DNA from: Escherichia phage J8-65
Sequence record: NC_025445.1
Reading direction: 5' to 3' (one strand)
Length of the DNA stretch: 40,981 bases
The notes below the pieces were generated by a model. The model made no database searches. It saw only the letters and a list, made by a program, of their open reading frames with translations, and was not told where the DNA came from. The number at the start of each line of letters is the position of its first letter. Positions within the stretch are counted from its first letter, which is position 1. Position numbers and translations under genes: made by a program. This document shows positions 1 to 40,981 of the stretch, piece after piece.

Positions 1-259
1 TCGACCCGAAGGAGCGCCTGCGCCCCCGTACGCCTGTGCGCGTGCGCGTGCATGACGTGTGCGCATTATGCGTGCGTGCCTGCGCGTGCGGTATTGCTCG
101 CGTGCGTGCGGTATAGTTCGCGCGTGCCCGTTTCCATTGTCGCGGTGTGGTGCTGTGTGGTGCTGCGTCCTGCTGCTGCGTGCTGCGCCACTGCTACCAC
201 TGGACGCGCCTGCGCTGGGCTGCTGGTGCTGGGCGGTGCTGCTGTGTGTATCGGTGGCT
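1..259. repeat. left direct terminal repeat (DTR)
   Basis: bases 1-259 are identical to 40723-40981; GT-rich, A-poor; typical T7-supergroup terminal redundancy. Confidence 0.85.
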
Positions 260-686
260 GGGCGCGGGGCTATCTATCTTTTTTCGTGGCGCTGCTGTCA
301 TAGCTCGCTTGCTGTGTGTGCTGTGTGTCGTGTGCGGTACTGTGTGCCATCCTGCTACGCTACCGCCTGCGCCCTGTGTCTCCAGCTCATCGCGTCACTG
401 TGTAACACTCTGATACTTGCTATCCGTTCGCGTTCACTCAATCGTCACTCCGTGTCTCTTTCGTTCCGCTCCGCGCTCCGCTATCGCACTGCGTGCTGCG
501 TCGCTTACGCTGCGTATCGCTACAGCTATACACTACAGTTACTTTCATTTAATCATTGATTTAAAAGGATTTATTTACGGTTATTCTGCTGTGTGTAAGC
601 TACGCAATAACCTATTCAATCAAATATTTATTATCAATGATTCCAGTGACTTATCGCCTTTTTGAGCTATTCAGTGAAAATAATTC

Positions 687-715
687 TTGCAATGTTGTTT
701 GTGATTTGCTGTAAT
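687..715 (+). promoter_or_regulatory. sigma70-like early promoter (TTGCAA-N17-TGTAAT)
   Basis: -35 TTGCAA 687-692, 17-nt spacer, -10 TGTAAT 710-715, in AT-rich block upstream of first genes. Confidence 0.5.
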
Positions 716-792
716 TCATCTCGCCGGACGACACAGCGTTAACGTGTCGGACGGTGTAAGACGGTAACACTGTTCTTTAACAATCTGGTGTG

Positions 793-821
793 TTGACAAG
801 GCAAGCTCACTATGCTGTAAT
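793..821 (+). promoter_or_regulatory. sigma70-like early promoter (TTGACA-N17-TGTAAT)
   Basis: consensus -35 TTGACA 793-798, 17-nt spacer, -10 TGTAAT 816-821. Confidence 0.6.
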
Positions 822-928
822 GCTTCCAGTCAGTCAGCAAGCTAAACAGTCATGGATAAAGACGTTAAAACCCACGTAGGCGAACTGATACGGTTTAATC
901 ATCTCAGAATGGGCGCTGATTAAAACGG

Positions 929-957
929 TTGACAGGATGAAACGAGTATGCTGTAAT
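929..957 (+). promoter_or_regulatory. sigma70-like early promoter (TTGACA-N17-TGTAAT)
   Basis: -35 TTGACA 929-934, 17-nt spacer, -10 TGTAAT 952-957; same architecture as 793-821. Confidence 0.6.
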
Positions 958-1007
958 GCACACCAGATTGACAGGCAGCAAGCCAGTCAGTCAGAAGTAA
1001 AAAGTAG

Positions 1008-1036
1008 TTGACAAGCTGAATACGATGTGATGTAAT
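1008..1036 (+). promoter_or_regulatory. sigma70-like early promoter (TTGACA-N17-TGTAAT)
   Basis: -35 TTGACA 1008-1013, 17-nt spacer, -10 TGTAAT 1031-1036. Confidence 0.6.
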
Positions 1037-1467
1037 CAGCACCGAGTTGAAAGGTTGCAAAACAACCTGCTCTGAGTGAACGTAAACTGGCCACGTAGTG
1101 TCACGGCCTCATGGGTATCCGGCGCAGCTAGGAACTGGTGAGGGCACCGCCGAAAGGCAATAGGGGTAGCGCCCGGTGCAAGGGAACGGAGAAGCGCGAT
1201 AGACGCAGCGCAGTATCAGCACAATCCCGAACGTCTTATAAGGCGCGGAGTGTAGCGGGTAGGTAGGCAAGCTGGTAACGGTGAGCCGGACTGCTGGAGG
1301 ACTCCTGAGAGTGGATGCAGACAATATCCACGGCGCGAAATGGGCGGGGCGATTTTTCAGGGTAGTGAATCCGACAAGCCAATCAATGCCAACGAGTGCA
1401 GACTGTACGGCGCGTCACAATGGGTTCACTATCCACCTGAAAATAGCCAACAACTGGAGAAATCAAT

Positions 1468-1857
1468 ATGTACCGTATCTATGCAAGCGCATATCGTCAG
1501 GGCAACGCTGAGTCAGTCAATCTGGCACTGCACTGCAAGGCACTGCGAACGGTGCAGGACATGTTCGGAGTGATTCCGGTCACACTGACAGGCAAGTTCG
1601 ACAATGCGTATGAGTTACGCATGGTCTTCCCTGTCGATGGAATCTACGAAATCCGGCAGGCTGTTAAGCTGTTTTGTAAAGCCTTCGAACAGGACTGCAT
1701 CATGGTAGTGACCAAAGACGACGATGCAATCTTCATGGACTCACCGTATCCGGGCAAGCCTGCTGGCAAGCTGGTCAGCAAGACTAACGAGGAAATGGAA
1801 GCCGGGCAGTTCACTGCTTGGACTTACGACGGTGAGCAATTTTGGGTAGTGGAGTAA
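1468..1857 (+). CDS. hypothetical early protein (129 aa)
   Basis: ATG start, GGAG upstream, first ORF after promoter cluster. Confidence 0.6.
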   Translation: MYRIYASAYRQGNAESVNLALHCKALRTVQDMFGVIPVTLTGKFDNAYELRMVFPVDGIYEIRQAVKLFCKAFEQDCIMVVTKDDDAIFMDSPYPGKPAGKLVSKTNEEMEAGQFTAWTYDGEQFWVVE

Positions 1858-1868
1858 GGAGCATGACC

Positions 1869-1943
1869 ATGTCCACTGCACTGTGTGTTATTGCGGCGGC
1901 GTGCTGGGTCATTGACCAGCGACTGAGCCGTCGCCGTGGCTGA
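1869..1943 (+). CDS. putative 24-aa hydrophobic micropeptide
   Basis: AAGGAG 7 nt upstream of ATG 1869; MSTALCVIAAACWVIDQRLSRRRG (hydrophobic core, basic tail); below ORF-track cutoff. Confidence 0.2.
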   Translation: MSTALCVIAAACWVIDQRLSRRRG

Positions 1944-1949
1944 TAGCCT

Positions 1950-1971
1950 ATAGCGTCCTACGGGGCGCTAT
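1950..1971 (+). promoter_or_regulatory. post-stop GC-rich stem-loop
   Basis: ATAGCG-tcctacgggg-CGCTAT after micro-ORF stop. Confidence 0.3.
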
Positions 1972-2004
1972 GTGAAATCAACCAAACCGACAAGGGGTAA
2001 CATC

Positions 2005-2532
2005 ATGACTACTGTAAAATACACCGCGTTCAAAGACGCTGCGGCGCTGGATAAAGCTATCGAAGCGACCGTTAAAAAGGCGCACTCCCTCCGTAACGAG
2101 ATTCAGAACGTTGCGGTCGGCATTATCCTGCACGCTTACCATCACGGCGACTATACCCGTGCTGAATCCTTCACCAACCAACTGGGTGACGGCGTTCGTG
2201 GTAAAGCACTGGTTGACTGGTTCGTCCAGTTCGGCGGCCTGATTGTAGGCGAGCATGAGGGTGGCAAGTCTGGCTTCGTTGGCTGGAAAGGTGCCGACTT
2301 CATCAAGAAGAACATCGACAAGGCGAAAGCCACGATGTGGTGGACTTGCAAGCCGGAAGCGGCCTTCGAAGGCTTCGACCTGCAAGAAGCGCTGGACAAG
2401 CTCATTGCCAAAGCTGAGAAGGCAATGAACAAGGCCAATGAGCTGCGCCACGAAGGGCGCGATGAGGATGCGAACAAGGTTGTCGTGCCTCAGAACGTGC
2501 TGGATGGGCTGCGCAAGCTGAAAGCTGCGTGA
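2005..2532 (+). CDS. hypothetical early protein (175 aa)
   Basis: ATG 2005 with AAGGGG RBS (ORF-track start 1972 is GTG); function unknown. Confidence 0.6.
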   Translation: MTTVKYTAFKDAAALDKAIEATVKKAHSLRNEIQNVAVGIILHAYHHGDYTRAESFTNQLGDGVRGKALVDWFVQFGGLIVGEHEGGKSGFVGWKGADFIKKNIDKAKATMWWTCKPEAAFEGFDLQEALDKLIAKAEKAMNKANELRHEGRDEDANKVVVPQNVLDGLRKLKAA

Positions 2533-2539
2533 TTACTGA

Positions 2540-2563
2540 GAAGGCATTCAAGCGAGTGCCTTC
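2540..2563 (+). promoter_or_regulatory. post-stop GC-rich stem-loop
   Basis: TGATTACTGA then GAAGGCA-ttcaagcgag-TGCCTTC, 7-bp stem. Confidence 0.4.
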
Positions 2564-2610
2564 GATTGTAACCACGGCAATAATGCCACAATCCTAACTG
2601 GAGACTTAAT

Positions 2611-2922
2611 ATGTCCAAATTAACTGTAGTCCTGCTGAACAACCTGCCTGCCTCTGCTTTCGGTGAAGGCGTTAAACTGGAAGACGTGCAGAGCAAGCAG
2701 TACGTCGCAATCACTGACGGTCAGGGCTACCTGATTGCAGGCATCAACAAGGACGGCGACTCGAAGGAAGAAATCGAAGCGCACTTCCGTGAACAGGGTC
2801 TGGATGCTGACATGCCGCTGGCGCTCATCGCCATGCTGAACGGCGTGCCTTTCGTTGACGCTGCCGACGTTGTAGGCGCAGATATCGACGAGGTTTACAG
2901 CGTCGAGTCTGACGACGAGTAA
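2611..2922 (+). CDS. small acidic early protein, paralog 1 (103 aa)
   Basis: strongly acidic with C-terminal ESDDE; shares a D-x-Q-x-x-L...KDGD motif with next two genes. Confidence 0.65.
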   Translation: MSKLTVVLLNNLPASAFGEGVKLEDVQSKQYVAITDGQGYLIAGINKDGDSKEEIEAHFREQGLDADMPLALIAMLNGVPFVDAADVVGADIDEVYSVESDDE

Positions 2923-2936
2923 GCTGGGCTAACTGA

Positions 2937-2959
2937 CAGGCCATTCGATGAGTGGCCTG
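2937..2959 (+). promoter_or_regulatory. post-stop GC-rich stem-loop
   Basis: AACTGA then CAGGCCA-ttcgatgag-TGGCCTG. Confidence 0.4.
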
Positions 2960-2988
2960 AATTGTTATTCCAAGCCAAAGGAGGCTGC

Positions 2989-3258
2989 ATGATTCGTGTG
3001 AGTTTGGTCAAAGACGCATCCGGCAAGGTGGTATTCTACCTGCTGGACAATCAGAAAGGGCTGACCCTGCTGGCGTACGTCAAAGACGGCGACCCAAGTA
3101 CGCAGGAGATTCTGGACTTCCTGATTGGTCAAGAGACCTATAGCGAGCTGCTGTTTGACGTGTCTGGCCGCACCGAAGCTGCCAATATTGAGTACGTCGA
3201 GGAACAGCACGGCGAGGTGACGCTGGAGTTCATCGGCACCATCCCGTTCGCTGAGTGA
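2989..3258 (+). CDS. small acidic early protein, paralog 2 (89 aa)
   Basis: ATG 2989 after AAGGAGG (ORF-track start 2962 is TTG); LDNQKGLTLLAYVKDGD motif. Confidence 0.65.
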   Translation: MIRVSLVKDASGKVVFYLLDNQKGLTLLAYVKDGDPSTQEILDFLIGQETYSELLFDVSGRTEAANIEYVEEQHGEVTLEFIGTIPFAE

Positions 3259-3265
3259 TTACTGA

Positions 3266-3287
3266 CAGGCCATCTGCGGGTGGCCTG
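3266..3287 (+). promoter_or_regulatory. post-stop GC-rich stem-loop
   Basis: TGATTACTGA then CAGGCCA-tctgcggg-TGGCCTG; same stem as 2937-2959. Confidence 0.4.
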
Positions 3288-3328
3288 AACTGTACTCACC
3301 CAACAATCAAAGTCTAAGGAGACTTATC

Positions 3329-3604
3329 ATGGCAAATGGTTACATCGTACGTGGCACCGAATCAAACAAAGTCGTGGCCTACGCACTGGAAAAGAGCGGC
3401 CACTATCTGGCGCACACTCGCCGCGACAACGAGCCGACCGATAGCGAAGGCGTGTTGGCCGAACTGAAACGCGAAGGCGTGCCGCCTGAACTCATCTTCA
3501 TCCTGTCTGGTATCCAGATTCACGAACTGCAAGATGCAGCCAAGCGTGTGTGGGGTGAGGGCGTAGAGCTGGAGCACATCGGTATCGTGGACGAAGCTGC
3601 GTAA
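3329..3604 (+). CDS. small acidic early protein, paralog 3 (91 aa)
   Basis: TAAGGAG RBS; LEKSGHYLAHTRRDNEP motif related to paralogs 1 and 2. Confidence 0.6.
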   Translation: MANGYIVRGTESNKVVAYALEKSGHYLAHTRRDNEPTDSEGVLAELKREGVPPELIFILSGIQIHELQDAAKRVWGEGVELEHIGIVDEAA

Positions 3605-3619
3605 CAGCGGGATTGACTC

Positions 3620-3643
3620 AAGCCAGTGTCTCGGCGCTGGCTT
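3620..3643 (+). promoter_or_regulatory. post-stop GC-rich stem-loop
   Basis: AAGCCAG-tgtctcggcg-CTGGCTT. Confidence 0.35.
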
Positions 3644-3680
3644 TATGGCAATACTGCCCCATCCATTTGAGGATTTAAAC

Positions 3681-3932
3681 ATGGCTAAGTTCGAACTGGT
3701 AAAATTCATCGACCCGTCTGACAACTCTGAGACCTTTGCTCAGTTCACCGACGACCGCACACAGGTGGCTATCTACACCAGTGAGTCGGCGGCGCGTGAC
3801 AACTTCGGTGAAGAGATATTCTTCGATTCGGTTGAAGAAGTGCGCAAAGGTGGCGGCCCTTACGCTGATGCACTGGAAGCGGCGCTGGAAGAAGGCGAAG
3901 TCGTTGACACTCTGGACGACGACGAAGAGTAA
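3681..3932 (+). CDS. small highly acidic early protein (83 aa)
   Basis: ATG 3681 with GAGGA RBS; about 24 D/E vs 6 K/R; C-terminal DTLDDDEE. Confidence 0.6.
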   Translation: MAKFELVKFIDPSDNSETFAQFTDDRTQVAIYTSESAARDNFGEEIFFDSVEEVRKGGGPYADALEAALEEGEVVDTLDDDEE

Positions 3933-3944
3933 GCGTGACGCCCG

Positions 3945-3968
3945 GTTGCCTCCTTGCGAGGGGGCAAC
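3945..3968 (+). promoter_or_regulatory. post-stop GC-rich stem-loop
   Basis: GTTGCCTCC-ttgcga-GGGGGCAAC. Confidence 0.35.
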
Positions 3969-4004
3969 ATGGCAATCATGCCATAACCTACTGGAGTATT
4001 GAAC

Positions 4005-4418
4005 ATGACTAAACTCGTACTGATTCACGGCATCGCTGGTGAGAAATTTGACGACGGTATCTCTGCACCTGTGCTGGCGCTGGAAGGTGAAGAGACCTTC
4101 GCTGTGCTGCAAGGTCTGGCTGAGGGTAGCGATATGGTACTGGCATCAGAAACAATTATCGAACAAGCCAGCGCAATCCGTGAGGCCGAGCACCTGCGTG
4201 GTGTAGCCGCAACGCTCGGTCACTGCGCTGGTAACGGCGGCCTGCGTGGGCATTCGGTCGGCGGTGTATTCCCCTGCGTAATCTTCTCGAAGGGCAACCC
4301 ACATGTGCATCTCGACTGGTGTTTCCTCGCACCGAACGGCGATGAGTTCGACGGCTTCGTAAGTTATGAAGATGCGTATGCAGCCGCGCAACAATGGCTG
4401 GAGGAAAGAGAGGTATAG
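4005..4418 (+). CDS. hypothetical protein (137 aa)
   Basis: ATG 4005 with GGAG RBS (ORF-track start 3999 is TTG). Confidence 0.6.
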   Translation: MTKLVLIHGIAGEKFDDGISAPVLALEGEETFAVLQGLAEGSDMVLASETIIEQASAIREAEHLRGVAATLGHCAGNGGLRGHSVGGVFPCVIFSKGNPHVHLDWCFLAPNGDEFDGFVSYEDAYAAAQQWLEEREV

Positions 4419-4419
4419 T

Positions 4420-4716
4420 ATGAGCAGAAGTGCTAAGTGGGATGCGTTGGTTCAGTGGGTGAAGGACAGCTTCGGCCCACCACCACAGCGCGTGGAAGTT
4501 GCAGACCCTGAGCCATTCGAGTACGTGACCAAGACCAGTGAGCAACTGGAGATTGGTGACTACATAGTAGCGTACTCTGGTTATGTGCAGCGCATCGGTG
4601 CCGTCGAGTATGATGGCAAACGACTGGTCGTTACGAAGGCAGGCCATGCTCCTGAGTATGAGTTCTACGCCTACGAGAATGACAAGTTCTCTATCCGTAA
4701 AGTAAAAGGTAAATAA
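4420..4716 (+). CDS. hypothetical protein (98 aa)
   Basis: ATG 4420 after GAGGAAAGAGAGG RBS, abuts upstream stop. Confidence 0.55.
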   Translation: MSRSAKWDALVQWVKDSFGPPPQRVEVADPEPFEYVTKTSEQLEIGDYIVAYSGYVQRIGAVEYDGKRLVVTKAGHAPEYEFYAYENDKFSIRKVKGK

Positions 4717-4719
4717 ATC

Positions 4720-5235
4720 ATGGCTATTAACTTCGCAACATTTGACAAACAGCAGTTCGAAGTAACCAAACGTCTGGCCGCAGAGATTGACGAGCGCCCG
4801 GAAGTATCCGACGTGATTGAATTTCGTGGTGGCTTCCTGCCAAAGATGACGTACGTGGCAGCAATTAAGGCAGGCCGACTGGACATGGTGGATATCATCC
4901 CGCCGACCCGCACTGGTGCCATCATCGCACGCAACATCACACTGCTGGCTGGTCTCGGCACCAAGTCTCTGGATGCAGCAGGTGAAACAGAGCGTGCTGT
5001 TCAGCTCCGCATGGCGGCAACGTTGGCAATCCGTTTCGCATGTGAAGAGACGGTACACGCCAGCTACCACGACTGGTATCAGGCATGTGAGAATGTGCCT
5101 GCCGACCTGAGCGAGACGCACGCAAGTGTGCTGTTCGCTGGCGAGGTACTGGATGCCATGCTGCAACAGTTGAAGGAAGGACTGGGTGAGCTGCTGGCGG
5201 CGGCGAGCGAGGTGAAACGTGCAACGCTCCACTGA
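4720..5235 (+). CDS. hypothetical protein (171 aa)
   Basis: ATG start, tight packing with flanking genes. Confidence 0.6.
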   Translation: MAINFATFDKQQFEVTKRLAAEIDERPEVSDVIEFRGGFLPKMTYVAAIKAGRLDMVDIIPPTRTGAIIARNITLLAGLGTKSLDAAGETERAVQLRMAATLAIRFACEETVHASYHDWYQACENVPADLSETHASVLFAGEVLDAMLQQLKEGLGELLAAASEVKRATLH

Positions 5236-5239
5236 TTTA

Positions 5240-5392
5240 GTGGTGCGTAAATCACCCACTGGTAAACACTGGTGGGTGGTGTACGCTGACCTACCGGGCA
5301 GACCGTTTGCTGTCCGTGACACAAAGTGGCAGGCCGAAGCTAAGCGTGATGACCTGCAACGTATCGTAAACAGAATGGGAGTACCAGCATGA
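5240..5392 (+). CDS. possible small protein (about 50 aa, GTG start)
   Basis: open frame fills the gap between flanking genes and ends in ATGA overlap with next start; no clear RBS. Confidence 0.25.
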   Translation: MVRKSPTGKHWWVVYADLPGRPFAVRDTKWQAEAKRDDLQRIVNRMGVPA

Positions 5393-5631
5393 CCATCATC
5401 AAAGACGAAAGCAAACTCGAAGTCGGTTCCGCATACAAGCTGAGCGGCGGTGTGTTCTGTTCGGTTGCACTGGACGTGAACGCAGGCAAGTTCATCTTCA
5501 AAGGGCGTGACGAATACAACCCGGACATGCTGCACTTCGAAGGTGTTACCGATGGCCGGGCGCAGTTCTTGTACCCGGAGCGGCTGGCCGATGGGCAGTA
5601 TGATTTGTCCAAGGTTGAAACAATCAAGTGA
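5389..5631 (+). CDS. hypothetical protein (80 aa)
   Basis: ATG start, GGGAG upstream. Confidence 0.55.
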   Translation: MTIIKDESKLEVGSAYKLSGGVFCSVALDVNAGKFIFKGRDEYNPDMLHFEGVTDGRAQFLYPERLADGQYDLSKVETIK

Positions 5632-5663
5632 CTTACTCGTGGCATTTCGTGAGAGATGCCACC

Positions 5664-5903
5664 ATGAAAGTAACTGTATTGCACAACATCGGAGGAGATA
5701 TGCTCAAAGTAATATTGTTGTTCCTGCTTCTGGTAATTATTTGGGGAGCGTTATGGGTGGGTCTTGCATCACTGGTGCTTATCCCTGCGGTCGGTGAGTC
5801 AGCCACTTCAACACTGGGCACACTGCTCGGCATGTTGGTGGGCTGGGGTCTGATGCAGTTGAGCCTGAGTGTAGGCCAGAATCGGGGGTGGATTAAATGG
5901 TGA
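5664..5903 (+). CDS. small membrane protein with two predicted TM helices (79 aa)
   Basis: ATG 5664; VILLFLLLVIIWGALWVGLASLVLIPAV and LGTLLGMLVGWGLMQLSLSV hydrophobic segments. Confidence 0.55.
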   Translation: MKVTVLHNIGGDMLKVILLFLLLVIIWGALWVGLASLVLIPAVGESATSTLGTLLGMLVGWGLMQLSLSVGQNRGWIKW

Positions 5904-6337
5904 AGCCTAAGTATAAAGTCGGGGATGAAATCGTAGGCGACGAAGGCACTGGCACCCGGTCGGGTAAGCTGAGTATCATCGCTTGGGTTAACCCTGACCG
6001 CCGAGCGTGGGAGCGTAGCGGGGAGACTCGTTACATCGTGAGCTGGATTGGTGAGCGCCTGAATGCGCAGCCGGATATCAGCCACTACAAATCTGACTGG
6101 CTGGAAGAGAACACCAGTCTGGTCAGCACGCCAGCCGAGAAGCGCGGTCGGTTCATGTGCTTGGTCGAAGGCAGCAACGCGCCGCCGAAGGTTGAGCACA
6201 TCACTGAGCGCGAGGCGCGTGAAGAAGCTGAACGTCTGGCAGAGCGGTGCGGAGGTACTGTCCGTGTGCTGCAAGTTGTGGCCAGCGTGAAGATGAAGAA
6301 GAAGATTCTGTACACACCGGACTGGGATAACGAATGA
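5897..6337 (+). CDS. hypothetical protein (146 aa)
   Basis: ATG start overlapping upstream stop. Confidence 0.55.
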   Translation: MVKPKYKVGDEIVGDEGTGTRSGKLSIIAWVNPDRRAWERSGETRYIVSWIGERLNAQPDISHYKSDWLEENTSLVSTPAEKRGRFMCLVEGSNAPPKVEHITEREAREEAERLAERCGGTVRVLQVVASVKMKKKILYTPDWDNE

Positions 6338-7047
6338 GAAAGTCAGTGAGCAATGATGAGTGGCCGGAGCTGGCGAGGCGTCTGCCGATAGGACAAAAGC
6401 GTCGGACGTTTCACGCTTGCTCACGCTCATTCAGTAAGACCAACTTCGAGTATGGCCGGAACAGCGAAGGCGTGTGGTGCAAGTGCCATCGCTGCGGCCA
6501 TGCTGATTTCAAACCCCTCAACCATGCACCGTATGTACCGCCAGCCAAAGAGCAGGTGAAGATACCGGGCGACGTTGTTCCGCTTATCGAAGTGATAGCG
6601 AAGCAGCCCGGACTGCTACTGCCAGCGTTGGAGAAGTATGAGCTGCTGCCACACCTGAGCGTGCTGACTGCCAGCCCAACGTACGGGCGTATCTACTTGC
6701 CGGACAACTCGGCAAGCTACTGTGGTCTGGACTACACCGGGCGGCAGTTCATTCCGTGGCGCTCGCCACACAACCATCTAATGGCAGTGACAGTAAGTAA
6801 TCACGACGACGATGAGTTCAAAGGGATATGGATTTACGACAGCGCATCAGCATATCTCGACCACGTTCGTCGTGGTGACAGAGTGGATGGCAATGCAGCG
6901 TTCGTAGCCAATGCCGACGATGCCACCGTACGCGCTCTGGTTAGCGTTGTGCTGGCCAATCGTTATGAAGTGATATCATTGCAGCACCGACAGAGCGACA
7001 GGCTCAGGCGTGAGCTGAGAGTGTGTGGCAGGGTGCGAACAATATAG
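6334..7047 (+). CDS. putative primase-like zinc-ribbon protein (237 aa)
   Basis: C-x16-C-x-C-x2-C cluster (CSRSF...WCKCHRCGH); sits directly upstream of helicase as in T7-like primase-helicase modules; no clear TOPRIM seen. Confidence 0.45.
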   Translation: MRKSVSNDEWPELARRLPIGQKRRTFHACSRSFSKTNFEYGRNSEGVWCKCHRCGHADFKPLNHAPYVPPAKEQVKIPGDVVPLIEVIAKQPGLLLPALEKYELLPHLSVLTASPTYGRIYLPDNSASYCGLDYTGRQFIPWRSPHNHLMAVTVSNHDDDEFKGIWIYDSASAYLDHVRRGDRVDGNAAFVANADDATVRALVSVVLANRYEVISLQHRQSDRLRRELRVCGRVRTI

Positions 7048-7056
7048 GAGGGTAAT

Positions 7057-8322
7057 GTGTTAGACAAACTGTTGCTCTCTGTCATGCGTGAGCGAGGGAA
7101 GTATAACTCCCTGCGCCATGCCATTCCAGAGGACACTATGAGTCAGACCACAGGCTACATGCTGCGTGCGTATGGCTCATACTTCGAGGCGTTCCCGGAT
7201 TCAGATTACGTGGATATGGAAACGCTAGGCACACACGTCCGGCTCAAGACTGGGAGTACACCGGAGCAGATGGCTGCGTTCGAATCGCTATGCCAGCAGC
7301 TCAAGGAATACCAGCCGACGAAGCAGCAGACCGAAGGCATCATCGACCAGTTAGTCGAGCTGGATACAGCAGGCAAGGTTAACCTCCTTGCGCAGAGGTA
7401 CGACAATGGCGATGAGATTGATTTCATCTATGAGCTGGGCCGCCTTGCAGAAGGCGCACGCCGCAGTCGAGGGCAGTCATCTGTCACTGATTACGTTGAC
7501 GATGATGTGGTTGATATTATCAATCGGACGGATGATGACCACGGTTTCAAGTTCGGTCTCATGTGTTTGCAGGACAGCGTTAGGGTACTTCTCCCCGGTG
7601 ACTCCGTTGCAATCGGCGCTCGACCCGACAGTGGCAAGACTTCCTTCATCGCGTTTAACCTTACGAGAATGGCGGCGACAGCAGCGAAGCTGTATCCGGG
7701 CCGACCAATCCTATGGTTCAACAACGAAGGGCAGGGCATCAACATCATCCCGCGCATCTACCAAGCGGCGCTCGGCTGTACGCTCCCGGAGTTAAAGGCA
7801 CTGGGTGCAGACAGGAAGAAGTTGCATGAGAAGTACGCGAAGGCGTTGAATGCTCCGGCCAACATCATACGTGTGAAGGACATGCACGGTGCAACGTTGG
7901 CCAAAGCGGAGCAGGTGATTGAAGCAATGAATCCCTGCATCGTGGTGTGGGATATGCTGGCAAACTTCAAGTTGTCTGTGGCTGACGCTAACAGCAACAA
8001 GGCCAGCCAAGTCGAGCAGCTCTGGCAGGAGGTACGTGAGCTGGCGGTACGTCATGACTTCGTATCGCTGGCTACGGTTCAGGTATCCGCAGACGGTGCC
8101 GACGATATGTTCCCCGCGCTAGACGCACTCAAGGATTCCAAGACTGGTATCCAAGGTGCGACCGATGTGATTGTCATGCTGGGTTCCGTTGACGACCCGG
8201 CGCTGGCAGCGAGGCGCGGCGTGAGCACTCCGAAGAACAAGCGGCAGATAGCTGGGCGTCCGTCCAACGTCCGTTCGCAGGTTCACTTCTATGCTGATAA
8301 ATGTCAATTCGAGGATATGTGA
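7057..8322 (+). CDS. DnaB-like replicative DNA helicase (421 aa)
   Basis: GTG start 5 nt after AGGAGG; Walker A GARPDSGKTS; position matches T7 gp4 helicase domain. Confidence 0.75.
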   Translation: MLDKLLLSVMRERGKYNSLRHAIPEDTMSQTTGYMLRAYGSYFEAFPDSDYVDMETLGTHVRLKTGSTPEQMAAFESLCQQLKEYQPTKQQTEGIIDQLVELDTAGKVNLLAQRYDNGDEIDFIYELGRLAEGARRSRGQSSVTDYVDDDVVDIINRTDDDHGFKFGLMCLQDSVRVLLPGDSVAIGARPDSGKTSFIAFNLTRMAATAAKLYPGRPILWFNNEGQGINIIPRIYQAALGCTLPELKALGADRKKLHEKYAKALNAPANIIRVKDMHGATLAKAEQVIEAMNPCIVVWDMLANFKLSVADANSNKASQVEQLWQEVRELAVRHDFVSLATVQVSADGADDMFPALDALKDSKTGIQGATDVIVMLGSVDDPALAARRGVSTPKNKRQIAGRPSNVRSQVHFYADKCQFEDM

Positions 8323-8675
8323 TGAGCAAGATAAAGGTAGGCGACCGCGTTCGTAACTGTGACACCAAGAGCGTACACTTCGGCGCGACTGGTACTGTGG
8401 TGGATATCGACAGCAAGTGCATCAGCATCCGGCGCGACGATGGCTCGCGTGGTTCCGGTATCTATGGTTCGTGGACTGCGCGGCCAGAGTGCTGGGAGCT
8501 ACTGGATGAAGTAGCCAAGGTGCCGGAGCCGACGAGCACTGACGAAGACTGGAGCTATGCAGAAGCTGAGCGTCTGTATCAGGCGGCGTGTGATGCCATG
8601 TCGCGGTACAATCAGTACATCGAGCGTAAGCCTACGACTAACTACCTGTCCGGCTCAGTGCCGAGCAAGTGGTGA
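8322..8675 (+). CDS. hypothetical protein (118 aa)
   Basis: ATG 8322 with GAGGA RBS, 1-nt overlap with helicase stop. Confidence 0.55.
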   Translation: MSKIKVGDRVRNCDTKSVHFGATGTVVDIDSKCISIRRDDGSRGSGIYGSWTARPECWELLDEVAKVPEPTSTDEDWSYAEAERLYQAACDAMSRYNQYIERKPTTNYLSGSVPSKW

Positions 8676-8839
8676 AAGGGCGCAGCTATCGTCGTTGCTC
8701 TTGCGGCGGCAGCCTGCTAACTGAGCAGGTCAAGGGCAAGGCCACTGGCAAAGTGCTGGTGATTTATGAGTGTGAAAAGTGTGGAGCGAAACAGTATGGA
8801 AGAACGCACGTATCGAGCGGCACCCTTAAACCAACGTGA
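8672..8839 (+). CDS. putative zinc-ribbon protein (55 aa, GTG start)
   Basis: GTGA overlap with upstream stop; CSC-x20-CEKC motif; overlaps next ORF in another frame. Confidence 0.3.
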   Translation: MKGRSYRRCSCGGSLLTEQVKGKATGKVLVIYECEKCGAKQYGRTHVSSGTLKPT

Positions 8840-8987
8840 GCAGGAACTCATCCGGGCACAGTACCGGAAGGGCGACGCATTCCGTGGTGCCGAGGCATTG
8901 GGTGAACGCTTCAACGTAGCACCCGAAGATATCTACGCCGTGGTTAACTTCACCTATACCAAGGGGAGAAAGAAAAGTGATAAGTGA
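8796..8987 (+). CDS. small HTH-like protein (63 aa)
   Basis: ATG 8796; LNQREQELIRAQYRKGDAFRGAEALGERFNVAPEDIYAVV resembles a sigma region 4 / LuxR-type HTH. Confidence 0.4.
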   Translation: MEERTYRAAPLNQREQELIRAQYRKGDAFRGAEALGERFNVAPEDIYAVVNFTYTKGRKKSDK

Positions 8988-9660
8988 TAACGACTTCAAG
9001 CGCGTGTGGGCAGAGGAAATCTGTCGGCTGTTGCAGGGCGAAGAGTTGAGCTTCGTTGTTGCAGGGGGTGGGGCACGAGACACTGCGCTTGGCGTAGACC
9101 CGAAGGACTTTGATATCGTGGTGTTCGGTTGGGGCGGTGACATGCAGCGCGTTGCTCGCCGACTGGACTGGCTGGATTCCCGGCTGGAAGACTGGGCTGC
9201 GGAGCATGAGCTAGACTACGAGTACATGCCGAGTTACCACGATGCAGAAGAGGGCGGCGACTTTGGCTCCCGACTGTACGGCGTGTACAAAGTTGGCCCG
9301 GTCGATATCATCATCAGCAAGTGCGGCTGCTGGTCACAGGTGCTGAACGAGTTCGACTTCAACCTGAACCAGTTCTACTTCCCGTCCAGTATCCCGCGCT
9401 ACTCCGGCCAGTACAGCCGTGACCCCGGCGACTTCATGGCGTACCCGTATGAGCCGAAGCTGACTGCCGAGGATGTGCAGTGGTATCCGGCGCTGGCCAG
9501 TCTGGTTGAAAGCTATGACGACCTTCTGACCCTGCGTGTGTGCCGACCGGATGCGAGCATGAGTCGTCTGGCTTACATGTTAGAGAAGCACGAGAAGCTG
9601 CTGCCCCGCATTCAGGAGTACGTGAATCGTATGCCTGACCATTTGGGTGGCACAGCATAG
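8977..9660 (+). CDS. class II CCA-adding-enzyme-like nucleotidyltransferase, short form (227 aa)
   Basis: GTG start after GGGGAG; VVAGGGARDTALGVDPKDFDIVVFG matches the GGxxRD...DxD head-domain signature of CCA-adding/poly(A) polymerase family; downstream DFNLN motif. Confidence 0.6.
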   Translation: MISDNDFKRVWAEEICRLLQGEELSFVVAGGGARDTALGVDPKDFDIVVFGWGGDMQRVARRLDWLDSRLEDWAAEHELDYEYMPSYHDAEEGGDFGSRLYGVYKVGPVDIIISKCGCWSQVLNEFDFNLNQFYFPSSIPRYSGQYSRDPGDFMAYPYEPKLTAEDVQWYPALASLVESYDDLLTLRVCRPDASMSRLAYMLEKHEKLLPRIQEYVNRMPDHLGGTA

Positions 9661-9670
9661 CGGAGGGGTA

Positions 9671-12136
9671 ATGGCAATTCGAGCACAGGTCATTGACGTT
9701 GAGACCGAGAACCATGACTGGTACGGTGAGCTGGCATCTCCACGCTGCCCGGACAACTACGTCGTGATGCAAGGCCAGCGCGATTGTGTGCTGACGAAGA
9801 ATGGCTGGGAGTTCTACGAGCGCGAAGAGTATCGGTACACGTCAAGGGAAGACTGGTTGCAGAACAAGAGTCTGCACCTGCACCCCGACACGAACATACT
9901 GGTGGCACACAACGCGCCGTACGAATTGAGCTGGTGGTTCCTGCATTACGGTGACGAGTTCACTGCCTTCCTCAAACGGGGTGGCCGTGTATTCTGTACC
10001 GCATATGCAGAGTACCTGCTGACTCACCAGCAATCGCAGTACCCATCGTTAAACGAAACCGCGCCGAAGTACGGCGGTACTCACAAGGTGGATGCAGTCA
10101 AGGCAATGTGGGAGTCAGGTTATCTGACCAGCCAGATTGACCCGGAGCTGCTAAGTGAGTACCTGTCCGGGCCGAGCGGCGATATCGAGAACACCACGAA
10201 GGTGTTCGTCGGGCAGTGGGCTGAGCTTACCAAACAAGGTATGCTACCGATGGCACTGACCCGTATGGAAGGGATGCTGATGTGGGCGTACATGATGCAC
10301 AGCGGCTTGCACGTTGACCGTGAAGTGGCTGAGCGGAATCGTCAGGAGTTACGCACGCAGATTGACGAGCTGACACAGAAGCTGCTGGATTATCTACCAG
10401 CGGATATGCCGGAGGAAGCACGTAACCAGTTCAAGTTCACGTCGGCATACCACATGTCAGCGTTCGTCTTCGGCGGCGTCATGAAGTATACGACCCGCGT
10501 ACCACGTACTGATGCAGACGGCAATCCAATCTACGTGAAGGTGGATGCGCCGCTGTTCAAGCGTGGCAAGGAGAAGTGGTTGAAGCACAAGGAAGAGTGC
10601 GAGTTCGATGAAGAGTCCGGGCTATGGTATGACCCGGTTGAGAAGGTACACCAAACTCTGTACACGGCAGGCAAGTTCAAGGGCGAGCCTAAGTTCGAGA
10701 AGCTGGCGACAGATGAGGTGGACACCAAGTGGGGCGATGTGCTGTACCCGCTGCCCGGTCTGCTCCGCGACAAGGACAGACGAGCGAAGGAGATAGCAGA
10801 CAACCTCGTATGGGAAGACCCGAAGCGTCCGGGTGAATATCTCCGGCGCACTGGTGACTGGGTGGGCAAGCGTAAGCTGGCTGATGGTACACCTGTGTTC
10901 AGTACGGCGGGTGAGGTGCTGGAGATTCTGGCTGCCCGTAAGATTCCCGGTGTGGTTGAAATCGCTGAACGTGCCAAGTCACAGAAAGACCTCGGCACCT
11001 ACTACTTGAGTGAGACCTTCGACGAAGAGGGTAACGTCACTGGCCAGTCAGGTATGATGCAGTTCATCCAGCCGGATGGGATTGTACATCACACCATTAA
11101 CATGACTGCGACGGAGACCACTCGCTTATCATCGGCACGACCGAATAGCCAGAACCTTCCGCGTAAAGGTACGAGTAAAGTTAAGCAGATGTTCACCTCC
11201 CGGTTTGGGCCGGGCGGCAGGATAGTCGAGGCTGACTACTCGGCGCTGGAAGTAGTAGGGCTGGCGGGATTCAGTAAGGATAAGAATCTCGTTAAGGCTC
11301 TGATGGATAACATCGACATGCACTGTATGCGTCTGGCCGCGCAGCTTGAGGAAGACTACGAAGAGGTGAAGCGTAAGGCGAAGGATGAATCCCATCCTGA
11401 CCACGAACGCTACAGCCAGATGCGTACCGATATCAAGCCGAAGGCATTCTCATATCAGTACGGTGCGACAGCGCGAGGCATCGCGTACTCCACTGGCTGT
11501 ACTGAGGAAGAGGCACAGGCATTCATCGACAACGAGAAGAGTCTGTTTCCAGAAGTGGAAGCATGGTTCGACAAGGTTATCTTCCCGGCAGTGGAGAAGT
11601 CCGGTCAGAGCAATGTGTTCAAGGAGCAGGATGAGAATGGACGGTGGTGCGTCTACCGCCGTGGCTACTTCAAATCTCCGGGCGGCACCTGCTATTCATT
11701 CCGTCAGTATGAGAAATGGAACAGCGCAGCTCGTGGGTATTTGATGGAATACAAGCCAACCCAAATGCGTAACTATCCGATTCAAGGTGAGACCGCGTTT
11801 TGGGTGCAGGGCATTGGTGGTCTGTTGTTCCGCTGGCTGCTGAGCAATGACTTCTTTGGTGGGCGTGTGGTTCCCATCAACCAAGTGCATGACGCATTCT
11901 ATTTCGACGTTGCGCCTGACTGTCCACACGAGTTCTTCGTAGGACTCAAGGCAATCATGGAGAGCATCCCGGAATACTATAACCACGTATGGCCTGAGTA
12001 TGACCTGACGGTGCCGTTCCCGGCAGAGGTGGAAGCAGGCCCAAGCATGTACGAGAAGCACCACGTAGAGACGACAGCCGAAGAAGTGCTGGAGTTCAAA
12101 CGTAACTTTCTGAAATCTAAGGGTATCGAGATATGA
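9671..12136 (+). CDS. family A DNA polymerase, T7 gp5-like (821 aa)
   Basis: ATG 9671 after GGAGGGG; exo motif VIDVETE; motif A DYSALEVVG; motif B RTDIKPKAFSYQYGAT; motif C VHDAF. Confidence 0.9.
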   Translation: MAIRAQVIDVETENHDWYGELASPRCPDNYVVMQGQRDCVLTKNGWEFYEREEYRYTSREDWLQNKSLHLHPDTNILVAHNAPYELSWWFLHYGDEFTAFLKRGGRVFCTAYAEYLLTHQQSQYPSLNETAPKYGGTHKVDAVKAMWESGYLTSQIDPELLSEYLSGPSGDIENTTKVFVGQWAELTKQGMLPMALTRMEGMLMWAYMMHSGLHVDREVAERNRQELRTQIDELTQKLLDYLPADMPEEARNQFKFTSAYHMSAFVFGGVMKYTTRVPRTDADGNPIYVKVDAPLFKRGKEKWLKHKEECEFDEESGLWYDPVEKVHQTLYTAGKFKGEPKFEKLATDEVDTKWGDVLYPLPGLLRDKDRRAKEIADNLVWEDPKRPGEYLRRTGDWVGKRKLADGTPVFSTAGEVLEILAARKIPGVVEIAERAKSQKDLGTYYLSETFDEEGNVTGQSGMMQFIQPDGIVHHTINMTATETTRLSSARPNSQNLPRKGTSKVKQMFTSRFGPGGRIVEADYSALEVVGLAGFSKDKNLVKALMDNIDMHCMRLAAQLEEDYEEVKRKAKDESHPDHERYSQMRTDIKPKAFSYQYGATARGIAYSTGCTEEEAQAFIDNEKSLFPEVEAWFDKVIFPAVEKSGQSNVFKEQDENGRWCVYRRGYFKSPGGTCYSFRQYEKWNSAARGYLMEYKPTQMRNYPIQGETAFWVQGIGGLLFRWLLSNDFFGGRVVPINQVHDAFYFDVAPDCPHEFFVGLKAIMESIPEYYNHVWPEYDLTVPFPAEVEAGPSMYEKHHVETTAEEVLEFKRNFLKSKGIEI

Positions 12137-13038
12137 CTAAGCCGAGTGTATTGAATCGCTTTAACACCATCGTTGAACAGTTCGTTGAAGAAGAAGGCGT
12201 AGACTTTAACGAAGCCGTGTCCGGTGGCGGCGGCAAGCTGATGCCGGAAGGTAAGGCACTGGCTCGCCTGATTCAGTATGTGGAAATCGGGCCGCAGCCT
12301 ATTAAGCAGGACGCAAGCAAACCGCCTGTCAATAAGTTCTTCCTCAAGTTCGCAGTGTGGGGTAAGGGTAAGGACAAGACCTCAACCTACCACGATGTGG
12401 TGGATGGCAAGATGGTGCCGGGCATTGTGCGCACGCAGTTCATTGCTGTTAAGAAAGACCTCAACAGCAAGTCCGGCGCGTACAAACTGTTCAAGCGTAT
12501 GAACCCGGAGAAGACTGCGAAGCACTTCGCTCAGCTCCTGAACAATACGTTCATCCTGCCTATCGTGCATAACGAATCAGGCGAGGGCGAGAACAAGAAG
12601 GTGTACGCCAACATCGACCTTGAGAACATCAGCCTCGCGGTTAACCCGGTGACTGATGAGCCGTTCGATGTGCCGGAGGTTGAGGACGAGTCGCTGTTCA
12701 AGCTGTTCCTGTGGAACCGTCCGACTAAGGAAGACTGGGAATCCCTGTACATTGAAGGGAAGAACGACGAGGGCAAATCCAAGAACTGGATTCAGGATGC
12801 TCTGCTGTCCAGCCCTGAGTATCCCGGCTCTCCGCTTGACCTGCTGCTGAATGGCGGCGGCGCTGGCTCTGCAATCTCTGAGCTGCCTGAGCTGGAAGAG
12901 GCGCAGGAGGAAGCGAAGGAAGTAACGCCGGAGCCGGAGGAACTGCCTACCAAGAAGGGTGGTAAGAAGGGTGCGACCGAGACCTCGCCGGAACCTGACG
13001 TGACTGGTGATGCTGACTTTGGCCTGCCGAGCCTGTAA
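12133..13038 (+). CDS. hypothetical protein with acidic C-terminal tail (301 aa)
   Basis: ATGA overlap with polymerase stop; acidic PE-rich C-terminus ending GDADFGLPSL; possible ssDNA-binding role is speculative. Confidence 0.55.
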   Translation: MTKPSVLNRFNTIVEQFVEEEGVDFNEAVSGGGGKLMPEGKALARLIQYVEIGPQPIKQDASKPPVNKFFLKFAVWGKGKDKTSTYHDVVDGKMVPGIVRTQFIAVKKDLNSKSGAYKLFKRMNPEKTAKHFAQLLNNTFILPIVHNESGEGENKKVYANIDLENISLAVNPVTDEPFDVPEVEDESLFKLFLWNRPTKEDWESLYIEGKNDEGKSKNWIQDALLSSPEYPGSPLDLLLNGGGAGSAISELPELEEAQEEAKEVTPEPEELPTKKGGKKGATETSPEPDVTGDADFGLPSL

Positions 13039-13046
13039 CTGATAAG

Positions 13047-13066
13047 GGCACAGGGAAGTGCCTTGG
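13047..13066 (+). promoter_or_regulatory. post-stop GC-rich stem-loop
   Basis: TAACTGATAAGGGCACagggaaGTGCCTTgg directly after stop; same ACTGA-hairpin pattern as early-region hairpins. Confidence 0.35.
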
Positions 13067-13073
13067 AGGTTTT

Positions 13074-13271
13074 ATGAGAGAGCTTGATGAAAGAGAGGTC
13101 ATCTACTACGACGACCCCAAGAGCATGAGCATGGTAATCAAGAGCCGCCGTGAAACAGTGTCCATGAGTTACGACATGTTCTTTACGCTCAGGCAAATGT
13201 TTCAGAACGAAGTGTTAAGGAGAGTCGATGAGCAGATTGCAGCGCTTGTTGGCGACAGCCGGAGCGATTGA
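13074..13271 (+). CDS. hypothetical protein (65 aa)
   Basis: GGAGG RBS, ATG start. Confidence 0.5.
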   Translation: MRELDEREVIYYDDPKSMSMVIKSRRETVSMSYDMFFTLRQMFQNEVLRRVDEQIAALVGDSRSD

Positions 13272-14205
13272 TGTAGACCAATTCGACGGGTACGTTGCGG
13301 GGCGCGTACTTCTTTGCGATGCAGACTCAACAGTGTATGTGGCCGCAGCCACAACGAAGAACATCGAGACAGCCAAGACGCGCTTCTGCTCCGGCGTCCT
13401 GACTGCCAAGTTCCTTGCTAATGCTCAGTCGGTTCGTATCGAGCTGACTGCTGCTGAGTGCAAGAAGGCTGGGCGGTACAAGCTGCGCGGTGTCAAGCTG
13501 TACCAGAGCAACCGTGATAAAGACCGGAAGCCGGGATTGGTCGAGCCGCTGCGCAAAGCTATTGGCCGCAACATGTTCAATATCCCGGACGGTGAGGATT
13601 GGTACGTTCACCTGAACTTCGACGTTGAGGCAGACGACACCTTAATCATGGACGCTTGGACGCTGGGGCTGGAGCACGCTGTAATCTACAGCGCTGACAA
13701 AGACCTGCGTTGTTGGCCGGGGCGCTTCCTCGACCCGTACGACAACAAGGTGCTGGAGCCGTGCAAGGGTATCGGCACGCTGTGGTGGCACGAGACGAAG
13801 AGTGACAAGTCTCTCATCGGTCATGGCCCAATCTTCTTTTGGGCACAGATGCTGATGGGTGACACTGCCGACGCCATAGCTGGCCTCGTTAAGTGTGGCA
13901 AACAAAGGGCGTGGGATTTACTGGAGAGCTATCAGGAAACCGAGGACGAGTCAGCCGTAGCCGAGCTGGTACTGCGGGAGTACATGGCCAAAGACCAGAA
14001 CCCGTGGCCAGAAGCCGTAGCCCTGTGGCTGCTGCGCACGCCGGAGTACACCTTCGCCGCTCACCTGAACACGCTGACTCTGAGCAAGGAGCTGCGTGTG
14101 TGGCTCCACAAGAAATTGATGGAGAAGTGGTATGAGGAAAGTGACTGGCGCGACACTGCTGCACCTACGGAAGAGTGCGATGGGTTGTCCTTGCCCACTC
14201 TGTAA
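13228..14205 (+). CDS. 5'-3' exonuclease, T7 gp6 / FEN-like (325 aa)
   Basis: AAGGAG RBS; N-terminal acidic LLCDADS, SADKDLRCWPG and GDTADAIAGL motifs parallel T7 gp6. Confidence 0.75.
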   Translation: MSRLQRLLATAGAIDVDQFDGYVAGRVLLCDADSTVYVAAATTKNIETAKTRFCSGVLTAKFLANAQSVRIELTAAECKKAGRYKLRGVKLYQSNRDKDRKPGLVEPLRKAIGRNMFNIPDGEDWYVHLNFDVEADDTLIMDAWTLGLEHAVIYSADKDLRCWPGRFLDPYDNKVLEPCKGIGTLWWHETKSDKSLIGHGPIFFWAQMLMGDTADAIAGLVKCGKQRAWDLLESYQETEDESAVAELVLREYMAKDQNPWPEAVALWLLRTPEYTFAAHLNTLTLSKELRVWLHKKLMEKWYEESDWRDTAAPTEECDGLSLPTL

Positions 14206-14512
14206 TGAACCAATGGTTGACCTCAAGCTCATGGTTGTTGACCACGACCATGTGACTGGGGAGATACGCGGCGTCATCTGCCGCTGGTGCAATGCGCAGC
14301 TCGGCAAGGTAGAGAACTCTGCCAACCGAGCCAAGCGCCAGCGCACGGTGGACGACTGGTTGGACAGCGCCATTGAGTGGCGGCGTAAGCAGCACACCGG
14401 GTTGATGTATCCGACGCATAAGACGGAGGCTGAGAAGAAGGAAGCCGCAGCCGCGAAACGTAAGAAGGCCGCAGCAGCGAGAGCGCGTGCCGTAATCACT
14501 AAGGGGAAATGA
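14132..14512 (+). CDS. endonuclease VII-type Holliday junction resolvase (126 aa)
   Basis: CPCPLC...DHDHVTGEIRGVICRWCN signature of T4 endo VII family; alternative start at ATG 14180. Confidence 0.8.
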   Translation: MRKVTGATLLHLRKSAMGCPCPLCNEPMVDLKLMVVDHDHVTGEIRGVICRWCNAQLGKVENSANRAKRQRTVDDWLDSAIEWRRKQHTGLMYPTHKTEAEKKEAAAAKRKKAAAARARAVITKGK

Positions 14513-15633
14513 TGAAGCTGTCGAACCAGCAGTTGAAAGAAGATATTGCCGAAGGTCTCGGCACCAAGGCAATCGCCGACAAGCACGACATGACCGAGAG
14601 CGCTATTCGTTATCGCAAGCGTCAGCTCGCCAAGAGTGGCTGGAGTCCTGAGCATGACATGACGAAGGAAGTGCCGGAACCCTACATGATTAAGGGTACG
14701 TCCACGCTGTATGACAAAGAGGGCAACGTAGTCCAGCAATGGGTGAAGACTGCGCTCGACCATGAACGTGAGCTGGCGCTGTTGCAGGTGGCAGTCGATG
14801 CCATCTGTGAGGATATCAAGCCTGAGCTACCACGACCGTACCGACGCGGCCCAGCCCCGGCTGAGTTGCTCGACCTGTTCGTATTGACTGACTACCACTT
14901 AGGTATGCTGTCATGGGCCGAAGAGACTGGCGCGGGTTGGGATATGCGGATTGCAGAAGACCTGCTGGTCAAGTGGTTCGCTGCCGCCATTGAGTCAGCG
15001 CCGCCAGCGCAGGTGGCTGTGCTCGGCCAGCTCGGTGACTTCCTGCACTGGGATGGACTGGATGCAGTGACCCCATCAAGCGGCCACGTACTGGACGCCG
15101 ATACCCGGTTCCAGAAGCTGACTCGTGTGGCCATTCGTTCGCTGCGCCGCATCATTGCCATGCTGCTGGACAAGTTCCCGCAGGTGCATGTCATCTGTGC
15201 GGAGGGCAACCACGATATGGCCAGCTCCATCTGGCTGCGCGAGTTGCTTACCGCGCTGTACGAGGATGAGCCGCGAGTCACCGTAGACCGCAACCCTGAC
15301 CCGTACTACTGCTATGAGTTCGGCGAGACTGCGCTGTTCTTCCACCACGGTCACAAGCGTAAAGCTGAGCAGCTTGAGACTGTACTGGTTGCCAAGTACC
15401 GCGAAGTGTATGGCAGAACGAAACATGCTTACGCTCACGTCGGCCACCTCCACCACAAGAAAGTGCTGGAGTCTCCGATTATGGTTGTTGAGCAGCACCG
15501 CACGCTGGCGGCTAAGGATGCGTATGCGTCTCGCGGCGGGTGGTTAAGTGAGCGGAGTGCCAGCGTGATTACCTACCACGCCCGGTTCGGTGAGGTGGCT
15601 CGCTTCACCATTAGTCCTGAGATGTTGGAATGA
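14509..15633 (+). CDS. calcineurin-like metallophosphoesterase with N-terminal HTH (374 aa)
   Basis: N-terminal HTH-like segment; GNHD and GHxH/HVGHLHH metal-binding motifs. Confidence 0.6.
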   Translation: MMKLSNQQLKEDIAEGLGTKAIADKHDMTESAIRYRKRQLAKSGWSPEHDMTKEVPEPYMIKGTSTLYDKEGNVVQQWVKTALDHERELALLQVAVDAICEDIKPELPRPYRRGPAPAELLDLFVLTDYHLGMLSWAEETGAGWDMRIAEDLLVKWFAAAIESAPPAQVAVLGQLGDFLHWDGLDAVTPSSGHVLDADTRFQKLTRVAIRSLRRIIAMLLDKFPQVHVICAEGNHDMASSIWLRELLTALYEDEPRVTVDRNPDPYYCYEFGETALFFHHGHKRKAEQLETVLVAKYREVYGRTKHAYAHVGHLHHKKVLESPIMVVEQHRTLAAKDAYASRGGWLSERSASVITYHARFGEVARFTISPEMLE

Positions 15634-15857
15634 TATACGACGATGACGTAATCCAACTCACTGCCAATGGCTGGGCTGTCGAATGGACAGCCCGGACACA
15701 GGTAGAGGTAGTTGAAGACACTGTAGTCATACGTCAGGGCGACGACGAAGTTACCCTGCCGTGGTGCTACATCCCTGACATGCTGAAAGCACTGGAGAAA
15801 GCGCAAGATGAACTTAAAAGATACCGTTGTGGTAGACCTCGACGGAACGTTGGCTGA
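15630..15857 (+). CDS. hypothetical protein (75 aa)
   Basis: ATGA overlap with upstream stop. Confidence 0.5.
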   Translation: MIYDDDVIQLTANGWAVEWTARTQVEVVEDTVVIRQGDDEVTLPWCYIPDMLKALEKAQDELKRYRCGRPRRNVG

Positions 15858-16335
15858 TGGCCGCTGGCGTCTGCACCTGCTGCCGCCGCCTGACCGCCGC
15901 CATCTCGACGAAGCGTGGGCCGAGTTCAACTTGGCAGGTGCAGATGACCCCGCGTTTCAGGATACGATTGACATTGTGAACGCTCTGGCCCTCACGTATC
16001 GCATTGTCATTCTGACCGGACGCGGGGCCGTGGCCCGTGAAGTAACCGAGCAATGGCTCGACGATAATGGGATGGTGTACGACAAGCTCATCATGCGTGA
16101 GATTGGCGACTGCCGTAAGGACACTGAGATGAAGCGTGCTGCGCTGGAGGATATTGGTATCGACAATATCGTCTGCGCCTTTGACGACCTGCCGCACATC
16201 GTGGACTTCATGCGCAGCCTCGGCATCACGGTTTATGAAGTGACTCGGTACGAGGACAATCACGAGTATGTTCACGCAAATGCTAAGTATGATGGCGCTA
16301 ACGATACGGTCATTGGAGGTAAGGCGAATGGGTAA
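15808..16335 (+). CDS. HAD-superfamily phosphatase (175 aa)
   Basis: N-terminal VVVDLDGTL (HAD motif I DxDGT). Confidence 0.65.
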   Translation: MNLKDTVVVDLDGTLADGRWRLHLLPPPDRRHLDEAWAEFNLAGADDPAFQDTIDIVNALALTYRIVILTGRGAVAREVTEQWLDDNGMVYDKLIMREIGDCRKDTEMKRAALEDIGIDNIVCAFDDLPHIVDFMRSLGITVYEVTRYEDNHEYVHANAKYDGANDTVIGGKANG

Positions 16336-16924
16336 GAAAGGTCAGAAGTTCTGTCTGGATATCAACCGCGAGTATCACGACAAGCTGCTCAATGAGCTGC
16401 GAGATAACGGTGCCATCCTGACATATGACGAGCCGTATGATGTACCCAACGACAGCAGGGATTATTACACCTGCGTCTACAACGGTAAGAAGATACTGCT
16501 GATACTGGAACCTTACGAGGTACAGGAAGTCGAGACGGCGTTCATCCCGGTTGACCCGTACGACCCTGCGCATGATGTTGAGGTGGCCGTGGCCAATAGC
16601 TCCGGGCCGGGCGGTATGAAGTATGATGGTGGCAAGCCACGCATGGCTCTGCTGTTCGATGGGTGCCCGAACGCACTGGCCGCTGTCGGCGAGGTGCTGA
16701 CGTTTGGCGCTCAGAAGTACGCTGCCCACTCGTGGCAGACTGTGCCGGAAGGTCAGGAGCGCTACAAGTCTGCGCTCATACGCCACCTACTGGCCGTGGG
16801 TAATGGTGAGGAACTGGATAGTGAATCTGGTCTGCACCATCTGGCCCATGCAGCGTGCAATGCGCTGTTCATTCTGGAACTGGAACTGAGGAAACGTAAT
16901 GAGTCGTTATCAAAAAGTGCTTGA
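16328..16924 (+). CDS. hypothetical protein, possible MazG-like all-alpha NTP pyrophosphohydrolase domain (198 aa)
   Basis: GGAGG RBS; C-terminal VGEVL...EELDSESGLHHLAHAACNALFILELE resembles MazG EExxE/D pattern; weak. Confidence 0.5.
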   Translation: MGKKGQKFCLDINREYHDKLLNELRDNGAILTYDEPYDVPNDSRDYYTCVYNGKKILLILEPYEVQEVETAFIPVDPYDPAHDVEVAVANSSGPGGMKYDGGKPRMALLFDGCPNALAAVGEVLTFGAQKYAAHSWQTVPEGQERYKSALIRHLLAVGNGEELDSESGLHHLAHAACNALFILELELRKRNESLSKSA

Positions 16925-17165
16925 TGATACAGTGGTTGATGGTAAAGTGTGCGGTGCCTGTCACGGCAGCGGCACCTTCCACAGTATGCTGATGAACAAA
17001 GAGATTGTGCTGTGCGAGTGTGAAGCCTGCGGCGGTACGGGTACGAGTGACCCGGTATTACAGCGGCAGGTGCTGTGTGAGTTGGGGCTGCGCAGTCAGG
17101 TACAGCCGGGCTACTCTGAACCTACGTTCATTGATGTGCCGAATAACAAAGACGATTACGAGTAA
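16899..17165 (+). CDS. small zinc-finger protein with CxxCxGxG repeats (88 aa)
   Basis: CGACHGSG and CEACGGTG DnaJ-like zinc-binding repeats. Confidence 0.55.
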   Translation: MSRYQKVLDDTVVDGKVCGACHGSGTFHSMLMNKEIVLCECEACGGTGTSDPVLQRQVLCELGLRSQVQPGYSEPTFIDVPNNKDDYE

Positions 17166-17174
17166 GGGGATGTG

Positions 17175-19604
17175 ATGGATTTGCTGGCAGAACAGATTCG
17201 ACTGGAAGAAGAGGCGCGTGCCCGTCACCGGGCAGGCTGGTTAGATAACGTACGAGATGCGATAGACTCAGGCCGCGCCTCGGCGGTGCCACTGTTGCAG
17301 CGAGCGATGGTTGAGGCATACCCCACTGTCGAAGCTGCAATGCTGGATATCCTGAACGAAACTACTCGTGGGTTCGGTGCGCAGTACCGCACGTATCTTC
17401 GTGAAGTTGGGGCCAAGACCTGTGCGTCTCTGGCCCTGAGCATGGCGGTGTCCGGCGCGACCGGGCGTACCGCCGTGACTCAACTGCTCCGCGAGATGGG
17501 GCAGGCAATGATGGCTGAGGTAGTCTATGCGAGAGCTGAGAAGGCTGGCAAGCGCGAGGCTGCGTACATGGAGAAGGTTCGCCGTGACGTGAACAAGTCC
17601 AAGTCCAAGTCGCCGAACCACATCTACAACAAGGCACGCGCTGCCTCAGCCAACGTTGGTGTCGAAACTGAAATCCTGCCACAGCGTGCGCTCATCACAA
17701 TCGGCAAGTTGATGATGCGTGCTGTCGAACCGACTGGTCTGGTCAAGACTGTCCGAGTCGGCGGTAGCTTGAAGAACCGGGCGACGGCGCACTTCGCTCT
17801 GCATGACGATGTGCTCATCATGCTTGAGGATTGGATGAAGCTGCCACACCTCGGCATCAACTGTTACCCACCGCTGATTGTGCCGCCAGCTCAAATCAAT
17901 GCGAATGGCTTCGGCGGTATGTGGCACTCTCCGGGGCAGGCAGCGACGTATGTGGCAATCAGCAAGCTCAAGCACCCGGCGTACCGTAAGTTAGGTATTG
18001 ACCCACTGCCAGTGATTGAGCCGTGCATGATGCTGTCGAGCGTTCCGTTCCGCGTGAACAAGATGGTGCTGGAGTTCCTGCAAGCCAACCGAACCGGGGT
18101 GATGGGGTTGCCTGTTGCGCCAGTAGAACCGAAGCTGCCGTTCACTATCCCGGAGGGCGTAACGTTCAGCCAGTACATCAGCAAGTTCCCGGCTGAGATG
18201 CAGCAGCGTATGGATGCTGAGGCACACGAGTTCAAGGTCAAGACTCGCATCTACCACAATGACATGAAGAAGTTCACCACGCAGATTCAGGCACTGAGCA
18301 GTGCGCTGCGCGAGGCTGAGCAGTACAAAGTGTACGAGCGAATCTACCTGCCGACGTACGCCGACACCCGTGGCCGTTGCTACTATGCCTCAGCCCTGAA
18401 CCCGCAAGGCATTGACGCAATTCGTGCTTTGCTTGAACTGGCCGACCCGGTGCCGTTGGGTAAGGAGGGTCTGTTCTGGTTGAAGGTTCATGTGGCCAAC
18501 TGCTTCGGCTATGACGCTACAGACTTTGAAGACAGGGCAGCGTGGACTGATAAGACAATGCCGCGACTGCGCGAGGCTTGCCGTCTGCCGGAGGCATACG
18601 ACTCGTTCTGGTCTGAGGCTGACAGCCCACTGTGTGCATGGGCGGCTGCGGTAGAGCTGGTGCGTGCGCTGGATAGCGGGAACCCGGAAGAGTATCCGTG
18701 CCGCGTGGTGACGCAATGGGATGCAACATGCTCAGGTCTGCAACATCTCTCCGCAATGCTGCGCGACGAGGTGGGTGGTGCTGCGGTCAACCTGATTGAT
18801 TCCGTAGGACGTAAGGCAGACATCTACGTTAAGACCGCTACAGCGGCTCTGGAGGCGTTAAAGGAAGCAGAGGCAACCAACCCTACGGTCTTGGGTTCGT
18901 GGCTCGTACAGACGGGCATAGAGCGCGGCATGGCCAAGAAGCCTGTGATGACTTATGTGTACGGTGCGACACGCCACGGCATGGTGGATTACTATGCTCT
19001 GTATTTGCGAGAGCACAACACTCCGCTGCCGGAAGGGTACACCCTGTTCCAGTGTGCAATGTACATCGCCGGGTTCATGTGGGATGCAATTCCTCGCGTG
19101 GTGCCGAAGGCTGCTGAGCTGATGGCGTGGCTGCAAGCTATCGCATCGGAGGCAGCGGCTAACGGGGAGTACGTGGAGTTCACTGCTCCGTCTGGTCTGC
19201 GCATGGTGAACATGTATCAGGCTCACAAAGAAACCACTATGGGTATCAAGCTGATGGGTGTTCATGCCATCAAGCTGCGCGAGTACATCGACAAGCCAGA
19301 CGGTCGCAAATGTGCGGCTGCGATTGCTCCGAATTTTGTACACGCGATGGATGCCAGCCACATGATGAAAGTTCTGTGGGAGATGTGGAATAACGGGATT
19401 TACATGGTGTCTATCCATGATTCATTCGGTGTTGCAGCGGCTCATGCAGGTCTACTGCACAAAGTCATCCGTGAAAAGTTCGTGCAGATGTACGAGGAAC
19501 ATGACCCGATTCAACAACTTGCTGTGAGATATTCTAAGGAAGCTCCGGCGCGGGGTCAGTTGGATATCAACGAGGTCAAGAAATCCTCCAAATTCTTCTG
19601 CTAA
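17175..19604 (+). CDS. single-subunit DNA-directed RNA polymerase, T7-like (809 aa)
   Basis: ATG 17175 after AAGGGGA; WDATCSGLQHLSAM, KKPVMTYVYGAT and SIHDSFG match T7 RNAP motifs A, B, C. Confidence 0.92.
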   Translation: MDLLAEQIRLEEEARARHRAGWLDNVRDAIDSGRASAVPLLQRAMVEAYPTVEAAMLDILNETTRGFGAQYRTYLREVGAKTCASLALSMAVSGATGRTAVTQLLREMGQAMMAEVVYARAEKAGKREAAYMEKVRRDVNKSKSKSPNHIYNKARAASANVGVETEILPQRALITIGKLMMRAVEPTGLVKTVRVGGSLKNRATAHFALHDDVLIMLEDWMKLPHLGINCYPPLIVPPAQINANGFGGMWHSPGQAATYVAISKLKHPAYRKLGIDPLPVIEPCMMLSSVPFRVNKMVLEFLQANRTGVMGLPVAPVEPKLPFTIPEGVTFSQYISKFPAEMQQRMDAEAHEFKVKTRIYHNDMKKFTTQIQALSSALREAEQYKVYERIYLPTYADTRGRCYYASALNPQGIDAIRALLELADPVPLGKEGLFWLKVHVANCFGYDATDFEDRAAWTDKTMPRLREACRLPEAYDSFWSEADSPLCAWAAAVELVRALDSGNPEEYPCRVVTQWDATCSGLQHLSAMLRDEVGGAAVNLIDSVGRKADIYVKTATAALEALKEAEATNPTVLGSWLVQTGIERGMAKKPVMTYVYGATRHGMVDYYALYLREHNTPLPEGYTLFQCAMYIAGFMWDAIPRVVPKAAELMAWLQAIASEAAANGEYVEFTAPSGLRMVNMYQAHKETTMGIKLMGVHAIKLREYIDKPDGRKCAAAIAPNFVHAMDASHMMKVLWEMWNNGIYMVSIHDSFGVAAAHAGLLHKVIREKFVQMYEEHDPIQQLAVRYSKEAPARGQLDINEVKKSSKFFC

Positions 19605-19687
19605 TTTAGTCTTATATTTCTTGCACTTAATGAAAGTAACTGTTCTGGTATACCCAGATTACTCTCGTAGTGCATTGGAGATTCTCT

Positions 19688-19870
19688 ATGAAAGACTCAC
19701 CATTAGACAGAGTGACGTTCAACAAAGGACAACTAGCTCTCTTAGAGAAAGCATTCGGTACATGGGAGAAGGTAGGGAAGACCATCACCCATGAATCAGA
19801 TATCTCACTACTGAATAGAGAAGCAGGTAAACAGGACGTGTTGGACTTCATCCGTGAAAGGACTGTGTAA
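19688..19870 (+). CDS. hypothetical protein (60 aa) in low-GC island
   Basis: ATG 19688 with GGAG RBS; atypical low-GC codon usage. Confidence 0.5.
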   Translation: MKDSPLDRVTFNKGQLALLEKAFGTWEKVGKTITHESDISLLNREAGKQDVLDFIRERTV

Positions 19871-20289
19871 TGAAAGTATCTGTAGTGGACAACATACATC
19901 ACACCACGATGCCAATCGACATTCGGATTGCTGTAGCCAAAGGTATACAGGAAGAACGCCAATGGTCTGATTTACCGTGGGATGTGATAGTAGACGCCAT
20001 GTATGATGCCACCGCCAACGGATGCACTGATGTGTATGTCCACGATTCTGACGGTGCTCTCATGGGCTGTGCTCATCTCGGTGAGCTGTTCGATATTCAT
20101 GTGGGGCCGTGTGCCGTTGTAATGGCTATGTATGTATGGCCCCAGTATCGCAACCGGGGAGTGACCCGTCTCATCCTCCGCGAACTCAAACGCGCTGCCC
20201 GGCAAGCTGGGTTGCGCTGGTGCGGTTACTCCCACATGGTACGTCCTTATGTTCAGGAATACCGATTCATTGATTTGGAGAAACCGTAA
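19870..20289 (+). CDS. hypothetical protein, possible GNAT-like fold (139 aa)
   Basis: VVMAMYVWPQYRNRGVTRLILREL resembles GNAT motif A region; low-GC. Confidence 0.45.
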   Translation: MKVSVVDNIHHTTMPIDIRIAVAKGIQEERQWSDLPWDVIVDAMYDATANGCTDVYVHDSDGALMGCAHLGELFDIHVGPCAVVMAMYVWPQYRNRGVTRLILRELKRAARQAGLRWCGYSHMVRPYVQEYRFIDLEKP

Positions 20290-20549
20290 TGGGTAGCGTA
20301 GGCAAAGTTTTCAAAGGCATTGGCTCTGTCTTCGGACTGGGTAGCCAAACCCCGAAGTACACCATCAAGACCGACCCGAATCAGGTTCGTGCGGAGACGA
20401 TGAACGCGAACCTGCAAGCAGATTTGTCGAACGATAACACCCCAACGATTCAGTCCGGTGGTCAGGTTAGTTCTGCCTCCGATACTCTGTCGGGCCGACG
20501 CCGCCGCACCGGAACGGGTGTAGCAAGCAACCTCGGCATTGGGAGTTAA
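20289..20549 (+). CDS. small virion protein, T7 gp6.7-like (86 aa)
   Basis: Gly/Ser-rich with basic RRRR patch, directly upstream of portal as in T7. Confidence 0.5.
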   Translation: MGSVGKVFKGIGSVFGLGSQTPKYTIKTDPNQVRAETMNANLQADLSNDNTPTIQSGGQVSSASDTLSGRRRRTGTGVASNLGIGS

Positions 20550-20552
20550 CGT

Positions 20553-22115
20553 ATGACCCAAGACGCGCAGAACGTCAGCTATGAGTCTCTGTGGCAGAAA
20601 TACCGGGACAGCAACGTTGTGACGAAGGCTCGTGAGTACAGCCGCTATACACTGGCTAAGCTGGTGAGCGAGTATGACCTGGCTGACACGGACGATATGA
20701 ACCGCCAGCAGATTACTCGTGACTATCAATCTGTCGGCGCTCTGCTCGTCAACAACCTCGTTGCTCGATTGGGCGAGTTCCTGTTCCCGGCTTCCGCTCG
20801 TTTCGTGAAGCTGAAACTTAACAAGGTGTCTGAGCAGCAGCGGCAGCAACTGTCGCAAGTCAATCAGGCACTCATCACTATTGAGAAAGCCATCGTTGAC
20901 AAAGCCAAAGAAAACGGTGGTTATGCCGACCTGCTCCAATGTATTGCCCAGCAAGCCGTGACTGGTAACGCCGCGCTGTACCGCGATATGGAAACTGGAA
21001 CGTACCGTGTGTACGGTCTGGAATCCTTCGTGGTGCAGCGCGACGGTCGTGGCGTTGTAACGGACGCAATCGTCAAGGAACGCATCCAGTGGGATGCGTT
21101 GCCTATGGAGTTCCAGAAGCAGCTCGAAGCTAAGGGCTTCCGTTGCAGCGGTAACAAACGCATTTGGCTGTACACCCGCGTCAAGCGTGTGCCGCGCCAG
21201 AACAACTTTGGCTATGAAGTGACGCAGCAGGTGGGCAACTACCAAGGCTGCGTTTATACCCCCGGTAAGGATTACTACCCTGAAAAAGTCTGCCCTTGGA
21301 TTTTCCCAGTGTGGTCTTTGAAGTCTGGCGAGCATTATGGTCGCGGGATTGTCGAAGACCACGCTGGGGATTTCGCACGTCTGTCGATGCTGAGTGAGCA
21401 CAGCGCCCTGTACATGCAAGAAGCCTTGCGCGTGCTGTGGAAGCTGACTGGCTCAGGCGGCAACGCTGACGATATCGAATCCGCAGAGACTGGTCAGGTG
21501 GTTCCGCTACAGTCCGGCACCCAACTTGAGGGGCTGGAGGTCGGGGATTACCAGAAAGTCCAACAGGCTCGTGACGAGATTAACCAGATTGTGCAGCGAC
21601 TCGCGCAGGCGTTCATGTACACTGGTGAGTTCCGTGATTCTGAACGTACCACCGCAACCGAAGTGCAGCAGGTAGCAACCAGCGCCGAACGCGGGTTGGG
21701 TGGCCCGTACTCCATGCAGGCTAAGACCCTCCAGATTCCGCTGGCGTACGTCTTGCTCGCGGAGATTGACGAGTCCACCGTACCCGATATCGTTGGCAAC
21801 ATCCTATCCCTTCAAGTCGAAGCAGGTCTGGATGCCCTCGGTCGCAGTATCGAAGCAGAGACGCTCATTCGTGCGCTCTCAGATTCGCAGGCAGCAATGG
21901 TTGCTGTCCAGAACATCAACGGCGTTGCTAACACCATCGACCCACATAAAGTCCTTGAGGTTATCTTCGCTTCCAACGGCGTCGCGCTGGATGACTATCG
22001 CAAGTCACCACAAGACTTGGCCAATGAAGGCCGTGCCATCGACAATGCAGCAGCCGCTGCCGCAGGCGTACAGCCGGGCGCAGTCGATGTAGCGCCGAAC
22101 GTCGCACAGATTTAA
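20553..22115 (+). CDS. portal (head-tail connector) protein (520 aa)
   Basis: size and position (portal-scaffold-capsid order) as T7 gp8. Confidence 0.8.
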   Translation: MTQDAQNVSYESLWQKYRDSNVVTKAREYSRYTLAKLVSEYDLADTDDMNRQQITRDYQSVGALLVNNLVARLGEFLFPASARFVKLKLNKVSEQQRQQLSQVNQALITIEKAIVDKAKENGGYADLLQCIAQQAVTGNAALYRDMETGTYRVYGLESFVVQRDGRGVVTDAIVKERIQWDALPMEFQKQLEAKGFRCSGNKRIWLYTRVKRVPRQNNFGYEVTQQVGNYQGCVYTPGKDYYPEKVCPWIFPVWSLKSGEHYGRGIVEDHAGDFARLSMLSEHSALYMQEALRVLWKLTGSGGNADDIESAETGQVVPLQSGTQLEGLEVGDYQKVQQARDEINQIVQRLAQAFMYTGEFRDSERTTATEVQQVATSAERGLGGPYSMQAKTLQIPLAYVLLAEIDESTVPDIVGNILSLQVEAGLDALGRSIEAETLIRALSDSQAAMVAVQNINGVANTIDPHKVLEVIFASNGVALDDYRKSPQDLANEGRAIDNAAAAAAGVQPGAVDVAPNVAQI

Positions 22116-22125
22116 TGGAGATTAC

Positions 22126-23346
22126 ATGTCAGGTGAATACCAACCTACTGCCGCACCCGCTCCCCAAAACGTACCCGCTGGCCCGACCTATGCTCCCTCT
22201 GGTCACAGCGGTAATGATTATGGTGGAAGCCCACAGGTGGTACAGAACCCAGCGCTTGGTCGCTTAGGTACGCCGATTGAACTGCCTCGCGGCGGCGCAA
22301 CTCCGCAGCCTCAGCAGCCTTTCGCGCAGCCGGGCCTGATTCCAAATCAGGAGTACAACCCGTATGCCAACCAGTCGCAGGGAAATCCAAGCCCTTACGC
22401 ACCCGTACCTCAGCAGAACCCGTATGGTTCTCCGCAACCGCAGTCGCCGTACGCGGCACCACCTATTCCGATTAATGGGTATCCGCAACAGGGCTACACG
22501 CCTCCGGGCCAAGCGGCTCCGGCTCAGCAGTTCCAGCAGCCTGTAGCACCGCAGCCATATGCTTTCGACCCGTACGGTCGTCAGCCGGGCCAGCCACAGC
22601 AGCAGCCTCAGCAGCCGCAGCAGCAGACTCAACCTTTCCAGCAGTTGCAGCCGCAACAGCAGCCGCCTGTCCAGAACCAGCAGCTCACTGCTGACAAGCT
22701 GGCCAAGCAGGAAGGAGGTCTAACCCCGGAGCAGGTTGCACAGATTTTCCCTGACCAAACCAGTCAGGCAGTATTCCAAGGCATGGACACCATCGCCCGT
22801 GGCCAGAACATCGACCTGCTTGCAGCGTTCGGTCAGGCTTACGAGCGACGCGACCCGACCTTGGTGAACGACCGTTACCTTGCGCAGTTCGACCCGCAGA
22901 CCGTGGCTATCCTGAAAGGACAGTTCGGTGCGCTGGTAGCCGCAGGGCAGCAGCGCGATGCGCAGATTGAGCAGCAGGTGTACCAGATGGCTGGTGGCGA
23001 GCAACGTTGGAACCTCGCAGTACAGGCATTCAACACCGCAGCAGACCCTGCAACAGTCGATGCTGTCGTAGCAGCAGTGAACTCAGGCGACCCGAATCAG
23101 GTACGTCTGGCAGTGAACACCATCCTCCAGTTCACTGGTGCCCAAGGCAATATGATTCAACGTAGTGGTCAGAGTTTGACGCCCAATGGTGGCGGCCAAG
23201 CACCTCAAGAGGTGATGACCAATGAGGCTTTCCGTCAGCATCTTGGCTGGCTTGAGCAGGCGCACCCGGTTGGTTCCCCGGAATACAACCGTCACTATCA
23301 AGAGCTGGTAGAGAAGCGTCGTCAAGCCAAGGCTATGGGCTACTAA
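22126..23346 (+). CDS. scaffolding protein with P/Q-rich low-complexity N-terminal half (406 aa)
   Basis: position between portal and capsid; N-terminal ~190 aa Pro/Gln/Tyr-rich. Confidence 0.65.
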   Translation: MSGEYQPTAAPAPQNVPAGPTYAPSGHSGNDYGGSPQVVQNPALGRLGTPIELPRGGATPQPQQPFAQPGLIPNQEYNPYANQSQGNPSPYAPVPQQNPYGSPQPQSPYAAPPIPINGYPQQGYTPPGQAAPAQQFQQPVAPQPYAFDPYGRQPGQPQQQPQQPQQQTQPFQQLQPQQQPPVQNQQLTADKLAKQEGGLTPEQVAQIFPDQTSQAVFQGMDTIARGQNIDLLAAFGQAYERRDPTLVNDRYLAQFDPQTVAILKGQFGALVAAGQQRDAQIEQQVYQMAGGEQRWNLAVQAFNTAADPATVDAVVAAVNSGDPNQVRLAVNTILQFTGAQGNMIQRSGQSLTPNGGGQAPQEVMTNEAFRQHLGWLEQAHPVGSPEYNRHYQELVEKRRQAKAMGY

Positions 23347-23369
23347 TTTCTTTCTAAGGATTTTCGTAT

Positions 23370-24362
23370 ATGGCAGCTAACTCCTATACCCCGAACCAGT
23401 TCCGTCCACACTGGGGTGGCGCGAACTCTGACAACGACATTCACCTTGAGGTGTATGACCGTGACGTGCAGACCCAGTTCATTTACAACTCCATCTTCCG
23501 TTCCGGTCTGACCAACTTCAAGTCTGTGGCTAACCAGTCCAACACTTGGCGTGGCGACCGCCTCGGCAGCGTGACCGTGAAAGGTCGTAAATCTGGTGAG
23601 TCTCTGGTGAACCAGCCAGTTCGCTCTGAGAAGCTGATTGTCACCGTGGATACCGTGTCTTACATTCGTATCCCGATTGACTATCAGGACGACTGGACTG
23701 CGCCGGACTTCCGTGCTGAGCTGACCCGTAACATGGGTACTTCTCAGGCGAAGGCGTTCGACCAAGCGCACGTAATTCAGCTCCAGAAGTGTGCTGACTT
23801 CGTGCCTCCGACTTCTCTGGCTGGCGCATTCAACGCTGGTATCAAAGAGAAGATTACGCTGACTGGCACCGTCGCTTCTGAGGAAGACGACGCAAGCGCA
23901 ATCGTGCATGGCCACAAGAAAGTTATCGAAGCGTTCATTCGCCGCGATGCCGACCTTGGCCGTCTGGTTACGCTGATTGACCCGGCGTGGTTCAGCATCC
24001 TGCTGGAGCACAAGAAACTGATGAACGTTGAGTTCACTGGTGGCCGTGGTGTGAACGACTTCGCAATGCGCCGCGTTGCGTACGTCAACGGTATTCGCCT
24101 GATTGAGAGCAATGCTTTCCCGCAGGCTGCAATCACCGACCACATCCTCGGTGCTGACTTCAACGTCACCGCCGACGAAATCAAGCGCAAGCTGATTGTG
24201 TTCGACCCGTCTCTGGCTCTCGTTACCGTCGAAGCCCAACCGCTGTTCAACCGCGTGTGGGATGACGAGAAAGAGATGACCAACGTTCTGGATAGCTTCC
24301 ACATGTACACCGTGGGTCAGAAGCGTCCTGACGTGGTGGGTGTCGTAACCACCGAAGCCTAA
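23370..24362 (+). CDS. major capsid protein (330 aa)
   Basis: size and position as T7 gp10; followed by a terminator-like hairpin. Confidence 0.85.
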   Translation: MAANSYTPNQFRPHWGGANSDNDIHLEVYDRDVQTQFIYNSIFRSGLTNFKSVANQSNTWRGDRLGSVTVKGRKSGESLVNQPVRSEKLIVTVDTVSYIRIPIDYQDDWTAPDFRAELTRNMGTSQAKAFDQAHVIQLQKCADFVPPTSLAGAFNAGIKEKITLTGTVASEEDDASAIVHGHKKVIEAFIRRDADLGRLVTLIDPAWFSILLEHKKLMNVEFTGGRGVNDFAMRRVAYVNGIRLIESNAFPQAAITDHILGADFNVTADEIKRKLIVFDPSLALVTVEAQPLFNRVWDDEKEMTNVLDSFHMYTVGQKRPDVVGVVTTEA

Positions 24363-24372
24363 TGGCAAACTC

Positions 24373-24410
24373 GAAGCCCTTCTCTGAGGGGCTTCTATGA
24401 TTGTCGTTAC
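24373..24410 (+). terminator. stem-loop after capsid gene (T-phi-like candidate terminator)
   Basis: GAAGCCC-ttctctgag-GGGCTTC 7-bp GC-rich stem (24373-24395) followed by U-rich tatgattgtcgtt. Confidence 0.5.
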
Positions 24411-24422
24411 AGGAGACTTATC

Positions 24423-24971
24423 GTGACTCTACTCGAAGCAGTAAACATTGTTCTTCGGGCATTGTCTGAGCACACCGTATCCTCGACTGAGATTCGAAAC
24501 CCGTCCGTCACTCTTGCCCTCGACAAGATTGCCATCGCACAGGAAGAGGTTCTCACTGACGGTTGGTGGTTCAACAACATCCGAATCACCATTCCACGCG
24601 AGTCGGATGGTCGAGTCAAATACCCCGCAGACGCACTGAGCTTCATCCCGGATGGGTTTGAGTGTATCGTGCGAGGCGGGTATCTTTACAACGCCCAATC
24701 CCAAACCTTTGTTTTTACTGAGGATGTTCCGGGATTGGTTACTTATGACCTTGAGTGGGATGACCTTCCAAGTCCAGTCCAGCGACTGGTTGCGTATCAG
24801 GCAGCCATCTCTGCGTATGCTGATGATATGGGAGACAATCCTCCGGTGTCGGTTACTGGCGGCTATGCGAACGCATTGCAACAGTGCCAGTCTATCCACA
24901 CCCGTCAACGTCGATTCAATGCTCGCCAGCGTCAGAGCTGGTGGCGATATGAGAGTGCTCGGAGAGGATAA
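24423..24971 (+). CDS. tail tubular protein A (182 aa)
   Basis: GTG start 7 nt after AGGAG; N-terminus parallels T7 gp11; position. Confidence 0.75.
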   Translation: MTLLEAVNIVLRALSEHTVSSTEIRNPSVTLALDKIAIAQEEVLTDGWWFNNIRITIPRESDGRVKYPADALSFIPDGFECIVRGGYLYNAQSQTFVFTEDVPGLVTYDLEWDDLPSPVQRLVAYQAAISAYADDMGDNPPVSVTGGYANALQQCQSIHTRQRRFNARQRQSWWRYESARRG

Positions 24972-27415
24972 TGCCAGTTTACCAAGGCTCGTATAAATCC
25001 ATCCTCGGCGGCGTAAGCCAGCAGGTCTATACTGACCGACAGCTATCGCAGGTTGAGGAACAGGTCAACATGACCTCCGATACCGTTCGTGGCCTGCGCA
25101 AGCGCCCCGGCACTCGCCTAAGTCGTGACGTAAGTTCGACCAACGCGACTGTATGGAGCCTTGGAAATTTTGGCCACCTCCGGTTCTACACCACTAACTT
25201 AGGGTGGGGGATTACCACGTTCATCGTTAACACGAAGACCGGGTACGTGACCTCCATTGTAGAGACAGAGACTGTCCAGTTCATGGGGCAGTCGAATTAT
25301 CTCATCGCAAATAACCCCGACGACATTGTATTCACGACCGTGGGCAACACCATGTACGTTGCCAACTGTTCCAAGCTGCCCGTGCTAATCGAGAACGAAA
25401 CGCGAATGAATCCGGGTCGCCGGGGTTACTATTTCGTGCTGGCTGGTTCCTATGGGAAGCAGTACACAGTGCGCGTACAGACCACGCTCGGTGCCGTGAG
25501 CGCAACGTACACGACGCCCAATGCAGACCAGACCAGTGCGTCTGACCATGCAACGCCAGAGTACATCATCAGCCAGCTCAAGTCTCAGCTCGACGCCGCT
25601 GTGGGTGGTGCTTCTGGTCTTGAGATTGTTCAGGCTGATGGTGCGTACCTGTACCTGCAATGCACTGAGGCTGCGGCAGATATGAACGTGTCAACCTCGA
25701 CAGGTTCAACGTACGCCATTGCATCCAACACCCACACTGTAGACCTGACCACAAAGCTCCCGGCGAGACTGCCTGCGGCGGCGGGTGGGTTCATCATGAC
25801 TGTGGGCGACGCCAGCTTCGCTCAATACTTCCAGTGGAGTTACAATGACTCGCGCTGGGTTGAGAAAGGTGCCTACGGTTCCCCGACCGGGATTAACCCA
25901 AGCACCATGCCGCTGGTGTTCAAGACCTCCGCTACCACGAATCAGCACACTTTCGCTCAGGGTAGCTGGCCGGGCCGCTTGGCTGGTGATGACCTGACCA
26001 ATGCCATCCCTGCATTCACCGATGCGAATGGTGTGGGTATCACTGGCTTGGCCTCGTTCCAAGGTCGCCTGATTGTATTTAGCGGCCCGTACATCACAAT
26101 GGGTTCCAGCAACAAGGACGACCGGAACAACTTCTTCCGCACCACTGTTACGCAGGTGCTGGACGATGACCGCATTGAGTTCACAGCATCCAGCTTCGCC
26201 GGGGCTTCGTTCCGGTACGGGGTGCCGTTCAACTCTGACCTGATTCTGGCCAGTGAGGAACACCAAGCTGTCATCCCCGGACGCAACCAAATCCTGACGC
26301 CGAACAACGCCACCGCCGTGTTGACCTCGACGTACCAGATGGACACCGGGGTATCGCCGACCACCTCTGGCCGCAGCCTGTATTATTCGTACCCGCGCTC
26401 GAACAGCTCGTTCTCCGTCAAGGAGATGCTGCCGTCCGGTTACACGGATTTGCAGTACGTGAGTCAGGACGTGACCGACCACCTGCCGACTTATCTGGAA
26501 GGAGCTAACAGCTACATCTCTGCCAGCACCACGAACAACATCGTCGTGTTCGGCTCGACCACTGAGAAGTCCACGCTATACGTGAACGAGTACCTCTGGT
26601 CAGGCGATGAGAAGGTGCTGTCGTCTTGGCATCGCTGGGAGCTATACGGCACCATCCACGCCGCATGGTTCGTCCGTGAGGTTCTGGTTGTGCTGGTTGA
26701 GCAGCAGGGCCACATGAACATGCTCACGCTGTCCATGCGAGATTCTCCAGACCCGACTGACCCGACGCGTTTCCTCCCGGCAACGGATTACAGCCAGCTC
26801 ATGACTGTGACCAACCCGGCGACGGACAGCTCGTACATCCAGTTCGCGGCTGACGGAATCCAGAAAGCGCTGTGGGATATCATCCAAGCCCGGTATCTGG
26901 CTGATGGCAACTGGGATTTCATGACCACGGTTGTGCCGTCCGGCCAGTACATCGGTGCCGAGGTTGGTATCAAGTCCATCGACACTGCGAACCGACGTGT
27001 GTACCTGCAACCTTCGTACGGCAGCACATCGCTGTATGTGGGCCTGCGATTCACTGCAACGTTCAGCCCTACGCCGCCGAGAATCTTCAACGGCGACGGT
27101 TCGTATATGGACGTGAATAAGATGGTCATCATGCACTACAACTTCACGTTGCGGTACACGAGCCTCTTCACCATCACGGCCAGTGACCGTGGGGCGTACT
27201 CCGCACTGAACATCATCTCCAGCCCGATTCGGTACACGAGTCAGGAGCTGGGTCTGGAGTCAGCAACTCTGGCGAAGCGTGCGCACCTCAAAGTGCGTAT
27301 GGGTCTGGAGGTTGAGTCCAGCAGCATGGTGGTCACGTCCACTACGGCAGGCGACCTGAACATTCAAGGTTTAGGTTATTACATCAAGTTCTATAACAAG
27401 GTTCGGAGAATTTAA
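24971..27415 (+). CDS. tail tubular protein B (814 aa)
   Basis: size (T7 gp12 ~794 aa) and position. Confidence 0.8.
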   Translation: MPVYQGSYKSILGGVSQQVYTDRQLSQVEEQVNMTSDTVRGLRKRPGTRLSRDVSSTNATVWSLGNFGHLRFYTTNLGWGITTFIVNTKTGYVTSIVETETVQFMGQSNYLIANNPDDIVFTTVGNTMYVANCSKLPVLIENETRMNPGRRGYYFVLAGSYGKQYTVRVQTTLGAVSATYTTPNADQTSASDHATPEYIISQLKSQLDAAVGGASGLEIVQADGAYLYLQCTEAAADMNVSTSTGSTYAIASNTHTVDLTTKLPARLPAAAGGFIMTVGDASFAQYFQWSYNDSRWVEKGAYGSPTGINPSTMPLVFKTSATTNQHTFAQGSWPGRLAGDDLTNAIPAFTDANGVGITGLASFQGRLIVFSGPYITMGSSNKDDRNNFFRTTVTQVLDDDRIEFTASSFAGASFRYGVPFNSDLILASEEHQAVIPGRNQILTPNNATAVLTSTYQMDTGVSPTTSGRSLYYSYPRSNSSFSVKEMLPSGYTDLQYVSQDVTDHLPTYLEGANSYISASTTNNIVVFGSTTEKSTLYVNEYLWSGDEKVLSSWHRWELYGTIHAAWFVREVLVVLVEQQGHMNMLTLSMRDSPDPTDPTRFLPATDYSQLMTVTNPATDSSYIQFAADGIQKALWDIIQARYLADGNWDFMTTVVPSGQYIGAEVGIKSIDTANRRVYLQPSYGSTSLYVGLRFTATFSPTPPRIFNGDGSYMDVNKMVIMHYNFTLRYTSLFTITASDRGAYSALNIISSPIRYTSQELGLESATLAKRAHLKVRMGLEVESSSMVVTSTTAGDLNIQGLGYYIKFYNKVRRI

Positions 27416-27416
27416 T

Positions 27417-28151
27417 ATGGGTTGGGCTGTCTTCGCCAAAGCTGGTGCTGACGCCACGAACTCTTTCATTACCACGTATGCGCAAGGACGCGCTGAGCGT
27501 GCGCAGATGAAAGCTGTGCAAGCCGAGAATGAGCGGCTGAACAAGCAGACGTGGCAAGCAATGGGCCAGCGTATCAATACCGTCAACCTCCAGCGTGGGC
27601 TGCTCCGGCAGCAGACTGGCACCGACCTGTACAACATCAACAAGGAAGCGAACCGCGCAGCCGGGGCGAGCATCAACAACGCCGCCGCTGCCGGGATTGA
27701 AGGTGCGTCGGTCGATGAGGCGGTTACGGATATCAACCGACAGAATCAGGAAAGCCAAGCGCAGACCAGATTCAATGAGCAGGTTCAGGAGATGAACCTT
27801 GACACCAGCATTGAGGATATCGTGAACACGGCTGTGGCCGCTCAGCGCTACTCTCAGAAACCAGCAAGCAACAGTGTTATCCTTGGCCGCGCCATCGGCG
27901 TGTCGGCAATGCAGTTCGCGTCCAGCCTTGCGCAGACGAGTTTCAACTACATGCCTACTGAGGGTGCCAAAGGTGCTGGTACGACTGGTGGCTCAGGTGC
28001 TACGGCATCGACGTTCGACAATCTCGGAACGTCTGCCAGTTACAGCACCACCAATTGGATGCAGAAGGCCGGGGAGTTTAACCCTGTGCCAGCGCAGTAT
28101 GATTCTAATCGTTACTTGGGCTATGGCTCTGGTAACATCTTTGGGAGCTAA
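27417..28151 (+). CDS. internal virion protein A (244 aa)
   Basis: position after tail tubular B; Gln/Ala-rich. Confidence 0.65.
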   Translation: MGWAVFAKAGADATNSFITTYAQGRAERAQMKAVQAENERLNKQTWQAMGQRINTVNLQRGLLRQQTGTDLYNINKEANRAAGASINNAAAAGIEGASVDEAVTDINRQNQESQAQTRFNEQVQEMNLDTSIEDIVNTAVAAQRYSQKPASNSVILGRAIGVSAMQFASSLAQTSFNYMPTEGAKGAGTTGGSGATASTFDNLGTSASYSTTNWMQKAGEFNPVPAQYDSNRYLGYGSGNIFGS

Positions 28152-28153
28152 TC

Positions 28154-30850
28154 ATGGCAACTATGCGTGACCAGCGTGGCGCTAACCTTAACGCTGCGCA
28201 GCAGGGCGTACCAAATGTGCAGCAGGCTCAGACTCCGTTCAGTCTCGCAGGCCGCGATACTCGCATTGACACGTTTCCTACTGAGTCCATCCAGCGCATC
28301 ATGAACATGGCCAGCAATCTCGCTGGTCAGGTTACTGAGCGTGCGGTTGAGGAAGAGTATCTGAAAGGTGCGAACGCGGCAGCGTCCGGCCAAGCTGTGG
28401 AGGATTTGGACTCCAACTGGCTGACTGCCGAGTTCCACAAGGCTGGTTATAACGACCAGTACAAGCGTATGCAGATGGCGCAGGCTGCCTCTGATATCTC
28501 GGCCAACATGACCGAGTACGCGAAAATGTCTCCGCAGGACTTCCTGAAAGTCGTTGACCAGAAGACGCAGAGCATCTTCAACAACACTGATGGCATGACC
28601 ATGAATGGTCGTAGGTCGCTGCTGGAGAACCAGCTCACGTTCAGCAATACGCTGATTCGTACGCAGGCTGCTCAGCACGGCAAATACCTGATTGAGCAGC
28701 GTGCTTCTATGTACAATGCGCAGGGTAATACTCTCGTTACTCTGGCGGCTCAGGCTAAGGCAACGGGCGACGGCGGCGCGTACGCTAACGCCACGGCTGC
28801 AACGATGGCATGGGCCAAATCCATTCTGGCCGATGAGAAGCTGCCGCTGGAAACCCGGCGTACTCAAGTCGTGTCCATGATGAGCAACATGCTGTCACAA
28901 GACCTCCGCACCCCGGTGGAGACCGCCGTTAACTCCGGGATGTTCAACGATTTGCCTGCTGATGATTTGGCCAAACTTCAAGGCCAGATTCGTGAATCGA
29001 AGAACCGCACCGAGGTTCAGGACAACATGGGATTGCTGGAGCAGTACGGCCAGCTCAATGCACGTCAGGCAGTCTTCGGAGATGTAGACCCTAAGACGTA
29101 CACTGGCATCCTCCAGCAGCTCGCAGATAACAAGCTCATATCTGCGTCCGGCTACAGCTCTGCTATCGAGGGCTACTACAAGGACTACGCCAAGCAAGCG
29201 AAGGCCAACCAGCTCGGTCAGGCATACGCCACAGGGAACCAGACGTACATGCTCCAGCAGGGCGCGAGCGAACAGGATGGTGCCGACGCATTCATCAAAG
29301 CTCGCATGAAGCAGCCGGGCGCGACGGCAAGCTCCGTGGCATTCGACCTGCTGCAAGTTGGCGCACAGACTGGCTTCCCTTCTGCGTATAAGTCTGCTGC
29401 CAAGCTGATTGAGCCAGCCCTGTCGAACTTCGGCACCGTGGACGAGATGAACCCTGATGCCGCCGCTACCGTGACCGGGCTGATTGACCGCGTAACTGTG
29501 GCAGAGAATCAGGGTGACAAGACCGCATGGACGAAACTACTGTCTGGTCTGTCCGAAGAAAACCAAGAGAAGATGGTGTACATGCGCGAGCAGATTAAGG
29601 CTGGCCGTACCATCAACCAAGCGGGTCAGGGTTACATTAAGCAGCAGCAGGATTACGCTGGCTTAACCCCAGCTCAGAAATCCCAAATCCTCACTCAGCG
29701 TCAATCTGACGTTAACAGTGTGGTAGGCTCCCTTGAAGCACAGGGCTTCCTCTCTCGCACTTGGCAAGGTCTGGCTGGTCTGTTCTCAGACACTCAGCGC
29801 AACCTGTTCCAAGCTCGCGTCGCATCTGGTGACATTACTGCTGCGCAGGAAATGTCGGAGGTGTCTGCCGCGTACCGCGAAGAGTTGCAGGCTGTCGTGC
29901 TCAAGAACCCGAACATCACGAAAGACGGTATGGAAGCTCTCGCGTCTGCGAAGCTGGCCAACCGCGTGCTGCGTGTGGGTGAGTCTACTTTCAGCCCCGG
30001 CAGTGTGCTTATCGCTCCGAGAAACCAAACTGTTCAGTCTATGCTTGGCTTGCCTGCTGACGTGGCACCAGACCGTATCGGTCGTGCTATCGCCTCACTT
30101 GACCAGAGCAAGGCACCAGAAGGTTTCGAGACGTCGTACTCGTTTATGCCCGATGGTTCGCTCAACGTTCAATACTTCAACAAGACAGGTGACGTATCTC
30201 CGAACAGCTACCGGATTACTCCGCAGGCTATTCAGGAACGCATCCGTGAAGATGACCGGGCGGCGGCCACCGCGAACAACGAAGTCTACGGCGACGGGAA
30301 ACTCTTTGTCGATAAGAACAGCAACATCGGTATCCGCGTCAACGGTGTCAATACCGCTGGTGTGGAAGAATCCTACATGTTGCAGGCTCGTGGCAAGCTG
30401 ATTGAGTTCGAGGGTATCCGTAACCAGACGTACCGTGACAGCACAGGCGTCCAGACCAACGGCGTCGGCATCTCTAACCGCAGCCCGTACTTTGCAGAAG
30501 GTCAGGCTTCCGGTATGAAGGGTGGCACGGAGTGGTCTCCGCGCACCATCCACGACACGTTCGTGAACCACACGAATATGGTTGCCCGGCAGATGCCCGG
30601 TCAGGCAGCGGCGCTCGGTTGGAGTCGTGACAAAGACGCTCAGTTCCAGTTCATGATGCAGATGGGCTATCAGGCTGGCACCGACTGGTATCGCTCTGGC
30701 GGTGCTTACGGCAAGCTGGCTGATGCAATCCGCGTCGGCGACCGGGAGCAGGCGTTGCAGGCACTGTCCAACACCCCGGCGTTCAAGCTGTCTCAGGATG
30801 ACCGCAAGCAGTATTACATCCAAACTCTACTCGCAGGTATGCAGGAATGA
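28154..30850 (+). CDS. internal virion protein B with C-terminal lysozyme-like domain (898 aa)
   Basis: C-terminal ~150 aa (FQFMMQMGYQAGTDW...REQALQAL...) parallels the T4-lysozyme C-lobe. Confidence 0.75.
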   Translation: MATMRDQRGANLNAAQQGVPNVQQAQTPFSLAGRDTRIDTFPTESIQRIMNMASNLAGQVTERAVEEEYLKGANAAASGQAVEDLDSNWLTAEFHKAGYNDQYKRMQMAQAASDISANMTEYAKMSPQDFLKVVDQKTQSIFNNTDGMTMNGRRSLLENQLTFSNTLIRTQAAQHGKYLIEQRASMYNAQGNTLVTLAAQAKATGDGGAYANATAATMAWAKSILADEKLPLETRRTQVVSMMSNMLSQDLRTPVETAVNSGMFNDLPADDLAKLQGQIRESKNRTEVQDNMGLLEQYGQLNARQAVFGDVDPKTYTGILQQLADNKLISASGYSSAIEGYYKDYAKQAKANQLGQAYATGNQTYMLQQGASEQDGADAFIKARMKQPGATASSVAFDLLQVGAQTGFPSAYKSAAKLIEPALSNFGTVDEMNPDAAATVTGLIDRVTVAENQGDKTAWTKLLSGLSEENQEKMVYMREQIKAGRTINQAGQGYIKQQQDYAGLTPAQKSQILTQRQSDVNSVVGSLEAQGFLSRTWQGLAGLFSDTQRNLFQARVASGDITAAQEMSEVSAAYREELQAVVLKNPNITKDGMEALASAKLANRVLRVGESTFSPGSVLIAPRNQTVQSMLGLPADVAPDRIGRAIASLDQSKAPEGFETSYSFMPDGSLNVQYFNKTGDVSPNSYRITPQAIQERIREDDRAAATANNEVYGDGKLFVDKNSNIGIRVNGVNTAGVEESYMLQARGKLIEFEGIRNQTYRDSTGVQTNGVGISNRSPYFAEGQASGMKGGTEWSPRTIHDTFVNHTNMVARQMPGQAAALGWSRDKDAQFQFMMQMGYQAGTDWYRSGGAYGKLADAIRVGDREQALQALSNTPAFKLSQDDRKQYYIQTLLAGMQE

Positions 30851-33800
30851 TTACACAAGAATCGCTCGACAAGTTCATGGCTCCCAAGCAGGGGGCCAAC
30901 GCCCCTACGCTGGTGATTCCAGCTCCCGTAAAAGCTGAGACGCTCAGCACTCCACTGCAAGATGCCACTCGTCAGGGTGCCGTTGAGCAGTTCGAAAAGA
31001 TGCAGGAACTGGAAGCCACTCCGATTGCCACGGCGTTGAGCGCTTCTGTGAAGAACTGGGATACCACTCAGCTCTTTGATGCCGCCTTCAACAAGCCTAC
31101 TTTTCAGGCTGACCCTAACTTCAAGCCCAATGAGGCATTGCAGCAGGTTCAGTTCCCGATTGGTGAAGACGACAGAACCTTCCTGTTTAAATCCAAATCT
31201 ATGGACGAGTTCAACTGGCGTACGCAGCAGCTCCAAGAGATGCGCGAGCGTACCCAGTTGGCTCAAACTGCCCCGGTGATGAACGCGGTTCTGCAATTTG
31301 CTGACCCGCTGTACCTCGCCACCGACCTGCTCTCGATGGGAGCAGGCACTGCCCTGAAACTTGGTCGCCTCGGAACCGCCGCTGTCGGTGCAGCTTCAAC
31401 TGCTGCTGCTATGACAGCGGTGGGTAATGAAGCACGCCCAGTGTCTCAGAACGAAATCATCTTCGCGGCTGCCCTGCACGGGGCGGCCACCACTGCATTC
31501 TATCGCCCGGCCCCGGTACAGCGCTCGCTGGCCGATATGTCGCCGGAGGAATTTGCAGCGGAGATGCAGCGACGTAATGGTATTGACCCGAACAACCCGC
31601 CGCAGTTTGACCCGGAGAATGCTATGGCTCCGCTGGCCATGTCGCTGGGCTTCGGTGGTCGTCGTGGCGCTATGGAGGTGGATGAGGTTCCTGAGTCTAT
31701 CCGAGCCACCGCACAGCGCGGCCTTGACCTCGCACGCCGTGGTGAGCAGACAAACCCCAAACGCCCATTCCTTGAGTGGTCTCTGTTCAAGACGTTCAGC
31801 CAACACTCGGACGAATCCAGTGCCCTCGCCGGGCGTCTGCTGGATGACCCGTTGAACCCCAACATGACCTCCGCTGCGTCTATTCAGCGCGAGACTCAGG
31901 CTCGCTTCGGCGTGCTGCTGAACCAGTATGAGGACACACTGCGCCACGCCCTGAACACGGATGGCTGGACTAACGTGCGTCGATTCGTTGACCCGGTAGG
32001 CTATCGCCGTGCTCAGCAGGAGTTCGAGCAGGCAGTTCGACTTGAGCTGGACAGACGTATGATTGACCCTAACTTCAAAGGGGCCAATGCTAACGTGGCG
32101 CAAGCTGCTGACAGACTGGGTGAATACTCGCGTGCTGTTGGCCGGGAGCTGGAGGCTAAGGGCATGGTTGAGCCGGGCTTCGTCGAGAAGAACCCGTACT
32201 ACTACCCGCGCCGGATGAACGTGACCAAGGTTGAGCAGGCTGAGCAACTGCTCGGTAAGAAAGCCTTCATGAAGCAAATGACCACTGCTGTGCAGCGCGG
32301 TATCGGCTCTGACCGTCCTACTGCCAACGTCATTGCACATGCGATGGTAGAGCGTGCTCGCCGTAAGGGTTACGGTATCGACAACTCCGGTCACATCATC
32401 AACAAGGAGGGCCGCGATGAGCTGCTCGAAATCATCAACAACGCGAAGGGATTCGACGAGGCTGCCAAGGCCCGTGCGTCAGCACTCCTTCGTGAAGCCG
32501 GAGAGGATTCTGGTAGAGCGCCAATGCTTAAAGCGCGTATCAACATTGATATGATGCACCAGCTTGGCCCTAACTTGCAGGTGCGTGACCTGTTCGATGA
32601 CAGTATCGCCAGCATGATGGACAGCTACAACCGCCGCATTACGGGGCGACTGGCTCTGCATGAGGCTGGTTTGGGTACTGACGCCGAACGCGCCGCAGCT
32701 CGTGAGGCTCTGGCCAAATCTATCCCGGACGGCAATGCGCGTCGTCAGGCTCTCGACCAATATGACAACATCATCAGCTATTACATGGGTGCGCCCGTAG
32801 GTGAAGAGATGCCGCAGTTCATGCGCCAGCTCTCCGCGCTGACACAGGCCACTGGTTTGGCTGCTTCTGGTTTGTGGCAGTTGGTCGAATACGGTACGAT
32901 GATGCAACGTTTCGGGGCGGTCAATACATTTCGCGCCATGATGCGTACAGTTCCCGAAGCACGGGCACTATTTAAGCAGATGCGAGCATCTACAGTGGAA
33001 GGACGCCAATTGGCTCTCGACACTGAGGAAGCTCTTACGGCTGCTGTGGCGAGCGATATTCGTATGCGTCCTATCATGCAGCACTACGACGATATGTTCT
33101 CTGCGGATAAGTCTCCGTGGGTTATGCGTATGGAACACCTGCGTGACGCCACGATGTTCATCAACATGCAGAAATACATCCACTTCCATCAGACCCGCAC
33201 CAACGCCGCACTGGTTATGCAGACGCTGCGTAAGGCTGCCGAGGGTGATGCGAAGGCTATCGCTGCCATGAAAACTTACGGTGCTAACGACCAGCTACTG
33301 GCCGATATCCGCAAGGAAGTTGGCAAGTCCGGCACCAAGCCGGATGCGTGGGATGAAGGTGTATTCAACCGCTCCCGCATTGTCATGATGAACGCTATGG
33401 ATGACGCTATCGTACGCGCCCGTGTGGGCGAGCTGCCTGCATTCGCTGAGTTCAGTACCCTCGGTAAGTTCCTGTTTACGTTCCGTCGATTCGTCGCGGC
33501 AACGCACAACAAGACGCTGGTGGGTACTTGGAACCGTGAAGGTGCCCGTGGACTGGCTACGCTTATGGCTTACCAGTATCCGCTGGCAATGATGGCTACG
33601 GCTGCGAACAATGTTATCTCTGGCAAAGGCTTCGACGATAAGCGACCTATTGGTGCGCTGGCTGGTCAAGCACTGAACTATCTCGGTGCCATTGGCTTCG
33701 CCTCCGAGTTCACTGGTGTCCTGACTGGACAGCAGCGCAGCTTCGGTGCGCCGGGTCTGCTGTTCCTTGACCGCATGTACGGTATTGCTGGCGCAACTGC

Positions 33801-33948
33801 TGCGACTGGCGGTTCCCTGCTGTCGGGTGATATTGACCAAGCTGGGCATGATGCTCGCAAAGCTGCGGGTAACATCATTCAAGCACTTCCCCTCATTTCC
33901 ATTGTGCCGGGTGTCCGAGCACTCAACGAAGCAGTTAAGGGCGAATAA
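30847..33948 (+). CDS. internal virion protein C (1033 aa)
   Basis: largest structural ORF, position as T7 gp16-like ejection protein. Confidence 0.7.
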   Translation: MITQESLDKFMAPKQGANAPTLVIPAPVKAETLSTPLQDATRQGAVEQFEKMQELEATPIATALSASVKNWDTTQLFDAAFNKPTFQADPNFKPNEALQQVQFPIGEDDRTFLFKSKSMDEFNWRTQQLQEMRERTQLAQTAPVMNAVLQFADPLYLATDLLSMGAGTALKLGRLGTAAVGAASTAAAMTAVGNEARPVSQNEIIFAAALHGAATTAFYRPAPVQRSLADMSPEEFAAEMQRRNGIDPNNPPQFDPENAMAPLAMSLGFGGRRGAMEVDEVPESIRATAQRGLDLARRGEQTNPKRPFLEWSLFKTFSQHSDESSALAGRLLDDPLNPNMTSAASIQRETQARFGVLLNQYEDTLRHALNTDGWTNVRRFVDPVGYRRAQQEFEQAVRLELDRRMIDPNFKGANANVAQAADRLGEYSRAVGRELEAKGMVEPGFVEKNPYYYPRRMNVTKVEQAEQLLGKKAFMKQMTTAVQRGIGSDRPTANVIAHAMVERARRKGYGIDNSGHIINKEGRDELLEIINNAKGFDEAAKARASALLREAGEDSGRAPMLKARINIDMMHQLGPNLQVRDLFDDSIASMMDSYNRRITGRLALHEAGLGTDAERAAAREALAKSIPDGNARRQALDQYDNIISYYMGAPVGEEMPQFMRQLSALTQATGLAASGLWQLVEYGTMMQRFGAVNTFRAMMRTVPEARALFKQMRASTVEGRQLALDTEEALTAAVASDIRMRPIMQHYDDMFSADKSPWVMRMEHLRDATMFINMQKYIHFHQTRTNAALVMQTLRKAAEGDAKAIAAMKTYGANDQLLADIRKEVGKSGTKPDAWDEGVFNRSRIVMMNAMDDAIVRARVGELPAFAEFSTLGKFLFTFRRFVAATHNKTLVGTWNREGARGLATLMAYQYPLAMMATAANNVISGKGFDDKRPIGALAGQALNYLGAIGFASEFTGVLTGQQRSFGAPGLLFLDRMYGIAGATAATGGSLLSGDIDQAGHDARKAAGNIIQALPLISIVPGVRALNEAVKGE

Positions 33949-36332
33949 TGGCCAATAGCTACAACGCATACGTGGCAAACGGAACGCAGACCGCGTTCCT
34001 TGTCACCTTCGAACAACGAGTGTTCACGCAGATTCAGGTGTACCTTAACTCCGAACTCCAGACGAGTGGGTACACCTACAACTCCGTGACCAAGCAAATC
34101 ATATTTGATACCGCCCCGCTCGCCGGGGTGATTGTCCGACTACAACGGTACACCTCAGAAGTGCTGCTGAACAAGTTCGGTCAGGATGCTGCCTTCACTG
34201 GTAGCAACCTCGACGAGAACTTTGAGCAGATTCTCTTCAAGGCAGAAGAGACGCAGGAAGCATGGCTGGCTCCGCTTGACCGTGCCCTGCGCGTACCGAA
34301 CTCTGAGGTGTCAATCAACGCACTGCCTAACGTCGCAGGCCGCCGCAACAAGGCGCTGGGCTTCGACAACAACGGCCAACCCTTCATGGTGCCGCTGGTT
34401 GATATACCCGACTCTGCGCTGGCTATCGCGCTGGCGATGAATGACGGCGGTAAGTGGATTGGTACTCTCGGCGGTGGCACATTCCTCGACCGTCAGGATA
34501 CTGTCTGCCTGTCTGAGTTCACCAACAACACTGGTTACGCCTCTGTCGCCGCTGCGTGCCAAGCCTGCTTCGACTACGCCAAAGCCAACAACAAGGTTGT
34601 GGACGCTCGCGGTTGGGAAGGTACTGTGAACTCAACCATCACTATGGATGGTATCGAGGTTGTCGGCGGTACGTGGAACGGCACAGCGGATATCCGTCTG
34701 CTGAATGCTACGTTCCGCAACTTCTCTGCATCAAAGGTTCGTGTCTGCTACTGGGGCGGTAATGTACGCATTGCTGATTACGAGTTCACTGACCACCCAT
34801 CGGCATCGAAAGTTGCCAGCATCCTGTTCCAAGGCAACATCGCCGGGGGCAGCTACGTCATTGAGAACGGCGTACACCGCAACGGTTACTTCGGTATTCT
34901 CCAGCAGGGTACTGGTGAGGCCATTGATAACGGTGTGATTCGCAACATCGCTCTGATGGATATGTCCGGCGACGGCATTGAGATGAACGTAATCAACAAG
35001 CACTATGACGGTGGCCTGTCGATTGAGAACATCTACCTCGAAAATATCAACGGTATCAACCCAACCTCCAACCCATCCTTCGTCTCCAACTGGGGTATCG
35101 GGATTGGTCTGGCTGGTCAAGGGCCGTTTGGCTGGGATGCTGCTGAGACCCAGTACGCGAAGAACATCACAGTCCGTGGTGTCCATGCTCCGCGTGGCGT
35201 GCGTCAGGTCATCCACTTCGAGGTGTCCAAGAACTGCTCGGTGTACGACGTACACGCTAACCCTGACCTTACTGTCTCCAACGGTACAGGTCTGACGGCT
35301 GCTGGCGTTATTACCTACGGCTGCAAGGATATCGTCATTGACGGCGTGTACGGTGAGCCTATCGTGGGCAGCACAGGTACTGACCCGGCTGCTGTGCGTC
35401 TCGTGATGTGCGAGTGGGGTTCCAACCAAGCAGGTGCTGGTGGCGTGCCGGGTGCATCGAACCCATCGTTCAACATGACCCTGCGTAACATCTACACCAA
35501 GACTGGCCGTATCTACGCTGGTATTGGTTCCGATGATGTGAACACCAACGTGTACCACCTTGAGAACATCCACTGCTACCGTCTGAGCCTCTTCGGTGTG
35601 GCCACCATCCTGAACATGACCAACGTGACGGGTGTTGACTTCGACTGCGTAGGCGATGACTCCAGCGGCGGTACGTCCTCCAACGGTGTGTACCCGCGAC
35701 GCAAGACCGTCCTCAATATGGTGAACGTGAACTTCTATGGCCCCGGCAACACCGAGGGTGCCCTGTACAGTAAAGCTCGCTACTCGGATATCAGTACGCT
35801 GAACTCCAACGTGCGTGCTATTCCGTACACCAACATCCAAGGTGACGTCGGCGTTATCCTGTCTCCGGTCAACCGTATGTACACACTGCCGAACGACCTC
35901 GCAACTCTGACTGGTGGGGAGTTCCCGACTGGTAAAGAGTTCTGCGAGGGTACGGTACTGTTCAAGACGGACGGTACAGGTGGTAACTTCATCGTGACCC
36001 GGTTCGGTGCCTACATCCCGGACGACGGCAACAACTTCAAGGTGCGTGCTGCTGCCGCTGGCCAGACGTATCTGGAGCAGAACCTGACTCCGGCTGGTAC
36101 TCAAGCCTCGACCTCGTGGCTGTATCATAAGCCTATCTCTGCTGGTACTCGCCTGAACATTCCGGGCGCAGGGCCAAGCGGCGGTACGCTTACGGTCACT
36201 GTGATGCGAGCGCCGTATCAGGTAGACAACAACATCGGGAACCCGGTGCGCATTGATATCAGCCCGGCAATCGTAACTGCGATTCCGGCAGGTACTCAGC
36301 TCGCCGCCACGTACCCGGTCGCATTCATCTAA
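33948..36332 (+). CDS. tail fiber / tailspike with probable beta-helix depolymerase domain (794 aa)
   Basis: N-terminal ~120 aa parallels T7 gp17 tail-attachment domain; central region has repetitive NG/GG-rich beta-helix-like repeats. Confidence 0.75.
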   Translation: MANSYNAYVANGTQTAFLVTFEQRVFTQIQVYLNSELQTSGYTYNSVTKQIIFDTAPLAGVIVRLQRYTSEVLLNKFGQDAAFTGSNLDENFEQILFKAEETQEAWLAPLDRALRVPNSEVSINALPNVAGRRNKALGFDNNGQPFMVPLVDIPDSALAIALAMNDGGKWIGTLGGGTFLDRQDTVCLSEFTNNTGYASVAAACQACFDYAKANNKVVDARGWEGTVNSTITMDGIEVVGGTWNGTADIRLLNATFRNFSASKVRVCYWGGNVRIADYEFTDHPSASKVASILFQGNIAGGSYVIENGVHRNGYFGILQQGTGEAIDNGVIRNIALMDMSGDGIEMNVINKHYDGGLSIENIYLENINGINPTSNPSFVSNWGIGIGLAGQGPFGWDAAETQYAKNITVRGVHAPRGVRQVIHFEVSKNCSVYDVHANPDLTVSNGTGLTAAGVITYGCKDIVIDGVYGEPIVGSTGTDPAAVRLVMCEWGSNQAGAGGVPGASNPSFNMTLRNIYTKTGRIYAGIGSDDVNTNVYHLENIHCYRLSLFGVATILNMTNVTGVDFDCVGDDSSGGTSSNGVYPRRKTVLNMVNVNFYGPGNTEGALYSKARYSDISTLNSNVRAIPYTNIQGDVGVILSPVNRMYTLPNDLATLTGGEFPTGKEFCEGTVLFKTDGTGGNFIVTRFGAYIPDDGNNFKVRAAAAGQTYLEQNLTPAGTQASTSWLYHKPISAGTRLNIPGAGPSGGTLTVTVMRAPYQVDNNIGNPVRIDISPAIVTAIPAGTQLAATYPVAFI

Positions 36333-36341
36333 GGAGTAATC

Positions 36342-36632
36342 ATGGCATCCGTGAATAAGCAGCTCGATGGGCTGCACCGGATGCTGGTTGAGTATCTGAC
36401 CACTCGGCTGTCTGAGTGCATGAAGCCCGGTAACGAGCCAATGCCAGCAGCCGAGCTGTCGGTACTTCGCCAGTTCCTGAAAGACAATGGCATCCAAGCA
36501 GATGCTGACCACGCCGACGACCTGCTGGCGCTGCAAGAGCAGCTCAACAAAGAGAAGTCGGATACGGAGCGGAAGTCCATCATGGACTCTGCCATCAAAG
36601 CAATTGCAGAAGATAGCGGGATGATGCACTAA
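36342..36632 (+). CDS. terminase small subunit (96 aa)
   Basis: size and position as T7 gp18; AAGGAG RBS. Confidence 0.7.
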   Translation: MASVNKQLDGLHRMLVEYLTTRLSECMKPGNEPMPAAELSVLRQFLKDNGIQADADHADDLLALQEQLNKEKSDTERKSIMDSAIKAIAEDSGMMH

Positions 36633-38392
36633 TGGATTTACAACGCCGCATGGTGATGGCAGGAATCGTTCGCGCACACTACGAGAACAACTTCCCGCTG
36701 TTCCTGCATGACTACTTCGCATGGCTGGGCTTTGACCTCACTGAAATGCAGCTCGATATTGGCCGCTACATGGCCGACCGGACGCTCAAGAACAAGTGCG
36801 TCATGGCTCAGCGCGGTGAGGCCAAGTCCACCATCGGCATTGCCCGTGCCCTGTATGAGTTCGTCCAGATGCCTAACGCCACCGTGCTGCTGGTATCTGG
36901 TTCTGACGACTATGCGGGTACGCTCTCGCACGCCATCGTATCTGCCATTATGCAATGGGACAGGTTGGAATGGCTGCGCCCTGAAACTCGCGCTGGCGCA
37001 CGTACCTCTTATACAGACGGTTTCGATGTACACCACGCATTTCGTATTCCTGATAAACAGCCCTCTGTCAAAGCGGTCGGTATCTTCGGCCAGTTGCAGG
37101 GGAACCACGTATCGCTGTTGATTGCCGATGACGTGGAGACTACCAGTAACGGTAGCTCTCCTGCCAACCGCGCCCGTATCAACACCCTGACCAAAGAGTT
37201 CGCGGCTATCGCCAACGACGGCGCAGAGATTCTGTACCTCGGCACGCCGCAGACTCAGGATTCCATCTACAACACGCTCCCGCAGCGTGGCTTCGACGTT
37301 CGCATCTGGCCCGGTCGTTTCCCAACGGTTGAGGAAGAAGAACGCTACGGCGGCTGTCTGGCCCCGTGGATTAAGCAGAAGATGGATGGCCACCCTGAAC
37401 TGCGTACTGGTTACGGTATCCTTGGGAACCGTGGTGCGCAGACTGACCCTCAGCGTTACTCCGAAGAGAAGCAGCTACAGAACGAACGAGACTACCAGCA
37501 GGCAGGCTTCCAGCTACAGTTCATGCTGGACACGTCGCTGTCAGATGCACTGAAACAGACTCTGCATATCCGGGATGTTATCTTCTTCCACGGCTCGCCG
37601 CAGTCTGCACCGGAGTATCTGCACTGGTCGAATCATTCGCGTCACTTGGCCGAGCTGCCAATGGACTTCCCACTCGCTCGCGCCCAGCTCTATCTGGCCG
37701 CTGACTTCTCTGAGACGTATGTACCATTCACGAATACCAAGGCGTTTCTTGACCCTGCTGGTGGTGGGTCGGACGAATCCGTTCTCTTCGCCACAGCTTC
37801 TATCGGCCCGTTTATCCACGTCATCGGTATGCACGTCTACCACGGCGGCCAGACGGAAGAGAACATCAAGGCGGCGGTAGAGTGGTGCCACGAGCTGGGT
37901 GTCCAGCACATCACCATTGAGGACAACATGGGCCACGGTGCCGTGACCAACATGTACCGTGGTGAGATTAAGCGTCAAGGACTGACAATCGGCTGTGAGG
38001 GTATTTACTCCAGCGGCCAGAAAGAAGTGCGTATCATCAATCGGTTGAGTCCTATCCTCCAGCGCCACCGCGTGGTAATCCACTGGTCGGTTGTTGAGGA
38101 AGACCTGCGCCTGTGCCGGGCCATGAACAACGGTGGCCGGGAATATAGCCTGTTCTGGCAGATGCAGAACTTGACGCAGGACAAAGGCTCCATTCCGCAC
38201 GATGACCGCATCGAAACCCTATCCGCTGCCGTGTATCTCCACGCCGAGGTACTCCAGCAAGACGAACATGAAGAGGCCCAAAAGCGTGAAGTGGCCGCCG
38301 CTCGTGAGTTTGTTGCCAACCCAATGGGGTACGACGACTCGAAGTGGCGCAGTCATAAGCGTGTCCGTGGCACTCGTCGGAGAATCCGCTAA
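36632..38392 (+). CDS. terminase large subunit (586 aa)
   Basis: same length as T7 gp19; ATPase-like N-terminus and DPAGGGSDES nuclease-like motif. Confidence 0.85.
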   Translation: MDLQRRMVMAGIVRAHYENNFPLFLHDYFAWLGFDLTEMQLDIGRYMADRTLKNKCVMAQRGEAKSTIGIARALYEFVQMPNATVLLVSGSDDYAGTLSHAIVSAIMQWDRLEWLRPETRAGARTSYTDGFDVHHAFRIPDKQPSVKAVGIFGQLQGNHVSLLIADDVETTSNGSSPANRARINTLTKEFAAIANDGAEILYLGTPQTQDSIYNTLPQRGFDVRIWPGRFPTVEEEERYGGCLAPWIKQKMDGHPELRTGYGILGNRGAQTDPQRYSEEKQLQNERDYQQAGFQLQFMLDTSLSDALKQTLHIRDVIFFHGSPQSAPEYLHWSNHSRHLAELPMDFPLARAQLYLAADFSETYVPFTNTKAFLDPAGGGSDESVLFATASIGPFIHVIGMHVYHGGQTEENIKAAVEWCHELGVQHITIEDNMGHGAVTNMYRGEIKRQGLTIGCEGIYSSGQKEVRIINRLSPILQRHRVVIHWSVVEEDLRLCRAMNNGGREYSLFWQMQNLTQDKGSIPHDDRIETLSAAVYLHAEVLQQDEHEEAQKREVAAAREFVANPMGYDDSKWRSHKRVRGTRRRIR

Positions 38393-39063
38393 TGTCTTTG
38401 ATTTCTATCACTAATCAGCAGCGGTACGATATTGGCTACCGTGCCAACATCGCCGCCAATCTGACCCAACGCTTCGTGAACAACACGAAGACACTGACGG
38501 CTGAGCAGGCTGCGCCAATCGACGCGGCCATTACCCAGCTCATGACGGCTCTGGAAGCCGCTGGCTACACCTCTGTACCGGAAGGCTCTGCCATCGTCGC
38601 AGACGGCGCTGCAACCACTGTGGTGAACGCGAACGGTACTGTGCAGAAGGCTGCCACCTTCGACGTTAACGGTGAGACGGTTACTGTCGCCCTGCCTGCT
38701 ACTGTCGGTATGAAGTCCAACAACGACTCCATCTCTGTGCAGAACGTGAATGGTGCGGCTGGTGTAACCTCCACCTCGTACGTGGACAGCAACGGTGTAC
38801 TGGTCGCCGCCCGGCTGCCAGCAACCACGGCTGTAATCGCCAGTGGCAACAACATCCAGATTCGCAACTCCGCTGGCACCGCCATCGGTAACGCGACCTT
38901 CACCGTATCCAACGGTGTCATCACGTACGGTACACTTCCTGCGACCATTGCTGGCGTAGCGAACGGTGCCACCCTCACTGGTGTAGCGCCGACTGGCACG
39001 TACACCAATACCGTAACCTTCACTGTCGCTGGTGGTGTTATCACTGGCATTGCACTGTCCTAA
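38392..39063 (+). CDS. beta-rich repeat protein, possible fibrous or receptor-binding accessory (223 aa)
   Basis: three internal repeats (ATFDVNGETVTVALPAT / ATFTVSNGVITYGTLPAT / VTFTVAGGVITGIAL); Thr/Val/Gly/Ala-rich. Confidence 0.5.
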   Translation: MSLISITNQQRYDIGYRANIAANLTQRFVNNTKTLTAEQAAPIDAAITQLMTALEAAGYTSVPEGSAIVADGAATTVVNANGTVQKAATFDVNGETVTVALPATVGMKSNNDSISVQNVNGAAGVTSTSYVDSNGVLVAARLPATTAVIASGNNIQIRNSAGTAIGNATFTVSNGVITYGTLPATIAGVANGATLTGVAPTGTYTNTVTFTVAGGVITGIALS

Positions 39064-39074
39064 CGGGAGATTTT

Positions 39075-39260
39075 ATGTCCTTAGCAACTTCTACCGCCGC
39101 TGAGCGTGCGGGACTGGTGGCGGCCTGCAACATGCTGGCCAAATACCTCAACGTGTACACGGAAGACTACCACCTGAATACGGCTGACACTGACCTGCTG
39201 GCTGAGCATCAGGTGTACATCGACCGTGTGAAAGCAGCTACGGCTGCCATCGACGCATAA
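39075..39260 (+). CDS. hypothetical protein (61 aa)
   Basis: GGGAG RBS; no TM segment. Confidence 0.5.
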   Translation: MSLATSTAAERAGLVAACNMLAKYLNVYTEDYHLNTADTDLLAEHQVYIDRVKAATAAIDA

Positions 39261-39270
39261 GAGGTAGCGT

Positions 39271-39762
39271 ATGAAACTGTCTCGGCTATTGGCCGGGGCA
39301 GTCCTCTCATTGTCTCTGACTTTGACGGGCTGCTCCGCAACTAGCGCACTGTCTGCTGTAACTTCGGCTGTCTCTCCTAACAAGCCGGAACTGACGGCAC
39401 AGGTAGGTGCAGAGAACACGAAGCAAGGCATCGGTGTGACTGCGAAACAGTCCGACGAAACCGAAGTCGGTGACGTATCAGGTAACGCGAAAGTGGATAC
39501 CGCTAAACAGGGTAGTAACGCTACGACCGTCAAGGACGTTACAGGCGGCTCTGTAAACGCTTCTAAGCAGGGGTCTCAGATGACCCAAGGGAACGTACAG
39601 GCTAAGACTGTTATCGTCTCACAGAGCGACCCACGCAGCCTATTGTGGGCATTTGGCATGGGCCTTACGTGTATTCTTGGTTTGGTAATGTGGTTTGTAC
39701 CATCTCCGTGGAAGAGGAAGGTAAGAGATGACGGAAGCAAAACGAAAGGAGCCGACTCCTAA
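39271..39762 (+). CDS. candidate unimolecular spanin: lipoprotein with C-terminal TM helix (163 aa)
   Basis: N-terminal signal with lipobox LTLTGC; C-terminal LLWAFGMGLTCILGLVMWFV TM segment then basic tail; topology as phage T1 gp11. Confidence 0.55.
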   Translation: MKLSRLLAGAVLSLSLTLTGCSATSALSAVTSAVSPNKPELTAQVGAENTKQGIGVTAKQSDETEVGDVSGNAKVDTAKQGSNATTVKDVTGGSVNASKQGSQMTQGNVQAKTVIVSQSDPRSLLWAFGMGLTCILGLVMWFVPSPWKRKVRDDGSKTKGADS

Positions 39763-40114
39763 CATCCACTCGCGTATGGGTGCAGTGGAGGCTCGTATGC
39801 AGACCGTAGAACTACGCCTCGACAAACACGAAGTGCAAATCGCTAACCTTGAGAAAGGCGACGCTGCGATGCTCACGAAGCTGGCTGAGAACGACTCGCG
39901 CTGGCAGCAGGTTCAGCAGCAGCTCTTGGTGGTCGAGCAGATTCAGGATATCCAGAGAACTATGAGCCATATCGGTAAGTTGTTTACGGCGGCAGCACAC
40001 GCCGTCAAATGGTGCCTGTTAACCGCATCCCTGTGCAGCGGTGTGTATTTAGCAATTAAGGCTGGCGACCTCACAGCTCTCCAGTCCTTTATCACAAGCA
40101 TTATGGGGATGTAA
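39728..40114 (+). CDS. lysis-cassette membrane protein, candidate atypical holin (128 aa)
   Basis: GAGGAAGG RBS; ~85-aa coiled-coil-like N-terminus then one hydrophobic segment WCLLTASLCSGVYLAI; sits between spanin and endolysin. Confidence 0.45.
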   Translation: MTEAKRKEPTPNIHSRMGAVEARMQTVELRLDKHEVQIANLEKGDAAMLTKLAENDSRWQQVQQQLLVVEQIQDIQRTMSHIGKLFTAAAHAVKWCLLTASLCSGVYLAIKAGDLTALQSFITSIMGM

Positions 40115-40650
40115 TGACTAACTTTGAAATCTGTATGAAGTTCACCGGGCTGGCAGAAGGCGGGTACACCAAGCTGCCCGGTGACACTGGAGGGGAAACG
40201 AATCATGGAATTAGCGACGCTCGTGATGGCAAACTGGATGGCCGAATTTGTGGTGTCCCTACTGGGCTTGGTGGCTCTATTTGTGTGCCTGTCAAACAGC
40301 TCACCAAAGAGCAAGCCAACGCTATCTACCGGGCCGAGTATTTCGACCCCATCAAAGGTGACGAGCTACACCCTGCGATTGCATGTGCCGTGTTCGACTA
40401 CGGTGTCAACTCCGGTATCAGCCGTGCGGCGAAAGCTCTACAGCGGGTATGCGGCGTTGCACAAGACGGGGTTATTGGCCCTGCAACCGTGGCAGCAGCC
40501 AAACGTCTGGAACCTCACTCCGCAGCAGCATCCATCTGTGACCTTCGTATTGCGTTCCTAAAGGCTTCTACAGCCCCGACAATCGTTCGGTATAGGGATG
40601 CCTTGGTTGCCCGTGCAAAACGCTGTAGCGCGTACTGTGCGACGTTATAG
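40114..40650 (+). CDS. endolysin, GH108 muramidase with PG_binding_3-like C-terminal domain (178 aa)
   Basis: N-terminal LAEGGYTKLPGDTGGETNHGI matches the GH108 EGGY motif; C-terminal region resembles PG_binding_3; no N-terminal SAR/TM segment. Confidence 0.75.
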   Translation: MTNFEICMKFTGLAEGGYTKLPGDTGGETNHGISDARDGKLDGRICGVPTGLGGSICVPVKQLTKEQANAIYRAEYFDPIKGDELHPAIACAVFDYGVNSGISRAAKALQRVCGVAQDGVIGPATVAAAKRLEPHSAAASICDLRIAFLKASTAPTIVRYRDALVARAKRCSAYCATL

Positions 40651-40722
40651 GGGCATTGAAAGCTAGGACATTGAACAGGCGTTTCCCGGCTTGAAAATTG
40701 ACTATTTGTGCGTGGGCCTCCC

Positions 40723-40981
40723 TCGACCCGAAGGAGCGCCTGCGCCCCCGTACGCCTGTGCGCGTGCGCGTGCATGACGTGTGCGCATTATGCGTGCGTG
40801 CCTGCGCGTGCGGTATTGCTCGCGTGCGTGCGGTATAGTTCGCGCGTGCCCGTTTCCATTGTCGCGGTGTGGTGCTGTGTGGTGCTGCGTCCTGCTGCTG
40901 CGTGCTGCGCCACTGCTACCACTGGACGCGCCTGCGCTGGGCTGCTGGTGCTGGGCGGTGCTGCTGTGTGTATCGGTGGCT
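40723..40981. repeat. right direct terminal repeat (DTR)
   Basis: identical to 1-259; window ends at last repeat base so the true DTR could be longer. Confidence 0.85.

Follow-up and report, generated by a model that had tools for sequence, protein, structure and literature searches.

Taken together, our folding, conservation and covariance analyses suggest that the hairpin directly after the capsid gene of Escherichia phage J8-65 (24360-24409) is probably an RNase III processing signal of the T7 type, located where the capsid cistron ends and in the position that T-phi holds in phage T7, and that its most likely role would be to trim and stabilise the capsid message. The element is a conserved two-tier hairpin with a covarying lower stem, and it belongs to the family of T7 R sites by sequence as well as by structure. 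The window, that is the whole stretch of 40,981 bp analysed here, is a complete linear Bonnellvirus genome of 56% GC bounded by exact 259-bp direct terminal repeats (1-259 = 40723-40981), and corresponds to the IMG/VR contig IMGVR_UViG_2706795724_000001. Its close relative Escherichia phage smaasur, 98% identical to the window in the capsid region, is assigned to the species Bonnellvirus J865 in the family Autographiviridae and has as its host E. coli K-12, which encodes RNase III. Long ORFs of the window lie on the + strand without exception, in the order RNA polymerase (17172..19604), portal, scaffold, capsid, tail tubular A and tail tubular B (Table 1). The capsid protein shares 99.4% amino acid identity with that of smaasur, and its homologues in the relatives are annotated as capsid; in tail tubular A the N-terminus MTLLEAVN is conserved, the relatives using ATG at the position of the GTG of the window. 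These two + strand genes are separated by 60 nt, and it is this gap, the widest one beyond the head genes, that holds the hairpin. Elsewhere in the genome we noted imperfect CAGCAGCCG-type repeats, rich in Gln and Pro, within the scaffolding protein gene (22306-22665), and near the left end two similar sigma-70-like promoters (792-823 and 928-959; GTTGACA ... TGCTGTAATGC), which fit the early promoters expected for the host polymerase.

Table 1. Coordinates of the post-capsid hairpin and its parts, of the adjoining genes, and of related hairpins in the window and in phage T7
Feature	Position	Strand	Basis or remark
Whole two-tier hairpin, candidate T7-type RNase III processing signal	24360..24409	+	fold and covariance models
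Lower stem, 5' arm UAAUGGCAA, 9 bp	24360..24368	+	pairs with 24401-24409
Internal loop, 5' side ACUC, 4 nt	24369..24372	+	invariant in 15 Bonnellviruses
Upper stem, 5' arm GAAGCCCUUC, contains GAAGCCC	24373..24382	+	pairs with 24386-24395, one U.G; 10/10 invariant
Apical loop UCU	24383..24385	+	0/3 invariant
Upper stem, 3' arm GAGGGGCUUC	24386..24395	+	10/10 invariant
Internal loop, 3' side UAUGA, 5 nt	24396..24400	+	5/5 invariant; predicted cleavage inside
Lower stem, 3' arm UUGUCGUUA	24401..24409	+	covaries with 24360-24368
Major capsid protein gene, 330 aa	23370..24362	+	ORF list; stop TAA 24360-24362
Ribosome-binding site AGGAG of tail tubular A	24411-24415	+	sequence
Tail tubular protein A gene	24423..24971	+	ORF list; GTG start 24423-24425
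Tail tubular B gene	24971..27415	+	follows tail tubular A
Second strong site, early-region intergenic gap, loops ACUC / CAUGA	5626..5676	+	R2 35.3 bits, E 6e-7, untrained
Third site, early-region intergenic gap, loops ACUC / UAUGG	3607..3657	+	R2 23.6 bits, E 1e-3
Three further two-tier hairpins between early genes	2526-2580, 2922-2972, 3250-3300	+	weak R2, 12-18.5 bits
R1 match, R1.1	T7 5848-5898	+	46.9 bits, E 5e-10; upstream of gene 1.1
R1 match, R0.5	T7 1428-1479	+	43.3 bits; upstream of gene 0.5
R1 match, R18.5	T7 36817-36867	+	35.5 bits; upstream of gene 18.5
R1 match, R0.3	T7 853-901	+	29.7 bits; upstream of gene 0.3
R1 match, R4.7	T7 13854-13903	+	25.4 bits; upstream of gene 4.7
R1 match, R6.5	T7 18502-18574	+	36.5 bits (default filters); upstream of gene 6.5

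The hairpin lies where a preliminary description of this DNA had put it, with GAAGCCC (24373-24379) facing GGGCTTC (24389-24395) and beginning 10 nt past the capsid stop codon, but the stem of 7 bp with a loop of 9 nt given there falls short of the fold: three extra pairs (U.G, U-A and C-G) form inside that loop, so that the stem has 10 bp and closes on a UCU triloop. Below it an internal loop leads to a lower stem, at whose base stands the stop codon TAA of the capsid gene itself. The two-tier structure folds with -23.6 kcal/mol (z -6.2), an energy that none of 200 shuffles reached; because of its G.U pairs the minus strand of the same segment reaches just -13.2 kcal/mol, which makes the fold specific to one strand. 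Taken alone, the upper stem (10 bp, of which six are G-C or C-G and one is a U.G wobble; -16.5 kcal/mol) has an unremarkable energy, with a rank of about 20 among the + strand 30-nt windows of the genome. Considering that the upper stem is ordinary on energy alone, the case for a function rests on comparison with other sequences.

Within the genus this comparison is clear. Across 15 Bonnellviruses the 20 bases of the upper stem and the nine unpaired bases of the internal loop are invariant at 29 of 29 positions, in contrast to none of the three in the apical loop, which takes five forms (UCU, GCAA, UCAG, UCAC and AUU), and one of the 13 in the downstream spacer; at third-codon positions, 30 of 100 are invariant in the capsid gene and 8 of 100 in the gene of tail tubular A. 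The lower stem varies by compensation: column pair 7-45 is C-G in four and U-A in four of the distinct sequences, and pair 9-43 is A-U in six, G-C in one and G-U in one of the eight, although these sequences are related and the changes may trace to few events. Over the eight distinct Bonnellvirus hairpins 96% of the cells are paired. These counts refer to Bonnellvirus only, since a MAFFT alignment that included LIMEzero and two further loci (L009 and L037) misaligned the stems. The two-tier structure as a whole stands above chance, and the feature is real and under selection. That it could be a functionless chance hairpin in a GC-rich genome is extremely improbable: some 20 windows of the + strand do fold as well as its upper stem alone, yet against chance stand the 29 invariant bases (versus 30% at neutral-like sites), the covariation of the lower stem, an intergenic location, and matches to T7 R sites with E values of about 1e-10. 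Moreover, the conserved letters on the unpaired 5' side would fit the recognition of a specific internal loop, of which a terminator needs none. We also observed that in the phages forsur (L085, 1260-1448) and mellemsur an extra ORF of 62 aa is inserted directly 3' of the hairpin; the insertion in forsur leaves the hairpin with the capsid gene, and the hairpin appears to mark a module boundary.

Additional support comes from outside the genus. We built a covariance model (R1) from the eight distinct Bonnellvirus post-capsid hairpins alone, without T7, and used it to search the whole T7 genome with filters off (the value for R6.5 stems from default filters). Its top matches were R1.1, R0.5, R18.5, R0.3, R4.7 and R6.5, every one on the + strand (Table 1), with weaker matches at R3.8 and R1.3, just before genes 3.8 and 1.3, and over the whole T7 genome there was no match at T-phi. 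We take these matches to be the R sites so named from the genes they adjoin and from the coordinates of the T7 sites, RNase III sites being absent from the T7 GenBank feature tables consulted. A second model (R2), to which five T7 sites were added, recovers R4.7, a site outside its training set, at 44 bits, and finds nothing in the capsid region of phiKMV, in the early and capsid regions of KP34, or at the capsid loci of RSB3, phiAp1, C171 and PM16. On its + strand the hairpin of the window itself scores 79 bits with R1 and 71.5 bits with R2; for the - strand the two scores are 24.9 and 14.8. A search of 24200-24600 against Rfam returned nothing near threshold, and to our knowledge an R-site RNA family of the Autographiviridae is not yet catalogued there. 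At the level of plain sequence the post-capsid hairpin is about 70% identical to T7 R1.1, the copy in phage Lidtsur agreeing with T7 5848-5898 at 36 of 51 ungapped positions (T7 GGGACAAACUCAAGGUCAUUCGCAAGAGUGGCCUUUAUGAUUGACC versus Lidtsur AUGGCAAACUCGAAGCCCUUCGCAAGAGGGGCUUCUAUGAUUGUCA, the R1.1 region having been folded for comparison); in 100 shuffled T7 genomes the best match of this 51-mer was 30, and its second-best match in the real T7 genome is 36817-36867. As an observation apart, the apical loop of the T7 R6.5 match contains the sequence of the phi6.5 promoter, one signal lying within the hairpin of another.

The likeness extends to the features by which RNase III knows its substrates. 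An asymmetric internal loop of 4 nt and 5 nt is the hallmark of R1.1 and holds its primary cleavage site (PMC6121014), and the hairpin of the window has such a loop in the very letters of T7 R1.1 (ACUC/UAUGA), ACUC being found also in T7 R0.5, R0.3 and R18.5 and UAUGA in T7 R0.5 and R0.3. A distal box of U-A and U.G has been described as optimal for recognition (PMC1540722); here U24381-A24387 and U24380.G24388 adjoin the closing pair C24382-G24386 and are invariant. With the T7 R sites the hairpin further shares its two tiers of about two helical turns, the 10-bp upper stem and an intergenic place on the sense strand of a polycistronic unit, with E. coli K-12 as host of the relative, and the GCAA loop of R1.1 occurs also in Lidtsur. 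The agreement is less complete in the proximal box, which in its canonical form comprises four pairs (G-C, A-U/U-A, A-U, A-U/U-A) and excludes G-C from position 2 (PMC1540722). At the spacing of R1.1, and read from the internal loop upward, the window has C.U, G-C, A-U and A-U, with A-U at position 2. The box is only partly canonical: next to the internal loop stands a G-C pair in place of the A-U of the T7 sites. The upper stem is also more GC-rich than in T7. In the R1.1 minimal substrate, binding or catalysis is reduced when G-C or C-G lies close to the scissile bond, and in an alternative register of the box the G-C would lie beside this bond, where such a pair is a catalytic antideterminant (PMC1540722). 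As far as the letters go, this G-C would be the main doubt about the RNase III reading. We treat it as a lineage variant because it recurs at 5626-5676 of the window and at 3250-3299 of LIMEzero. It does bear on another possibility, namely that the structured RNA binds RNase III or some other factor uncut, or is a plain 3' stabiliser or translational insulator. A substrate with G-C beside the scissile bond can be bound and yet left uncut (PMC1540722), and a binder would agree with the strong conservation of the structure, but with the G-C variant present in several other members of the family, and with no 3' end for a stabiliser to protect unless some event forms one, we regard this as very unlikely. 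Two differences from T7 should be added: the J8-65 lineage of the Autographiviridae is distinct from that of T7 and has a phiKMV-like gene order, and T7 itself has no R site after its capsid gene.

The position is nevertheless one at which a terminator is usually found. The preliminary description likened the hairpin to T-phi, and in location the analogy stands: T-phi, at 24210 of T7, follows the stop of gene 10 at 24162 and precedes gene 11, the tail tubular A gene, which starts at 24228; it is likewise a strong hairpin a few tens of nucleotides after the capsid stop. In build the two differ, T-phi having a U6 run, a 15-bp stem and no R-type internal loop, and there is no sequence similarity between them. 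To place this in the family we sampled 80 capsid-homologous loci from IMG/VR and eight more Bonnellvirus records from GenBank, and counted a motif as canonical if the stretch from the capsid gene to the gene of tail tubular A held a hairpin of -12 kcal/mol or lower with 5 or more U in the 8 nt after it. Such a motif was found in 58 of the 74 loci with both genes, namely in 58 of 64 outside Bonnellvirus and in 0 of 10 within it (the window included); inside capsid genes the background is just 0.11 per kb. The stems of these post-capsid terminators have completely different sequences between clades. Terminators are annotated at this junction in phiKMV (25236-25265) and LIMEzero (25202-25236), and have been reported after the capsid gene of KP34-like phages (PMC4411677), Acinetobacter phage AS11 (PMC5537680) and JG068 (PMC3765740), while ONT-cappable-seq placed a strong terminator directly 3' of the capsid gene in LUZ100 (PMC10134795). 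Moreover, the phiKMV-type polymerase of KP34 is halted in vitro by a hairpin terminator of class I (PMC6834552), and the Bonnellvirus polymerase is also of phiKMV type. The terminators of phiKMV, LIMEzero, KP34 (GCCCCTGGTGCC..U9), AS11 and JG068 thus share the junction with our hairpin and stand 0-20 nt after the capsid module, but they end in runs of 5-10 U and have no conserved internal loop, and R2 finds none of these phiKMV-like post-capsid terminators. In the KP34-like loci (L056-L082, at about 2520-2720) we also observed an ORF of about 65 codons after the capsid gene, with the canonical terminator 5 nt past its stop.

Could the hairpin of the window then be an intrinsic class I terminator of the T-phi kind, at which phage or host polymerase releases most transcripts and the tail genes are reached by read-through? 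Its stem is stable and GC-rich, the junction is the one used by T7 T-phi, phiKMV, LIMEzero, the KP34-like phages (PMC4411677) and LUZ100 (PMC10134795), 58 of the 74 relatives have the canonical motif there, and because no promoter-sized gap follows the hairpin the tail genes depend on upstream transcription. However, the U-rich run that the preliminary description saw after the stem is not a U-tract: in the sequence 3' of the stem (UAUGAUUG; UAUGAUUGUCGUUAC directly after it) four of the first 8 nt are U, fewer than the five of a canonical tail, and never more than two U are adjacent. Its tail score is 3.0, next to 2.9 for T7 R1.1, itself a read-through site, 5.15 for T-phi and 6.24 for KP34, real terminators covering 5.15-6.5, and a consensus terminator scan made no call at the hairpin. 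In addition T7 polymerase transcribes through T7 sites of similar build and tail: T-phi is described as the sole terminator for that enzyme, and R3.8, R4.7, R6.5, R13 and R18.5 are late cleavage sites inside its transcription units (bioRxiv 10.1101/106799), so that R sites are not terminators for T7 polymerase, five of them being transcribed. Equally stable copies stand between the early genes of J8-65, and neither the conserved 5' internal loop nor the covarying lower stem has a role in termination. With a tail that lacks a U-tract, and with a model built from these hairpins recovering the RNase III sites of T7 and not T-phi, termination as the mechanism is unlikely. An intermediate case would be a hairpin with two functions, pausing or weakly terminating the polymerase and also cut by RNase III, halfway from terminator to pure processing site. 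Among the phiKMV-like terminators LIMEzero and L037 alone have flanks in common with the window hairpin (ACAA..stem..UGAUUAUG); their tails are U-richer and pass the terminator criteria marginally, and the L037 hairpin scores 22 bits with R1, whereas the post-capsid hairpin of LIMEzero, an annotated terminator, has no match to the model. Given that our hairpin has no U-tract and that nothing in its sequence requires termination, we consider such a dual function quite unlikely.

Relatives of the post-capsid hairpin are in fact found within the same genome, between its early genes (Table 1). The site at 5626-5676 folds in two tiers with -19.9 kcal/mol (z -4.2), and that at 3607-3657 with -23.9 kcal/mol, its loop letters being those of T7 R18.5. 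The three others have weak R2 matches at 2530-2574, 2938-2958 and 3267-3286 and folds of -22 to -25 kcal/mol (z -3.9 to -5.9); in their upper stems (GGCAUUC..GAGUGCC) they are like T7 R sites, in their internal loops they are not. In the early region as a whole the upper stems match the post-capsid one in stability, and, judging from the gene order, in which consecutive early genes share one strand, efficient termination at these hairpins would cut off the genes downstream. A two-tier hairpin can be drawn in each early-gene gap (2526-2580, 2922-2972, 3250-3300, 3603-3661 and 5622-5680), two of them with clear R-site matches; in these two the AUG of the 3' internal loop, at 3645 and 5664, is also the likely start codon of the next ORF, which would lie at the predicted cut. 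Similar sites occur in other phages. LIMEzero 3250-3299 scores 59.5 bits by covariance model and resembles the window hairpin along its whole length, and Lidtsur has early-region members at 3327-3376, 5962-6011 and 1788-1836, the range over the two phages being 30-60 bits. These early hairpins of LIMEzero and Lidtsur are of the same family, but they lie between early genes and not after the capsid gene.

Two further sequence elements of the window were seen alongside. At 1945-1976 it matches at 32 of 32 positions the KP34-like 'phage promoter consensus' AGCCTATAGCGTCCTACGGGGCGCTATGTGAA of Klebsiella phages (PMC4411677), a motif that KP34 RNA polymerase leaves unused in vitro (PMC6834552). The segment around it (1936-1984) folds as a two-tier hairpin of -23.4 kcal/mol (z -4.3), and the element is conserved among phages whose capsids are just ~46% identical; it may serve as RNA, in a structural or processing role, rather than as a promoter. 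The motif TAATGAAAGTAACTG is repeated at 19628-19648, 19868-19888 and 5662-5682, and at 19774-19790 of L095; its first copy stands directly 3' of the RNA polymerase gene, as it does in Lidtsur. This motif is a candidate phage promoter, yet its letters resemble the 3' half of R-type hairpins.

Two other candidate signals close to the post-capsid hairpin were considered and set aside. The first was a phage promoter at 24406-24415, where GTTACAGGAG equals the 10-nt core of the strong KP34 promoter TAATGTTACAGGAGTA (PMC6834552). It is the only exact copy in the genome and overlaps the ribosome-binding site of tail tubular A, and the other Bonnellviruses do not conserve it. The full 16-mer matches nowhere at up to three mismatches, one-mismatch matches to the core are no more frequent than chance predicts (three against 1.9 expected), and we judged the core match to be probably a chance occurrence. 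Nor did the promoter motif of LIMEzero match anywhere in the window. The second was the AUG at 24397 as start of tail tubular A. In the window this codon is out of frame and opens an ORF of nine codons, although in most relatives the AUG of the hairpin loop is in frame with tail tubular A; it belongs to the conserved UAUGA loop, whose T7 counterpart starts no gene. The GenBank records of HHU8, glasur and usur (L083, L084 and L088; 1229) and ROV85 (L086; 1193) start tail tubular A at the internal-loop AUG or so as to overlap the capsid stop. The conserved N-terminus and the ribosome-binding site point to the downstream start as the probable one.

If the hairpin is a processing signal, as we think probable, we infer that its cleavage by RNase III, and with it an effect on the levels of the two messages, would take the following form. 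Late transcripts made by the phage RNA polymerase would run through the hairpin, which would fold into the lower stem, the 4/5 internal loop and the 10-bp upper stem, and the host RNase III would make a single cut, in the 3' strand of the internal loop, between U24398 and G24399. Internal loops restrict RNase III to a single phosphodiester, and the upstream RNA keeps a 3' hairpin that shields it from exonucleases (PMC1540722). The capsid mRNA would accordingly be expected to end 36 nt past its stop codon, in a stable 10-bp hairpin guarding against 3' exonucleases, and the tail mRNA would begin with a 5'-monophosphate and a 24-nt leader before the GTG, its ribosome-binding site AGGAG being left accessible. 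By way of RNase E a 5'-monophosphate end destabilises mRNA, and the tail message would thereby be the less stable one. Should capsid message exceed tail message, the difference would be due to unequal RNA stability and not to termination. For the position of the cut we relied on T7, where the RNase III cleavages listed by Dunn and Studier in 1983 are reportedly at 890, 1468, 5887, 13892 and 36856: all five of these coordinates fall on the U of AU|G in the aligned 3' loops, and the prediction for the window follows from their alignment, its support being this mutual consistency.

The step in abundance between capsid and tail transcripts, which in the T-phi analogy of the preliminary description was a matter of termination, may thus be produced in J8-65 by processing and differential decay. 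The simplest history would be that a lineage with T7-type sites between its early genes placed one of them after the capsid gene in Bonnellvirus, at the junction where relatives have a terminator. More tentatively, and at somewhat less than even odds in our own estimate, the terminator found throughout the family would have been replaced in Bonnellvirus by an RNase III site, drawn from its own early region or from a co-infecting T7-like phage, so that processing and differential decay in place of termination would set the ratio of capsid to tail, and T7-type R sites would more broadly be an RNA module shared, even to the letters of the unpaired loops, by distantly related Autographiviridae of enterobacterial hosts. 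What we describe is a known kind of element in a new lineage and at a new location, an incremental step that brings no new principle. For annotation it is of use, since hairpins after capsid genes are routinely labelled terminators and here the sequence argues for a processing site; for engineering it offers more natural RNase III insulator sites, kin of the widely used R0.5 and R1.1. It also extends R sites of the T7 type beyond the T7 group to phiKMV-like coliphages and LIMEzero, and for the biology of these phages it suggests that the most abundant late message may have two interchangeable ends, one formed by termination and the other by an RNase III cut.

Follow-up and report, generated by a model that had tools for sequence, protein, structure and literature searches.

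A C-terminal T4-type lysozyme domain on the gp15-like internal virion protein of Escherichia phage J8-65

Wall-degrading domains on podovirus ejection proteins

The closest described counterparts of the protein reported here are phiKMV gp36, Ar-KM gp42, and the solved chain 28sd, which resemble it in belonging to the PHROG 2083 family, in a length of 898 aa, in their position in the operon, and in a C-terminal T4-type lysozyme. According to a review (PMC5380687, citing Lavigne 2004 and Briers 2006), phiKMV gp36 has an activity of ~4800 U/mg and its C-terminal domain is highly thermostable. This domain is able to refold after heating to 95 C. In Ar-KM, the lysozyme domain comprises residues 740-881 of gp42, and the core has a stoichiometry of 4:8:8. 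The octameric ejection protein of PhiM1 (8vb2_E) also has a C-terminal lysozyme-like domain (Gly718-Ser903), and both packaging in the capsid and ejection have been seen for Ar-KM and PhiM1 by cryo-EM and MS.

Other podoviruses carry such functions in their ejectosomes as well. T7 gp16 bears an N-terminal lytic transglycosylase, a functional analogue on an ejected core protein that sits at a comparable ejectosome height, whereas in SP6 (gp36), K1E (gp35), and K1-5 the muralytic activity resides on the gp15-like tunnel protein and not on gp16. The Ar-KM preprint surveyed 127 Autographivirales ejectosomes with a muralytic domain and found 86 of the T7 type, 31 with a C-terminal lysozyme on the tunnel protein, and 10 with a central domain. 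A central rather than C-terminal position (around residue 300) was reported in that survey for one subfamily, the Dunnvirinae.

The arrangement that we describe for J8-65 is therefore already documented, by the biochemistry of phiKMV gp36, by the cryo-EM of Ar-KM and PhiM1, and by annotated orthologues. Within the same genus, the orthologues in Lidtsur (gp45) and LF82-23 carry the label "internal virion lysozyme motif", and that in Cronobacter phage RZ4 is called a "Peptidoglycan hydrolase". The smaasur and J8-65 records annotate only an "internal head protein", and it is for these two that the present analysis provides an improved annotation.

The ejection-protein operon and its 898-aa middle gene

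We analyzed a 40,981-bp stretch of Escherichia phage J8-65 (NC_025445.1), referred to here as the window, and all positions given are those of this whole stretch. The window amounts to an essentially complete Bonnellvirus genome (Autographiviridae; see PMC7552041 for the genus), with a GC content of ~55-57% and nearly every gene on the + strand. In the region of interest, it shares 97.2% identity with Escherichia phage smaasur (classified as Bonnellvirus J865) and 84-86% identity with some fifteen further coliphage, Enterobacter, Cronobacter, Kosakonia, and Pantoea phages.

An intact open reading frame at 28154..30850 (+ strand) encodes 898 aa plus a stop codon and is the middle gene of a three-gene ejection-protein operon lying between the tail tubular protein B gene and the tail fibre/spike gene. 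The reading frames follow one another in the order 24971-27415 (phrog_457, tail), 27417-28151, 28154-30850, 30847-33948, and 33948-36332, and the same gene order is found in the annotated genomes of Lidtsur and smaasur. The upstream member of the operon (27417..28151, +) encodes a gp14-like internal virion (ejection) protein of 244 aa that matches phrog_4295 ("internal virion protein") with an E value of 1.8e-56 and, in the PDB, the PhiM1 ejection protein 3 (8vb2_M) and a 181-aa phiKMV-type chain (28sd_C). The downstream member (30847..33948, +), whose ATG overlaps the stop codon of the 898-aa gene as ATGA, encodes a gp16-like internal virion protein of 1033 aa assigned to phrog_342. None of the three ejection proteins is covered by an NCBIfam model.

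The 898-aa protein matched phrog_2083 ("internal virion lysozyme motif") over its entire length, with residues 1-898 aligned to profile positions 2-905 of 908 at an E value of 7.3e-225. It also matched the solved 898-aa "Internal virion protein" (28sd/9sfd/9sfn), with E values of 2.6e-32 by sequence and 1.5e-111 by profile. We take this solved chain to be of the phiKMV type on the basis of its length of 898 aa, its companion chains of 181 aa and 1337 aa, and its similarity. Together, the full-length family match, the operon order, and the C-terminal position of the lysozyme bear out the phiKMV-like arrangement proposed in the first-pass annotation. The J8-65 protein is only ~21-30% identical to phiKMV gp36 and its solved relatives, overall and in the domain, and the hosts also differ (E. 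coli for J8-65, Pseudomonas for phiKMV).

The full-length model (pLDDT 87.6) begins with a disordered segment (residues 1-57), continues as a long helical body (55-602) built of helices only, and passes through a small beta/alpha region (605-729) into the lysozyme. Its best Foldseek match was 8vb2_E, the PhiM1 octameric ejection protein in the pre-infection ejectosome (E value of 2.9e-17), and T4 lysozymes matched its C-terminus. T7 gp15 (6yt5_A) was matched weakly by Foldseek (probability 0.99, E value of 9.5e-3, TM 0.22-0.29), and a profile search of the PDB with the 898-aa protein gave no match to it. With this model and its fold matches, residues 1-736 (28154..30361, +) can be read as a gp15-like tunnel part, the link to T7 gp15 being suggested by synteny and by the PhiM1 and Ar-KM literature.

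A complete and divergent GH24 domain

Residues 737-898 (30362..30847, +), about 160 in all, form a complete T4-type (GH24) lysozyme domain with intact catalytic residues. The first-pass annotation had recognized a lysozyme-like domain at this C-terminus and set its start at 30371, which is codon 740, although the peptide quoted there begins at residue 831. The domain is not easily seen with a single sequence. Against Pfam PF00959 (Phage_lysozyme) it scored 16.5-19.6 bits, below the gathering cut-off of 22.3, and only 19 of 51 family members matched PF00959 at an E value of <0.01. A phmmer search of the PDB with the single-sequence domain found nothing significant to T4 lysozyme and only the phiKMV-type chain, at an E value of 0.012, while the domain alone also gave a weak match to a PHROG endolysin.

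Profile searches make up for this subthreshold score. A profile built from 51 domains matched T4 lysozyme, the T4 gp5 lysozyme domain, and other GH24 members in the PDB with E values of 1e-6 to 1e-4 (8.5e-6 for T4 lysozyme), and hhalign aligned the domain to T4 lysozyme at an E value of 4e-6, indicating a divergent GH24 subfamily rather than a nonmember. The sequence identity to T4 lysozyme (gene e) or to the T4 gp5 lysozyme is just 14-18%. An AlphaFold2 model of the domain, with the homologue alignment as input, had a pLDDT of 93.5 and a pTM of 0.90, and a Foldseek search with it returned GH24 lysozymes only, at modest E values of 1e-3 to 1e-2.

Since the profile matches, the hhalign alignment, the AlphaFold2 model, and the Foldseek results agree, both lobes of the alpha+beta T4 lysozyme fold are present in the predicted structure. 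The earlier suggestion that the last ~150 residues parallel the C-terminal lobe of T4 lysozyme was thus right about the likeness but too narrow in confining it to that lobe. T4 lysozyme has helix B after the beta-hairpin, and residues 771-795 of the domain model form a loop at that place. The setting is also different, as the J8-65 lysozyme is joined to an ejection protein of a podovirus, whereas T4 gpe is a free enzyme and the T4 gp5 domain sits on the baseplate spike.

An exhaustive search with residues 720-898 against 1.8 billion cluster representatives yielded 117 homologues, most of them 880-940 aa long, in which the match ends 0-18 residues before the C-terminus; in the 898-aa protein, the domain runs to the last residue. 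The hhalign register, with the codons checked, places E753 (GAG, 30410..30412, +) at the catalytic Glu11 of T4 lysozyme, which closes helix A, D762 (GAC, 30437..30439, +) at Asp20, T768 (ACC, 30455..30457, +) at Thr26, and G770-x-G772 at G28/G30. These positions are strongly conserved: the catalytic Glu is present in 116 of the 117 homologues and invariant in alignments A1 and A2 (A2 being the full-length alignment, with 69 sequences), the Asp is present in 111/117, and the Thr position holds 87 Thr and 17 Ser (104/117). The glycines are kept in 115 (G770) and 112 (G772) of the 117. Y839 (115/117) and Q840 (104 Gln and 13 His) are aligned with F104-Q105 of T4 lysozyme.

In T4 lysozyme, Arg145 is the salt-bridge partner of Glu11. 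Its equivalent here is probably R884 (CGC, 30803..30805, +), an Arg in 116/117 homologues and invariant in both A1 and A2; the hhalign alignment stops one residue short of R884.

The domain is also under purifying selection, with a dN/dS of 0.04 against smaasur and 0.063 against Lidtsur (0.02 and 0.134, respectively, for the rest of the protein), values about as low as or below those of the remainder, so that the domain is unlikely to be a decayed relic or one of purely structural use. A rival reading is that selection retains the domain chiefly for its structural part in the pre-ejectosome or ejectosome, where it would contribute a groove for the coiling of the last-packaged DNA or the geometry of the tunnel, with peptidoglycan cleavage being marginal or dispensable. 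The PhiM1 lysozyme-like domains do make up a groove that follows DNA-like density, and those of Ar-KM point away from the tunnel at a constant height. However, a structural role by itself would not keep the Glu, Asp, Thr/Ser, and R884 positions at the frequencies given above, and the C-terminal domain of phiKMV gp36 is enzymatically active. We therefore regard a mainly structural role as unlikely, while noting that structural and catalytic roles are compatible with each other.

The chemistry of cleavage is a separate matter. Three points would allow the J8-65 domain to be a lytic transglycosylase that, like lambda R, yields 1,6-anhydro-muropeptides: the lambda R enzyme is itself among those with the GH24 fold, the Ar-KM preprint treats "lysozyme" and "transglycosylase" as equivalent names for its domain, and the cleavage chemistry of such enzymes has seldom been tested by experiment. 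We consider this very unlikely. Given the established enzymology of T4 lysozyme for Asp20 and Thr26, the presence of their equivalents argues for a hydrolase (muramidase) rather than for chemistry of the lambda R type. The muramidase activity is a prediction extrapolated from relatives that are ~25-30% identical in the domain, and on that footing the domain may offer a candidate thermostable muramidase directed at E. coli.

A probable role at entry as the probable sole muralytic module of the ejectosome

We propose that the gene is the middle one of the three ejection proteins (gp14-, gp15-, and gp16-like) of a phiKMV-like podovirus and that its C-terminal lysozyme very probably acts at entry. 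By analogy with the relatives, the protein would be packaged in the virion and ejected, and its lysozyme would be muralytic. The helical gp15-like body (the first ~730 residues) would stack on the portal in the capsid as part of the core. At adsorption, the protein would leave the virion through the short tail before the DNA does and refold in the periplasm, where the body would form a tunnel whose lysozyme domains point outward, level with the cell wall. At this height, these domains may hydrolyze the MurNAc-GlcNAc bonds of peptidoglycan locally, and the cut in the wall would give the tunnel and the gp16-like protein access to the inner membrane, so that the DNA can enter. Transglycosylase mutants of T7 gp16 reportedly show a conditional delay. 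The T7 gp16 transglycosylase is reportedly dispensable under optimal conditions, which speaks in part for the structural role weighed above and suggests that the lysozyme domain of J8-65 may matter only conditionally.

As a predicted peptidoglycan hydrolase and the product of a late gene, the domain might alternatively serve as a lysis enzyme or a helper at the end of infection, and the phiKMV gp36 C-terminal domain is able to lyse permeabilized cells from without. However, it is fused to an ejection-protein body of ~730 aa, no hydrophobic or signal/SAR segment was found in the 898-aa protein, and the gene belongs to the structural module between the tail and tailspike genes. Moreover, the phage has its own late lysis cassette of three genes at 39271-40650, which includes a spanin-like gene whose product has a lipobox and a C-terminal transmembrane segment, a 128-aa reading frame, and a separate endolysin of 178 aa (GH108 + PG_binding_3; 40114..40650, +). 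The endolysin matched PF05838 above its cut-off at an E value of 1.5e-21, and no hydrophobic N-terminus was found on it. The Lidtsur counterparts are annotated as "Rz-like spanin" and "endolysin" (gp54). With this separate GH108 endolysin sitting in the late cassette, the C-terminal lysozyme is not the endolysin of the phage, and a part in lysis of any kind is extremely improbable.

The proposed entry lysozyme is, on the other hand, not accompanied by the enzyme that T7 uses. Neither Pfam nor phrog_342 placed an SLT-type domain in the first ~160 residues of the gp16-like protein, Pfam gave no family for this protein at an E value of <0.01, and its match to phrog_342 begins at profile position 178. 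It thus has no N-terminal transglycosylase of the T7 type, in agreement with the contrast to T7 gp16 drawn in the first-pass annotation. Its N-terminal 320 aa matched only the phiKMV-type gp37 in the PDB, and the whole protein aligned to 9sfn_G, 8vb2_A (PhiM1 TEP), and 23sg_S.

The gp16-like protein is also ~300 aa shorter than the phiKMV-type gp37 (1033 versus 1337 aa). Two segments of it, residues 46-213 and 317-1033, correspond in the alignment to residues 61-235 and 610-1337 of the 1337-aa phiKMV-type chain, and the ~270 residues that are absent fall roughly at the position of the insert in the PhiM1 TEP. That tetrameric ejection protein has an "endolysin/exotransglycosidase-like" insert at Asp268-Asp528, which the gp16-like protein of J8-65 appears to lack. 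The label "internal virion protein with endolysin domain" (RefSeq/PHROG) would suggest a second muralytic domain in the gp16-like gene; we rejected this, as there is no Pfam match and the region is missing. From these comparisons we infer that the C-terminal lysozyme is the sole recognizable wall-degrading module of the ejectosome here, and J8-65, with just one such module, may offer an uncomplicated setting for studying the role of virion-associated lysins at entry.

Directly upstream of the lysozyme fold, at residues 730-736 (30341..30361, +, codons checked), lies the motif N-G-x-N-[TS]-A-G, which has no counterpart in T4 lysozyme. It is near-invariant and about as conserved as the catalytic Glu, with N730 in 104, G731 in 114, and N733 in 108 of the 117 homologues, and G731 does not vary in the full-length alignment of 69 sequences. 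Such a motif might be a functional element in its own right, e.g., a hinge, or a site of self-cleavage or release by which the ejected lysozyme is freed or repositioned, next to a lysozyme that would be the only wall-degrading module of the ejectosome. We hold this combined idea to be unlikely, but if true, the Bonnellvirus ejectosome would be a clean natural test of whether virion muralytic activity is essential.

A last feature sets the J8-65 protein apart from the phiKMV type. The loop after the beta-hairpin bears S-G-M-K-G (residues 786-790; 30509..30523, +), and each of these five columns is gapped in 112-114 of the 117 homologues, with fewer than 5 of them sharing the stretch. This lineage-specific 5-residue insert is retained in smaasur and Lidtsur, and it is the sole low-confidence stretch in the models, which are disordered there.

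Conserved and variable elements in and next to the lysozyme domain

The lysozyme fold at the C-terminus of the 898-aa gp15-like ejection protein is directly preceded by the motif N-G-x-N-[TS]-A-G (residues 730-736; 30341-30361, plus strand), which is conserved to about the same degree as the catalytic residues. Its first glycine, G731, was present in all 69 full-length homologues and in 114 of the 117 homologous domains. T4 lysozyme has no counterpart of this motif.

Within the fold, the loop after the catalytic β-hairpin carries a five-residue insert, SGMKG (residues 786-790; 30509-30523, plus strand), whose columns were gapped in 112-114 of the 117 homologues. The insert is retained in the related phage smaasur and reads AGMRG in Lidtsur, another relative, and it was the sole low-confidence stretch in the model of the domain. 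Database searches also returned two protein fragments from outside the window, P0001 and P0003, that were 73-78% identical to the J8-65 lysozyme domain. They are encoded on contigs of approximately 520-550 bp that NCBI labels Cutibacterium acnes, and most likely represent contaminating phage reads in those assemblies.

The gp16-like ejection protein and its neighbors

At 30847-30850, in the sequence ATGA, the gene for the gp16-like ejection protein (1,033 aa; 30847-33948, plus strand) starts within the stop codon that ends the lysozyme-bearing gene, and this overlap suggests that translation of the two ejection proteins is coupled. When the gp16-like protein was aligned with a 1,337-aa phiKMV-type homologue, its residues 46-213 and 317-1033 matched residues 61-235 and 610-1337, respectively; approximately 270 residues are therefore absent from the J8-65 protein. 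The PhiM1 protein has an "endolysin-like" insert at roughly the region that is missing here. The gp16-like protein of Bonnellvirus is probably misnamed in RefSeq/PHROG, where it is called "internal virion protein with endolysin domain."

The ejection genes are followed by a gene for a 794-aa protein (33948-36332, plus strand), which is annotated in relatives as a colanic-acid-degrading tailspike and matched the T7 tail-fibre N-terminal adaptor (PF03906) below threshold (23.0 versus 25.2 bits).

Lysis genes

The endolysin (40114-40650, plus strand) combines GH108 and PG_binding_3 domains. No signal or SAR segment was found in it, whereas a SAR endolysin has been described for phiKMV-like phages. 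Its gene is preceded and overlapped by a 128-aa ORF (39728-40114, plus strand), and since the C-terminus of this ORF is only weakly hydrophobic, no obvious holin was identified at 39728-40650. In a spanin-like 163-aa ORF further upstream (39271-39762, plus strand), a lipobox (LTLTG|C) at the N-terminus is combined with one C-terminal transmembrane segment (approximately residues 122-145), a predicted architecture that is that of a unimolecular spanin, not of an Rz/Rz1 pair. Its Lidtsur orthologue is labelled "Rz-like spanin."

Follow-up and report, generated by a model that had tools for sequence, protein, structure and literature searches.

The gene at positions 33948..36332 (+ strand) of Escherichia phage J8-65 very probably encodes the sole tailspike of this phage, a protein made of a T7 gp17-type anchor, a neck and a colanidase module that cuts colanic acid. 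The window analysed here is the whole stretch of 40,981 nucleotides (sequence record NC_025445.1), and J8-65 itself is a phiKMV-like podophage placed in Bonnellvirus, Autographiviridae, its genome being 95.6% identical to that of smaasur (species Bonnellvirus J865). A single ATG-started open reading frame of the ORF list fills exactly the interval given in the initial annotation (794 aa plus stop), and an exact-sequence look-up returned a letter-for-letter identical product, AIM40542.1/YP_009101389.1, ‘tailspike colanidase [Escherichia phage J8-65]’. An antisense ORF of 663 aa (34731..36722) was not accepted as a gene and is considered a codon-aligned artefact. The tailspike gene sits within the late operon, preceded by genes for gp14/15/16-like internal virion proteins, the last of which shares one base of its stop with the tailspike start codon (TAATG), and followed by TerS and TerL, with the TerS ribosome-binding site overlapping the tailspike stop codon. 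A scan for sigma-70 promoters and terminators around the gene gave nothing beyond shuffle expectation. Upstream there are also two tail proteins that are probable docking partners of the spike, tail tubular protein A, the gp11-like adaptor (24423..24971, + strand; phrog_446, E=2e-49), and tail tubular protein B, the gp12-like nozzle (24971..27415, + strand; phrog_457, E=2e-185), both matching PHROGs of tail proteins; the docking role is suggested by solved T7-type tail complexes in which matching fibre N-termini have been modelled.

The body of the protein provides the main evidence for its identity. The profile of phrog_6117, annotated as ‘colanic acid degradation’, was matched over aa 85-793 (E=1e-240) and the sequence of the crystal structure of Phi92 gp150 (6E0V) over aa 162-794 (E=1e-64), while all the close homologues carry PF27800 as a precomputed match, and identity to the ‘tailspike colanidase’ of smaasur reaches 98.2% at the amino acid level. 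In the full-length AF2 model pLDDT values are mostly >85 for aa 185-794. Two domains can be delimited within this part, firstly a catalytic domain modelled as a right-handed parallel beta-helix (aa ~215-626, with approximate limits; 34590..35825, + strand), with more than 30 short strands and pLDDT mostly 85-97, and secondly a mostly beta C-terminal domain (aa ~627-794; 35826..36329, + strand; pLDDT 62-96), which belongs to the colanidase module, as its alignment with Phi92 gp150 extends to where that protein ends (chain residue 621), and may be involved in trimerisation or sugar binding. The best Foldseek match of the body model was 6e0v_A, the colanidase gp150 (E=2e-35, TM 0.68 on target), followed by HK620 and Sf6 and then by the beta-helices of Dettilon and Klebsiella depolymerases. 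Sequence, profile comparison and predicted structure thus agree with the beta-helix body of tailspike type that had been suggested from the letters, and homology together with fold places the spike in the colanidase tailspike family (Phi92 gp150/NST1 CAE; PHROG 6117; PF27800). The same annotation had described this body as repetitive and rich in Gly, Asn and Thr. Compared with the other large proteins of the window, aa 121-794 are indeed enriched in Gly (12.6% vs 7.5%) and Asn (8.8% vs 4.4%) and only slightly in Thr (7.9% vs 6.3%), but self-BLASTP of the body gave the diagonal only, with no internal sequence repeats, and therefore ‘repetitive’ fits the structure and not the sequence.

Seven residues (D342, E345, W382, R419, Q420, H423, and E425) are invariant in an alignment of the family (28/28 sequences), with identities as low as 31%. 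Two of them lie in the invariant motif G-D-x-I-E-x-N-V (D342..E345 codons at 34971..34982, + strand), kept in Phi92 gp150 as ‘gdaielnv’, and four in the invariant motif R419-Q420-x-x-H423-x-E425 (E425 codon at 35220..35222, + strand). Judging by conservation alone, D342, E345, and E425 are candidate catalytic residues, the first two as the catalytic carboxylates and E425 as a putative third catalytic or substrate-binding carboxylate. Another invariant motif, P739-G-A-G742, is found within the C-terminal domain.

The activity expected of this module has been established by published experiment for the colanic acid-degrading protein of NST1 (HM214492), which shares 86.9% identity with the J8-65 spike along its whole length. 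The recombinant enzyme frees reducing ends from purified colanic acid, reduces the polymer from 8.7 MDa to 107 kDa and yields a product of 1,148 Da that its authors assigned to the colanic acid repeat unit (PMC9143390), in line with the depolymerase activity anticipated in the initial annotation. We consider it very unlikely that the body is a polysaccharide lyase acting on colanic acid through beta-elimination, even if lyases are frequent among beta-helix phage depolymerases, the Klebsiella K1 and K2 enzymes matched by Foldseek being examples, and a DNS reducing-end assay, as applied to the NST1 enzyme (PMC9143390), cannot tell a lyase from a hydrolase. Once gp150 is set aside, the proteins nearest in structure are hydrolases, namely HK620 endo-N-acetylglucosaminidase and Sf6 endorhamnosidase, and the invariant residues are carboxylates, as would be found in a glycosidase. 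Furthermore, the only uronic acid of colanic acid is located in the side chain, where elimination would leave the backbone uncut, and Sutherland reportedly described in 1971 a phage-induced hydrolysis of colanic acid by fucosidases; our literature search combining fucosidase, colanic acid and phage returned nothing relevant. A repeat unit as product and a polymer about 80-fold smaller (PMC9143390) are also unlike the outcome of side-chain elimination. Chemistry of the hydrolase type would hence appear the more plausible for the J8-65 spike.

The phage itself was obtained by screening for phages able to degrade colanic acid, with mucoid mutants of E. coli K-12 as hosts, on which it forms expanding halos whose edge yielded no phage, and it significantly reduces high-molecular-weight colanic acid (Schmerer, Molineux & Bull 2014, PMC4179555). 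The halos that had been put forward as a way of checking the depolymerase prediction are thus already on record. These whole-phage phenotypes and the 87%-identical enzyme suggest that the spike degrades colanic acid (M antigen), the slime exopolysaccharide common to Enterobacteriaceae, as its substrate. Of the ‘capsule or O-antigen receptor’ initially implied, what holds is the polysaccharide depolymerase, although its target would be colanic acid and not a serotype-specific K capsule or O-antigen. The alternative, that the spike depolymerises another polysaccharide (K capsule, O-antigen, or other EPS) and owes its ‘colanidase’ label merely to transfer by annotation, could find some ground in the more distant relatives that sit on other anchors in phages of many hosts, in the stretch of aa ~361-520, the most divergent with respect to NST1-type proteins (65-80% identity in 40-residue windows), and in the two ‘colanidase-like’ Klebsiella depolymerases that DepoCatalog keeps in a structural class of their own, Class 5 (PMC13385381). 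It is nevertheless highly improbable, given the full-length identity to an enzyme with measured colanic acid activity and the origin of J8-65 in a screen in which colanic acid was the polysaccharide degraded. The K-12 host makes neither O-antigen nor K capsule, which also counts against it. Finally, the idea of a non-catalytic binding fibre, with halos due to another phage product, can be practically dismissed, since, although the activity of the spike is known via a homologue and the 223-aa protein at 38392..39063 is of unassigned function, it is opposed by the beta-helix fold, by the invariant carboxylates and by the activity measured on the purified homologue, and no other depolymerase-like genes were seen among the late genes searched.

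At the other end of the protein, aa 1-107 (33948..34268, + strand) make up the anchor, for which the initial annotation had proposed a T7 gp17-like attachment domain over the first ~120 residues. The homology stands, but the domain ends near aa 107 and not 120. The similarity is real but weak, and aa ~4-107 are a divergent tail-attachment domain of T7 gp17 type. PF03906 was found on aa 2-104 (E=7.2e-5) with 23.0 bits, under its gathering cut-off of 25.2 bits, although the homologues P0002, P0003, and P0006, ~92-94% identical in their first 170 residues, do carry a precomputed PF03906.21 match. Tail fiber phrog_11393 was matched at aa 4-104, and sequence matches in the PDB were HRP29 Gp44 and PhiM1 gp47. 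When aa 1-170 were compared directly with T7 gp17 by BLASTP there was no signal, and the same 170 residues used as a database query retrieved just one protein, of 171 aa. By contrast with that pairwise comparison, a profile of 18 anchor sequences drawn from phage records aligned by hhalign to T7 gp17 aa 1-200 with a probability of 95.9% and E=5e-9 (aa 4-107 vs 7-118). In an AF2 model of aa 1-180, confident for aa 1-70 and of low confidence for aa 73-130, the anchor matched by Foldseek fibre N-termini in solved tail complexes, namely 8es4 (E=3e-5), 9efk, 8vbx, and 7y22, as well as those of T7 (7ey9_b, 7boz_b, and 7ey7_a; E about 1e-2, probability 1.00, TM about 0.5). With that limit on aa 73-130, the modelled fold gives moderate support to a resemblance with the fibre N-termini docked on solved podophage tails.

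Anchor and module are connected by a neck or linker with an N-terminal cap (aa ~108-214; 34269..34589, + strand), recognised by a conserved motif and by sliding identity. Its boundaries are approximate because pLDDT is low there, aa 73-181 being poorly modelled; the mixture of anchors in its alignment leaves the full-length AF2 model with low confidence throughout aa 1-181. The neck bears the motif ‘RVP..E..I..LP....R.NKALGFD..G.P’, common to the fibres of ROV85, HHU8, LIMElight, and YeP5. It is also where the modules join, as homology to colanidases on other anchors starts at about aa 160-200, and identity to Lidtsur-type spikes, >90% up to about aa 200, is about 45% past about aa 240.

One likely way of working of this spike is the following. 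The N-terminal ~107 residues would dock spike trimers on the short tail, at the junction between the gp11-like adaptor and the gp12-like nozzle, the trimeric state, the six-fold arrangement and the docking site all being presumed here. A short neck would join this anchor to the colanidase module (aa ~160-794), in which the right-handed beta-helix and the C-terminal beta domain would bind colanic acid and cut it endolytically into repeat-unit oligosaccharides, most likely by glycoside hydrolysis via the invariant carboxylates D342/E345/E425. Spikes on the virion would attach to the slime layer and digest their way down to the outer membrane, and free spikes set loose at lysis would spread outward and produce the expanding halos. 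Near-identical spikes (>90% identity) occur in phages whose isolation hosts were Escherichia, Enterobacter, Cronobacter, and Kosakonia, and colanic acid is conserved across Enterobacteriaceae. More tentatively, and less likely than not, colanic acid may be the obligatory primary receptor of J8-65-type phages rather than a mere barrier, so that this one module could give cross-genus adsorption, and D342/E345/E425 may define the active site of a mechanistically uncharacterised glycoside hydrolase family.

The gene had already been annotated, the phenotype of the phage published and the crystal structure of a family member solved, and in this sense there is nothing new in the assignment. The interest of the gene lies rather in supplying an enzyme for stripping enteric bacteria of the colanic acid slime that shields them from other phages, a close homologue of this enzyme being already employed in industry and in the laboratory, and in illustrating, with good support, how receptor-binding proteins are built from modules. 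At least three anchor types (T7 gp17, P22 head-binding, and TSP1/Gp66) are found with the colanidase body, some family members carrying the P22-type PF09008, and conversely the J8-65-type anchor carries unrelated bodies in the sister phages HHU8 and ROV85.

Among known systems, the J8-65 tailspike colanidase (AIM40542.1/YP_009101389.1; PMC4179555) is the same gene, with no difference. Next comes NST1 CAE (HM214492), said to have been reported by Firozi et al. in 2010, whose identity extends over the anchor (95% over aa 1-170) and whose divergence of about 13% is concentrated in aa ~361-520; NST1 is known as a single gene record, J8-65 as a genome. Phi92 gp150 (PDB 6E0V/6E0W), the top structural match, has the same catalytic module, from J8-65 aa 162 to the C-terminus, and shares the motifs GD.IE.NV, WGIGIG.AG.GP, and R-Q-..H.E, although identity in the alignment made by Foldseek is only ~28%, and it belongs to a large myovirus with a different N-terminal attachment region in place of the T7 gp17-type anchor. 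The tailspike endoglycosidases of HK620, Sf6, and P22 type are of the same fold class and, equally, virion-borne receptor-destroying enzymes, but they are only 9-12% identical, have O-antigens as substrates and are anchored by a P22 head-binding domain, unlike J8-65. As for T7 gp17 (PF03906; PDB 7BOZ, 7EY9), it occupies the same genomic place, after a gp16-like gene, and has a homologous anchor of matching fold at J8-65 aa ~4-107, highly divergent (BLAST-silent pairwise and sub-threshold in Pfam); the J8-65 spike lacks its ‘R-I-x-N-L...D-A-V’ hinge segment, present in LIMElight and YeP5 between anchor and RVP motif, and the distal part of gp17 is a coiled-coil fibre with a tip domain, whereas that of J8-65 is an enzyme.

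The tailspike gene of J8-65 is a single ORF from 33948 (ATG) to 36332 (end of the stop codon) on the + strand, and its 794-aa product is exactly AIM40542.1/YP_009101389.1, "tailspike colanidase [Escherichia phage J8-65]", a feature already known and annotated. Over its first 25 kb, the window is 95.6% identical (97% of length covered) to Escherichia phage smaasur, a member of the Autographiviridae in the genus Bonnellvirus (species Bonnellvirus J865). In tblastn comparisons, the tailspike shares 98.2% identity with the smaasur "tailspike colanidase" and 86.9% with the "colanic acid-degrading protein" of NST1 (HM214492), the latter agreeing with the published "87% identical" for the NST1 colanidase (PMC4179555). 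A further 794-aa member of the cluster is WP_052954283.1, recorded as "hypothetical protein [Enterobacter bugandensis]"; its 42,657-bp contig is probably a complete Bonnellvirus genome within a bacterial assembly. The 47%-identical colanidase homologue of the E. coli phapecoctaviruses also occurs in the 150-kb "Campylobacter phage B15", whose host label is odd.

The initial annotation proposed a beta-helix depolymerase body, and the predicted structure bears this out. An AlphaFold2 model built on a 28-sequence alignment of colanidase family members had pLDDT mostly of 85–97 over aa 185–794, with several dozen short strands. Its best Foldseek match in the PDB was 6e0v_A, "colanidase tailspike protein gp150 of Phage Phi92" (E=2e-35), followed by HK620, Sf6, Dettilon, CBA120 and Klebsiella or Acinetobacter depolymerase tailspikes, all right-handed beta-helices; a fibrous fold lacking the beta-helix did not appear. 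Sequence searches retrieved PHROG 6117 ("colanic acid degradation"; aa 85–793, E=1e-240) and, in the PDB, Phi92 gp150 (6E0V/6E0W; aa 162 to the last residue, E=1e-64). The description of the body as repetitive and rich in Gly, Asn and Thr holds for Gly and Asn (12.6 and 8.8% over aa 121–794, versus 7.5 and 4.4% in other large proteins of the window) and for structural rungs, but Thr is only marginally higher and self-BLASTP found no internal sequence repeats. The stretch most divergent from two NST1-type spikes of the alignment is aa ~361–520 (~35028..35507), with 65–80% identity per 40-residue window versus 85–98% on either side. Sequence comparison suggests a mosaic or recombinant segment within the catalytic helix that retains the invariant motifs inside it.

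A capsule or O-antigen had been proposed as receptor; the depolymerase assignment is supported, and the substrate is more precisely colanic acid. J8-65 was isolated by screening for colanic acid degradation on mucoid E. coli K-12, as reported by Schmerer, Molineux and Bull (PMC4179555). The phage's own plaques are turbid and have large expanding halos, at whose periphery no phage was detected, and the phage significantly lowers high-molecular-weight colanic acid (PMC4179555). For the close NST1 homologue, the recombinant enzyme freed reducing ends from purified colanic acid without monosaccharide release, reduced the polymer from 8.71 MDa to 107 kDa, gave a product of 1,148 Da assigned by its authors to the repeat unit and dissolved the slime layer around cells (PMC9143390). 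Thus, the halo and activity checks suggested earlier were already in print for the phage and for a close homologue. J8-65 was titred at room temperature on non-mucoid MG1655, and strain IJ1133 did not support its growth (PMC4179555), which would fit a requirement for colanic acid expression.

The alignment extends to proteins of 31% identity, some of its members having other anchors, and its invariant polar residues are grouped in the central rungs of the helix: Q320; D342, E345 and N347 (G-D-x-I-E-x-N-V); W382 (W-G-I-G-I-G-x-A-G-x-G-P); and R419, Q420, H423 and E425. The same motifs are kept in gp150. From this conservation we propose D342, E345 and E425 as candidate catalytic carboxylates of an endo-glycosidase; a literature search found no published mutagenesis bearing on them. 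A lyase acting by beta-elimination, for which the DNS assay formally leaves room, is the less favoured chemistry. Hydrolysis is preferred because the product of the NST1 enzyme is a whole repeat unit, because the only uronic acid of colanic acid is located in the side chain, and because, gp150 apart, the closest structural matches are hydrolases.

At the other end of the protein, Pfam PF03906 (T7 tail fibre N-terminal domain) matched aa 2–104 (E=7e-5) with 23.0 bits, below its gathering score of 25.2, and pairwise BLASTP found no match between T7 gp17 and the tailspike. With aa 1–170 as query, tblastn retrieved many Autographiviridae tail fibres, each annotated as fibre or gp17, including those of LIMEzero, LIMElight, cyanopodoviruses, pelagiphages, Acibel007, Bolek and P-SSP7 ("17: T7-like tail fiber"). 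Eighteen such N-termini, combined in a profile, aligned by hhalign to T7 gp17 (95.9% probability, E=5e-9; aa 4–107 against 7–118). A separate AF2 model of aa 1–180, confident at aa 1–70 as a small beta-sandwich, retrieved fibre or spike N-termini from solved tail complexes of HRP29 (8es4, E=3e-5), LME-1, PhiM1 (8vbx), Klebsiella Kp7 and Kp9, P-SCSP1u and T7 (7ey9_b, 7ey7_a and 7boz_b, [quoted passage not shown]). The anchor is also supported because synteny agrees, the gene following those for gp14/15/16-like internal virion proteins, with gp11-like and gp12-like tail tubular proteins at 24423..27415. The T7-like anchor annotated over the first ~120 aa is therefore supported by homology, fold and synteny, but as a distant family member ending near residue 107.

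The tailspike ATG shares one base with the stop codon of the preceding 1033-aa gene (TAATG), and the Shine-Dalgarno of the small terminase gene (start 36342) overlaps its stop codon. The gene is internal to the late operon, since a scan around it gave no promoter-like or terminator-like sites beyond shuffle expectation. A 663-aa antisense ORF (34731..36722, - strand) overlaps the tailspike and TerS as well as the first part of TerL, in codon register with the sense frames of the first two. It is open because the sense genes lack TTA, CTA and TCA (about 0.4–1% of codons in late genes) after tailspike codon 262, and is most likely a codon-bias artefact rather than a gene. Further along the + strand, between TerL and the lysis genes, a 223-aa protein (38392..39063) rich in Gly, Thr, Val, Ala and Asn had PHROG 9732 (unknown function, E=1e-63) as its sole match and none in Pfam; a virion-surface or fibre-like role is possible. 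The adjoining 61-aa ORF (39075..39260, +) matches positions 1–56 of the same PHROG (E=9e-5), and the two may have an N-terminal segment in common. Then follow an Rz-like spanin (39271..39762), a phrog_35530 protein of unknown function overlapping its end (39728..40114) and a GH108-type endolysin (40114..40650, +; PF05838, E=1.5e-21) with a sub-threshold PG_binding_3 domain. GC content falls locally to 0.483 at 19001..20000, just past the RNA polymerase gene (17172..19604), against 0.53–0.61 elsewhere, and cumulative GC skew climbs steadily to about 21 kb and is then flat, marking where early/middle genes give way to late ones.

By analogy with T7-type structures, trimers of the spike would dock through aa 1–107 at the junction of adaptor and nozzle. 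The beta-helix would then bind colanic acid and cleave it endolytically, as demonstrated for the NST1 homologue, presumably letting the virion cross the slime layer and reach the outer membrane; a putative secondary receptor there would set off ejection. Diffusion of surplus free spike could produce the halos, consistent with PMC4179555.

The two parts of the spike have separate relatives. Against Lidtsur-type spikes, identity exceeds 90% as far as about aa 200 and drops to about 45% past about aa 240, and homology to colanidases on other anchors begins at about aa 160–200. In precomputed annotation, the colanidase body (PF27800) is found behind PF03906, PF09008 (P22 head-binding domain) and PF18668 with or without PF26208 (TSP1/Gp66-type) anchors. 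Conversely, the related phages HHU8 and ROV85 have an anchor and neck 41–44% identical to those of J8-65 and are not among the tblastn matches listed for the colanidase body, pointing to a different distal part in their fibres. Such combinations of anchor and body are the familiar cassette exchange of receptor-binding proteins.

Follow-up and report, generated by a model that had tools for sequence, protein, structure and literature searches.

The open reading frame at positions 39271–39762 of the Escherichia phage J8-65 genome very probably encodes the phage's unimolecular spanin (u-spanin), a member of the T1 gp11 family and, by sequence homology and by analogy with the T1 protein, a lysis protein predicted to act last and to remove the outer membrane. 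The protein is already catalogued and is, hence, no discovery: RefSeq lists it as YP_009101394.1 under the name "Rz-like spanin", and Table 5 of Kongari et al. (2018, PMC6139136) includes the J8-65 u-spanin, with a length of 163 aa, among 28 T1 gp11 family members. As a relative of the T1 prototype that was catalogued in 2018, it is an ordinary finding. The translated product was identical, residue for residue, to YP_009101394.1/AIM40547.1 in an exact-sequence look-up. The features that bear on the assignment, together with neighbouring ones, are collected in Table 1.

The stretch of DNA analysed here (the window, 40,981 bp) carries exact direct repeats of 259 bp at its two ends and, therefore, represents the complete linear genome of a podophage. 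These repeats are G+C-rich and contain reiterated GCGTGCG-like runs around 40740–40850. The lysis region is 97.3% identical to that of Escherichia phage smaasur, species Bonnellvirus J865.

Table 1. Positions of the predicted u-spanin gene, its parts and other features in the 40,981-bp window
Feature	Position	Strand	Description
Predicted u-spanin gene	39271..39762	+	ORF of 163 aa, ATG start; J8-65 YP_009101394.1; homology to T1 gp11; phrog_1804, E 6.3e-37
Predicted lipoprotein signal peptide	39271..39333	+	codons 1–21: MKLSR / LLAGAVLSLSLT / lipobox LTGC with acylatable Cys21
Family signature P39-x-x-TAQVG-x-x-N-x-KQ-x-x-G55	39385..39435	+	membrane-distal periplasmic domain; invariant columns in 27 sequences including T1 gp11
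21-aa insertion unit, residues 72–92	39484..39546	+	NAKVDTAKQGSNATTVKDVTG; gap in the alignment with T1 gp11; lengthens the u-spanin beyond the 129–133-aa forms
Predicted C-terminal transmembrane helix, residues 124–144	39640..39702	+	inner-membrane anchor; Kyte-Doolittle, AF2
Predicted basic cytoplasmic tail and stop codon	39703..39762	+	SPWKRKVRDDGSKTKGADS; final 35 nt shared with the beginning of the gp46 gene
gp46-like orphan gene	39728..40114	+	128 aa (RefSeq: 105 aa from 39797); holin slot by synteny with CB5/KP34
Endolysin gene, GH108 domain	40114..40650	+	178 aa; Pfam PF05838, E 1.5e-21
TerL gene	36632–38392		
223-aa ORF	38392–39063	+	phrog_9732 (N-terminus), E 1.3e-63
61-aa ORF	39075–39260	+	phrog_9732 (N-terminus), E 9.2e-05
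Endolysin-embedded +1-frame ORF	40181 (GTG) or 40205 (ATG) to 40561	+	118–126 aa; strong N-terminal hydrophobic segment ELATLVMANWMAEFVVSLLGLVALFVCL
67-aa ORF	~5700–5903	+	very hydrophobic (MLKVILLFLLLVIIWGALWVGLASLVLIPAVGE...); 2–3 predicted TM segments; early/middle region, just before primase
Direct terminal repeats	1–259 and 40723–40981		259 bp, exact

Family membership and sequence signals of the u-spanin

The T1 protein gp11 is the experimentally defined prototype of its family; Kongari et al. (2018, PMC6139136) found that it complements the lysis defect of lambda RzRz1 in a manner that requires the lipobox Cys, and that its lipobox variants behaved as expected. In a BLASTP comparison, the J8-65 protein and T1 gp11 (YP_003934.1, 43581–43982) share 34% identity over 140 aa (E 7e-16), aligning collinearly from the lipobox to the transmembrane domain (TMD), with the family signature block as the strongest part of the alignment and TAQVGAENTKQ..GVTAK as a near-identical block. 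Both proteins, as well as the CB5 u-spanin, match phrog_1804 ("Rz-like spanin") over the full length of that PHROG (T1 gp11, 9.7e-45; CB5, 4.2e-38; for J8-65 see Table 1). Because a direct identity of 34% falls short of the 40%/40% rule by which Kongari et al. (2018) clustered sequences, membership in the gp11 family is reached via intermediates that are 50–67% identical. These comprise the u-spanins of PhiM1/CB5-like phages (Phimunavirus) and KP34-like phages (Drulisvirus), the 129-aa forms of which are 50–56% identical to the J8-65 protein and occupy a common genomic slot with it, as well as ORF53 of Pantoea phage LIMEzero (188 aa; 67% identity). The likeness to gp11, which the sequence-only reading had proposed from topology, is thus backed by homology as well.

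By tblastn, homologues were found in 476 phage records (Klebsiella 282, Escherichia 77, Pectobacterium 51, and others), where they are annotated as "U-spanin", "putative unimolecular spanin", "Rz-like spanin" or "Rz1A". No model in Pfam or NCBIfam covers the J8-65 u-spanin, PHROGs being the only one of these collections to hold one, and a profile search of the PDB returned no relative with a solved structure.

The arrangement of the polypeptide is that of the T1 prototype, with which it shares a lipobox (LTGC in J8-65, LSGC in gp11), Ser at the +2 position, a Cys-free periplasmic domain, the signature block, a C-terminal TMD and a basic tail. An SD-like element, AGAGGT, is located 5 bases 5' of the ATG. 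Lipoprotein signals were called by a rule-based scan for an n-region, an h-region and a lipobox; here, the n-region MKLSR contributes two K/R residues, LLAGAVLSLSLT constitutes the h-region, and LTGC fits the lipobox pattern [LVI][ASTVI][GAS]C with Cys21 as its cysteine. The +2 residue is Ser22; therefore, the Asp signal for inner-membrane retention is absent. The predicted periplasmic segment of 102–103 residues is rich in S, V, A, T, G, Q and K and free of Cys, the only cysteines of the protein being C21 in the lipobox and C134 within the TMD. The hydrophobic segment LLWAFGMGLTCILGLVMWFVP (residues 124–144) reaches a Kyte-Doolittle maximum of 2.0–2.1, AF2 places the TMD helix at residues 121–142 (pLDDT 75–84), and the 19 residues that follow include 6 K/R versus 3 D/E. 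Hence, both ends of the molecule are as they had been read from the DNA: a lipoprotein signal with the lipobox LTGC on the one side, a hydrophobic helix followed by a basic tail on the other.

Based on an alignment of 27 sequences, AF2 modelled the signal helix, a helix at residues 23–30 and the TMD, at a mean pLDDT of 52.9; for the periplasmic fold of the monomer it gave no confident structure, with pLDDT <50 over residues 31–120. A crude propensity scan points to possible short strands at residues 85–89 and 107–117. The supplement of Kongari et al. (2018, PMC6139136) gives a periplasmic domain of 102 aa for J8-65, with 15 residues predicted as helix and 35 as strand.

The lipoprotein signal is the sole convincing one in the window, as determined by a six-frame scan that covered every ATG, GTG and TTG start. 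The five other, weak matches are distributed over the non-coding minus strand (four) and a 33-aa ORF with a TTG start and AAAC in the place of the lipobox (one); in the phage group of J8-65 the minus strand is gene-free, with all 48 smaasur genes (48/48) lying on one strand. The three features that define the protein are kept in 10 Bonnellvirus genomes of ~80–97% nucleotide identity. On a broader scale, all 119 full-length homologues drawn from a search of 5.8 billion proteins have a Cys at the lipobox position and a C-terminal TMD. The lipobox pattern caught 117 of these, the two missed ones carrying LMGC and LQGC, and a periplasmic Cys occurs in none of the 119 (117 by pattern match, two by inspection of the sequences). 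The +2 residue of the pattern-matched homologues is S (101), A (13) or G (3), and in the remaining two, by inspection, S and A—Asp was never encountered. In the 27-sequence alignment, which includes gp11, residues L18, C21, L27, P39, T42–G46, N49, K51, Q52 and G55 are invariant.

A 21-residue unit and the length of the span

The u-spanins of J8-65 and Limezero were described as "unusually long" by Kongari et al. (2018, PMC6139136). Judging from the sequence alignments, this unusual length is explained by a unit of 21 aa with the consensus NAKV(D/E)xAKQGxxSxTVKDV(S/T)G, which is missing from the 127–136-aa forms, present once in Bonnellvirus and present as two tandem copies in LIMEzero-like proteins; copy numbers of 0, 1 and 2 correspond to length classes of about 129 aa, 162–163 aa and 184–190 aa, respectively. 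Compared to J8-65, T1 gp11 is 30 aa shorter and lacks both the unit (NAKVDTAKQG...VKDVTG) and the extended tail of 19 aa, and the Phimunavirus and Drulisvirus u-spanins, at 127–136 aa, likewise have no extra unit. The cytoplasmic tails of the J8-65 and LIMEzero u-spanins are also longer; that of LIMEzero ORF53, which has two tandem units instead of one, differs from the J8-65 tail in being longer still and T/S-rich.

The two units of LIMEzero resemble each other closely (unit 1 versus unit 2, z=14). In J8-65, the unit bears a resemblance to the segment preceding it, VTAKQSDETEVGDVSG, when residues 50–74 are compared with residues 75–105 (z=3.2, p=0.013).

Lysis gene order and the neighbouring gene gp46

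Downstream of TerL, the genes follow in the order 223-aa ORF, 61-aa ORF, u-spanin, 128-aa ORF (gp46) and 178-aa endolysin, so that the u-spanin gene is situated 352 nt upstream of the GH108 endolysin gene with one membrane-protein gene in between. The order described for PhiM1/CB5-like and KP34-like phages is TerL, small ORF, u-spanin, holin, endolysin (PMC6115819), and the J8-65 cassette is syntenic with the u-spanin, holin and endolysin of CB5 and KP34. This corrects one point of the sequence-only reading, according to which a u-spanin would be an unusual lysis solution for a phiKMV-type phage: J8-65 is a Bonnellvirus rather than a phiKMV-virus, and its relatives—KP34 of Drulisvirus, PhiM1/CB5 of Phimunavirus, and LIMEzero—all carry a u-spanin in the same position after TerL. 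T1 itself is arranged differently, with the spanin gene last (holin, endolysin, spanin), whereas in J8-65 the u-spanin comes first and is combined with a soluble GH108 endolysin.

What does differ from the CB5/KP34-like cassette is the partner module. In Phimunavirus and Drulisvirus, the next genes encode a holin of phrog_20, which has been described as a pinholin, and a SAR endolysin; in J8-65, gp46 and the GH108 endolysin stand in their place, i.e., pinholin and SAR endolysin are replaced relative to that cassette. The same is seen in LIMEzero, the cassette of which is alike, including a gp46 homologue and a GH108-type endolysin. Kongari et al. (2018, PMC6139136) report a pinholin and a SAR endolysin alongside the u-spanin in the cassettes of the T1 family, J8-65 and Limezero being the only exceptions. 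A hydropathy scan of the J8-65 endolysin found no N-terminal TM segment; for this reason, the enzyme is regarded as a canonical and not a SAR endolysin. Its match to PG_binding_3 (PF09374) scores 21.8 bits, under the cutoff of 24.6 bits.

Across the 10 Bonnellvirus genomes, four-fold-site diversity amounts to 0.17 in the endolysin gene, 0.37 in the gp46 gene and 0.22 in the u-spanin gene; the low value for endolysin may reflect a recent exchange or homogenisation of that gene. A promoter and terminator scan of 38300–40981 yielded counts equal to the shuffle expectation. With regard to the two ORFs between TerL and the u-spanin gene, phrog_9732, the N-terminus of which both match, is a family whose annotation names no function; the 223-aa protein is rich in T, V, A, G and N, and the gene ranges from 309 to 681 nt among relatives. 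A kinship between the two ORFs, considered on account of their common PHROG, was rejected, with BLASTP giving no significant pairwise similarity, and the 61-aa ORF has no similarity to CB5 gp55.

No second lipoprotein ORF, and thus no o-spanin candidate, was detected in the six-frame scan of the window, and no candidate for a type-II i-spanin with a periplasmic coiled coil was found in it. The expectation that an embedded Rz1-like ORF would be absent was, hence, correct, and the separate i-spanin/o-spanin pair that had been named as evidence against a u-spanin did not turn up. On the plus strand, an N-terminal TMD is predicted solely for the 67-aa early-region ORF and for the one embedded in the endolysin gene, the latter probably being spurious; judged by eye, the sequence of neither resembles a coiled coil. 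Like the lambda Rz/Rz1 system, for which T1 gp11 can substitute, the u-spanin is expected to combine an outer-membrane lipid anchor with an inner-membrane TMD, to span the murein and to do the same job once the endolysin has acted. In contrast to lambda, J8-65 has a single polypeptide and no coiled-coil i-spanin, embedded gene, periplasmic Cys or disulfide-linked dimers, and sequence similarity between its u-spanin and Rz/Rz1 is not detectable.

The +1-frame ORF within the endolysin gene was weighed as a possible concealed holin or i-spanin. In 10 of 10 Bonnellvirus genomes this frame is open, and synonymous-codon resampling of the J8-65 sequence assigns P=0.008 to its openness, a value that is not significant once 36 genes and two frames are corrected for; moreover, common codons come into play at only about 4 of the 17 codons at risk. 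Four-fold-site diversity within the endolysin gene is the same inside the embedded ORF (0.167) as outside (0.170), no family match was obtained, and in LIMEzero the embedded frame has charged residues in place of the TMD and ends earlier. On the basis of the corrected P, the equal diversity, the lack of a family and the loss of the TMD in LIMEzero, this candidate was rejected, and the ORF is probably due to chance. The 67-aa ORF, for which PHROGs gave no match, presumably corresponds to an unnamed smaasur gene, by position and length; its product could be a membrane protein that serves exclusion or host takeover, or else a holin that has been displaced.

For gp46, AF2 predicts helices at residues 13–112 and 115–127 (pLDDT about 90). 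A Lys-flanked hydrophobic core of 16 residues, WCLLTASLCSGVYLAI, is located at the end of the long helix, as a predicted C-terminal membrane anchor, and is followed by the short amphipathic helix; the core is marginal, falling below the TM threshold of the hydropathy scan. The family is narrow, comprising 32 clusters confined to Bonnellvirus and LIMEzero. Residues 11–24 (PNIHSRMGAVEARM), which precede the RefSeq start M24, vary hardly or not at all throughout the family, LIMEzero included; a 128-aa product starting at 39728 is, therefore, likelier than one of 105 aa. SD-like elements precede both starts, and two translation starts are possible. Searches of the holin families of Pfam and PHROGs gave no match to gp46; a relationship to the CB5 pinholin was rejected for want of similarity, and a Pfam match to XhlA (E 0.013, below the cut-off) was taken as coiled-coil noise.

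Alternative readings, proposed mechanism and implications

The genetic neighbourhood of gp46 is at the root of the rival explanation that fares best, albeit still a very unlikely one: that the 163-aa lipoprotein forms only the outer-membrane half of a pair, with gp46 as an unconventional, inverted i-spanin. The two genes overlap by 35 nt, gp46 is found only alongside the long u-spanin variants, those of Bonnellvirus and LIMEzero, and its AF2 helix of ~100 residues is superficially like the helical periplasmic domain of Rz. Kongari et al. (2018, PMC6139136) remark that an i-spanin held in the inner membrane by its C-terminus is conceivable in principle. However, such a partner is hard to reconcile with the C-terminal TMD of the lipoprotein itself, conserved throughout the 119 homologues, with the ability of the homologue gp11 to work alone in lambda, and with the homologous u-spanins of T1, KP34 and CB5, which occur without gp46. 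Moreover, gp46 has no signal peptide, its charge distribution (2 K/R before versus 1 after the core) weakly favours an N-in orientation, it matches no spanin PHROG, and the periplasmic Cys that is typical of two-component spanins is absent from both proteins.

Phage lipoproteins with a role in exclusion exist, Llp of phage T5 being an example, and T1 itself encodes a Cor protein; nevertheless, it is highly improbable that the J8-65 protein is a non-lysis lipoprotein engaged in superinfection exclusion or receptor blocking in the manner of T5 Llp or Cor. Homology to gp11, a functionally tested spanin, extends over the whole length, and the position next to the endolysin gene is conserved across several genera. 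Exclusion lipoproteins are not known to carry a C-terminal TMD such as that of the J8-65 protein, and without the u-spanin gene the phage would have no means of disrupting the outer membrane. Equally improbable is a decaying remnant whose task was taken over by, for example, a membrane-active peptide or an endolysin tail after the replacement of pinholin and SAR endolysin: although the adjoining holin-endolysin module was indeed swapped relative to relatives and spanin-independent disruptors are known (phiKT gp28), the gene is under clear constraint across the 10 genomes, the amino acid varying at 28 of 150 codons as against variation at 41 of 72 four-fold sites, every genome has preserved the lipobox, the signature motif and the TMD, and the endolysin has no cationic amphipathic tail.

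For the J8-65 protein as a u-spanin, the following course can be envisaged. The precursor would be exported by Sec; Cys21 would be diacylglycerol-modified by Lgt, the signal cleaved by signal peptidase II (LspA) and the Cys then N-acylated by Lnt. As the +2 residue is Ser, the lipid end would be moved to the outer membrane by Lol, while the C-terminal helix would remain anchored in the inner membrane, its basic tail on the cytoplasmic side. With its lipid end in one membrane and its helix in the other, each molecule would bridge the envelope through the murein, threading the peptidoglycan mesh with its Cys-free segment of about 102 residues. We infer both the u-spanin function and the Lol sorting from the gp11 family and from established lipoprotein biology. 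Once a holin has enabled the soluble GH108 endolysin to degrade the murein, the spanins would be free to diffuse laterally and to collapse; the two membranes would thereby be brought into contact, probably fusing, and the cell would burst. This collapse and fusion step is a model; Kongari et al. (2018, PMC6139136) describe the mode of action of u-spanins as still lacking physiological or biochemical data, and a search for newer mechanistic work yielded only reviews and one applied paper on the T1 spanin.

The case of J8-65 demonstrates that a reader provided with the sequence alone is able to recognise u-spanin topology. A holin is annotated in no bonnellvirus, and gp46, which occupies the holin slot, is the obvious holin candidate of these phages. 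It is a tentative and rather speculative thought that the lysis module of J8-65 and LIMEzero, with its span lengthened step by step by 21-aa units and with a soluble GH108 endolysin and gp46 replacing pinholin and SAR endolysin, is re-engineered rather than a plain copy, and that gp46 may represent a new architectural type of holin or of lysis timer, perhaps one with two starts. Furthermore, the family offers a natural series of periplasmic lengths (about 81, 102 and 124 residues), which provides a handle on how span length relates to u-spanin function.

Follow-up and report, generated by a model that had tools for sequence, protein, structure and literature searches.

Organization of the Lysis Region

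The window, that is, the whole stretch of 40,981 nucleotides analysed here (Escherichia phage J8-65, NC_025445.1), is the complete genome of a Bonnellvirus, a T7-like coliphage, and is 97% identical to phage smaasur. The lysis cassette is formed, from 5′ to 3′ and entirely on the + strand, by a u-spanin gene, a gene for a 128-aa protein, and a GH108 endolysin gene. The u-spanin gene (39271–39762, + strand) encodes 163 residues with the lipobox Cys (LTGC) and the C-terminal TMD (LLWAFGMGLTCILGLVMWFV) that are expected of a u-spanin of the T1 gp11 type; its product matched phrog_1804, "Rz-like spanin," at 6e-37, and the published catalogue of the T1 gp11 u-spanin family includes the J8-65 orthologue of this 163-aa protein (PMC6139136). 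The gene of the 128-aa protein, the candidate for a tail-anchored holin (class IIIb-like, XhlA-like), occupies in its long form positions 39728–40114 (+ strand). Both this open reading frame and the overlap of its start with the end of the u-spanin gene, reported as 35 nt in a first-pass annotation, were confirmed exactly. At 40114 the sequence GTAATG makes the TAA stop of the 128-aa gene overlap the ATG of the endolysin gene (40114–40650, + strand; 178 aa, soluble), which is the final gene before the terminal repeat. ORFs of 61 aa and 223 aa lie close upstream in J8-65. A scan for sigma-70 promoters and terminators between 38300 and 40981 gave results at chance level.

The endolysin matched Glyco_hydro_108 (PF05838) at 1.5e-21, with 77.1 bits against a cutoff of 21.2, and phrog_315 at 2e-39. 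It contains no hydrophobic segment with a window value of at least 1.5, and its N-terminus is free of signal, SAR, and TM segments, in line with the absence of a signal-anchor proposed in the first-pass annotation; in this it differs from G7C gp61, which has a SAR-like N-terminus. The reasoning that an endolysin of this kind requires a holin is sound, and a 2-TM ORF was absent from the lysis cassette in every lineage examined. No holin is annotated in the genomes of smaasur, LF82-23, or LIMEzero, and the paper on Kc261 implies the absence of any identified holin in that bonnellvirus (PMC8402661). Within the T1 gp11 u-spanin family, only J8-65 and LIMEzero were without a pinholin/SAR endolysin (Kongari et al., PMC6139136). 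Scans of all TM-bearing candidates with Pfam, PHROGs, and NCBIfam yielded no holin family at a meaningful score. The 128-aa protein had been taken as the only membrane candidate in the cassette; this has to be corrected, since an overlooked ORF at 40205–40561, which lies within the endolysin gene in its +1 frame, also bears a TM.

Architecture of the 128-aa Protein

The protein had been described as having a long coiled-coil-like N-terminus and a single weak hydrophobic segment near the C-terminus, and the AlphaFold2 (AF2) model, the heptad register, and the hydropathy profile all agree with this description. There is one weak hydrophobic stretch, whose best 19-aa Kyte-Doolittle window reaches 1.56 at residues 92–110. 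The putative transmembrane segment has a 16-residue hydrophobic core, WCLLTASLCSGVYLAI (W95–I110; 40010–40057, + strand), flanked by K94 and K111. It is preceded by a predicted cytoplasmic, coiled-coil-like helix at residues 17–84 (39776–39979, + strand), which carries the XhlA-like motif LE.R.D.H..QI...EN..W, and it is followed at 40058–40111 (+ strand) by a KAGD turn with an amphipathic, C-terminal helix of 14 residues, predicted to be periplasmic or interfacial. The AF2 model consists of a single helix from residue 13 to 111 and a second one from 115 to 127, with a mean pLDDT of 85. In the best heptad register 13 of 20 hydrophobic residues fell at a/d positions, the other registers giving 5–8. 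The hydrophobic moment of the C-terminal helix was 0.34. Comparison of the fold of the model with viral structures gave no match with E<1, a long lone helix of this kind being uninformative about fold.

Transmembrane and topology prediction, one of the checks that the first-pass annotation had suggested, returned one segment, at residues 95–110, in a predicted N-in/C-out orientation. This topology is a prediction from hydropathy, charge counts, and the monomer AF2 model. The N-domain of 94 residues lacks a signal sequence and contains basic and acidic residues in equal number, 12 of each; the net charge around the hydrophobic segment is +2 on the N-flank and 0 on the C-flank. Regarding the features used to recognize holins in general, the protein is small, it has at least one predicted TMD, and its gene adjoins that of the endolysin; the highly charged hydrophilic C-terminal tail is missing, and the last 18 residues (KAGDLTALQSFITSIMGM) are amphipathic with a net charge of 0.

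A search for dual-start motifs, the other suggested check, gave two possible starts. A Shine-Dalgarno-like sequence, GAGGAAGG (39714–39721, + strand), lies 6 nt upstream of the ATG of M1, and an AAGG/AGGAGG motif was found 6–9 nt upstream of M1 in the seven lineages compared (7/7). An internal Shine-Dalgarno GGAGG (39787–39791, + strand) lies 5 nt upstream of the ATG of M24 (39797), and the arrangement GGAGG-N5-ATG was present in every lineage compared, a conservation that is confounded by the E-A codons of the conserved residues E-A-R-M. M24 may be a second start giving a 105-aa form, and it is the start used by the phrog_35530 model and by some database entries. The N-terminal extension NIHSRMG.VEARM is conserved at the protein level as far as LIMEzero. 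M17 was rejected as a functional start: it has no Shine-Dalgarno and is replaced by Ile in the uncultured locus L012.

Conservation and Linkage to Endolysin Genes

The 128-aa ORF is conserved in 18 Bonnellvirus records (81–100% amino acid identity) and in Pantoea phage LIMEzero (53%), and it is therefore a real gene. Its family is small and is annotated solely as "hypothetical," with phrog_35530 assigned to "unknown function." Members are just 20–30% identical; G113 and D114 are invariant in the alignment, and the pattern formed by a basic residue, 16 hydrophobic residues, and [KRH]-x-G-D was kept in all 17 aligned members. In one remote member, P0044, the hydrophobic segment scores below 1.2.

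In all contexts that could be read, the family gene directly precedes an endolysin gene. The endolysin belongs to GH108 in Bonnellvirus, in uncultured loci L012, L014, and L016, in LIMEzero, and in L032, L033, and L035, and to GH24 (PF00959, unrelated to GH108) in L019, L021, L022, L041, L042, and L044. None of the endolysins next to family genes has an N-terminal hydrophobic segment, and for this reason each of them needs a holin. Among the + strand ORFs of the GH24 cassettes and of the LIMEzero cassette, a TM segment occurred in none but the family member and the u-spanin, if there was one, and no other membrane protein recurred across the family cassettes; for the remote homologues about 3 kb per side were covered, and a holin could lie elsewhere in those genomes. 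Judged from gene order, linkage to soluble endolysins of two unrelated families marks the family member as the gene in the holin position.

Comparison with XhlA and SPP1 gp24.1

XhlA of PBSX and gp24.1 of SPP1 are holin components with a C-terminal TM (PMC6316719). When the 128-aa family was compared with XhlA/gp24.1 by hhalign, a probability of 94.3% was obtained (E 9.6e-8) over 47 coiled-coil columns, the TM regions being unaligned. The J8-65 protein itself scored 16.1 bits (E 0.013) with the Pfam model PF10779, "Haemolysin XhlA," below the gathering score of 34.7 bits; SPP1 gp24.1, used as positive control, scored 54.6 bits. Sub-threshold matches to PF10779 were obtained with 13 of 14 family members (best E 5.4e-4), and XhlA-like "hemolysin" PHROGs were matched by 5 of 17. 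Profiles of coiled coils can yield spurious matches, and the XhlA similarity has to be read with this caveat.

The 128-aa protein shares with XhlA and gp24.1 a small size, the motif given above, a gene position immediately before that of a soluble endolysin, and, by prediction, the architecture of an N-terminal cytoplasmic coiled coil with one TM at the C-terminal end. In-frame dual starts have been described for gp24.1 (PMC6316719). In contrast, the J8-65 protein is about 35 residues longer. It has about 25 additional helical residues (VVEQIQDIQ..) separating the W from the TM, as well as the KxGD turn and the C-terminal amphipathic helix. Its family is set in Gram-negative podoviruses with a u-spanin, unlike XhlA/gp24.1. 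The Bacillus proteins XhlA and gp24.1 are inactive alone and require a 2-TM partner (PMC6316719), whereas no 2-TM partner of the XhlB/gp26 type was found adjacent to the 128-aa gene in the cassette of any lineage, the sole 2-TM protein being the product of an early gene restricted to the genus.

Comparison with Single-TMD Holins and Related Cassettes

The holin gp142 of phiKZ is a "class IIIb" holin with a single TMD and a large cytoplasmic N-domain, for which experimental proof was given in 2026; it releases a soluble endolysin and triggers on collapse of the PMF (PMC12894885). Its length, 131 aa, is nearly equal to that of the J8-65 protein. Both have a single TMD predicted as N-in/C-out, a big cytoplasmic N-domain, and a short periplasmic tail, and the gene of each shares its cassette with genes for a spanin and a soluble endolysin; in its predicted topology and in its cassette the 128-aa protein corresponds to class III(b). 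Sequence homology between the two was rejected, the hhalign probability being 0.06%. They differ also in that the N-domain of gp142 folds as a helical bundle, to which the dedicated regulator gp143 binds, whereas that of the J8-65 protein is one long coiled-coil-like helix, and in that the TM of the latter is shorter and less hydrophobic.

T4 gpt, the class IIIa holin, has a single TMD with N-in/C-out topology and releases a soluble endolysin, as is proposed here for the 128-aa protein, but its large soluble domain is periplasmic and C-terminal and there is no sequence relationship. The KP34-like and phiKMV-like cassettes, which are also found at the right end of Autographiviridae genomes, have the same order of spanin, holin-position gene, and endolysin, and their u-spanin belongs to the T1 gp11 family as in J8-65. 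They encode an 83-aa pinholin and a SAR endolysin, whereas J8-65 has a soluble endolysin and an unrelated tail-anchored protein.

Proposed Role of the 128-aa Protein

Considering the profile link with XhlA and the match in topology and size to phiKZ gp142, the 128-aa protein is a plausible holin. It is probably the holin of the phage or an essential component of it that sets the timing. Against this reading counts the hydrophobic segment, which is weak (1.56) and short (16 residues), as do the XhlA score below the Pfam gathering threshold, the lack of a conserved 2-TM partner, and a C-terminus without the charged tail of typical holins. The first-pass annotation had raised the idea of a new holin type: that the tail-anchored protein is the holin is favoured by the evidence gathered here, but the novelty was overstated, since the type has precedents in XhlA/gp24.1 and phiKZ gp142.

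We infer a mechanism in which the 128-aa protein would be made late, along with the u-spanin and the endolysin. Its N-terminal helix of about 90 residues would remain in the cytoplasm and self-associate as a coiled coil, while the short C-terminal hydrophobic helix would act as a tail anchor inserted N-in/C-out, so that the KAGD turn and the 14-residue amphipathic helix would face the periplasm. Having built up in the inner membrane, the protein would oligomerise and permeabilise it; the folded, signal-less GH108 endolysin could then get to the cell wall, and the u-spanin would last disrupt the outer membrane. The starts at M1 and M24, both preceded by a Shine-Dalgarno, may provide long and short forms that tune the timing, as in dual-start holins.

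A Candidate Gene Embedded in the Endolysin Gene

The overlooked +1-frame ORF encodes 118 aa from its ATG (40205–40561, + strand; there is an upstream GTG at 40181), with an N-terminal TM, MAEFVVSLLGLVALFVCLS (40238–40294, + strand), and a basic, S/T/P-rich tail. It could be the real hole-former in the J8-65 lineage, which counts against the holin reading of the 128-aa protein. In a two-component system of this kind, the 128-aa protein would be an XhlA-like co-holin or regulator making no holes alone, and the embedded protein would be its partner, mirroring XhlA and XhlB in PBSX or gp24.1 and gp26, which flank the endolysin gene, in SPP1. The need of XhlA-type proteins for a partner (PMC6316719) speaks for it, and we consider it unlikely.

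In 8 of 9 lineages the +1 frame is free of stops over about 140–156 codons, despite an amino acid divergence of 60–66% between the endolysins. By synonymous shuffling, P was 0.004–0.012 in the window, 0.001–0.002 in L012, 0.0003–0.0005 in L014, 0.01 in L032, 0.001 in L033, and 0.0017 in L035, with values of 0.2–0.9 for the +2 frame. The embedded TM was more hydrophobic than expected (P 0.002–0.02) in three lineages. In distant pairs, synonymous codon identity was 0.54–0.64 inside the overlap versus 0.41–0.49 outside it and about 0.5 in TerL. As for controls, the +1 ORF of the window's TerL was broken in all relatives, and both the GH24 endolysin genes and four unrelated GH108 endolysin genes had ordinary alternative frames; a genome-wide control, however, returned two other gene-frames that score similarly to the embedded ORF. 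An ATG or TTG with a G-rich Shine-Dalgarno occurs at the same position in 8 of 9 lineages; for both the start and the Shine-Dalgarno, however, the conserved endolysin motif GGETN is a confounder.

The distribution of the ORF also speaks against such a partner. It is interrupted in LIMEzero, where it has no TM, and the Waewaevirus-like loci have no significant TM in this frame. The GH24 cassettes are without the embedded ORF, which excludes its product as a universal partner. Synonymous variability over the ORF was not reduced within the genus. The tail of 88 residues has no acidic residue and 32% S/T/P, and it resembles off-frame translation. No match was found in Pfam, PHROG, or NCBIfam and there is no stand-alone homologue, the sole database relative being the same embedded ORF, called once. 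The +1-frame product may be a partner or antiholin of the 128-aa protein.

The arrangement is like that of lambda Rz1, nested in the +1 frame of Rz (PMC6139136), with the difference that the host gene here is that of the endolysin and not of a spanin, and that the product is predicted to be a single-pass membrane protein and not a lipoprotein as Rz1. A lipoprotein was rejected for the embedded ORF: the Cys is missing in L002 and L012 and the −1 residue is Val. A fusion of the 128-aa ORF with the embedded ORF, which is in the same frame, was also rejected, there being two in-frame stops between them, the TAA of the 128-aa gene and a TGA forced by the C-M-K codons of the endolysin.

Other Explanations

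The 128-aa protein might have no relation to lysis and be a membrane-anchored factor for assembly, packaging, or superinfection exclusion that travels with the end of the late operon; in that case the endolysin would be released through host factors or by an unrecognised route. Such a role would agree with phrog_35530, of "unknown function," being the only family assignment of the protein, and its weak hydrophobic segment might form an interface between proteins. It is made quite unlikely by the fact that the family adjoins endolysins of two unrelated folds across such divergent members, by the overlap or coupling of the gene with the spanin and endolysin genes, and by the similarity to XhlA.

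It is also very unlikely that the holin lies elsewhere in the genome and that the 128-aa protein acts as an antiholin, a timing regulator, or a chaperone of the endolysin or spanin. The first-pass annotation had pointed to a 2-TM protein at 5664–5903. This protein exists, but its best start is at 5700, preceded by the Shine-Dalgarno GGAGGAG, which gives 67 aa with two TM segments (5700–5903, + strand; orthologue of smaasur_26). A class II holin size, two strong TM segments, and a strong Shine-Dalgarno would suit a hole-former, and of the SPP1 genes, that of the 2-TM holin is transcribed early and that of the XhlA-like protein late (PMC6316719). As the holin it is weakly supported: it is restricted to Bonnellvirus and falls to 45% identity in the genus, against 81–93% for the lysis genes, and it has no homologue in LIMEzero, though this phage has the same cassette. 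In addition, the gene is located just upstream of the primase gene, in the early/replication region, and the product matches no holin family and has a C-terminus that is not charged.

An inverted i-spanin with a periplasmic coiled coil is unlikely, given the 12 basic residues and the absence of a signal sequence in the N-domain and the occurrence in L022 of a family gene without an adjacent u-spanin.

Implications

If the 128-aa protein is the holin, a gap noted in phage-lysis surveys would be filled, J8-65 and LIMEzero having neither a pinholin/SAR endolysin nor an annotated holin. The class IIIb holin topology, which has been newly defined, would gain its second sequence family and would be linked to the XhlA/gp24.1 proteins of Gram-positive systems. 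It would also suggest that tail-anchored coiled-coil holins are widespread and are missed by pipelines that seek small multi-TM proteins, and the family could receive a name and a profile for genome annotation. For Bonnellviruses and their Waewaevirus-like relatives we advance, tentatively and as a rather unlikely combination, that an XhlA-like tail-anchored holin operates in a Gram-negative host together with a membrane partner or antiholin nested in the endolysin gene. The possible nested gene bears on the engineering of endolysins and on the design of phage knockouts, since a "silent" change in the endolysin might alter a second protein. If such a partner or antiholin is real, lysis in these phages would be timed by a two-part clock, one part of which is hidden within the gene of the enzyme under its control.

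Genome Context and Lysis Cassette

The exact direct terminal repeats of 259 bp (1-259 and 40723-40981) identify the window as a complete linear podovirus genome of 40,981 bp, with all genes on the + strand. This GC-rich repeat region contains GCGTGCGTGC-type iterations, and these give rise to spurious Cys/Val-rich ORFs. The IMG/VR counterpart of the window is contig UViG_2706795724_000001. The lysis region (38392-40981) has 97% DNA identity to Escherichia phage smaasur and 80-86% to other Bonnellvirus members (J8-65-like Autographiviridae).

The right end begins with TerL (36632-38392), followed by a 223-aa ORF (38392-39063) and a 61-aa ORF (39075-39260). The two ORFs match the same PHROG (9732), the shorter one over its first 56 positions only; the latter looks like a duplicated N-terminal module. 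Distant relatives also have both ORFs ahead of their lysis genes. The next gene encodes a u-spanin (39271-39762), a 163-aa lipoprotein with an LTGC lipobox, a C-terminal TM, and a phrog_1804 match (6e-37). Kongari et al. (PMC6139136) assigned the J8-65 and LIMEzero orthologues to the T1 gp11 family, where they are the only members without a pinholin and SAR endolysin pairing. The 128-aa protein (39728-40114) overlaps the spanin gene by 35 nt, as the first-pass annotation stated, and its TAA stop overlaps the ATG of the 178-aa endolysin (40114-40650), after which comes the terminal repeat. The gene is real, conserved, endolysin-linked, and packed between the spanin and endolysin genes, and no promoter-like or terminator-like signals above chance were found around it.

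The endolysin belongs to GH108 (PF05838, 1.5e-21) and lacks a hydrophobic N-terminus, which confirms that it is not of the SAR type. This soluble enzyme has eight cysteines, including C170 and C174 near the C-terminus, which is unusual for a cytoplasmically folded enzyme; they might serve for redox control after release. The claim that the cassette has no canonical holin also held, none being annotated in smaasur, LF82-23, or LIMEzero, and the paper on the bonnellvirus Kc261 implies that none was identified there (PMC8402661).

In every readable context, the endolysin gene lies directly downstream of the family gene. The neighbour is GH108 in all Bonnellvirus genomes, the uncultured loci L012, L014, and L016, LIMEzero, and the Waewaevirus-like contigs L032, L033, and L035, and it is the unrelated T4-lysozyme type, GH24 (PF00959), in loci L019, L021, L022/L023, L041, L042, and L044. 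N-terminal hydrophobic segments are absent from all these endolysins. In LIMEzero and the GH24 cassettes, no + strand ORF bears a TM segment apart from the family member and, in the cassettes that have one, the u-spanin. A small membrane protein that keeps its place beside soluble endolysins of two folds looks like a holin gene, and it is mainly on this synteny that the holin reading of the family is based.

At L019:1170-1673, a u-spanin-like ORF (lipobox WGCS, C-terminal TM) extends over the beginning of the family gene; the gene caller used for the metagenome had missed it. Immediately 3′ of the endolysin gene, the Waewaevirus-like contigs carry an 88-aa protein (L032:3895-4161, L033:2773-3039, and L035:3584-3850) with the N-terminal signal-anchor MKLTVKL..ALLPVIVGALFW; it could be a periplasmic lysis regulator, and no equivalent was found in LIMEzero or Bonnellvirus.

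Architecture and Starts of the 128-aa Protein

The single weak hydrophobic stretch and the coiled-coil-like N-terminus previously described were both recovered. The best 19-residue Kyte-Doolittle window reached 1.56, and the hydrophobic core comprises 16 residues, W95-I110, between K94 and K111. One heptad register fits residues 17-84, with 13 of its 20 a/d positions hydrophobic against 5-8 in the other registers. In the AlphaFold2 model (mean pLDDT 85) a continuous helix (13-111) is followed by a KAGD turn and a second helix (115-127).

M1 has GAGGAAGG 6 nt upstream, AAGG or AGGAGG precedes it by 6-9 nt in all seven lineages compared, and the N-terminal extension is kept as far as LIMEzero. 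M24, the start chosen by some gene callers, shows GGAGG-N5-ATG in every lineage. Considering the SD motifs at both positions, a long/short pair of 128 and 105 aa is plausible, although the M24 motif overlaps conserved E-A codons. M17 was discarded as a start, the residue not being conserved. The annotated start varies among public records, giving 105, 106, 112, or 127-128 aa; variant records are L010:1381-1719 (Cronobacter phage RZ4), L018:3181-3501 (LIMEzero ORF54), and the protein records P0028, P0029, and P0032. The ORF54 annotation is probably short by 25 residues, as its frame opens at L018:3106 with the conserved N-terminus and SD.

The Protein Family

When 5.8 billion proteins were searched by word index, only 32 clusters were retrieved; identity was 66% or higher for every one, and no cluster carries a functional name. 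In a set of 50,697 phage records, the protein was confined to Bonnellvirus and Pantoea phage LIMEzero and was labelled "hypothetical protein" each time; its PHROG (35530) is of unknown function. The family profile was also run with HMMER exhaustively against 1.84 billion representatives, which gave 51 matches at E ≤1e-3, the majority of them generic coiled coils. Seven of the matches, P0034-P0039 and P0044 (126-149 aa; E 1.7e-12 to 2e-6), are relatives over the full length. With identities of only 20-30%, they retain the common plan: the motif [YH]R.[LVI]G.[LMI]E at the N-terminus, then a helix with VV..I.[DE]I, then a basic residue followed by exactly 16 hydrophobic residues and [KRH]-x-G-D, and finally a short amphipathic tail. 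Residues G113 and D114 do not vary. In the remote member P0044 (L044:474-857) the 16-residue "TM" core is rich in Gly/Ala/Ser (YGTLVGGLGAAAYSSY; best KD window <1.2) and resembles SAR-type segments able to leave the membrane.

Comparison with Known Holins

The only recurring Pfam signal was XhlA (PF10779), matched at sub-threshold level by 13 of 14 family members; the window protein scored 16.1 bits against a cutoff of 34.7. In addition, 5 of 17 members matched XhlA-like "hemolysin" PHROGs. Profile-profile comparison with an XhlA/gp24.1 alignment, seeded from SPP1 gp24.1 (itself 54.6 bits), aligned 47 columns with a probability of 94.3% (E 9.6e-8). The common motif, LE.R.D.H..QI...EN..W, ends at the start of the XhlA TM; the family has an extra helical segment of ~25 residues before its own TM. 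The SPP1 genome review (PMC6316719) describes XhlA and gp24.1 as proteins whose TM is C-terminal and which act only with a two-TM holin (XhlB/gp26); the genes flank or precede the endolysin gene, and a dual start is given for gp24.1. That xhlA, xhlB, and xlyA are all required was confirmed by Toyofuku et al. (PMC5589764). The holin gp142 of phiKZ, shown in 2026 to release a soluble endolysin and named class IIIb (PMC12894885), shares the predicted topology and, at 131 aa, is close in size, with no sequence similarity to the family.

The tail-anchored topology thus has precedents in a Gram-negative phage (gp142) and in Gram-positive phages (XhlA/gp24.1). The first-pass reading of a tail-anchored holin is partly supported, but not as a new holin type; what is new is the sequence family with this plan.

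Other Membrane Candidates

A six-frame scan for hydrophobic segments, excluding off-frame ORFs inside large genes, detected only two further coding-strand candidates. One of them, overlooked when the 128-aa protein was taken as the only membrane candidate of the cassette, lies inside the endolysin gene, in its +1 frame (40205-40561, starting with ATG, + strand); it encodes 118 aa with an N-terminal TM (MAEFVVSLLGLVALFVCLS, KD 2.31) and has GGAGGGG upstream. The corresponding loci in relatives are L012:3384-3920, L014:3415-3954, L032:3360-3887, L033:2238-2765, and L035:3049-3576, and none of the annotated phage records examined lists the ORF. Across lineages the ORF spans 118-150 codons; in 8 of 9 of them, with endolysins only 60-66% identical, the frame runs without a stop from about endolysin codon 9 to codons 146-166. 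Against synonymous shuffles, the open run had P values of 0.004-0.012 in the window, 0.001-0.002 in L012, 0.0003-0.0005 in L014, 0.01 in L032, 0.001 in L033, and 0.0017 in L035; the +2 frame gave 0.2-0.9. Synonymous codon identity was 0.54-0.64 inside the overlap against 0.41-0.49 outside and ~0.5 in TerL. An N-terminal TM helix is encoded in the Bonnellvirus-like lineages, and in three lineages the strength of the off-frame hydrophobic segment exceeded expectation (P 0.002-0.02). As controls, a +1 ORF of 155 codons in the window TerL was broken in every relative, and off-frames were ordinary in the GH24 endolysin genes beside remote family members and in four unrelated GH108 genes.

Against the nested ORF, two other frames scored equally well in a single-genome control of 96 gene-frames, the LIMEzero frame has three stops and no TM, the Waewaevirus-like frame is open but with no significant TM, and the tail is long, S/T/P-rich, and without acidic residues. 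No reduction of within-genus synonymous variability was found over it, and no family match or stand-alone homologue was obtained. Taking all this into account, selection on balance seems to hold the frame open in this endolysin lineage, and the ORF is a possible membrane protein gene. It is not a universal partner of the tail-anchored family, since it is absent from the GH24 cassettes. Two further off-frame ORFs, both in a +1 frame, exceed the length expected from synonymous shuffles: one of 146 codons with a TM-like segment in the helicase gene (7388-7795; P 0.002), and one of 224 codons in the gene for the internal virion protein (38235-40931 in the smaasur record; P 0.003).

The other candidate is the early 67-aa protein at 5700-5903, which the first-pass annotation had offered as a holin located elsewhere. 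It does exist, with two strong TM segments, a class II-like shape, and a strong SD (GGAGGAG), but a holin role is unlikely: it lies just upstream of the primase region, is genus-restricted and fast-evolving (45-100% identity in the genus against 81-93% for lysis genes), and has neither a LIMEzero homologue nor a holin family match. Its role is possibly in host takeover or superinfection exclusion.

Proposed Mechanism

Returning to the 128-aa protein, its topology would be tail-anchored, N-in/C-out. Export of the N-terminal domain is unlikely, considering its 94 residues, 12 of them basic, and the lack of a signal sequence; the TM is flanked by a charge of +2 N-terminally and of 0 C-terminally. 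Oligomerisation would be driven by the cytoplasmic coiled coil, and the short, polar-studded TM core would build up to the point of permeabilising the inner membrane, so that the GH108 enzyme is released in folded form; fusion or disruption of the outer membrane by the u-spanin would follow. As targets for mutation, the invariant GD turn and the conserved core of 16 residues with its two basic flanks stand out. On the sequence evidence, we lean toward the protein being the holin or an essential component of it. It would probably be a tail-anchored holin of the XhlA-like/class IIIb kind, and it may act alone, as phiKZ gp142, or with a partner, as XhlA.

Follow-up and report, generated by a model that had tools for sequence, protein, structure and literature searches.

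The N-acetylmuramidase gp61 of coliphage N4 is the founding member of the GH108 family (Stojkovic and Rothman-Denes 2007), and GH108 endolysins are under development as enzybiotics against Gram-negative bacteria. In the muramidase SagA of Brucella abortus (7DNP), the catalytic triad was defined as E17/D26/T31 and the DAP site as D111/V113/G115/K117/T118, while in helix alpha2 T39 hydrogen-bonds GlcNAc and I35 packs on the acetyl group (PMC8334348). The u-spanins of phages J8-65 and LIMEzero belong to the T1 gp11 family, and these two are the only phages with u-spanins of this family that have no pinholin and SAR endolysin cassette (Kongari et al. 2018). The stretch of DNA analyzed here (the window; 40,981 nt, NC_025445.1) comes from Escherichia phage J8-65 and carries, next to the u-spanin, a GH108 endolysin gene with an additional, predicted beta-hairpin in the catalytic domain.

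Endolysin Gene and Lysis Cassette

The endolysin ORF is a real gene and the last one of the complete Bonnellvirus (Autographiviridae) genome of this T7-like coliphage, located just ahead of the right terminal repeat (Table 1). Its product is identical (100%) to smaasur_39 of Escherichia phage smaasur, which is annotated as endolysin, as are its other GenBank relatives, and it matched PHROG 315 ("endolysin") with E=2e-39. The gene is already known and correctly annotated and has little surprise value. In the literature searched on Bonnellvirus, the LIMEzero endolysin and GH108 endolysins, no experimental study was found of this protein, its loop or the equivalent endolysins of Bonnellvirus and Limezerovirus phages.

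The endolysin start codon and the stop codon of the upstream ORF share 1 nt (TAATG), and the two genes are translationally coupled. The upstream 128-aa product reaches its hydropathy maximum of 1.56 at residues 92–110 and falls into PHROG 35530, a group of unknown function, with a weak, sub-threshold match to XhlA; its position and single weak TMD make it a candidate holin or holin-associated protein. The u-spanin matched PHROG 1804 ("Rz-like spanin") with E=6e-37 and has a hydropathy of 2.0 at residues 124–143. An N-terminal hydrophobic segment of the signal or SAR type was not found in the endolysin, whose maximum 19-mer hydropathy is 1.08 and whose N-terminus, containing E5, K9 and E15, forms helix alpha1 of the fold. 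The only hydrophobic candidate for a SAR sequence is internal (residues 45–60), has the same low value of 1.08, includes two Pro and folds as a beta-hairpin in the prediction. The protein thus has the features of a canonical holin-dependent endolysin, that is, neither signal nor SAR sequence and a lysis cassette that also encodes a membrane protein and a u-spanin.

Table 1. Features of the endolysin and its lysis cassette in the window (residue numbers refer to the endolysin)
Feature	Residues	Position	Strand	Basis
Unimolecular spanin, T1 gp11 family, lipobox LTGC and C-terminal TMD		39271..39762	+	PHROG 1804
Candidate holin/holin-associated protein, 128 aa		39728..40114	+	Position; N-terminal coiled coil, one weak C-terminal TMD
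Endolysin gene, 178 aa		40114..40650	+	ATG start, TAG stop; ORF list
GH108 catalytic domain	12-101	40147..40416	+	Pfam PF05838, profile positions 5-85 of 85
Catalytic loop: EGGY, D24, T29	E15-Y18, D24, T29	40156..40200	+	phmmer alignment to 7DNP
Subfamily signature GISDARDGKLDG	32-43	40207..40242	+	Alignment A1
Inserted beta-hairpin RICGVPTGLGGSICVP	44-59	40243..40290	+	DSSP on AlphaFold2 model, alignments
Cys46	46	40249-40251	+	In hairpin
Cys57	57	40282-40284	+	In hairpin
Helical PG_binding_3-like domain	102-178	40417..40647	+	SagA alignment, full-length fold match
DAP-pocket motif DGVIGPAT	D118-T125	40465-40488	+	Aligned to SagA DAP site

Catalytic and Peptidoglycan-Binding Domains

The endolysin matched Pfam PF05838 (Glyco_hydro_108) with E=1.5e-21 and 77.1 bits (cut-off, 21.2 bits), and its sequence matches in the PDB were SagA, NMB1012 and TtsA, the best being SagA with E=1.5e-23. 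The AlphaFold2 model (pLDDT 95, pTM 0.89) had SagA 7DNP as its best Foldseek match, with TM 0.78 over the whole chain at 34% identity, and the top 15 matches were all SagA, NMB1012, Sen1395, TtsA or PG_0293, indicating a two-domain lysozyme-like fold. In the phmmer alignment to 7DNP, E15, D24 and T29 fall on the SagA triad, and they correspond to E11/D20/T26 of T4 lysozyme; the EGGY motif with the catalytic Glu at the end of helix alpha1, the Asp and the Thr typical of GH108 are, accordingly, all present. The three residues are invariant across the 70-sequence alignment A2; a profile search with A2 gave mostly near-identical marine proteins of 170 aa, which enlarged the sample with little extra diversity. 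By Pfam, sequence and predicted fold, the protein is a full-length member of GH108 and of the SagA/TtsA/NMB1012 muramidase type, with a catalytic triad and a DAP-pocket motif that are intact in the alignments. Since it scored only 59.9 bits with the NCBIfam equivalog "holin-associated N-acetylmuramidase", far under the cut-off of 240, it belongs to a different subfamily.

The C-terminal part did not reach the threshold of Pfam PF09374 (PG_binding_3), giving 21.8 bits against 24.6 over profile positions 2–54 of 76 only, and the sequence alignment with SagA extended to residue 157. The full-length model, C-terminal domain included, matched the folds of SagA, NMB1012 and TtsA in Foldseek; D118, G119, G122 and T125 of a DGxxGxxT motif are nearly invariant in A2, and D118–T125 align with the SagA DAP site. 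A PG_binding_3-type domain is supported despite the sub-cut-off Pfam score because of the SagA/TtsA fold match and the DGxxGxxT motif. The initial annotation, made from the sequence alone, had described a GH108 endolysin with an EGGY catalytic N-terminus and a C-terminus resembling PG_binding_3. The former agrees with the Pfam, PHROG, PDB and Foldseek matches and the latter with the fold and the DAP motif, and the strings it quoted are present at residues 13–33 (LAEGGYTKLPGDTGGETNHGI), 38–60 (DGKLDGRICGVPTGLGGSICVPV) and 63–68 (LTKEQA).

Size and Position of the Insertion

The linker from I33 to L63 comprises 31 aa in the J8-65 endolysin and 14, 18, 22–23 or 28 aa in some 290 relatives, as counted in MAFFT columns (regular-expression anchors had caught only 32 of the 213 proteins) in two biased samples of 213 proteins and 81 IMG/VR viral loci. 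None of these sequences had a linker as long outside a small Bonnellvirus/Limezerovirus-like clade. The insertion is real and not standard in the GH108 family, and its site is, by these alignments, a length-variable junction throughout the family, with the J8-65 protein at the top of a continuum (14, 18, 22–23, 28, 31) rather than the product of a unique event. An alignment showing the segment to be standard had been named in advance as a possible refutation; instead, every solved homologue and every relative outside the clade has a gap at residues 44–59.

The previously proposed 15–20 extra residues between the catalytic motif and the LTKEQA helix hold only against the shortest class of 14 residues, which is also the commonest among the IMG/VR viral contigs (excess of 17), while overall the excess varies from 9 to 17 with the reference: it is 13 relative to NMB1012 and 9 relative to SagA 7DNP, and the net excess over Pfam is 9 (90 aa, residues 12–101, spanning the 81 profile positions 5–85). 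The insertion itself was correctly recognized relative to typical GH108 proteins, but its borders had been drawn too wide: of the 23 residues quoted, DGKLDG falls on SagA helix alpha2 and VPVKQ on the conserved stretch leading into the LT helix, leaving about residues 44–59 as the insert proper.

Subfamily Signature, Hairpin and Cysteines

The segment preceding the insert is better conserved than the insert itself. In alignment A1, residues G32, I33, S34, D35, R37, D38, G39, D42 and G43 are invariant, even with the relative P0038 (38% identity) included, and the resulting motif, GISDxRDGxxDG, is also present in the relatives L024 and L039. It takes the place of SagA helix alpha2, with R37 at the position of T39 and I33 at that of I35. 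At the insertion site, these distant subfamily members have a calcium-loop-like DxDxDGxxD sequence, which is complete in P0038 and L039 and has Ser for Gly in L024; in the P0038 model the site is a 9-residue loop flanked by two short strands. A Ca2+ site of the EF-hand or DxDxDG type in the SDARDGKLDG segment of the J8-65 protein itself was rejected, with three of five consensus positions fitting; against the integrin/FG-GAP-type DxDxDGxxD consensus, S34–D42 (SDARDGKLD) fits positions 5, 6 and 9 only.

The insert is predicted with confidence (pLDDT 91–93 for the block) to fold as a beta-hairpin with strands at residues 44–49 and 55–59 (DSSP on the AlphaFold2 model), as a structure prediction had been proposed to check. 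Its tip (residues 50, 52, 53 and 55) is variable in A1, while its anchors (C, G, V and P) are conserved. In each of the 25 clade sequences, Cys46 and Cys57 occur together or are both missing, and the Cys-Cys state occupies two separate branches of a neighbor-joining tree built without the loop. This both-or-neither pattern suggests a cross-strand disulfide. The strand register could instead set the two residues on opposite faces, and because the endolysin is made in the cytoplasm and acts within seconds of release, the bond may be of no consequence or not arise at all in vivo. No other genuine protein of the phage is as rich in Cys as the endolysin (eight residues, 4.5%). This hints at a redox chemistry that is treated as incidental in the explanation preferred below. 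A four-Cys zinc site combining C46 and C57 with either C171/C175 or C7/C91 was rejected, since the presence patterns do not co-vary: C175 occurs in the relative P0008, which has no C46/C57, and the C46/C57 pair in P0009, which lacks C7, C91 and C175.

Possible Role of the Hairpin

The protein is an ordinary endolysin with a minor, uncharacterized loop elaboration, and it probably acts as a canonical holin-dependent GH108 enzyme in which the hairpin is a peripheral, lineage-specific embellishment. It would be a two-domain N-acetylmuramidase whose N-terminal flap domain bears the T4-lysozyme-like triad E15/D24/T29, while the C-terminal helical domain would hold the peptidoglycan stem peptide in the D118–T125 pocket. 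Having no signal or SAR sequence, it would accumulate in the cytoplasm, gain access to the wall once the neighboring membrane protein opens the inner membrane, and be followed by the u-spanin breaking the outer membrane. The 16-residue hairpin would have grown at the family-variable junction between helices alpha2 and alpha3 of the catalytic domain, with a hydrophobic face of I45, G47, I56 and V58 packing on the domain and a Cys46–Cys57 disulfide that can staple it in oxidizing surroundings. SagA and TtsA, with linkers of 18–22 residues, are active muramidases, so such a hairpin would be dispensable for catalysis in the family, and most likely it serves as a structural element at the periphery, unneeded for the basic catalytic chemistry.

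A counterpoint is that SDxRDGxxDG replaces the GlcNAc-touching helix of SagA, and the remodeled region may therefore belong to the substrate groove. That the motif and the hairpin extend this groove on the GlcNAc side and tune affinity or specificity for enterobacterial peptidoglycan is possible, although unlikely: the alignment of R37 and I33 with the GlcNAc-contacting T39 and I35 and an invariance of S34, D35, R37, D38, G39, D42 and G43 exceeding the expectation for a passive loop speak in its favor, but the hairpin is poorly conserved beyond Bonnellvirus, being shortened in LIMEzero-like sequences and different in P0012, P0014 and P0038, and the substrate specificity of TtsA maps to the C-terminal domain, its catalytic domain being exchangeable. 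A hairpin that stiffens only once it has left the cytoplasm, by a Cys46–Cys57 disulfide in the J8-65 protein or by Ca2+ in relatives with a DxDxDGxxD loop, and thereby switches the enzyme to full activity would have precedents in the disulfide-controlled P1 Lyz and the Ca2+-dependent T5 endolysin. It would also fit the strict co-occurrence of Cys46 and Cys57, the high Cys content, the D-x-D/N-x-D-G/S-x-x-D sequences at the hairpin site of P0038, L024 and L039 and the two-strand loop of the P0038 model. Such a sensor is nevertheless improbable: the lysis pathway has no SAR or membrane-tether stage requiring this control, the Cys pair is replaced by Ser/Asn, Ser/Ser or Ser/Pro in members of the clade that presumably work as endolysins in viable phages, LIMEzero among them, no Cys lies near the catalytic Glu in sequence, and the Ca2+ reading is a resemblance of motifs only. 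Very improbable is the version in which the alpha2–alpha3 junction would be a swappable, periplasm-only module, with a disulfide in Bonnellvirus and Ca2+ in the DxDxDGxxD variants, that would stiffen on exit from the reducing, low-calcium cytoplasm and so gate full muralytic activity of an otherwise canonical holin-dependent endolysin.

We know of no inhibitor of a GH108 enzyme in E. coli, which counts against a hairpin that reshapes the cleft surface and blocks the docking of periplasmic lysozyme inhibitors of the host (Ivy, MliC/PliC, PhiA-like), an explanation with only a slim chance of being correct. Its circumstantial support is the location of the insert in the catalytic flap domain and the genetically defined PliC/MliC-like inhibitor PhiA of SagA, but PhiA neither bound nor inhibited SagA in vitro (PMC8334348). 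Finally, the Gly/Ser/Cys-rich residues 45–60, containing the most hydrophobic 19-mer of the endolysin, were considered as an internal, weakly hydrophobic SAR-like segment tethering an inactive enzyme to the membrane, its catalytic residues on the far side, until depolarization. The mean hydropathy of 1.08 is about half of that estimated for the SAR domain of P1 Lyz, and the segment has just 16 uncharged residues, with two Pro and five Gly, and four Pro in LIMEzero-type homologues. All other u-spanins of the T1 gp11 family accompany pinholin/SAR-endolysin cassettes, but J8-65 and LIMEzero are the named exceptions (Kongari et al. 2018). With this hydropathy, the prolines and a confidently predicted soluble beta-hairpin in the AlphaFold2 model, the SAR-like segment was rejected as effectively refuted.

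For basic biology, the gene is of little import, since its family is known and its annotation as endolysin is correct. The subfamily does show that up to 17 extra residues can be accommodated at the alpha2–alpha3 junction of the catalytic domain, which makes this junction well suited to the grafting or engineering of loops, for example disulfide or calcium stabilization. If the Cys pair does form a disulfide and this affects activity, recombinant enzyme produced in the E. coli cytoplasm would under-perform.

Comparison With Known Muramidases and Endolysins

SagA, a type IV secretion system muramidase, shares with the J8-65 endolysin the two-domain clamp, the triad, the DAP-pocket motif and a Tyr pair (Y65/Y69, corresponding to Y72/Y76). 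In contrast, it has a 22-residue linker and an ordinary helix alpha2 (LATLSAWEG), where the phage protein has SDARDGKLDG and a two-Cys hairpin longer by 9 residues, and it is a bacterial secretion-system autolysin rather than a phage lysis enzyme. TtsA of Salmonella Typhi (6V40) and Sen1395 of S. Enteritidis (6V3Z) have the same fold (Foldseek E of about 1e-5), likewise combining a catalytic domain with a PG_binding_3 domain that contains a DAP pocket, but their catalytic loop is closer to the LT helix by about 10 residues, and identity in the Foldseek structural alignment is only 24–26%; they are phage-derived type 10 secretion muramidases specialized for LD-crosslinked peptidoglycan and toxin export. 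N4 gp61 is likewise an E. coli phage endolysin of PF05838 with the EGGY motif, the likeness being one of family and motif, while the NCBIfam equivalog score assigned the J8-65 protein to a different subfamily. The equivalent proteins are the endolysins of the Bonnellvirus/Limezerovirus phages (J8-65, smaasur, Lidtsur, LIMEzero and others), with identities of 100% for smaasur, 88–93% for the other bonnellviruses and 63.5% for LIMEzero. These phages have the same cassette of u-spanin, membrane protein and endolysin at the right genome end, and the hairpin of the LIMEzero type differs from that of J8-65 in being three residues shorter, Cys-free and Pro-rich.

Genome Context of the Endolysin Gene

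The J8-65 sequence represents a complete genome of a T7-like phage (Bonnellvirus) with exact direct terminal repeats, which are typical of T7-like phages. Its right end (38000–40981) shared 97.5% identity with Escherichia phage smaasur, placed in GenBank in the Autographiviridae, genus Bonnellvirus, species Bonnellvirus J865. The ORF list confirmed the boundaries of the endolysin gene proposed in the initial annotation. The 178-aa product was identical (100%) to smaasur_39, annotated as 'endolysin', shared 88–93% identity with the endolysins of 17 further bonnellvirus-like phages (hosts Escherichia, Enterobacter, Kosakonia, Cronobacter and Pantoea) and 63.5% with that of Pantoea phage LIMEzero. 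The gene is already known and annotated in GenBank, either as 'endolysin' or as 'glycoside hydrolase family 108 protein'. A literature search found no paper characterising this endolysin or mentioning its loop.

The terminal repeat, together with the adjoining internal sequence, is rich in GC and contains low-complexity runs of the GCGTGC/GCTGCTG type. Upstream of the lysis genes, a 223-aa protein rich in Ala, Thr, Val and Gly and free of Cys had a weak match to a 'virion structural protein' PHROG; the 61-aa ORF that follows it appears, judging from the shared profile match, to be either a remnant of this gene or a second copy of its N-terminal module.

Features at the ends of the J8-65 genome and hairpin-site sequences of distant relatives
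Feature	Coordinates	Strand	Description
Direct terminal repeat	1–259 = 40723–40981		259 bp, exact
Rejected ORF	68–559		163 aa, 13% Cys; spurious product of the GC-rich low-complexity runs at the terminal repeat
223-aa protein gene	38392–39063	+	PHROG 9732
61-aa ORF	39075–39260	+	Directly 3' of the 223-aa protein gene; PHROG 9732, N-terminal ~56 positions
Unimolecular spanin	39271–39762	+	163 aa; lipobox LTGC, C-terminal transmembrane segment, PHROG 1804 Rz-like spanin
Holin candidate	39728–40114	+	128 aa; coiled-coil N-terminus, one weak TMD (~92–110, hydropathy 1.56)
Endolysin	40114–40650	+	ATG start, 178 codons, TAG stop
Related protein P0038	L082, 4001–4513		Hairpin site D-L-D-S-D-G-K-G-D
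Related protein of locus L039	Match starts at 2501		Hairpin site D-I-N-G-D-G-K-P-D
Related protein of locus L024	Match starts at 2501		Hairpin site D-V-N-G-D-S-K-P-D

Family Identity and Fold

The protein matched Pfam GH108 (PF05838) with E=1.5e-21 (77 bits, cut-off 21) and PHROGs family 315, 'endolysin', with E=2e-39. It reached 59.9 bits against the NCBIfam equivalog 'holin-associated N-acetylmuramidase', far under the cut-off of 240, and therefore falls into another subfamily. Its top solved relative by sequence was the Brucella abortus GH108-type muramidase SagA (7DNP, E=1.5e-23), the others being N. meningitidis NMB1012 (2IKB/2IS5), P. gingivalis PG_0293 (2NR7) and Sen1395/TtsA (6V3Z/6V40). 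The AlphaFold2 model, built from a 70-sequence alignment, had a mean pLDDT of 95 and a pTM of 0.89; its best 15 Foldseek matches in the PDB were all SagA, NMB1012, PG_0293 or Sen1395/TtsA, with a TM of 0.78 to SagA over the entire chain.

All strings quoted in the initial annotation were present: LAEGGYTKLPGDTGGETNHGI at residues 13–33, DGKLDGRICGVPTGLGGSICVPV at 38–60 and LTKEQA at 63–68. The T4-lysozyme-like triad of SagA, Glu17/Asp26/Thr31 (PMC8334348), corresponded in the phmmer alignment to E15/D24/T29, invariant in 70 relatives. Its DAP pocket (Asp111, Val113, Gly115, Lys117, Thr118; PMC8334348) corresponded to D118/V120/G122/A124/T125, and D118, G119, G122 and T125 were nearly invariant. 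Two tyrosines holding GlcNAc in SagA, Y65 and Y69, have counterparts in Y72 and Y76, both invariant. The proposed PG_binding_3-like C-terminus was supported by fold and pocket motif, but its Pfam score (21.8 bits) lay under the cut-off of 24.6. The profile, the EGGY motif with the triad and the fold all bore out the GH108 assignment, and it is close to certain that the protein is a canonical, full-length GH108 endolysin.

The Extended Linker

Bounded by the Ile in the conserved GI and the Leu in the conserved LT helix, the linker comprises 31 residues (I33–L63), the longest in either of two samples, both of them biased: 213 database proteins (14 residues in 12, 18 in 138, 22 in 35, 23 in 8, 24–27 in 5, 28 in 4 and 31 in 11) and the query with 81 loci, namely 80 from IMG/VR and the smaasur region (13–14 residues in 46, 18 in 16, 23 in 9, 28 in 5 and 31 in 6). 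The two agreed that this junction varies in length across the whole family. Linkers of 31 residues and Cys-free linkers of 26–28 residues were confined to a small Bonnellvirus/LIMEzero clade, save for three distant 28-residue proteins. The excess was a net 9 residues over the Pfam consensus (residues 12–101 on profile positions 5–85), 9 over SagA, 13 over NMB1012 and 17 over the commonest viral class, so that the previously estimated 15–20 extra residues hold against the shortest linker class, but not against the Pfam consensus, SagA or NMB1012. The borders originally drawn were also too wide: DGKLDG aligns to helix alpha2 of SagA and VPVKQ to the conserved lead-in of the LT helix. AlphaFold2 modelled the additional residues as a beta-hairpin, its strands at 44–49 and 55–59 joined by a TGLGG turn (pLDDT 91–93 in 10-residue blocks).

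The preceding motif GISDxRDGxxDG (G32–G43) was invariant in 17/17 sequences of the subfamily alignment, including P0038 (38% identity), and recurred in the IMG/VR proteins of L024 and L039; it is better conserved than the hairpin, which is replaced by other sequence in these three. Their D-x-D/N-x-D-G/S-x-x-D pattern is one we take to resemble integrin/FG-GAP-type calcium loops, and the P0038 model had two short strands flanking a 9-residue loop at this site (pLDDT 87–88). On its 49-kb contig, the P0038 gene is flanked by tail-fibre and integrase genes, with a repressor also in the neighbourhood; P0038 is hence a phage or prophage endolysin in a temperate-phage context. The junction thus hosts hairpins whose stabilisation could come from a disulfide, from calcium or from neither.

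Cysteines

With eight cysteines (7, 46, 57, 91, 113, 142, 171 and 175), the endolysin had the top Cys content (4.5%) of all genuine genes when the ORFs of the window were crudely surveyed; a small number of richer ORFs were sited in the GC-rich terminal region or nested within larger genes. C7, C113, C142 and C171 were kept throughout the Bonnellvirus/LIMEzero clade, while C91 and C175 occurred only in bonnellvirus-like sequences. Positions 46/57 were Cys/Cys in 13 of the 25 clade sequences and neither Cys in the remainder (Ser/Asn, Ser/Ser, Ser/Pro, Thr/Lys, Arg/His or Asp/Asp), with no lone Cys at either position among the 25. In a crude neighbour-joining tree, without support values and with the loop columns left out, the Cys/Cys protein P0009 adjoined P0012 (Thr/Lys), apart from the Bonnellvirus Cys/Cys group, which implies that the pair was gained or lost at least twice. 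With a 46:57 register, I45, G47, I56 and V58 make up the hydrophobic hairpin face and C46, C57, V48 and S55 the opposite one, polar in Cys-free homologues; this arrangement would fit a solvent-exposed cross-strand Cys46–Cys57 disulfide. A 46:58 register would instead place the two cysteines on opposite faces.

Role of the Hairpin

The probable explanation is a canonical GH108 endolysin whose hairpin is a structural embellishment specific to the lineage, added at a permissive site and possibly stapled by a disulfide once outside the cytoplasm; the reservation concerns the role of the hairpin, not the identity of the gene. This follows from SagA and TtsA being active muramidases with 18–22-residue linkers (SagA: PMC8334348), from tip residues that differ even between bonnellviruses, and from viable phages such as LIMEzero that use a Cys-free, shortened hairpin. 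The main rival, that the invariant SDxRDGxxDG motif and the hairpin together reshape the substrate groove on its GlcNAc side, draws on the GISDxRDGxxDG motif standing in place of SagA helix alpha2, with R37 at the position of T39, which hydrogen-bonds GlcNAc in SagA (PMC8334348); even so, we consider it rather unlikely. A redox or calcium 'compartment switch' in the hairpin is conceivable but unsupported, and very improbable, and a role in inhibitor evasion is pure speculation. Overall, the protein is an ordinary endolysin carrying a minor, previously undescribed loop variant, by which a specialist is unlikely to be surprised.

Lysis Cassette and Release

The N-terminus of the endolysin forms helix alpha1 of the fold and carries charged residues, and the Kyte-Doolittle mean was at most 1.08 in every 19-residue window; consequently, the protein has neither a signal peptide nor a SAR domain. 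An internal SAR-like segment is effectively excluded. The 128-aa ORF shares 35 nt with the u-spanin gene and 1 nt with the endolysin start; the latter overlap, of its stop with the ATG (TAATG), suggests translational coupling of the endolysin. It matched PHROG 35530 'unknown' and, below threshold, XhlA (PBSX holin-associated protein), and has no annotation in any of the relatives; its true start may be 39797, since the PHROG profile begins at Met24. Its product is the sole holin candidate of the cassette, though atypical for a holin. The u-spanin relatives are labelled 'Rz1-like' or 'Rz-like spanin' in GenBank.

By analogy with established lysis cassettes, the best-supported order would be the classical one: the endolysin would build up in the cytoplasm, the membrane would be opened, the muramidase would attack the sacculus and the u-spanin would finally break the outer membrane. 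The u-spanins of J8-65 and LIMEzero belong to the T1 gp11 family, in which they are unusually long, and their cassettes are the only ones in that family to differ from the combination of a pinholin with a SAR endolysin (Kongari et al., 2018, PMC6139136).
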